From NCBI GenBank assembly GCA_963789345.1, contig CAWBKR010000027.1:53065-77064 (forward strand): a stretch of 24,000 bases of DNA, written 5' to 3'. This DNA is from an uncultured Actinomycetota bacterium (lineage in GTDB: Bacteria; Actinomycetota; Actinomycetes; Propionibacteriales; Propionibacteriaceae). The position numbers were made by a program, and so were the translations under genes. Of the stretch, positions 1-24,000 are shown one piece after another. The notes under the pieces are model-generated. The model made no database searches. It was given only the letters and a program-made list of their open reading frames with translations, and had not been told where the DNA came from. Position 1 is the stretch's first letter; every line of letters begins with the position of its first letter.

Positions 1-90
1 TCACCCGGGGTGCGAGGTGGCCAAGGGATCAGAGCGGGCCCTCAGCAGATCTACAGGTCGGCGCCAAGTGCCCGCACGCCAATCAGGACA

Positions 91-158
91 TTCCCGCGCG
101 CGATCCCAGCGTTCGCGCGCAATATTTCGCGCGCGGATGCCGGTTTCCCGCGCGAAGA
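91..158. repeat. ~68-bp imperfect palindromic intergenic repeat, copy 1 (more degenerate)
   Basis: ttcccgcgcgcgatcccagcgttcgcgcgcaatatttcgcgcgcggatgccggtttcccgcgcgaaga aligns without gaps to 2276-2343 at about 55 of 68 positions. The two halves are largely self-complementary. It starts 13 nt beyond the ADH stop codon (172-174). Confidence 0.75.
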
Positions 159-171
159 CTGCGGGCAGGTG

Positions 172-1345
172 CTAGACGGGGGCGTCCAGACCCGGCACGA
201 CGGCCACCTTCATGCTGTCGGGACTCATGCTCGTACGCATCGCGGCCTCCACGTCGTCGAGCCCGAACTGGTGGGTGACCATCTCAAGAGAACGGGTAGC
301 GATCGGCGTACCGCTCCAACAGGGGCAGCGCCGGTCCGTACCCGGTGCTCGGGTGGTTGGTCAGCCCGATCAGGCGGAGGTTCTTGCTGCAGACGTGGCG
401 GTGCACGTTGATGCTGACCTCGCCGGTGTCGGCGAAGTTGCCCATCTCCACCATCATCCCGCCGCGCTTCAGCATGTCGATGCCCTCGACGAACGACGTC
501 GGCGTGTTCGCCATGTGAAGGACGACGTCGGCACCGCGTCCCTCGGTCAGCTCGCGTACGCGGTCGAGACGCTCCTCCGCCGTCGTCGACGAGACGTCGA
601 GCACCTCGTCGGCGCCGCAGCGTTTCGCCCAGTCCAGCCGGTACGGGCTGAGGTCGGTCGCGATGATCTGCCCGGCCCCATGAGGTCGGCCTTCGCGACG
701 TGCAGCAAACCGAGCGGCCCGGAGCCGATCACCACCACGGTGTCGCCGGAGTTGAAACCCTCCATCGCGTACGAGGAGAACTCCTTCACCTTGTCCAGGC
801 TGGCCGCGCAGGTCATCAACTCCGCCAGCACCGCCACCTGCGGCGAGAGCCCGGACGGCACCTTGTAGACGAAGGTGTCGGGTCGCAGGTACATGAACTC
901 CGACCACCCGCCCAGCAGGTGCGGCGGCTCGGCGCTGGTGAAGGAGTTGCCGTAGCACTCCGAGTTGTCGCACCACACGTACCCCATGACGTGCGTGCAC
1001 GGATAGCAGCGCCCGCAGACCACGTCCGGGCACATGGTGATGCGGTCCCCGACGGCGAGGCGGCGACCGTAGAACTCGATCTTCTCCGCGGCCGTCGGCG
1101 TGATCTCCGCGACCACCCCGACGTTCTCGTGGCCCTGAATGATCGGGAACGGCGTGTCCGTCTCGGCCGGAGTCCCCGCGTACTGCTTGGTCTCGCCGAG
1201 GAACGTGTGCTTGTCGGTGCCGCAGATCCCCGACATCTCGACCTCGCAGGAGCAGCGTCCCGTCGGGCAGCGAAGGCCGTGGGAACTCCTGCACCTCGTA
1301 GCGACCCGGCTCGACCAATACCGCTGCTCTGATGCCGTCACCCAT
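172..1345 (-). pseudogene. Zn-dependent alcohol dehydrogenase (MDR family), readable only across 3 frame switches
   Basis: A continuous MDR sequence appears only by switching frame. The segments are MGDGIRAAVLVEPGRYEVQEFPRPSLPDGTLLL (1345 to ~1247), EVEMSGICGTDKH...GHENVGVV...CGRCYPC...VVVIGSGPLGLLHVAKA (to ~678), GQIIATDLSPYRLDWAKRCGADEVLDV...MVEMGNF (to ~288), and LEMVTHQFGLDDVEAAM to the stop at 172-174. A GGGAGGG Shine-Dalgarno sequence lies ~7 nt upstream of ATG 1345. Confidence 0.7.
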
Positions 1346-1403
1346 GACATCACCCTCCCTCATCGCGACGATGAGTTCTGCCGATGGGTCTGGTCTGACC
1401 GTC

Positions 1404-2270
1404 ATGAGCACACACCAGCTGGACGTCCCCGGGGCCAAGATCCACTACGAGGTTCGCGGGTCAGGCCCGCTGCTCCTGGTGGTCGGCCAGCCGATGACGA
1501 GCGAACCGTTCGGCCCGCTGGCCGATCTCCTCGCCGAAGACCACACGGTGGTCACCTACGATCCGCACGGACTCGGCCAGAGCACCGTGGACGATCCGTC
1601 GCAGCCGATCACTCCCGAGGTCGAGGCCGACGACCTGGCCCGCATCATCGACGCTGTCGGCGGTGGACCCGCAGACGTCTTCGGCACGAGTGGGGGAGCG
1701 GTCGCCGGCCTGGCCCTCGCCGCCCACCAGCCGGACAAGGTCCGGACGCTCATCGCGCACGAGCCGCCGGTCACCGAGCTCGTCGAGGACGCACCCCACA
1801 TCCGGGCCGCGGTGGACGAGGTGGAGGACGCCTACGAGCAGTACGGGTCGGGCGCCGGCTGGGGCAAGTTCGTCTCGTTGGTGATGCACGACGGGTTGGT
1901 TCCCGAGACCGGCCCGGCGCCGGCCACGTGGCCACCGCCCGGACAGGCGGATCAGGGATCCGAGACCGAGCAGACCCCACCGGAGCCGAACGAGAAGCAG
2001 GAGGCCGACAACGCGTTGTTCTTCCTGCGGATGCTCAAGCCCTTCACCCGGTACGAGCCGCAGGTGGAGGCGCTCCGTGCGGGCGCGCCGCGGGTCGTGG
2101 TCGCGGTGGGCGAAGCCTCCGGTGAGGAGATCGCGAAGCGCTCCAGCGTCGCCCTGGCCGAGCGGCTCGCCACGACGGCCGTCGTGTTCCCGGGAGACCA
2201 CGGCGGCTTCATGGCCGATCCGGCCGGTTTCGCGGCGGCGATCCGGAAGGAACTCGGCCAGACGGCCTGA
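1404..2270 (+). CDS. alpha/beta-fold hydrolase (intact)
   Basis: The frame is open from 1332 to 2270. The sequence HYEVRGSGPLLLVVG...GTSGG (GxSxG nucleophile elbow)...PGDHGGF is typical of alpha/beta hydrolases. The start is ambiguous (ATG at 1332, 1371 or 1404); 1404 gives the usual short N-terminus. It is divergent from the ADH start at 1345. Confidence 0.8.
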   Translation: MSTHQLDVPGAKIHYEVRGSGPLLLVVGQPMTSEPFGPLADLLAEDHTVVTYDPHGLGQSTVDDPSQPITPEVEADDLARIIDAVGGGPADVFGTSGGAVAGLALAAHQPDKVRTLIAHEPPVTELVEDAPHIRAAVDEVEDAYEQYGSGAGWGKFVSLVMHDGLVPETGPAPATWPPPGQADQGSETEQTPPEPNEKQEADNALFFLRMLKPFTRYEPQVEALRAGAPRVVVAVGEASGEEIAKRSSVALAERLATTAVVFPGDHGGFMADPAGFAAAIRKELGQTA

Positions 2271-2275
2271 CCCAG

Positions 2276-2343
2276 TTCCCGCGCGCGATTCCGGCGTTCG
2301 CTCGCAAACTTTCGCGAGCGAACGCTGGTTTCGCGCGCGGGAA
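2276..2343. repeat. ~68-bp palindromic intergenic repeat, copy 2 (best preserved); likely bidirectional terminator hairpin
   Basis: In ttcccgcgcgcgattccggcgttcgctcgcaaac/tttcgcgagcgaacgctggtttcgcgcgcgggaa, position i pairs with position 69-i for about 30 of 33 pairs. The pairing is a 13-bp stem, a 2-nt mismatch, then a 15-bp stem. The element fills the 85-bp gap between the convergent stops at 2270 (+) and 2356 (-). Confidence 0.8.
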
Positions 2344-2355
2344 CGGTGGACCTGC

Positions 2356-3405
2356 CTACGCGCGGATCTCGTAGACGAGATTGAACGGCGTCTGGGCCGC
2401 GCGGCGGAAGTGGGTGAAACCGGCCTCGGTGATCACCGCTTCGGTGGCGGCCTCGCCGGCCTGCGCACCGAGGGAGTAGCCGCCGGACTGCGAGAGGCCG
2501 TTCGGCACACACAGGAACATCGACCCGGCGTAGTACAGCCGCCCCACCGGGTTGAAGTTGTCCTCCACCTTGTCGCGAGGCGAACGGTTCGACGAGCAGC
2601 CAGGTGCCGCCGGGCGCCAGCGACTCGCGGATCTGCCGAGCCGCGCCGACCGGATCGCCCATGTCGTGCAGGGCGTCGAACATCGCTCACCAGGTCGAAG
2701 CCGGTCCCGCTGAACGTCTGCGCCGTCGCGATCTCGAAGCTGACCCGATCGCTCACCCCGGCCTCGGCGGCCTTCTTGCCGGCGAGCTCGATCGACTCGG
2801 CGTGGTAGTCGAAGCCGACGACCGTGCTCTGCGGGTACGCCTCGGCCATCAACACCGACGACGAGCCGAGCCCGCAGCCGACGTCGGCCACCCGACCGCC
2901 GGCGGTCAGCTTGGCGTCGACGCCGTCCAGCGCCGGGAATCCAGTGCGGCACCAGCTCGGCGACGTAGCCCGGGCGGTAGAACGCGTCGCAGCCGACGAA
3001 GACGTCGTGGTCGTGCTCGTGCCAGGCGATGCCCTCGCCCGTACGGAAGGCCTCGGCGAGCTGCGGTTCGGCCCGCAAGTAGCCCAGGGTGGTCAACACC
3101 GCCGCCGAGACGTTCGGGCCGTTCGGGTCCGCCAGGCAGAAGGCCTGCTCCTCGGTGAGCGAGAAGCGGCCCGTGGCCGGCTCGTAGCTGACGTAGCCGC
3201 CGGCCGCCTGGCCCCGCAGCCACTCGGTCAGGTAGCGCAGGGCGTACCCGGTCCGCTGCGCGAACTCCTCGGGGGTCGCCGGGCCCTCGGCCAGCGACCC
3301 GTACAGGCCCAGCCGGTTGCCGATCGCCACCTGGCCCGCCGAGCCGGTCGCGCCCATGTCCGACACGAACTGGCCGAGAAATTCCATTACCTTGTTGTGG
3401 TCCAT
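2356..3405 (-). pseudogene. class I SAM-dependent methyltransferase, readable only across 3 frame switches
   Basis: The segments are MDHNKVMEFLGQFVSDMGATGSAG...FYRPGYVAELVPHWIP (3405 to ~2933), ALDGVDAKLTAGGRVADVGCGLG (SAM motif I)...SGTGFDLV (to ~2687), MFDALHDMGDPVGAARQIRESLAPGGTWLLVEP (to ~2590), and DKVEDNFNPVGRLYYAGS...NLVYEIRA to the stop at 2356. An AAAGGAG Shine-Dalgarno sequence lies 8 nt upstream of ATG 3405. Confidence 0.7.
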
Positions 3406-3466
3406 CGAATGGACTCCTTTCTGGTTGTGCCGGGAGTGGTCCCGGTCAGGCACCAGCGTCGGAGGG

Positions 3467-3498
3467 ACGCGCTTGCACCGCTCTGCCACGCGCTTGCA
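3467..3498 (+). promoter_or_regulatory. perfect 11-nt direct repeat acgcgcttgca x2, 21-nt periodicity, at the 5' end of the SARP-type regulator gene
   Basis: acgcgcttgca occurs at 3467-3477 and again at 3488-3498. The second copy overlaps the candidate TTG start at 3494. The repeats lie in the 88-bp divergent region between the methyltransferase and the regulator. A small hairpin, ccggga-gtgg-tcccgg, sits at 3430-3445. Confidence 0.3.
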
Positions 3499-6319
3499 GG
3501 GAACTGTCAGGGTCGAGGTGCTCGGGCCCCTGCGGTTGGTCGTCGACGGCGAGACGGTTGACGTACGGGGTCCGAAGCGCCGCGCGGTGCTCGCGCTGCT
3601 GGCCGTCGCCGGCGGTCGTACGGTGCCGGTCGACGACCTGGTCGACGCGCTGTGGCCGTCGGAGGTGCCCGACTCGGCCCGTGCGGCCCTGCAGAGCCAC
3701 GTGTTCCGGCTACGGAGCCACCTCGGACCGGCGGTGGGACGACTGGAGACGCACCCGGACGGCTATCGGTTGGCCCTCGAAGCCGACGAACTGGACCTGG
3801 CGCAGGCGCGAAGCCTGCTCAGCGAGGCGCGCCGAACCGCCGATCGCGATCCCCTCCACGCCGTCACCCTGCTGCGGACGGCGGACGGACTCTGGCGCGG
3901 CCCGGTCCTGCCGGATCTCACCGACGTGCTGCCCCTGGCCGCCGGCCGCGGAGGGCTGGGCCCAACTGCACAAAGAGGTGGTCGACGTCCTGATCGGGTG
4001 CGCGATCGCCGCCGGACAGGCGGGCGAGGTACTCGCCTGGCCGCGTCGACCGTGGCGGCCGACCCTCTCCGCGAGCCGGCCGTGCTGCTGCAGATGCGGG
4101 CGCTCGCGGCGACCGCGCAGGCCGCGGAGGCGATGCGCGTCGGACGGGAGTACCGCCGCCGACTGGCCGAGGAGACCGGGCTCGATCCGACTCCGGCGCT
4201 CGCCGCCCTGGAACGCGAGATCGCGGGTGGCGCCGCCGGGCCGGCGCCCGGCGCCTCCGAAGGTGGCACCGCAGTCCGCCGACCCGGCTGATCGGCCGCG
4301 ACCGGGCCGTCGCCTCACTGCACCGACTGCTCGCCGCGGAGCGGCTGGTGACCATCGTCGGACCCGGTGGCGTCGGCAAGACGAGCGTCGCCCTCGAGGT
4401 CGCCCGCCGGAGCGAGCCGGCGACGGTGCTGCTCCTCGCCCCGGTGACCGATCCCGCCGGGCCTCCCGCACGCCCTGGCCGAGACCCTCGATCTCAAGGT
4501 CGCCCAGGGTGACGTCCTGTCGGCCTGCATCGCCGTCCTGGGCGACGAGCCGGGGATGCTGGTGATCGACAACTGCGAGCACCTGCTCGACGCCGTTCGC
4601 GAGACCGTCGGTCTGATCCTGGCCGGTTGCCCGCGCCTCTCGGTCCTGACCACCAGTCGGGAGCCGCTCGGCCTGCCGACCGAGTACAGCTCTCGGCTGG
4701 CTCCCCTGCCCTTGCCCGGATCCGACGGCGATCTGCGGGAGATCCCGTCCGTTGCGGTGTTCGTCGACCGCGCGCGGCGGGTCCGGCGCGGGTCGCCGCC
4801 GTCGGAGTCCGACCTGCGGATCGTCGCCGACATCGTGCGCCGGCTCGACGGCATGCCGCTGGCCATCGAACTGGCCGCCGGGCGGCTCTCGACCCTGTCT
4901 CTGCGCGATCTGCGCGACCGGCTCGACCGTTCGCTGGACCTGCTCGGCGGCGGCCGTACGGACGTCGGACGCCCGGCACCGTACGCTCCGCGCCACCATC
5001 GAGTGGTCCTACGACCTGCTCACCTCCGACGAGCAGGAGCTGTTCCGGCGGTTGTCGATCTTCCCCGACGGCGTGGACCTGGCGACGGCCGAGACGCTGG
5101 CCGCCGAGCTGACCAACGCCGGCGATCCGACCACACGGCTGGCCCGACTCGTCGACGCCTCCATGATCGAAGCCGACTTCTCCGACGGCACCCGGTACCG
5201 GATGCTGGAGACGCTGCGGGCCTTCGGCCTGGACCGCCTGGAGGCGGCCGGCGAGACCGACGCCGCGGCCGAGCGGCTGCTCCGCTGGGCGGTCGAGCTG
5301 ACCGCCTGGGTCGAGCAGACGGCACGCTCACCGCCGACGAGCCGGAGGCCGATGCGGTCCTGCGCCGCGAGCTGCCGAACCTGCGCGCAGCGTGGCGGCT
5401 GGCCCGGAGTCGTGGCGCGCTCGACGAGGCGGCGGCCATCGTGACGACGCTCGCGGATCTCCGCGGTCGCCTACCGCGACCTCGTCGAGATCCGCGGCTG
5501 GGCCGAGGAATTGGCCGCCGATCCGCAGCTGGTCGGTCATCCCGAGGAGGCCGCGGTGCTCGGCACGGCGGCCAGGCGGCCTACCACCGCGGGCGACTAC
5601 GCGGCGGCCGAGCAGCTCTGCCCGCGCCGGTCTCGAACGGGCCCGACGACGCGCGGTGGAGTTGTGCCTGTTCCCGCTGCCGTGGCGCGCTGGCCGTGGT
5701 GCGTACGAGCGAGGTCGTCGAGCACTGCCTGAGACGGCGGAAATCGCCGCACCGGCAGCGACGAGAGTCTCGGAATCGCTGCCCTGGCCGCCGACCTACG
5801 CCGGTGATCTCCGAGCAGGCCCGTGCCCTCAACGAGCAGGGGTACGCCCACGGGTTCTCGCCCACGATGCCGCCTTCGGCCGACTACGTCTCCGGCGAGA
5901 TCGAGAGTGCGCTCGGCCACGTCGAGGTCGCGGAGCAGCAGTACGTACGGGCCATCGAGCTCGCCCGGAGCTCCGGAGCCACGTTCATGGTCGGGGTGGC
6001 CAACGTCGGGCTCCTGGCCAATCGGGCCCGCGCCGGCCGGACCCACGACGCGTTGCTCGGGTACCGCGACGTCGTCGACTACTTCGCCCGGACCGGCAAC
6101 TGGACCCACCTCTGGGTCGCCCTCCGCAACCTGGCGGACCTGCTCCGCCAGATCGGCGACGACGAGCCGGCCGCCCTGCTCGACGCCGCCGCCGACCAAG
6201 CCCCGGACGCCCCCGCCGTCCCCGAGACCGATCGCGAGGCGCCTACCACCCCGCCGATCAGCCGATCCGCCGTACTGGACATCGCCCGACGCGCCATCGA
6301 GGAGAACCTGCAGCGCTGA
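3494..6319 (+). pseudogene. AfsR-like regulator (SARP winged-helix/BTAD + NB-ARC ATPase + TPR), at least 8 frame switches
   Basis: The N-terminus VRVEVLGPLRLVVDGETVDVRGPKRRAVLALLA...LWP...ALQSHVFRLR matches the SARP DNA-binding and BTAD pattern. The NB-ARC part shows LIGRDRAV...IVGPGGVGKTS (Walker A), GMLVIDNCEHL (Walker B) and DGMPLAIELAA. The tail is TPR-like and ends ...AIEENLQR at stop 6317-6319. Frame changes are needed near 3945, 4040, 4270, 4458, 4960, 5325 and 5460, and at least once in 5620-5800. Confidence 0.7.
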
Positions 6320-6380
6320 GCCTCCCCAATCCAGCCCCATCCAGCCCCTGCCCCCGCGCCCGCCCCGCCCGGCCCCCGGG

Positions 6381-6424
6381 CCCCCAAAATCTCGGCAACT
6401 GTTAACAGTTTCCCGAGTTGGGGG
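6381..6424. terminator. bidirectional terminator-like hairpin between convergent genes
   Basis: The structure is cccccaa-aat-ctcgg-c-aactg-ttaa-cagtt-tc-ccgag-ttggggg, with stems of 7+5+5 bp around an AT-rich GTTAAC core. It lies between the regulator stop (6319) and the aminotransferase stop (6460). Confidence 0.55.
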
Positions 6425-6459
6425 CCTCGCACCGGCGTGTCGCCGCCATATCCCGACAG

Positions 6460-7629
6460 TTACCCGCTCGTCCGATCCGCCGACGCGGCTGCCGCCATCC
6501 GACGGACCGCCTCCTCCAAGACCGACGTCGAGGCCGCGAAGTTGAGCCGTACGAAGCCCTCCGACCCGGCCCCGAAGAAGGCACCCTCGCTCAGGGCGAC
6601 CCGTCCACGTTCGAGGAAGACGGTCCCGGGATCGGGCTGGAGATCGAGAGCCCGGCAGTCCAGCCAGGCGAAGTAGGTCGCCTCGGGCGGACGCCAGCCG
6701 ACGCCGGGCAGCTGCTGCTCGAGCAAGCGGCCGAGCAGCGCCCGGTTGTCACGCAGCCCCGCGACGTGGGCGTCCAGCCAGGCACCCCCGTGCCGATACG
6801 CGGTCGTGTGGGCCAGCACGCCGAACGCACTCGCTCCGAACCGTACGATCTCCGGCACCTGCGCCAGTTCATCCCGAGCTGCCGCACCCGGGACGACCAC
6901 GGCCGCCTTGAGCCCGGCGATGTTGAAGGCCTTCGCCGCAGACGTCACCGCGAAGCCCGACTCGGTGCCCGGGACAGCGAGGTAGGGCGTGAAGGTGTGG
7001 CCCGGGAAGGTCAGCGGTCCGTGCACCTCGTCGACCACGACCCGCACGCGGTACCGCTCGGCCAAGTCGGCCACCTGCCCGAGCTCGGCCGCCGTGTGGA
7101 CGACTCCGGTCGGGTTGTGCGGACTGCAGAGGAGGAGCGCGGCGCGCCCGCCGCGCCACGTGCTCCGGTCGAAGGCCTCCTCGAGAGTCGAAGGGTCGAG
7201 TCGTCCGTCGGCGGACAGCTGCGCCGGAACGATCGCACGGCCGGCGTGTTCGATGATCATCTCGAACGGCTTCCAGACCGGGGGCGTGATGATCACCGGA
7301 TCGCCGGGCTCGGTGATCATCCGCAGCACCTCGGTGAGGCCGGTCAGCACGTCGGCCACCTCGAGCACTGATTCGGGGTCCACCGACCAGCCCCACCGAT
7401 CAGCGGCGAACTCGGCGAAGGCCGCCGGCAGATCACTGCCGGCCGGGTAGCCGGTGTCTCCACGGCTCAGCGCCGCCCGCAAGGCGTCGGTGATCACCTC
7501 GGCCGGCGCGGTGTCCATCTCGGCTACCCAGAGGGGCAGCACGTCGGGTTCGTAGGTCAACCACTTGAGCGACGTCCGGGCCCGCATCACCTCCTCGCCG
7601 AACGCGGCGAAGGGGTTCGGCTCGGACAC
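6460..7629 (-). CDS. PLP-dependent aminotransferase class I/II, MalY/PatB-like C-S lyase
   Basis: Intact 389-aa ORF with ...TSLKW...LWVAEMD...CSPHNPTG...SAAKAFNIAG (PLP lysine)...VRLNFA. It has a GTG start at 7629. Confidence 0.85.
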   Translation of the reverse strand: MSEPNPFAAFGEEVMRARTSLKWLTYEPDVLPLWVAEMDTAPAEVITDALRAALSRGDTGYPAGSDLPAAFAEFAADRWGWSVDPESVLEVADVLTGLTEVLRMITEPGDPVIITPPVWKPFEMIIEHAGRAIVPAQLSADGRLDPSTLEEAFDRSTWRGGRAALLLCSPHNPTGVVHTAAELGQVADLAERYRVRVVVDEVHGPLTFPGHTFTPYLAVPGTESGFAVTSAAKAFNIAGLKAAVVVPGAAARDELAQVPEIVRFGASAFGVLAHTTAYRHGGAWLDAHVAGLRDNRALLGRLLEQQLPGVGWRPPEATYFAWLDCRALDLQPDPGTVFLERGRVALSEGAFFGAGSEGFVRLNFAASTSVLEEAVRRMAAAASADRTSG

Positions 7630-7649
7630 CCTGCCACGCTACGGCAGGG
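7629..7649 (-). terminator. 7-bp GC hairpin in the 32-nt gap between the hemerythrin stop and the aminotransferase start
   Basis: The stem is ccctgcc (7629-7635) paired with ggcaggg (7643-7649), with a 7-nt loop. On the minus strand, the last stem base is the first base of the GTG start codon. Confidence 0.35.
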
Positions 7650-7661
7650 CTGCCGGAGTGA

Positions 7662-8276
7662 TCAGTTCCAGGTGGCGGCGATCGGGGTGTACGAGCGACC
7701 CAGCACTCGGGGCAGCACCGCGACGACCGGTCGAGGGAGGGCGTGATTCAGGTAGGTCCGTTCGTCGGTCCCGGCGCCGTCCAACAGCCAGGCCAGGTAG
7801 GCCGCGGCCGACGGCAAGCTCTGGGTCTTGCGGATCTCGACCTGGGCGCGCTTCATCGGAGGCGTGTCGGCCACCAGGGCCATCACCGGCTCGAGGTCGC
7901 GCTCCTCATGGGCGAAATGGGTCTCGATCGAGTCGCTCAGCGTCGAGAAGGCCGCCTTGGCCCGGTCGACCTGGGCCTGGCTCGGTTCCGCCGCCAGCTC
8001 CGCCATGGCGGCCCGGGTCAGCGTCATGGCCTGCGCCATGCGTTCGTGCTCGCCGTTCAGATCCTTCACCAGGGTCTGGTCGGCTCCGAGTTCTCGGAGG
8101 GCCGGCCAGAAGATCTCTTCCTCGCTGTGGTGATGGTGCTCGAGCTGGCCGTCGAGGAAGCGCCACGCCTGGTTCAGCTGCTCGGCACGTGGCTTCGACC
8201 CCACCGGAAAGTCCTCGAGAGCGGCGGAGAAGCGGGCGATGTCCCGCCGTACGGCGGCGTGGATCACGGTGTTCAT
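7662..8276 (-). CDS. hemerythrin (HHE cation-binding) domain protein
   Basis: 204 aa: MNTVIHAAVRRDI...LEHHHHSEEEIFWPAL...GEHERM...ETHFAHEERDLEPV, showing paired His/Glu metal-ligand motifs. It starts at ATG 8276. The longer ORF-track call (to 8846) runs through the hairpin and the hypE 3' end and is not credible. Confidence 0.8.
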   Translation of the reverse strand: MNTVIHAAVRRDIARFSAALEDFPVGSKPRAEQLNQAWRFLDGQLEHHHHSEEEIFWPALRELGADQTLVKDLNGEHERMAQAMTLTRAAMAELAAEPSQAQVDRAKAAFSTLSDSIETHFAHEERDLEPVMALVADTPPMKRAQVEIRKTQSLPSAAAYLAWLLDGAGTDERTYLNHALPRPVVAVLPRVLGRSYTPIAATWN

Positions 8277-8367
8277 CGTGAGGTGTTCCGGCACCTTCGT
8301 GATGCTAGTGCTCCACACCGACGCTCGCTCCGACTTCAGCCAGGTCAGAGCGTCGTAGCGTCCGGAA

Positions 8368-8441
8368 CCCAGGCGCACCCCTTCGTCGCCAGTTGCACCC
8401 CCATGTGAGGGTGCAACTGGCGACGTAAGGGTGCGCCTGGG
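8368..8441 (-). terminator. very long inverted repeat (33-nt arms, 8-nt loop) after hypE; putative terminator, processing site or operator
   Basis: The left arm cccaggcgcacccCTTCgtcgccagttgcaccc (8368-8400) pairs with the right arm gggtgcaactggcgacGTAAgggtgcgcctggg (8409-8441) across the loop ccatgtga. Pairing is 13 + 16 bp around a 4-nt segment in which 2 of 4 positions still pair. No U-tract follows it. Confidence 0.45.
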
Positions 8442-8478
8442 GGTTGGGCCTGCAGGAGGGGGCCTGGAGGAGGTCCGG

Positions 8479-9552
8479 TCAGCAGATGCGGGGCAGCTGT
8501 TCGCCCAGCGGCATGTCAACCACGCGGGTGCCGCCGAAGGTCGTCTTCGCCACCACCATGCCCGGATGATCGCCCACGCACTCGCCGATGATGGCGGCGC
8601 CGGTGCCGAGCGGGTGGGCCTGCATCGCAGCCAGCACGGCGTCGGCGTGTTCCCGGGGGACGAAGGCGACGAGCTTTCCCTCGTTGGCGACGTAGAGCGG
8701 GTCCAGTCCGAGCAGGGCACAGGCGTTGGCCACGTCCGGCGGTACGGGGATCGACCGCTCCACCAGCTGGACGCCGACACCGGCGGTGCGGGCGATCTCG
8801 TTGAGCGAGGTGCCCAGTCCGCCGCGCGTCGGGTCGCGCAGCACATGCAGATCGGGGCAGACCTTGATCATCTCCGCGACCAGCGGATGCAGGGCGGCAC
8901 TGTCGGTGATCATCTGCGTGCCGAACTCGAGCCCTTCCCGGACGCTCATGATCGCGATGCCGTGCACGCCGATCGGACCGCTGACGATGATCACGTCGCT
9001 GGTCTGGGCGCGCCGCGGATGGATGTCCACCCCGGCCGGCACCTGTCCGATGCCGGCGGTGTTCACGTACACCTGATCACCGTGGCCGGCGTCGACCACC
9101 TTGGTGTCACCGGTGACGATGCTGATCCCCGCGGTCCGGGCGGCGTCGCCCATGTCCTGAGCGACCCGGCCGATCACCGCCAGGTCGGTGCCCTCCTCCA
9201 GCACGAAACCGCACGAGAGGTACGCCGGCACGGCCCCGCTCATCGCCAGGTCGTTGATGGTGCCGTTCACGGCGAGATGCCCGATCGAGCCGCCGGGGAA
9301 GAACAGCGGCCGGACCACGAAGGTGTCGGTGGAGAACGCGAGCCGTACGCCGCCCACCTCCACCACGGCCGAATCGGTCTCCCCGCCACCTTGCTGACCC
9401 CCGAACGCCGGCACGAAGAGATGTTCCACCAGCTCGGCCGACATCTGGCCGCCACCGCCGTGACCCATCACCACCTGCGGGCTGTCCCGCAGCGGCAGCG
9501 GGCACGTCCAGCTCTCGAAGTCCAGGGCCGTGCCGTTCGCGACCTCAGACAC
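8479..9552 (-). CDS. hypE: [NiFe]-hydrogenase maturation protein HypE (carbamoyl dehydratase)
   Basis: The protein reads ...CPLPLRD...VVMGHGGGG...TGDTKVV... and ends with the C-terminal PRIC motif. The GTG start at 9552 overlaps the hypD stop by 8 nt. Confidence 0.93.
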
Positions 9553-10666
9553 CGGCCACCTGCTTCTCCACCACCGGCAACGACAACCGGCGGTAGAGGT
9601 AGTAGGCAGCACAGGCGCCCTCGCTCGACACCATGGTGGCGCCGAGCGGGTTGCGAGGCGTGCACTCCTTGCCGAAGGCCGCGCACTCGTGCGGCTTGAT
9701 CAACCCCTGCAGCACCTCACCGCTCCGGCAGATCGTCGACTCCTGGGTGTCGATGCCGGTGACCTCGAAGCGGTACTCGGCGTCGAACTCGCGGTACCTC
9801 TCCGACAGCCGCCAGCCGCTGTCCGGGATCACGCCGATGCCGCGCCAGCCCCGGTCGGTCACCGTGAAGACGTCCTCGAGCAGCGCCCGCGCCGCCGGGT
9901 TGCCCTCCGCCGGCACCGCGCGCCCGTACGCGTTGTCGACTCTCGACTCCCCCGCCTCGAGCTGGTGCACCGTACGGCGGATGCCCTCCAGGATGTCCAG
10001 CGGCTCGAATCCGGTCACCACGATCGGCACCCGGAAGCGCTCGGCGAGCGGCGGGTACTCGGCCGTGCCCATCACGCTGCACACGTGCCCCGCGGCCAGG
10101 AAGCCCTGCACGCGGCAGGTCGGCGACGTCATGATCGCCTCGATGGCCGGCGGCACCCGCACGTGGGAGACCAGCATGGAGAAGTTGTCCACGCCCATCC
10201 GCTTGGCCTGGTAGACCGTCATCGCGTTCGGCGGGGCGGTGGTCTCGAAGCCGATGCCGAAGAAGACCACCTGCCGGTCCGGGTTCTCGCGGGCCAGCTT
10301 CAGGGCGTCGAGCGGCGAGTAGACCACCCGTACGTCGCCCCCCTGGCTCTTGATCCGGAACAGGTCCCGGTCGCTGCCCGGCACCCGCAGCATGTCCCCG
10401 AAGGAGCAGAAGATCACGTCCGGCCGGGAGGCGATCTCCAGCGCTTTGTCGATCAACTCCAGCGGCGTGACGCAGACGGGGCAGCCGGGGCCGTGGATCA
10501 TCTCGATCTGATCCGGGATCAGCTGGTCGATCCCGTGCCGGATGATCGAATGCGTCTGGCCGCCGCACACCTCCATCAACGCCCAGGGCCGGGTCACGGT
10601 GGCGTGGATGTCGTCGAGCAGCCGCTTGGCCAGGTCCGGATCGTTGAACTCGTCGATGTACTTCAC
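9545..10666 (-). CDS. hypD: [NiFe]-hydrogenase maturation protein HypD
   Basis: [17 protein letters not shown]...CGGQTH...[10 protein letters not shown]...FETTAP... The GTG start at 10666 forms a GTGA overlap with the hypC stop. The extension to 10951 in the ORF track is Arg/Gly-rich and implausible. Confidence 0.93.
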
Positions 10667-10953
10667 TTCGGTACCTCTTCCCCAGCTTCCTTGGCCGCGC
10701 GGGCCCAGGCGTCGCCGAACTCCAGGTCCAGCTCGCCCATCCGCTCGAAGTTGGCCAGCGTCTCCTTCGCCGACCGCTCGTCGAGCCGCTGCAGCGCGAA
10801 GCCGACATGGACGATCGTGTAGTCGCCGACCTGAAGGTCCGGGACGAACTCGCAGCAGACCTCCTTCTCGACACCCCCGAAATCGACGGCGGCCATGGTG
10901 GTTCCGTCCTTCTCCCAGGTACGCAGCACCGCACCCGGCACGGCTAGACACAT
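10663..10953 (-). CDS. hypC: HypC/HupF-family hydrogenase chaperone
   Basis: The protein has the MCLAVPG N-terminus (essential Cys2). A GGAAGGAG Shine-Dalgarno sequence lies 6 nt upstream. The start overlaps the hypF 3' end by 10 nt. Confidence 0.9.
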
Positions 10954-13286
10954 ACCGGACTCCTTCCTGTTCTCACACTCGCTCCGATGATCAGCTGGCC
11001 GAGGGCGATCCCGGCGTCACTGGGCGGCACCTGCCGATGTCGCAACACGCGGAAGTCTCTGCCCTGTAGACGTTCTGTACACAGGCGGGTCAGCAGCACG
11101 TTGAGGAACACGCCACCGGAGAGCGCCACGGCGGTGATCGCGGTTCGATCCCGGAGCCGTTCGGCGACCATGATCACCAGGTCGGCCACGGCGAGGTGGA
11201 ATCGCGCGGCGATGACCGAGGCCGGCTCGCCCCGCCGGACGTCCGCCGCCGCAGAGCGCAGCACCGGGCCCGGGTCGGCGGCGAGTTGATCATCGACGCC
11301 GAACCCGTACGGATGGTCGACCCGGTCGATCTCGCTGCGGGCCAGTCCCTCGAAGCGCATCGCCGCCTCGGCCTCGTACGCCACGCGGTGGCAGACCCCG
11401 GCGAGCGACGACACGGCGTCGAACAGCCGGCCCATGCTGGAGGTCGGTGCGCTGTTCAGTCCGGTGTCGAGTTGCCGGCGCAGCACCGCGCGCTCGGCCG
11501 GGCTGCACGCCGCCACGCTGGGTAGGCCCAGATCCCACTCGAGGCCGGCGGCGTCGAGATGGGACAGTGCCATCCGGCACGGGTTGCGGATCCCGGCGTC
11601 TCCGCCGGGGAGTGACACGTAGCCCAGGTGGCCGACCCGCCGGTAGTCGGCGTACGTCGCGATCATGAACTCGCCGCCCCACACCGCGCCGTCGTCGCCG
11701 TAACCCGTGCCGTCGAAGGCGAAGCCGATCACCGGCTCATCGTTCGGGTGATCGTTCTCGGCCATCGCCGAGGCGAGGTGCGCGTGGTGGTGCTGAACCC
11801 GGACGAGCTCCCGACCCTGAAGATGCTCGGCGGCCCACGCTCCGCTCCGATAGCCCGGATGGCGGTCGGCCACCAACAGCTCGGGGGCCACCCCGGTCAC
11901 AGTCGCCAGATGATCAACGGCCGTGTCGAACGCGCGCAGCGTGGCCAGGTCGTCCATGTCGCCGACGTGCCCGCTCAACCAGGCGTACCGCCCGCCGCCG
12001 ATCGCGAAGGTGTTCTTCAGGTCACCACCGACGGCGAGAGCTGGGGGAATCGGCAGCGGGAGCGAGATCGGCAACGGCGCGTACCCGCGGGACCGGCGGA
12101 CCGGCAGTTGCTCACCATTCTGATCATGAGCGACGATGCGGAGCACGGAATCGTCGCAGGGCACGTGGATCGGGCGGTCGTGGCTCAGCCACGCGTCCGC
12201 GATCGCCGCGAGCCGGATCCGGGCGTCGTGGTCGTCGGTCACGATCGGCTCGCCGGCCAGGTTGCCGCTGGTCAGCACCAGGGCCGCCGGACCAGGCGGA
12301 TCGCCGGGCAGCCCGAAGAGCAGTCGGTGTACCGGCGTGTACGGCAGCATGACCCCGCAGTCCGGCGAGTCCGGGGCTACGTCGGCGGCCAGCCGCAGGG
12401 TTGGCAAGGCGCATTTGGCAAGCAGGACCACCGGCCGCCGCCGGTCGGTGAGCAGGGCCCGCTCCGCCTCCGAGAGCTCGGCCAGCCTCTCGACCGTCGA
12501 CAGATCCGCGACCATGATCGCGAACGGCTTGTCGCCGCGGTCCTTGCGCTTGCGCAGGGTGGTCACCGCGGTCTCGTCGGTCGCGTCGCAGGCCAGGTGG
12601 TAGCCGCCGAGACCCTTGACGGCCACGACCGCTCCGGCGCTCAGGAGCCGGCGGGCCCCGGCCAACGCCTCCGCACCGGTGAGGTCGCCGACACCCGGCT
12701 GGTGCAGGGTGAGCGTCGGCCCGCAGTCGGGGCAGGCGACGGTCTGGGCGTGGAACCGGCGGTCGGCGGGATCGGCGTACTCGGCCGCGCAGGCTGCGCA
12801 CAGGGGCAGATCCGCCATGGTGGTCAGCGGTCGGTCGTACGGCAGGTCGGTGATGATCGTGAAGCGGGGACCGCAGTTGGTGCAGCTGATGAACGGGTGG
12901 CGGTAGCGGCGATCGGCCGGATCGGCGAGCTCGGCCAGGCAGTCGTCACAGACGCCGACGTCCGGGGAGATCAGCGTCCGACCGGGACCGGACGCGGAGC
13001 CGCCGATCACGAACTCGGTCCCGCCACGCACCGGTGACGCTTCGACGCTGATCGCGGTGATCTCGGCCAGGGGCGGGAGTTCCGTACGGAGTCGCGCCCG
13101 GAAGTCGAGCAGGGCAGACGGTTCGCCCTCGATCTCGATGATCACCCCGGAGCTGTCGTTGGCGACCGAGCCGGCCAGTCCAAGCCGTCGGGCCAGGGCG
13201 TACACGAACGGGCGGAAACCGACCCCCTGCACGACTCCCTGCGCACGTATGCGGTGCCGGGCCCGTCCCTCAGCCATGGCCGACAC
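10944..13286 (-). CDS. hypF: carbamoyltransferase HypF
   Basis: 780 aa with an acylphosphatase domain ([13 protein letters not shown]), two Zn-finger CxxC pairs (CDDC...[12 protein letters not shown]...CPDCGP), and YrdC and Kae1-like domains. An alternative ATG lies at 13277. Confidence 0.95.
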
Positions 13287-14067
13287 CTACTGCCCGCCGC
13301 TCGGCCAGTCGGGCGTTCACGATCTCGATGTGCCGGCCGCTGTAACGCTGGAGGGCCGCATCCTGCTCGTCGCTGATCACGTCGCAGACCCAGTCCCAGT
13401 GCAGGGCGACCCGGTCGCCGACCGCCATCGCCGACGACAGCCCCACGCCGTCGATGCCGCGCCGGACGGTCTCGGTCAGGTCGGGCCCGAGGGCGAGCCG
13501 CTCCCCGTCCCACCCGAGCCGGGACGACGAGACCACCGTGTGGTCGCTGCCGACCTCCAGCACGACGCCGGAGCGGATGCGGCACCGGTCGAGCACCCGC
13601 ATGGCCTGGGGCGTCCGCCGCGGATCGCCGAGCATCCCCACCCACGGGTAAAGACACAGCACGGTGAAGCTGTGGTGCGGCAGGGTACCGGCGTCCAGCG
13701 CCTCGGCCAGGTCGGCGAAGAGGGGACCGCACCGACCACGGAACACCTCCCGGACGGCCGGACGTAGGTGGTCGGACCGCACCTGGTCGAGCGCCGGACC
13801 ACCGAGCCAGTAGGCCTCGACGATCGCACGGTCCAGCGGGTCGGAGATCGCGGCGACATCGGCGATCAGCTGCAGATGCGGCAGGGCCCCGTCGAAGTCC
13901 CGCGCCATGGCCCGCAGGCCTTGATCATCGCCGGTCACCCCGCGGGAGAAGAAGGCCGCGCTGTCGTCGGGTCCGCAGTAGCCGAGATCGTTGGGTGCAA
14001 AGGCGTACCGGGCGAAGAGCACCGGACCGCTGGCGCGACCCGGCGCAGCCGCCTCATTCGTCCGCAT
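13270..14067 (-). CDS. conserved hypothetical protein of hydrogenase maturation clusters (function unknown)
   Basis: 265 aa from ATG 14067: MRTNEAAAPGRASGPVLFARYAFAPNDLGYCGPDD... It overlaps the hypC-like stop by 14 nt and the hypF start by 8-17 nt. Codon third positions are GC-rich. Confidence 0.75.
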   Translation of the reverse strand: MRTNEAAAPGRASGPVLFARYAFAPNDLGYCGPDDSAAFFSRGVTGDDQGLRAMARDFDGALPHLQLIADVAAISDPLDRAIVEAYWLGGPALDQVRSDHLRPAVREVFRGRCGPLFADLAEALDAGTLPHHSFTVLCLYPWVGMLGDPRRTPQAMRVLDRCRIRSGVVLEVGSDHTVVSSSRLGWDGERLALGPDLTETVRRGIDGVGLSSAMAVGDRVALHWDWVCDVISDEQDAALQRYSGRHIEIVNARLAERRAVGVGHG

Positions 14068-14308
14068 CGCGTCCACGACCCATGAGCTCCAGGCCCTGCA
14101 TGGCCCGCTCGGCGCCCGCGGCGTCGACCTTCTCGACCGCGAAGCCCATGTGGATGAGCACCCAGTCGCCCGGCGCGACGTCGGCCTCCGGGTCGGGGAG
14201 CATGCCCAGGTTGATCCGCCGTGTGGCCCCCTCCACATCCACCAGCGCGAGCATGCCGCCGTAGCCGTCGACGCGCTCCACGACCTGGCCGGGAATCCCG
14301 AGGCACAC
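14054..14308 (-). CDS. hypC: second HypC/HupF-family chaperone
   Basis: 84 aa with the MCLGIPG N-terminus. It starts 3 nt after the endopeptidase stop. Confidence 0.88.
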   Translation of the reverse strand: MCLGIPGQVVERVDGYGGMLALVDVEGATRRINLGMLPDPEADVAPGDWVLIHMGFAVEKVDAAGAERAMQGLELMGRGRDADE

Positions 14309-14311
14309 GGG

Positions 14312-14839
14312 TCAGCCCGCCCGACTGGGTTCGGCCGCCTCGGCGCGCGAACCGGCCGATGCCCACGGCCGGGTAGCCAACAGCTCCCGGACCGACCGCG
14401 CCGACTCGATCACCGCGATGGCCATCGCCTCGCTCAGGCCGATGCCCTCGTCCAGCTGGATCGGGTGCGCGCCGACCACGTACGCCGGCGGTAACCGGCC
14501 ACCCAGCGCCGGCAGTCCGGTCAGCACCGCGACGGGGTTCATCGCGTGCGGGTCGCCGGCACCCTCCAGTCCGGTCAGGTCCTCGCTTCCGATCTGGAGC
14601 ACCACGGTCTCGCCCGGACGCCCATGTCCGGGCAGGGCGTCGACAACGACCAGGGCCTCATAACCGTCGAGCAGGTCGTAGAGGAGATGCACCCCGCGGA
14701 TGCCGTAGTCGACCACGCGGACGTCGGCCGGCAGCGGATCAGCCTCTGGCGCGATGAGCCGGCGGACCACTTCGGGTCCGAACCCGTCGTCGCCGAAGAA
14801 GAGGTTGCCGACTCCGGCGACCAGGACGCCAGGGGTCAT
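14312..14839 (-). CDS. hupD: hydrogenase maturation endopeptidase (HupD/HyaD family)
   Basis: MTPGVLVAGVGNLFFGDDGFGPEV...VVDYGIRG...VVVDA matches the family pattern. The start forms an ATGA overlap with the upstream ORF. Confidence 0.9.
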   Translation of the reverse strand: MTPGVLVAGVGNLFFGDDGFGPEVVRRLIAPEADPLPADVRVVDYGIRGVHLLYDLLDGYEALVVVDALPGHGRPGETVVLQIGSEDLTGLEGAGDPHAMNPVAVLTGLPALGGRLPPAYVVGAHPIQLDEGIGLSEAMAIAVIESARSVRELLATRPWASAGSRAEAAEPSRAG

Positions 14840-15165
14840 GGGCTCTCGCTCAGGTCCTCACCACGAGGGGTGCCCGGCACGTGCGCCGGCCCGACGCCGG
14901 GGTCGCTGTCCTCGTTCTGGGGCGTCTCTCCGGCTGGCTGCTCATCGGCCGGGTTGGCCGTAGCGCCTCGTGCGGTGTCGCTCGGATCGGGGGCCTTCAT
15001 CTCGGGATCTTCCACCGGCCCGGTGGCCCCGCCGACCTTGGCGCCGTCCTTGGTGCTCTCGGCGGAGCTGTCGATGTCGGCGCTCTCGCGACGACCCTCG
15101 TACGGCGGCAGCGCCCGGCCTCCGGTGTCCGGGGCGTCACCGCCCACATGGGAATCTGTGCTCAT
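14836..15165 (-). CDS. small acidic, Pro/Gly/Asp/Glu-rich intrinsically disordered protein (109 aa), unknown function
   Basis: A GAGGAGGA Shine-Dalgarno sequence lies 3-5 nt upstream of ATG 15165. Third codon positions are GC-rich and the stop forms an ATGA overlap with the endopeptidase start. There is no hydrophobic core. Confidence 0.7.
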   Translation of the reverse strand: MSTDSHVGGDAPDTGGRALPPYEGRRESADIDSSAESTKDGAKVGGATGPVEDPEMKAPDPSDTARGATANPADEQPAGETPQNEDSDPGVGPAHVPGTPRGEDLSESP

Positions 15166-15191
15166 CGTTCCTCCTCGTCCCTTGGGTCTGA

Positions 15192-15407
15192 TCAGCCGCC
15201 GTCGCCGGTCGGCAGGTCGGGACCGCCGTGCTCGGGCGTCTGCGCATCGACCGAACTATCCGGGTCCGCGTCGTGATCCTCGGTCTTGCCGGTCGGTCGG
15301 TCGGCGGGACCGCCCGACGGCTCGTCGGAACCGGTGTCGCGCGAGCCCATCGGGCCGCGTTCGCTCTGCGGTTCTTCGGACAGCTGCGCGCCTGGGGTGT
15401 CGGTCAT
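15192..15407 (-). CDS. small acidic intrinsically disordered protein (71 aa), unknown function
   Basis: An AGGAGG Shine-Dalgarno sequence lies 5 nt upstream of ATG 15407. Third codon positions are GC-rich. By my count there are 17 Asp/Glu against 4 Lys/Arg. Confidence 0.65.
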   Translation of the reverse strand: MTDTPGAQLSEEPQSERGPMGSRDTGSDEPSGGPADRPTGKTEDHDADPDSSVDAQTPEHGGPDLPTGDGG

Positions 15408-15432
15408 CGCGTCCTCCTGCCAATTCGGCCGC

Positions 15433-15552
15433 TCACATCGAGCGGATCTTGAAGTACCGGCGGATGTCGGGGATGGACACGATGCTGATCACCGCGAAAC
15501 CGACCGCCGCGGTAATCAGCAGGCCGGTGGTGACCTTGCCTAGCGTCCTCAT
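15433..15552 (-). CDS. 39-aa single-pass membrane peptide, unknown function
   Basis: MRTLGKVTTGLLITAAVGFAVISIVSIPDIRRYFKIRSM has a 21-residue hydrophobic helix flanked by basic residues. 36 of 39 codons end in G or C. The ATG at 15552 forms an ATGA overlap with the stop of the 433-aa gene. Confidence 0.65.
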   Translation of the reverse strand: MRTLGKVTTGLLITAAVGFAVISIVSIPDIRRYFKIRSM

Positions 15553-16850
15553 GAGGGGTTCTCCTTTCCATGTTCGGCCTGGGAGTTCGGCGTCTGGACG
15601 GGTAGGGGCTCCAGCTCGTCCGGCGCGAAGTACAGGTAGCGGCCGTACCAGTCGTGCAGATCGGCCGCCGGGTCGTCGGCCAGCACCACGGCGACGTGCA
15701 CACCGCCGTCCACGTCGGAGAGCACCGCGGTCACCCGGGCCACTTGGTCGGCGAAGAACAGATCCTGGGCGTCTGCACGGCGGCTGGGGTGCAGCCGGAC
15801 CAGGCTGCCCTTGCTGACGCTGCGCCCGTCGACCACGACCGCGTCGACCTCCGGCTGCGCCTGCTCGTCGACGGCTGGATCCCACCAGGGCTGCTCGCCT
15901 GGCTCGAACGTCGACGGCGTGGACAGTTCCGGCGGACCGGCCGTGTGCGGGCTCCGCAGCGCCCCGTGCAACCGTTGCAGTTCCTCCGGGGTCATGTTCT
16001 CGCAGCGGTCGACGATCTCTGCCGCCCGGGGATCGGTGGCCCGGGCCTCGGTCTTTTCCTCTTCGGTCATCGTCAGGACCCGCAGCGTCAGGATCTCGTC
16101 GATCTCGGTCGAGTCGAACAGGGCCCCGGCGCTCTCCGGAGCCACCTCCGGATGGTCGTACACGATGATCGGTGAGGCGAGGACGACATCGGTCGTGCCG
16201 GGCGGGCCCGCGAGCACGGGCCAGCAGCGGTGCTGCCGGCACCCTGCGACGATCGATTCGGCGTCGGCCGGAGGGTCGAGCAGGGAGACGAATCCGCGGC
16301 CGGTCACCTCGATGAGCAGATGGGTGCCGATCAGTGAGGTCCGGAGGGCTTCGTCCTTGGTTCCCGACCTCGAGGGGGCCCGATTCTGCACCTCGAGCGA
16401 CAACCGAGCGTAATCACCCAGGCGCGTTGCGTGACTGCGGACTTCTGCGGCGAGCGGCCAGCGCGTCCGTCCGACCGGGTCGGGGTCGTTGCCGCCGGCG
16501 ATGGCGACGGGGTCGATCACCACGGTGGTCAGGTCGGCCAGCCGGCGTTCCGGCAGACGCACTTCGTGCTCGACCGCCTCGTCCCAATCGTCGGCGCTGC
16601 GGTGCTGCAGCTGGAGGAACCGCAGGTGCACCGTGATGTGGGGCTCGGGCTCCCCGGGAGGCGCGTGCAGCAGGCATTGCGTGGCGAGCCGCGGGTCGTC
16701 CCCGATCCCGTCCTCGGCGGCCCCGGGTGGGCCCAGGACCCCGAACTGCCAGCGCAGCTGATTCTTGGCGGAGGTCGACCGGTACGGGTAGAGGAGATAA
16801 CCCTCGTACAGCACCGCGTCGGCCACCGCCCGGGCGTCCGTGAGACTCAC
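15549..16850 (-). CDS. conserved hypothetical protein of group 1h hydrogenase clusters (433 aa)
   Basis: The GTG start at 16850 forms a GTGA overlap with the upstream stop. The protein begins VSLTDARAVADAVLYEGYLLYPYR... I recognise no catalytic motif. Confidence 0.8.
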   Translation of the reverse strand: MSLTDARAVADAVLYEGYLLYPYRSTSAKNQLRWQFGVLGPPGAAEDGIGDDPRLATQCLLHAPPGEPEPHITVHLRFLQLQHRSADDWDEAVEHEVRLPERRLADLTTVVIDPVAIAGGNDPDPVGRTRWPLAAEVRSHATRLGDYARLSLEVQNRAPSRSGTKDEALRTSLIGTHLLIEVTGRGFVSLLDPPADAESIVAGCRQHRCWPVLAGPPGTTDVVLASPIIVYDHPEVAPESAGALFDSTEIDEILTLRVLTMTEEEKTEARATDPRAAEIVDRCENMTPEELQRLHGALRSPHTAGPPELSTPSTFEPGEQPWWDPAVDEQAQPEVDAVVVDGRSVSKGSLVRLHPSRRADAQDLFFADQVARVTAVLSDVDGGVHVAVVLADDPAADLHDWYGRYLYFAPDELEPLPVQTPNSQAEHGKENPS

Positions 16851-17512
16851 GACGCACTCCCGTTCGCAAAGGCGGCCGGGGTCGGCGGGGCCAGCGCGAG
16901 CAGCGAGTCGATGGTGGCGTCCCAACTGGTCAGCCCACGTTCGGCCTGGTAACGCGCCAGCGCGTGGAGCACGTCGCGGTCCAGCCGCAACCAGCCGGTG
17001 CCGGGAAAGTTGAACTCGATGACCTGCTGCCAGACCGACACCGGAAGTTGGTAGGCCGCTTCACAGTCCCATCCGACCTGCTCCACCCCGAACCCCTGGC
17101 GACCGCGGGTGAAGATCGTCCCGGAGAACAGCAGGAGCAGTGGGACGAAGCCATCCTGCAGCGCGTGCAGGTACTTCGAGCCGGTGACCTCGAAGTCGTA
17201 CGTGCAGGGCATCGGCAGATCGACGTCGGTCGAGCCCGTGAAGCCCTGTACCATCGCCGCACACTGCATCCACGGAAACGGGCGGAGGGTCTCGCGCCAC
17301 CGGCGGCGATCGCCGAACAACCCCAGCAGTTCTGCCTCGTCGGCCTCGCTGTAGGGCCGGCGCTGCGGCTCGATGCGGACCTGGCAGCGCAGGGCCATCG
17401 CATGGATGACCGCACCGCTCGACTCCTCGATACGCAGTCGAGCGGTCAGCTGGGGGGCGGCCGCGTACGGTTCGGCGACGATCTCGAGAGCAGTGAACGA
17501 CAGGGTGGTCAT
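16847..17512 (-). CDS. conserved hypothetical protein of group 1h hydrogenase clusters (221 aa)
   Basis: MTTLSFTALEIVAEPYAAAPQLTARLRIEE... The start forms an ATGA overlap and the stop a GTGA overlap with the neighbouring genes. Confidence 0.8.
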   Translation of the reverse strand: MTTLSFTALEIVAEPYAAAPQLTARLRIEESSGAVIHAMALRCQVRIEPQRRPYSEADEAELLGLFGDRRRWRETLRPFPWMQCAAMVQGFTGSTDVDLPMPCTYDFEVTGSKYLHALQDGFVPLLLLFSGTIFTRGRQGFGVEQVGWDCEAAYQLPVSVWQQVIEFNFPGTGWLRLDRDVLHALARYQAERGLTSWDATIDSLLALAPPTPAAFANGSAS

Positions 17513-18207
17513 CGCCGCACCGCATCGGTGGGAGGTGGGACCGGTCGGGCCCGGTCGGCCACTGCGCCGAAGAAGCCCTCGAGCGCCTGCCGGACCTCGG
17601 TCCCCCCGTCGAACCCACGCCAGAGCAGACGCAACTGGCCGACCAACTCATAGCAGGTGTCGATCGGCACCAGGTGGCAGGAGAACTCGTTGGGCAGTCC
17701 ACCTGGGCGGCTGCTCGAATCCACGCCGCGAATCAGCAGCGCCTCGACGTCGGGGCGGAGAAGGTCGAGCTCGCGATTGTGCTCGACGATCCGCGCCCAG
17801 GCGTCGAGGGGCAACTCCGACTCCGTCGCACCGGCGGGTCCGGGATAGAACGCGACCACCCGCCCCAGCACCGAGTTGCGGAACAGGAACGCCAGGCCGA
17901 CCGGGATCTCCAACTCGTCGAACTGGCGAGCATCCAGAGTGAAGTCCGGAAACGACAGGTACCGATCGGGCACGGCTCGGTAGCGCAACTCGGCTTCCTC
18001 GGCGGTGAACAGCAGGTAGCAGCCGCGGCAGGTGCAGAGCAGCCCGCGGCTCTCGAGGTTGACGACGTGCGCATGCTCTGCGCCGATCGGTTCGGCGCAC
18101 ATCTCGCAGCGCTCACCGGCCAGCGGGGCGGGCCGCGTGGTCACCACTCGGCGGAGAGCCGCCAACGGCGGACCGCGGCGCCCCGGGGAGGTGGAGAAGT
18201 TGCTCAT
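17509..18207 (-). CDS. conserved hypothetical protein with 2x CxxC motif (232 aa)
   Basis: The sequence ...GERCEMCAEPIGAEHAHVVNLESRGLLCTCRGCYLLF... carries a CxxC-x21-CxCxxC pattern. Both ends form ATGA overlaps with neighbours. Confidence 0.8.
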   Translation of the reverse strand: MSNFSTSPGRRGPPLAALRRVVTTRPAPLAGERCEMCAEPIGAEHAHVVNLESRGLLCTCRGCYLLFTAEEAELRYRAVPDRYLSFPDFTLDARQFDELEIPVGLAFLFRNSVLGRVVAFYPGPAGATESELPLDAWARIVEHNRELDLLRPDVEALLIRGVDSSSRPGGLPNEFSCHLVPIDTCYELVGQLRLLWRGFDGGTEVRQALEGFFGAVADRARPVPPPTDAVRR

Positions 18208-19127
18208 ACCGCGACCGACACCGGTACGGCGACCCGGACCTCCGCCCCATCGACCAGCAGGGGCAGCGGATCCAGGTGCACCTCCGGTCGTTCCAGCGAG
18301 ACGCCCGCGCTCCGGACCGCGAAGTGGGTGCCGCAGGACGGGCAGCGAAGGGCGGCGTCACCGGTCGCGCGCCCGAGCAGCCGGCCCAACGTGGCCCCGG
18401 CCAGGGACGCCTGGCACTGCCCGCACCGATCGACAAAGGCGTACAGGTCGGCGCCGATGCGACAGCCGACGACGCTGGTCTGGCCGACCACGAGAGTCTC
18501 GACAGCCGCATCGAGGAGTTCCCCGAGCCGAGGAACGACCTCCCAGGCCGAACCGACCTCGCCGACCTCCCCGGATCCCAGCCGTGACCACAACGACTCC
18601 GCCGCGATGAGCGGTCCGGCCGCCACCGCGGCGCTCGGCGTCACCACGTCGATCTGCACGATCTCGGGTGCGGCGGCCTCGATCGCTCCCTCCACAGCCA
18701 GCTTCAGGGTCACCGACGACGAGGCGCACCCATCGCAGCTGCCGAGCAGCCGGAGTCGGACCACGTCGTCGTCGGTCACTTCGATCAGTTCGACGTCACC
18801 GCCGTGGCTGCCGAGATAGGGCCTGACCCGCTCCAACGCCTGCTCGACCCGAGTGCCTACGTCGTAGGGATGCAGTCCATGCACCAACAAGAGACTGGAC
18901 ACCAGGTCGTCGGCGGCGAGCGCGGCCAGCATCTCGTCGTCAAGCCGGCCACCCTCGTGGAGGATCGTGAGGGTCCGTTCGAGTCCCGCGCCGTAGAGGT
19001 CGGCCACCAGCCGCACCAACTCCTCGGCCCGCTCCCGAGCCACCACCCCGCCCGCGGCACTGGCCTCGAGCAGGGTGTTGATCCGCTCGCCCGTGGCCTC
19101 CAGCGAGTCAACGGGCTCTGGACTCAT
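18204..19127 (-). CDS. hhyE: HhyE-like putative Fe-S protein: NifU-like domain fused to a Cys-rich Rieske/zinc-ribbon-like C-terminal domain
   Basis: The central part RVRPYLGSHGGDVELIEV...LLGSCDGCASSSVTLK is Nfu/NifU C-terminal-like with a CxxC motif. The C-terminal part reads CRIGADLYAFVDRCGQC...RCPSCGTHF. The gene starts 6 nt after the hhyL stop. Confidence 0.75.
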   Translation of the reverse strand: MSPEPVDSLEATGERINTLLEASAAGGVVARERAEELVRLVADLYGAGLERTLTILHEGGRLDDEMLAALAADDLVSSLLLVHGLHPYDVGTRVEQALERVRPYLGSHGGDVELIEVTDDDVVRLRLLGSCDGCASSSVTLKLAVEGAIEAAAPEIVQIDVVTPSAAVAAGPLIAAESLWSRLGSGEVGEVGSAWEVVPRLGELLDAAVETLVVGQTSVVGCRIGADLYAFVDRCGQCQASLAGATLGRLLGRATGDAALRCPSCGTHFAVRSAGVSLERPEVHLDPLPLLVDGAEVRVAVPVSVAV

Positions 19128-19133
19128 GTGCGG

Positions 19134-20924
19134 CTACCCGGCGACGTATTCGGTCGGTGAGTGCATCCGCTCCAACTTCTGACCACCGCCGAGGTACATG
19201 TGCACTCCGCAGGGCAGGCACGGATCGAAGCTGCGGACCGTGCGCATGATGTCGATGCCCTTGAAGTGCTCGCGGTCGTTCTCCTCGAAGATCGGCTGCC
19301 CCTGGACCGCGTCCTCGTACGGGCCGGGGGTGCCGTAGGAATCGCGCGGGCTCGCGTTCCACGGCGTCGGCGGGTACGGATGGTAGTTGGCGATCTTGCC
19401 GTCCCGGATGACCATGTGATGACTGAGCACACCGCGCACCGCCTCGGTGAAGCCGCAGCCGATGCCGGTGTCCGGCACGTCGAACTTCTCCCACGTCTTG
19501 GTCCGGCCGGCCCGGATCTCCACGAGGGCCTTCTCCGCGAAGTGCAGGGCACAGGCCGCGGCGTAGGCCTGGAAGTACGTCCGGGCCCGGTTCCGCTCCA
19601 AGGTGTTGCTCCACTGCGGGATCTTCCACTCGAAGCTGACCGGGCCCTTGAGGGCGGTCTTCGGGAGGTTGATCTGCACACTTGAGCCGGTCGACTTCAC
19701 GTAGCCGATGTCGACCAGCCCTGCCAGCGCCGTCGACCACAGTCGCGCCAGCGGACCGCCACCCGTGTCCAGGGCCAGGTAGTCCGTCCCGTCGTACCAG
19801 CGCGGTGACATCACCCAGCTGTACTTGTTGTCCAGATCGCGCTTCTGCGGCTTCGGATTTGTGTGCTGATTCCAGGGGTGGCGGCGATCCACCGGGTTGC
19901 CCAGCGGATCGTGGGTCACGAACATCTCCTGGGATTCCCAGTCCTCGTAGTAGGAGGAACCGAGCAGGATCCTGATGCCCAGGTTGATCTCGACCAGGTC
20001 CGTGGTCACCAGCTTGCCGTCGACGACCACGCCCGGGGTCACGTACATCTTGCGACCCCAGTTGGTCATGTCCTTGTACTCGAAGTTGCAGTGCTCGGGA
20101 TCCTGGAAGGAGCCCCAGCACCCCAGCAGCGTCCGGCGCAGACCGACCTGTTCGTAACCGGGCAAGGCTTCGTAGAAGAAGTCGAAGAGGTCGTCGTGCA
20201 TGGGCACGACCTTCTTCATGAACTCGACGTAGCGCATCAGCCGGCTCAGGTAGTCCGTCATCAACTGGATGGTCGCCACGGTGCCGACCCCGCCCGGATA
20301 GAGCGTGGACGGGTGAACGTGCCGACCCTCCATCAGGCAGAACATCTCCCGGGTCATCCGGCTGACCTGGAGCGCCTCCCGGTAGAACTCGCCGGTGAAG
20401 GGATTCAGAGAGCGCATGATGTCACCGATGGTGCGGTAACCATGATCACCGGCGTGTGGCGCCTCGGTGTTGTTCGCCTTCTCCAACACGCCGGGATTGG
20501 TCTCGGAGACCATCTTCTCGCAGTAGTCCACCCCGACCAGGTTCTCCTGGAAGATGTTGTGATCGAACATGTACTCCGCAGCCTCGCCGAGGTTGACGAT
20601 CCACTCCCCGAGGTGCGGCGGCTTCACCCCGTACGCCATGTTCTGGGCGTAGCAGGAGCAGGTGGCGTGGTTGTCACCGCAGATGCCGCAGATCCGGCTG
20701 GTGATGAAATGCGCGTCGCGCGGATCCTTGCCCTTCATGAAGATCGAGTAGCCGCGGAAGATCGAACTGGTGCTGTGGCACTCGGCCACCGTGCGGGCCT
20801 TGAAGTCGATCTTGGTGTAGATGCCGAGGCTCCCGACGATGCGAGTGATCGGGTCCCACGCCATCTCCACCAGATCGGAGTCGTTGGTGCTGCTCGTGCT
20901 CGGATTGGCCATCGTCGATGTCAA
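19134..20924 (-). CDS. hhyL: [NiFe]-hydrogenase large subunit, group 1h/5 (high-affinity type)
   Basis: The L1 motif FITSRICGICGDNH and the L2 motif RSFDPCLPCGVH match the published group 5/1h signatures. A 21-aa C-terminal tail follows the His and is the expected endopeptidase substrate. The start is either TTG 20924 (GAGAGG Shine-Dalgarno 7 nt upstream) or ATG 20912. Confidence 0.95.
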   Translation of the reverse strand: MTSTMANPSTSSTNDSDLVEMAWDPITRIVGSLGIYTKIDFKARTVAECHSTSSIFRGYSIFMKGKDPRDAHFITSRICGICGDNHATCSCYAQNMAYGVKPPHLGEWIVNLGEAAEYMFDHNIFQENLVGVDYCEKMVSETNPGVLEKANNTEAPHAGDHGYRTIGDIMRSLNPFTGEFYREALQVSRMTREMFCLMEGRHVHPSTLYPGGVGTVATIQLMTDYLSRLMRYVEFMKKVVPMHDDLFDFFYEALPGYEQVGLRRTLLGCWGSFQDPEHCNFEYKDMTNWGRKMYVTPGVVVDGKLVTTDLVEINLGIRILLGSSYYEDWESQEMFVTHDPLGNPVDRRHPWNQHTNPKPQKRDLDNKYSWVMSPRWYDGTDYLALDTGGGPLARLWSTALAGLVDIGYVKSTGSSVQINLPKTALKGPVSFEWKIPQWSNTLERNRARTYFQAYAAACALHFAEKALVEIRAGRTKTWEKFDVPDTGIGCGFTEAVRGVLSHHMVIRDGKIANYHPYPPTPWNASPRDSYGTPGPYEDAVQGQPIFEENDREHFKGIDIMRTVRSFDPCLPCGVHMYLGGGQKLERMHSPTEYVAG

Positions 20925-20956
20925 CGCAGTGCCTCTCTACGGGTCGCGCTCGCGTA

Positions 20957-22012
20957 TTACCAGGTACGTTCTGCGCCGGTCACCAACTGCTTGCCGGGCT
21001 TGCGCCACTTCGGTTCTTGGTCGACGGTGTGCGCGGTGACGCTGCGCAGCTTGCGCAACGTGGCTCCCCAGGCCTGGACAACGGTGGTCGAGAGCTTGCC
21101 GCCCGGCGGCTCGTCCATGAACGGCATGAACTTGTCCGGGAAACCGGGCATGGTGCAGCCGATGCAGATGCCACCCACGTTCGGGCAGCCGCCCATGCCG
21201 TTCATCCAGCCGCGCTTGGGCACGTTGCACTTGACGACGGGGCCCCAGCAGCCGAGCTTGACGATGCACTTCGGCGAGCCGTACTCGGTGGCGAAGTCGG
21301 CCTGTTCGTAGTAGCCGGCCCGGTCGCACCCTTCGTGCACTGTCCGGCCGAACAGCCAGGTCGGGCGGAGGGCCTCGTCGAGCGGGATCATCGGCGCCTG
21401 GTCGGTGGCCATGTAGAGCAGGTAGGTGAGCGTCTCGGACAGATTGTCGGGCTGGATCGGGCACCCCGGCACGCACACGATCGGTATCCCGGCCTTGGAC
21501 TTCCACTCCCAGCCCAGGTAGTCCGGCACGCCCATCGCGCCGGTCGGGTTCCCGGCCATGGCGTGGATCCCGCCGTAGGTGGCACAGGTGCCGACCGCGA
21601 CGATCGCCGTGGCCTTGGGAGCCAACCGGTCCAGCCATTCACTGGTCGTCATCGGCTGACCGGTTGCGGGGTTGTTGCCGAACCCGCACCAGTAGCCCTC
21701 GTCGTGCAGCTGCTCGTTGGGGATGGAGCCCTCGACGACCAGCACGAACGGCTCCAGCTCACCGCGGTCGGCCTTGAAGAACCACTCGAGAAAGTCGTCG
21801 GCGCCCCCGTTGGGGCCGCACTCGAAGTCGATCAGCGGCCAGTGCACCGCGATCTGCGGCAACCCGGGGAGCGCGCCGAGGGCAATCTCCTCGATGCTGG
21901 GCTGGGTCGCGGCCGTCAGCGCGACGGAGTCGCCGTCGCAACTCAGACCGGCGTTGATCCACAGCACGTGGATGAGCGTTTCTTCAGCCTTGACGGCGGC
22001 GGGCGTGGGCAT
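20957..22012 (-). CDS. hhyS: [NiFe]-hydrogenase small subunit, group 1h/5, no Tat signal
   Basis: 351 aa: MPTPAAVKAEETLIHVLWINAGLSCDGDSV...VGTCATYGG...PGCPIQPD...CPNVGGICIGC. The N-terminus lacks an RRxFLK twin-arginine motif. Confidence 0.95.
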   Translation of the reverse strand: MPTPAAVKAEETLIHVLWINAGLSCDGDSVALTAATQPSIEEIALGALPGLPQIAVHWPLIDFECGPNGGADDFLEWFFKADRGELEPFVLVVEGSIPNEQLHDEGYWCGFGNNPATGQPMTTSEWLDRLAPKATAIVAVGTCATYGGIHAMAGNPTGAMGVPDYLGWEWKSKAGIPIVCVPGCPIQPDNLSETLTYLLYMATDQAPMIPLDEALRPTWLFGRTVHEGCDRAGYYEQADFATEYGSPKCIVKLGCWGPVVKCNVPKRGWMNGMGGCPNVGGICIGCTMPGFPDKFMPFMDEPPGGKLSTTVVQAWGATLRKLRSVTAHTVDQEPKWRKPGKQLVTGAERTW

Positions 22013-22097
22013 CGATGCCTGTCACTTTCCCCGACGTGGATCGCCGGCGACCCTGCTGCTGGGGCCGGCCTCCGGGCCCGCTTACGCAGTCAATCCC

Positions 22098-22126
22098 GTC
22101 CTAACATTCGAGACGACAGGGGTCAA
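22098..22126 (-). promoter_or_regulatory. candidate sigma-70-type promoter for hhyS-hhyL, just downstream of hypB
   Basis: The minus strand reads cTTGACCcctgtcgtctcgaatgtTAGGACggg. This gives a -35 TTGACC (22121-22126), a 17-nt spacer, a TG extension and a -10 TAGGAC (22098-22103). It lies in the most AT-rich stretch of the cluster and would give a leader of about 85 nt. Confidence 0.3.
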
Positions 22127-22138
22127 GAGAACTGAGGC

Positions 22139-22981
22139 TTACCTAACCTTTGCCGACTCTGCGTCTCGGCCCAGCCAGCCGTACCAGGCCTCCAGGCCAT
22201 CGCCCGTTTTCGCGGAGAGCGTCAGAATCTCGACGCCGCGGTTGAGACTCCGGGCCGCGGCGCTGAAGGCCTCGACGTCGAAGTCCACGTACGGCAGCAG
22301 GTCGGACTTGTTGACCACGATCAGGTCGGCGGTGCTGAACATGTGCGGGTACTTGAGGGGCTTGTCGCTCCCCTCGGTGACCGAGATGATCACGACCTTG
22401 GCTTCCTCGCCGACGTCGAACAAGGCGGGGCACACCAGGTTTCCCACGTTCTCGATGAACAGCAGCGATCCGCGCTCCGGCTCGAGGGCCTCGATGGCCT
22501 GCTGCACCATCGGCGCGTCGAGGTGACAACCCGCGCCCGTGTTCACCTGAACGGCGCGCGCGCCGGCCCGGCGGATCCGCTCGGCGTCGAAGGTGGTCTC
22601 CTGGTCCCCCTCGATGACACAGATCGACTGCTGCCGGCCGAGGTTGCTGATGGTCCGCTCGAGCAGCGTGGTCTTACCCGATCCGGGTGAGCTCATCAGG
22701 TTCACGGCGGCGATCTCGCGGTCCGTCAGCCAGTCGCGGTTGTGCTGGGCAAGGTGGTCGTTCTTGGCCAGGATGGCCTCGCCGATGGGGACCGTCTCGG
22801 TTCTCTGGGCGGCGTGCAGAGCGGCGTGTTCGGACTCGCTCAGATGCTCATGATCATGCTCATGATCGTGATCATGGTCATGGTCGTGATGGTGATGATC
22901 GTGACCGCGCTCGTGTTCGTCGCCCGCCACGGTCAGGACCCGTACGTTGTCCTCGTCGCCGCAGCCGCAGGTCAGGCACAC
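22139..22981 (-). CDS. hypB: hydrogenase nickel-incorporation GTPase HypB with His/Asp-rich tract
   Basis: The GTG start at 22981 gives the canonical N-terminal CLTCGCG metal site. Other motifs are the P-loop [18 protein letters not shown] and NKSDL. There are 13 His among residues encoded by 22844-22915. The gene overlaps the hypA 3' end by 10 nt. Confidence 0.93.
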
Positions 22982-23316
22982 GGTTGCGCCACCAGGTCCA
23001 CCGAGCTGATCTCCAGCTCCTGGCCGCGGAGTATGCCCACGTCGGCGCTGCCGCACGAGCACAGCAAGATCAGGTCAGGCAGGTCGAACTCGGCGTCACA
23101 GGTCCGGCAGTGCGCCCGCCCGGGTATCTCGATGATGTCCAACGTGGCCCCCTCCATCGCCGTACCGCTGGTGGCCAGGTCGAAACAGAAGCGCATGGCG
23201 TCGGGCACCACGCCCGACAGCCGCCCGACCCGGAGGTGGACACGAGCGACCTGTCGACCCGGCGTCCGCTCCAGAACCATGTCGACGACGCTTTCGGTGA
23301 TCGCGAGCTCATGCAT
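22972..23316 (-). CDS. hypA: hydrogenase nickel-insertion protein HypA
   Basis: 114 aa with the MHE N-terminus and Zn-site CRTC...CSCG. A GGTGGGA Shine-Dalgarno sequence lies upstream. Confidence 0.92.
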
Positions 23317-23408
23317 GCCATCCCACCTGCGCTCACCCTAGGTCGCCGCCCGATCCCCGGCAAGGCAGCTCGTCGAAGGGCCAACACTCGGTTGGCGCGC
23401 AATCGAGT

Positions 23409-23455
23409 GGCAGCGTAGAGCGGTCAAACGGCCAGATTCACCGCCGTACGCTGCC
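23409..23455 (-). terminator. hairpin straddling the stop codon of the upstream gene, ahead of hypA
   Basis: ggcagcgta-ga-gcggt (23409-23424) pairs with accgc-cg-tacgctgcc (23439-23455), giving 9+5 bp around a 14-nt loop. It encloses the stop codon at 23438-23440. Confidence 0.3.
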
Positions 23456-24000
23456 AATGGATCGAGCAGCCTGGCGCCGCAGCCACCAATCCGGTGGATC
23501 GATGGTCCAGGCGTCGCGTCGACGATCTCGGCTCATGGCCTGGGCATGCCGGGCGCGCAGCCGGTCGGTGAGCGCCAGGCGGTGGCGCAGATCCAGGCTG
23601 TCGACCCGACAGACGACGAGATTCGCAAACTCGAGATCCTCCTCGCGCAAGTTGTCCTTACGATGCTGGCGTCGGGCACGATGGTCTTGACCGTCGAATT
23701 CGGTGACGAGTCCCGCCTCGACATCCAACAGGTCAGCGATGCCCAGCAGCCTGCCCCGGAGGTCGAAGACCGCTCGATTGACCAGCGGCTTCGGCAGAGA
23801 CGCCTGTTGTCGGTAGAACATGCGCAGGCGGCTCTCCCATGGGCTGGCGCTGGCCTCGTCGGCCGACAGCAGTGACGCGCGTGCCTGTTGACTACCGGGG
23901 CAGCCTCGGAGGCGACCGAGCCACTCCGCCAGTTCGCCGAGGTCGAGGTTCATCGCGTGAGCGATCTGGTCGAGGAACACCACGGCCTCGGTCAGATTCG
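23438..24000 (-). CDS. DUF559/Vsr-like endonuclease-fold domain protein (5' end probably outside the window)
   Basis: ...SPWESRLRMFYRQQASLPKPLVNRAVFDLRGRLLGIADLLDVEAGLVTEFDGQDHR...REEDL resembles the actinobacterial pattern 'ES.LR...GLP.P..N..V.D..G..LG..D...EFDG'. The frame stays open to the window edge. Confidence 0.5.
   Translation of the reverse strand, partial: NLTEAVVFLDQIAHAMNLDLGELAEWLGRLRGCPGSQQARASLLSADEASASPWESRLRMFYRQQASLPKPLVNRAVFDLRGRLLGIADLLDVEAGLVTEFDGQDHRARRQHRKDNLREEDLEFANLVVCRVDSLDLRHRLALTDRLRARHAQAMSRDRRRDAWTIDPPDWWLRRQAARSIGSVRR

Follow-up and report, generated by a model that had tools for sequence, protein, structure and literature searches.

A large part of atmospheric H2 is consumed by group 1h (Hhy) [NiFe]-hydrogenases. 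Those of mycobacteria and Verrucomicrobia have been described as membrane-bound without a known transmembrane segment or cytochrome b, and a need of membrane association for high affinity has been suggested (10.1101/769216; PMC6883350; PMC7174314). Hhy of M. smegmatis was recovered from the membrane fraction only and, ‘despite lacking obvious transmembrane regions’, is not released from it by 5% cholate (10.1101/769216). For R. eutropha a cytoplasmic enzyme of low affinity is described, and association with the membrane ‘seems essential’ if affinity is to be high (PMC7174314).

The interval described here belongs to an actinobacterial group 1h operon and was examined within a window of 24,000 nucleotides, this being the whole stretch of DNA that was analysed. 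All three short minus-strand ORFs proposed there by a sequence-only reading were read from the DNA with identical coordinates and sequences (Table 1), and gene callers predict each of them in public records. The details given for them also held: G or C stands at the third position in 36 of the 39 codons of the 39-aa ORF, and ATGA overlaps join its start to the stop of the 433-aa gene and the 109-aa stop to the start of the protease gene. The ATG of the 71-aa ORF is preceded at 5 nt by AGGAGG and that of the 109-aa ORF at 4 nt by GAGGAGG; the charge counts are 17 acidic to 4 basic residues in the 71-aa protein and 23 to 8 in the 109-aa protein. GC3 values (0.90, 0.82 and 0.81 for the 39-, 71- and 109-aa ORFs) can be set beside the 0.85–0.92 of neighbouring operon genes, and dN/dS against the nearest relative was 0.29, 0.20 and 0.17, respectively. 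Homologues were found in the same slot at 80 genome loci and at 78 of 80 metagenome loci. Purifying selection, conserved synteny, codon usage and signs of translational coupling all support the trio as genuine, co-oriented operon genes. Searches for RNA elements, internal promoters and terminators in the interval found none. No PDB relatives were obtained for the trio or the 433-aa protein, and the large subunit matches only 5AA5.

Table 1. Features of the interval, with positions counted from the first nucleotide of the window
Feature	Position	Strand	Evidence
HycI/HupD-type hydrogenase maturation endopeptidase	14312..14839	(-)	PF01750 and TIGR00072
Acidic disordered protein, 109 aa, C-terminal half of split protein	14836..15165	(-)	Conserved motifs, AlphaFold2
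Spacer of 26 nt, the split point, carrying GAGGAGG upstream of the 109-aa ATG	15166..15191	(-)	Read from sequence
Acidic disordered protein, 71 aa, N-terminal half of split protein	15192..15407	(-)	Invariant columns, synteny, collinearity with fusions
Spacer of 25 nt from DUF6893 stop to 71-aa start, carrying AGGAGG	15408..15432	(-)	Read from sequence
DUF6893 small membrane protein, 39 aa	15433..15552	(-)	Pfam PF21833, alignment, dN/dS
Conserved 433-aa protein without Pfam family	15549..16850	(-)	>8000 homologue clusters, AlphaFold2

The trio had been placed outside every hydrogenase accessory family. This holds insofar as matches to Hyp, Hup and Hox families were absent for all three, but the 39-aa peptide cannot be called unassigned. 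It scores 46.1 bits against Pfam PF21833 (DUF6893), above the gathering cutoff of 24.6 (E 5e-12, model positions 2–32 of 32), and its relatives carry the RefSeq name ‘DUF6893 family small protein’. The peptide consists of an MRTLGK N-terminus, a hydrophobic helix of about 19–21 residues and a conserved basic C-terminal tail, SIPDIRRYFKIRSM-stop. Hydropathy (Kyte-Doolittle maximum of 2.24 in a 19-residue window) and conserved hydrophobicity predict a transmembrane helix; with a pI of 11.6 the peptide is the sole basic protein of an otherwise acidic operon. In an alignment of 76 copies the helix varies in sequence and keeps its hydrophobicity, and the tail is near-invariant (S-[IL]-P-D-x-x-R-Y-x-[KR]-x-R-x-M-stop). 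Length is 39 aa in 74 of these copies, the extension of the other two being due to the chosen start codon. WP_407665350.1, WP_420872535.1 and WP_418303059.1 likewise share the 39-aa length and the P-D-x-x-R-Y-x-K/R-x-R-x-M end. The DUF6893 start and the 433-aa stop overlap by exactly 4 nt at 46 of 75 loci, and at 73 of 75 they are no more than 10 nt apart. Because of this overlap the 433-aa protein, for which AlphaFold2 gave a pLDDT of 67 and a pTM of 0.55, is a probable cytoplasmic partner of the peptide. Our full-text literature search found no paper naming DUF6893; new here are where it lies in the operon, that it is coupled to the 433-aa gene, and that the cytoplasmic Cupriavidus-type operon lacks it. 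The gene is easily missed, and the gene table of the plasmid compared has no entry for it.

DUF6893 is present in about 79 of the 80 actinobacterial group 1h operons sampled, directly 3' of the 433-aa gene. Operons lacking it were found in Cupriavidus pHG1, Methylocystis, S. fungicidicus, Embleya, Kitasatospora and Streptantibioticus. In the four of these whose annotation or sequence was read, the protease gene overlaps or starts no more than 63 nt downstream. A helix of this kind fused to the 433-aa protein was considered and rejected, as the Cupriavidus, Methylocystis and S. fungicidicus homologues have no hydrophobic tail; none of the best 120 of more than 8000 clusters of 433-aa homologues is flagged for PF21833. 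The presence or absence of DUF6893 agrees with published localisation in two organisms, the comparison being of two enzymes only and the M. smegmatis peptide being presumed from all other mycobacterial loci. The DUF6893-containing and DUF6893-free operons derive from few deep clades, so that this contrast represents roughly one or two evolutionary events. In Methylacidiphilum the enzyme shows weak membrane association and the published hhyS-hhyL-hupD cluster lists no DUF6893-type gene (PMC5364354), which suggests that other membrane routes probably exist. DUF6893 and the Cys-rich C-terminal domain of HhyE occur together at 68 loci, DUF6893 alone at 4, neither at 6 and the HhyE domain alone at 0; strict co-occurrence is broken by four Micromonosporaceae loci.

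Both acidic proteins are located on the disordered side of a Uversky plot, in agreement with the acidic and disordered nature ascribed to them earlier. For the 109-aa protein AlphaFold2 returned a pLDDT of 62.5, a pTM of 0.18 and no secondary structure, while composition was the only basis for calling the 71-aa protein disordered. The 71-aa family comprises 319 clusters, none with a Pfam or NCBIfam match, and holds 21 invariant columns in 33 sequences, with an invariant core at residues 6–40 (G-x-x-L-x-EEPQ-x-ERG-x-x-GSRDTGSD-x-P-x-x-GP-x-x-RP-x-G). The 109-aa family comprises 628 clusters at 90% identity and 115 representatives at 50% among 1.84 billion proteins; 16 columns are invariant and 27 near-invariant in 41 sequences, and its conserved motifs are PPYEGRRE-x-AD, GGATGPV-x-D, KAP-x-P-x-x-T-x-RG, SPADEQPA and GVGPAH-x-x-GT-x-RGED. 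When the two proteins and ten relatives were searched against the Pfam and NCBIfam accessory models (HypA-F, HupF/G/H/J/K, HoxO/Q/R/T/V and HyaE/F) no match was obtained, at E values up to 1–10. The ‘GPAH’ motif of the 109-aa protein was also considered as a mimic of the HhyL cleavage site and discarded, since the HhyL tail (…PCGVH|MYLGGGQKLERMHSPTEYVAG) shows no likeness to it.

A tandem duplication had been suggested as the origin of the pair. Comparison of the 71-aa and 109-aa families with hhalign gave a probability of 0.25% (E 0.24) and the best BLASTP E was 0.38, and the shared ‘AD-x-DSS’ motif and MTDT/MSTD N-termini proved limited to this genome and are not conserved in the families. 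The two are instead, on sequence comparison, the halves of one modular acidic disordered protein, which was either split in this lineage or fused in others. At least eight natural single proteins of 150–165 aa are collinear with the 71-aa plus the 109-aa sequence (the end-to-end fused homologues P0369, P0376, P0379, P0390, P0394, P0415, P0421 and P0440), and one of these, P0415 (162 aa), occupies the same operon slot. The split-point junction is missing in the fused homologues. As the 71-aa and 109-aa ORFs are in different frames, simple read-through between them is excluded. Elsewhere the pair is still adjacent where it is located after hypE, and the fused form adjoins hypA.

In contrast to DUF6893, the acidic protein is patchy: it has been lost repeatedly, is missing in most operons and is absent from all sampled operons of Mycobacterium (30-odd), Rhodococcus and Arthrobacter, in each of which DUF6893 is retained. 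Its repeated loss marks it as an optional add-on and not core machinery. Where it does occur in metagenomes, 78 of the 80 occurrences are within hhy operons. The family is also found away from DUF6893. One fused homologue, from Mycobacterium MAGs, is a stand-alone gene close to clpB and dnaK and away from hydrogenase genes, in a neighbourhood of thioredoxin, ClpB, HspR, DnaJ, GrpE and DnaK whose chaperone genes are on the opposite strand. From this location the family may not be hydrogenase-specific. Operon proteins did not differ in charge with or without the acidic protein, and a basic partner sought for it among the operon proteins was not found. Co-occurrence with DUF6390 was examined and dismissed, the two being uncorrelated or, if anything, inversely related. 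No description of acidic disordered proteins in hydrogenase operons was found in our literature search.

The best overall explanation, to which we assign a probability of about 0.4, is that the interval holds two functional units of the Hhy operon, with DUF6893 a putative membrane dock of the hydrogenase and the split protein a putative dispensable, motif-driven assembly or protection factor. DUF6893 would be a single-pass membrane peptide whose N-terminus lies outside and whose basic tail is cytoplasmic, as expected from the positive-inside rule, and it would be made in step with the 433-aa protein via the overlapping stop and start codons. With its helix in the membrane, the invariant 12–14-residue tail may dock the cytoplasmic Hhy complex, probably via the acidic 433-aa protein, and such docking would give tight membrane attachment to an enzyme otherwise without a known transmembrane segment. 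The earlier proposal of a single-pass peptide as candidate anchor fits the literature, in which Hhy is membrane-bound without a known transmembrane segment (10.1101/769216; PMC7174314). The conserved short linear motifs of the split protein may in turn recognise a folded component of the hydrogenase or of its maturation machinery, and the role of the protein would then be that of a hydrophilin- or ‘Hero’-like factor, dispensable and client-specific, in assembly or stabilisation. Because DUF6893 is in nearly every sampled actinobacterial operon, it offers one gene to address for the question of membrane attachment. The acidic pair, for its part, represents an uncatalogued motif-rich disordered family tied to a metalloenzyme operon and occurring in split and fused forms.

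A bolder version of the docking model would have DUF6893 be the anchor that explains both tight membrane binding and atmospheric H2 scavenging, given that the DUF6893-free Cupriavidus enzyme is cytoplasmic and of low affinity, and would make the split acidic protein the first case of a disordered protein devoted to a hydrogenase, whether as protectant, assembly factor or regulator engaging the DUF6893 tail; we consider this doubtful. Many respiratory complexes have single-helix subunits. DUF6893 might have no anchoring role and instead belong to a membrane respiratory partner as a small CydX-like accessory subunit or regulator, or else take part in maturation together with the 433-aa protein and the protease. 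Its position at the boundary between structural genes and maturation genes (protease, HypC) would suit such a role, as would its mostly, though not strictly, shared occurrence with the HhyE Cys-rich domain. However, the conserved part of the peptide is the soluble tail and not the helix, which argues against helix-helix packing within a membrane complex, and the peptide is tightly coupled to a soluble acidic protein. We consider such a role, too, doubtful.

For the acidic ORFs, low-complexity composition, truncated remnants in some lineages and an antisense shadow ORF of 423 aa across the region, a sign that chance can produce long open frames in this genome, might suggest fast-evolving, non-functional spacer that stays open in a GC-rich genome. 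The conservation data effectively refute such a reading, and we give it almost no weight: the ORFs keep 50–80% amino-acid identity over distances at which identity of the 433-aa protein is about 55%, dN/dS is 0.17–0.42, hmmsearch E values reach down to 5e-44, start, stop and Shine-Dalgarno sites are conserved, and GC3 is highest in the called frames. The sequence-only reading had named anchors, scaffolds, metal buffers and chaperones as candidate roles. In a model of this kind the acidic proteins would be electrostatic tethers or scaffolds linking the hydrogenase to the basic peptide tail, or Ni/Fe buffers. The acidic proteins do adjoin the operon's sole basic protein and hold many conserved Asp and Glu residues, yet their family occurs apart from DUF6893, and their absence throughout the sampled Mycobacteriales and Micrococcales operons, which keep DUF6893 and include the lineage with measured tight binding, means that they are not general tethers or anchors. 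Metal buffering found no specific support, as the proteins contain no Cys and two His each, the sole invariant one being H95 of the 109-aa protein, and carry no His/Cys clusters of the HypB, SlyD or Hpn type. We consider this model very unlikely. Somewhat less so, though still unlikely, is a general stress hydrophilin that acts non-specifically in drying or dormancy and was merely recruited into some hydrogenase operons. The hydrophilin criteria of Garay-Arroyo et al. 2000 reportedly require more than 6% Gly together with a mean hydrophilicity greater than 1, and the pair falls within the physico-chemical range of hydrophilins (GRAVY of -1.44 and -1.10, Gly of 16.9% and 13.8% for the 71-aa and 109-aa proteins). 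Dispensability, patchy distribution and the stand-alone fused homologue near chaperone genes point the same way. Bulk protection, however, would not need Pro, Tyr, His, Gly and Arg to be invariant by position across six motifs, and neither the near-confinement of metagenome occurrences to hhy operons (78 of 80) nor the opposite orientation of the MAG chaperone genes favours a general stress role.

Several described systems resemble the two putative units in part. Pfam DUF6893 is a family without assigned function, from which the 39-aa peptide shows no sequence difference. The proposed job of the peptide, holding a hydrogenase near the quinone pool, is like that of the anchors of other uptake [NiFe]-hydrogenases, namely the HyaC/HoxZ cytochrome b, the C-terminal helix of group 1 small subunits and HucM, yet it bears no sequence relationship to them, and Hhy differs from other uptake hydrogenases in facing the cytoplasm and having no Tat signal. 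Unlike the cytochrome b subunit, DUF6893 has no haem ligands and cannot itself carry electrons; like the small-subunit tail helix it is one helix, but encoded as a separate 39-aa gene. HucM of mycobacterial Huc, by comparison, is a large scaffold (PMC10017518). CydX of cytochrome bd is similar in size, single helix, operon encoding and easily missed annotation, whereas in DUF6893 the soluble basic tail is conserved and the coupled neighbour is soluble. The 71-aa protein is reminiscent of Pup in being actinobacterial, about 60–70 aa, acidic and disordered with a Gly-rich C-terminus. Pup ends in GGQ or GGE, however, and the 71-aa family has variable ends (GDGG, SGGG, SGGN) that are lost in fusions; with no Pup Pfam match and no such C-terminus, membership was rejected. 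Membership in LEA, KGG or His-rich metal-binding families was likewise rejected after a Pfam search without match, and no homology connects the pair to the LEA, dehydrin and KGG Pfam families. The pair resembles hydrophilins, LEA-like proteins and ‘Hero’ proteins in being rich in Gly, strongly hydrophilic, disordered and dispensable, and one homologue of its family is located near stress chaperone genes. It differs from hydrophilins and ‘Hero’ proteins in being strongly acidic, in its six position-specific motifs and in being found almost always in hydrogenase operons.

The three minus-strand ORFs that the sequence-only reading placed within positions 14836-15552 of the window are all present exactly as described. 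The 39-aa ORF begins with an ATG overlapping the TGA of the upstream 433-aa gene, AGGAGG-type Shine-Dalgarno sites lie 5 nt (71-aa) and 4 nt (109-aa) ahead of the ATG, and the stop of the 109-aa ORF overlaps the start of the protease gene, in agreement with that reading. GC3 values of the 39-, 71- and 109-aa ORFs are 0.90, 0.82 and 0.81, with adjoining genes at 0.85-0.92, and the stretch is not interrupted by any Rfam family or by sites resembling a promoter or terminator. The minus-strand order runs HypB, HhyS, HhyL, NifU-type HhyE, DUF5947, DUF6084, the 433-aa protein and the trio, followed by the HycI-type protease, HypC, DUF6390, HypF and more hyp genes, of which the last is HypE. A 423-aa antisense open frame covering the entire trio was rejected as a gene on its wrong codon-position GC pattern and is a GC-rich shadow ORF.

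Coordinates and composition of features in the window
Feature	Position	Strand	G/C-ending codons	Acidic residues	Basic residues
433-aa protein	15549-16850	-			
39-aa ORF (DUF6893)	15433-15552	-	36/39		
71-aa ORF	15192-15407	-		17	4
109-aa ORF	14836-15165	-		23	8
423-aa antisense frame	14546-15817	+			
DUF6390 gene	13270-14238	-			
HypF	10944-13286	-			
hypE	8479-9612	-			
ORF with hemerythrin HHE domain	7662-8846	-			

Other observations concern the surrounding genes. Where the DUF6390 gene begins is ambiguous: at its longest the ORF spans 322 aa and overlaps HypC, versus a public call of 268 aa. HypF is a single 780-aa ORF in the window, while the near-identical ENA contig L085 (8131-10465) has two genes of 513 and 273 aa, a discrepancy that is likely a frameshift or assembly difference. 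The ORF listed at 7662-8846 begins within hypE and carries a hemerythrin HHE domain at residues 196-320, immediately downstream of hypE; this may point to a link with O2 or iron handling in aerobic hydrogenase maturation.

The 39-aa peptide, previously regarded as unassigned, belongs to Pfam family PF21833 (DUF6893), whose cutoff of 24.6 it exceeds with a score of 46 bits, and its relatives bear the RefSeq name 'DUF6893 family small protein'. A full-text literature search found no mention of DUF6893, a family that is catalogued but uncharacterised. For comparison, 80 actinobacterial loci were fetched using an alignment of 433-aa homologues as anchor. By tblastn the peptide lies directly after the anchor gene in 75 of the 80, and reading the remaining gaps gave four further copies and one frameshifted copy. 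Of 75 loci, 46 show a 4-nt overlap between its start and the upstream stop, and 73 have the two within 10 nt of each other. All copies are 39 aa long save two whose start is ambiguous. Aligned copies differ freely across the hydrophobic core and hardly at all in the tail, S-[IL]-P-D-x-x-R-Y-[LFMV]-[KR]-[IM]-R-x-M-stop. The peptide is the sole basic protein of an otherwise acidic operon. On the M. intracellulare plasmid NZ_CP012886.2 (L083, 6326-6453) the DUF6893 peptide MQIVGWVFIAIVGLIALVGLVMGLVSLPDAKRYLKIRRM is present at a site where the plasmid's gene table, incomplete by design, has no gene; RefSeq now lists it as WP_418303059.1. In a mycobacterial-type MAG (L034, 7308-7447) a frameshift breaks the DUF6893 reading frame, reflecting either a pseudogene or an assembly error.

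The operons of Cupriavidus necator pHG1 and Methylocystis lack DUF6893, as do those of a second actinobacterial clade (S. fungicidicus, Embleya, Kitasatospora, Streptantibioticus). By sequence or annotation, the 433-aa and protease genes overlap in the DUF6893-free operons of Cupriavidus, S. fungicidicus and Kitasatospora, and in Methylocystis the protease gene follows after 63 nt; none of three translated 433-aa homologues from such operons carries a hydrophobic tail. DUF6893 and the Cys-rich C-terminal domain of HhyE largely co-occur (both in 68 loci, DUF6893 only in 4, neither in 6, the domain only in none). In four loci of Asanoa, Paractinoplanes and Actinoplanes (L009, L024, L057, L063) DUF6893 accompanies a short HhyE, the NifU part without the Cys-rich domain, unlike the other 68 scored DUF6893-bearing loci.

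The 433-aa protein matches no Pfam or NCBIfam family, yet has more than 8000 homologue clusters and invariant Cys residues (C-x-Q-H-R-C). Its AlphaFold2 model is mediocre (pLDDT 67), in which the N-terminal domain is rich in beta structure, the middle is helical and the C-terminus forms a small barrel. The barrel weakly resembles PetP and BAH/SH3-like folds, these fold matches being weak, and no PDB relative was found.

In M. smegmatis, Hhy occurs in the membrane fraction only, 'despite lacking obvious transmembrane regions', and 5% cholate does not release it (10.1101/769216); cytochrome b is missing from the Hhy operon (PMC6883350). For R. eutropha a cytoplasmic enzyme of low affinity is described; for high affinity, membrane association 'seems essential', possibly via 'a currently unknown' partner (PMC7174314). 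DUF6893 occurs in all the mycobacterial loci examined, these being loci other than that of M. smegmatis, and the Cupriavidus operon is without it. Because presence and absence thus follow the membrane-bound and the cytoplasmic enzyme, DUF6893 is a concrete candidate for the Hhy anchor; we count this as inference since the contrast spans a few deep clades and two enzymes with measured localisation. The conserved tail would, by the positive-inside rule, be cytoplasmic and could there dock the Hhy complex, the contact most likely being the co-translated 433-aa protein.

The 71-aa and 109-aa proteins have no match in Pfam or NCBIfam even at permissive thresholds, and their sequences mark them as conserved families without catalogued family membership. 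Word-indexed searches returned 319 (71-aa) and 628 (109-aa) clusters at 90% identity, all named ones being 'hypothetical protein', while only 115 members of the 109-aa family emerged when all 1.84 billion representatives were scanned with its HMM. Tblastn was run without composition correction, and the family was confirmed by HMMER E-values down to 5e-44. The 71-aa family has 21 invariant columns within residues 6-40, and the 109-aa family 16 invariant and 27 near-invariant columns over five motifs. Against the nearest relative dN/dS is 0.20 (71-aa) and 0.17 (109-aa); medians over all pairs are 0.36-0.42, with synonymous sites near saturation. Both proteins plot as disordered by charge and hydropathy, as had been supposed, and the AlphaFold2 model of the 109-aa protein has a pTM of 0.18, no secondary structure and pLDDT above 70 over two motif-bearing stretches only.

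A tandem duplication, suggested earlier for the pair, was not borne out (profile-profile probability 0.25%). Instead, the representative scan contained 150-165-aa proteins whose full length aligns with the 71-aa and then the 109-aa sequence, the junction alone being missing (the Gly-rich 71-aa C-terminal end and about 16 N-terminal 109-aa residues). By this alignment the two ORFs of the window are halves of one protein. Here the halves lie in different frames, and the 26 nt between them include a separate Shine-Dalgarno site. The fused protein P0415 lies in this very slot (436 aa, 39 aa, 162 aa, HycI), another fused form adjoins hypA, and a separate 69-aa and 137-aa pair directly follows hypE. 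Other forms of about 170 aa carry at their C-terminus a module resembling the 71-aa 'RP-x-G-x-S…D-x-T-x-VDP' stretch, so the motifs behave as movable modules. In Streptomyces camponoticapitis (L036, 7621-8382) a 71-aa homologue without a stop runs in frame into the HupD protease, which may reflect a genuine fusion or an error in the sequence.

Among the 80 loci of the genome set, 18 have both halves, 7 the 71-aa and 1 the 109-aa half only, and 54 neither. Mapped onto a neighbour-joining 433-aa protein tree, the distribution is patchy, sister loci being unlike one another; no Mycobacterium, Rhodococcus, Arthrobacter or related locus sampled carries the pair, and S. atratus and Nostocoides retain truncated remnants of the 71-aa gene. 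In metagenomes the 71-aa gene has the same synteny in 78 of 80 occurrences, the other two being rearranged fragments with DUF6893 remnants. Outside any hydrogenase operon, Mycobacterium sp. MAG contigs L177 and L178 carry a stand-alone 160-aa fused homologue adjoining a HAD hydrolase and an unknown 353-aa gene, with a cNMP-binding oxidoreductase, zf-UBP, thioredoxin, ClpB, HspR, DnaJ, GrpE and DnaK nearby on the opposite strand. A 170-aa form lies two genes away from a stand-alone DUF6390. On the same tree, the hhy operon of a MAG labelled Candidatus Sericytochromatia (L064) nests in the Mycobacterium clade, which suggests a mis-binned contig or recent transfer. Two scaffolds of one Cryobacterium melibiosiphilum assembly (L076, L077) gave identical hhy-gene tblastn coordinates and identities, reflecting either duplication or assembly redundancy.

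As to function, we favour a client-specific assembly or stabilising factor. Because Pro, Tyr, His, Gly and Arg are conserved position-specifically in a protein unable to fold alone, it would use several short motifs to bind a folded partner; its location, almost exclusively in hhy or hyp clusters, argues that the partner is a hydrogenase or maturation protein, and repeated loss shows that the factor is dispensable. The hydrophilin-like physics of the pair (Gly 14-17%, GRAVY -1.1 to -1.4) would suit an enzyme active in dormancy. The main rival is a purely non-specific protectant. Of the clues to the partner that were considered, neither operon protein charge nor DUF6390 presence tracks the disordered protein, and the C-terminal extension of HhyL bears no resemblance to it. 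Two roles raised earlier are unlikely, a tether to the membrane peptide because the pair is missing from lineages that keep DUF6893, and metal buffering because it has no His or Cys clusters.

Compared with known systems, the split disordered protein is like hydrophilins and 'Hero' proteins in nothing but physical character, and belongs neither with Pup nor with nickel-binding tails. As an anchor, DUF6893 would act in the manner of HucM or of the tail helix found in group 1 small subunits, although it is related to neither.
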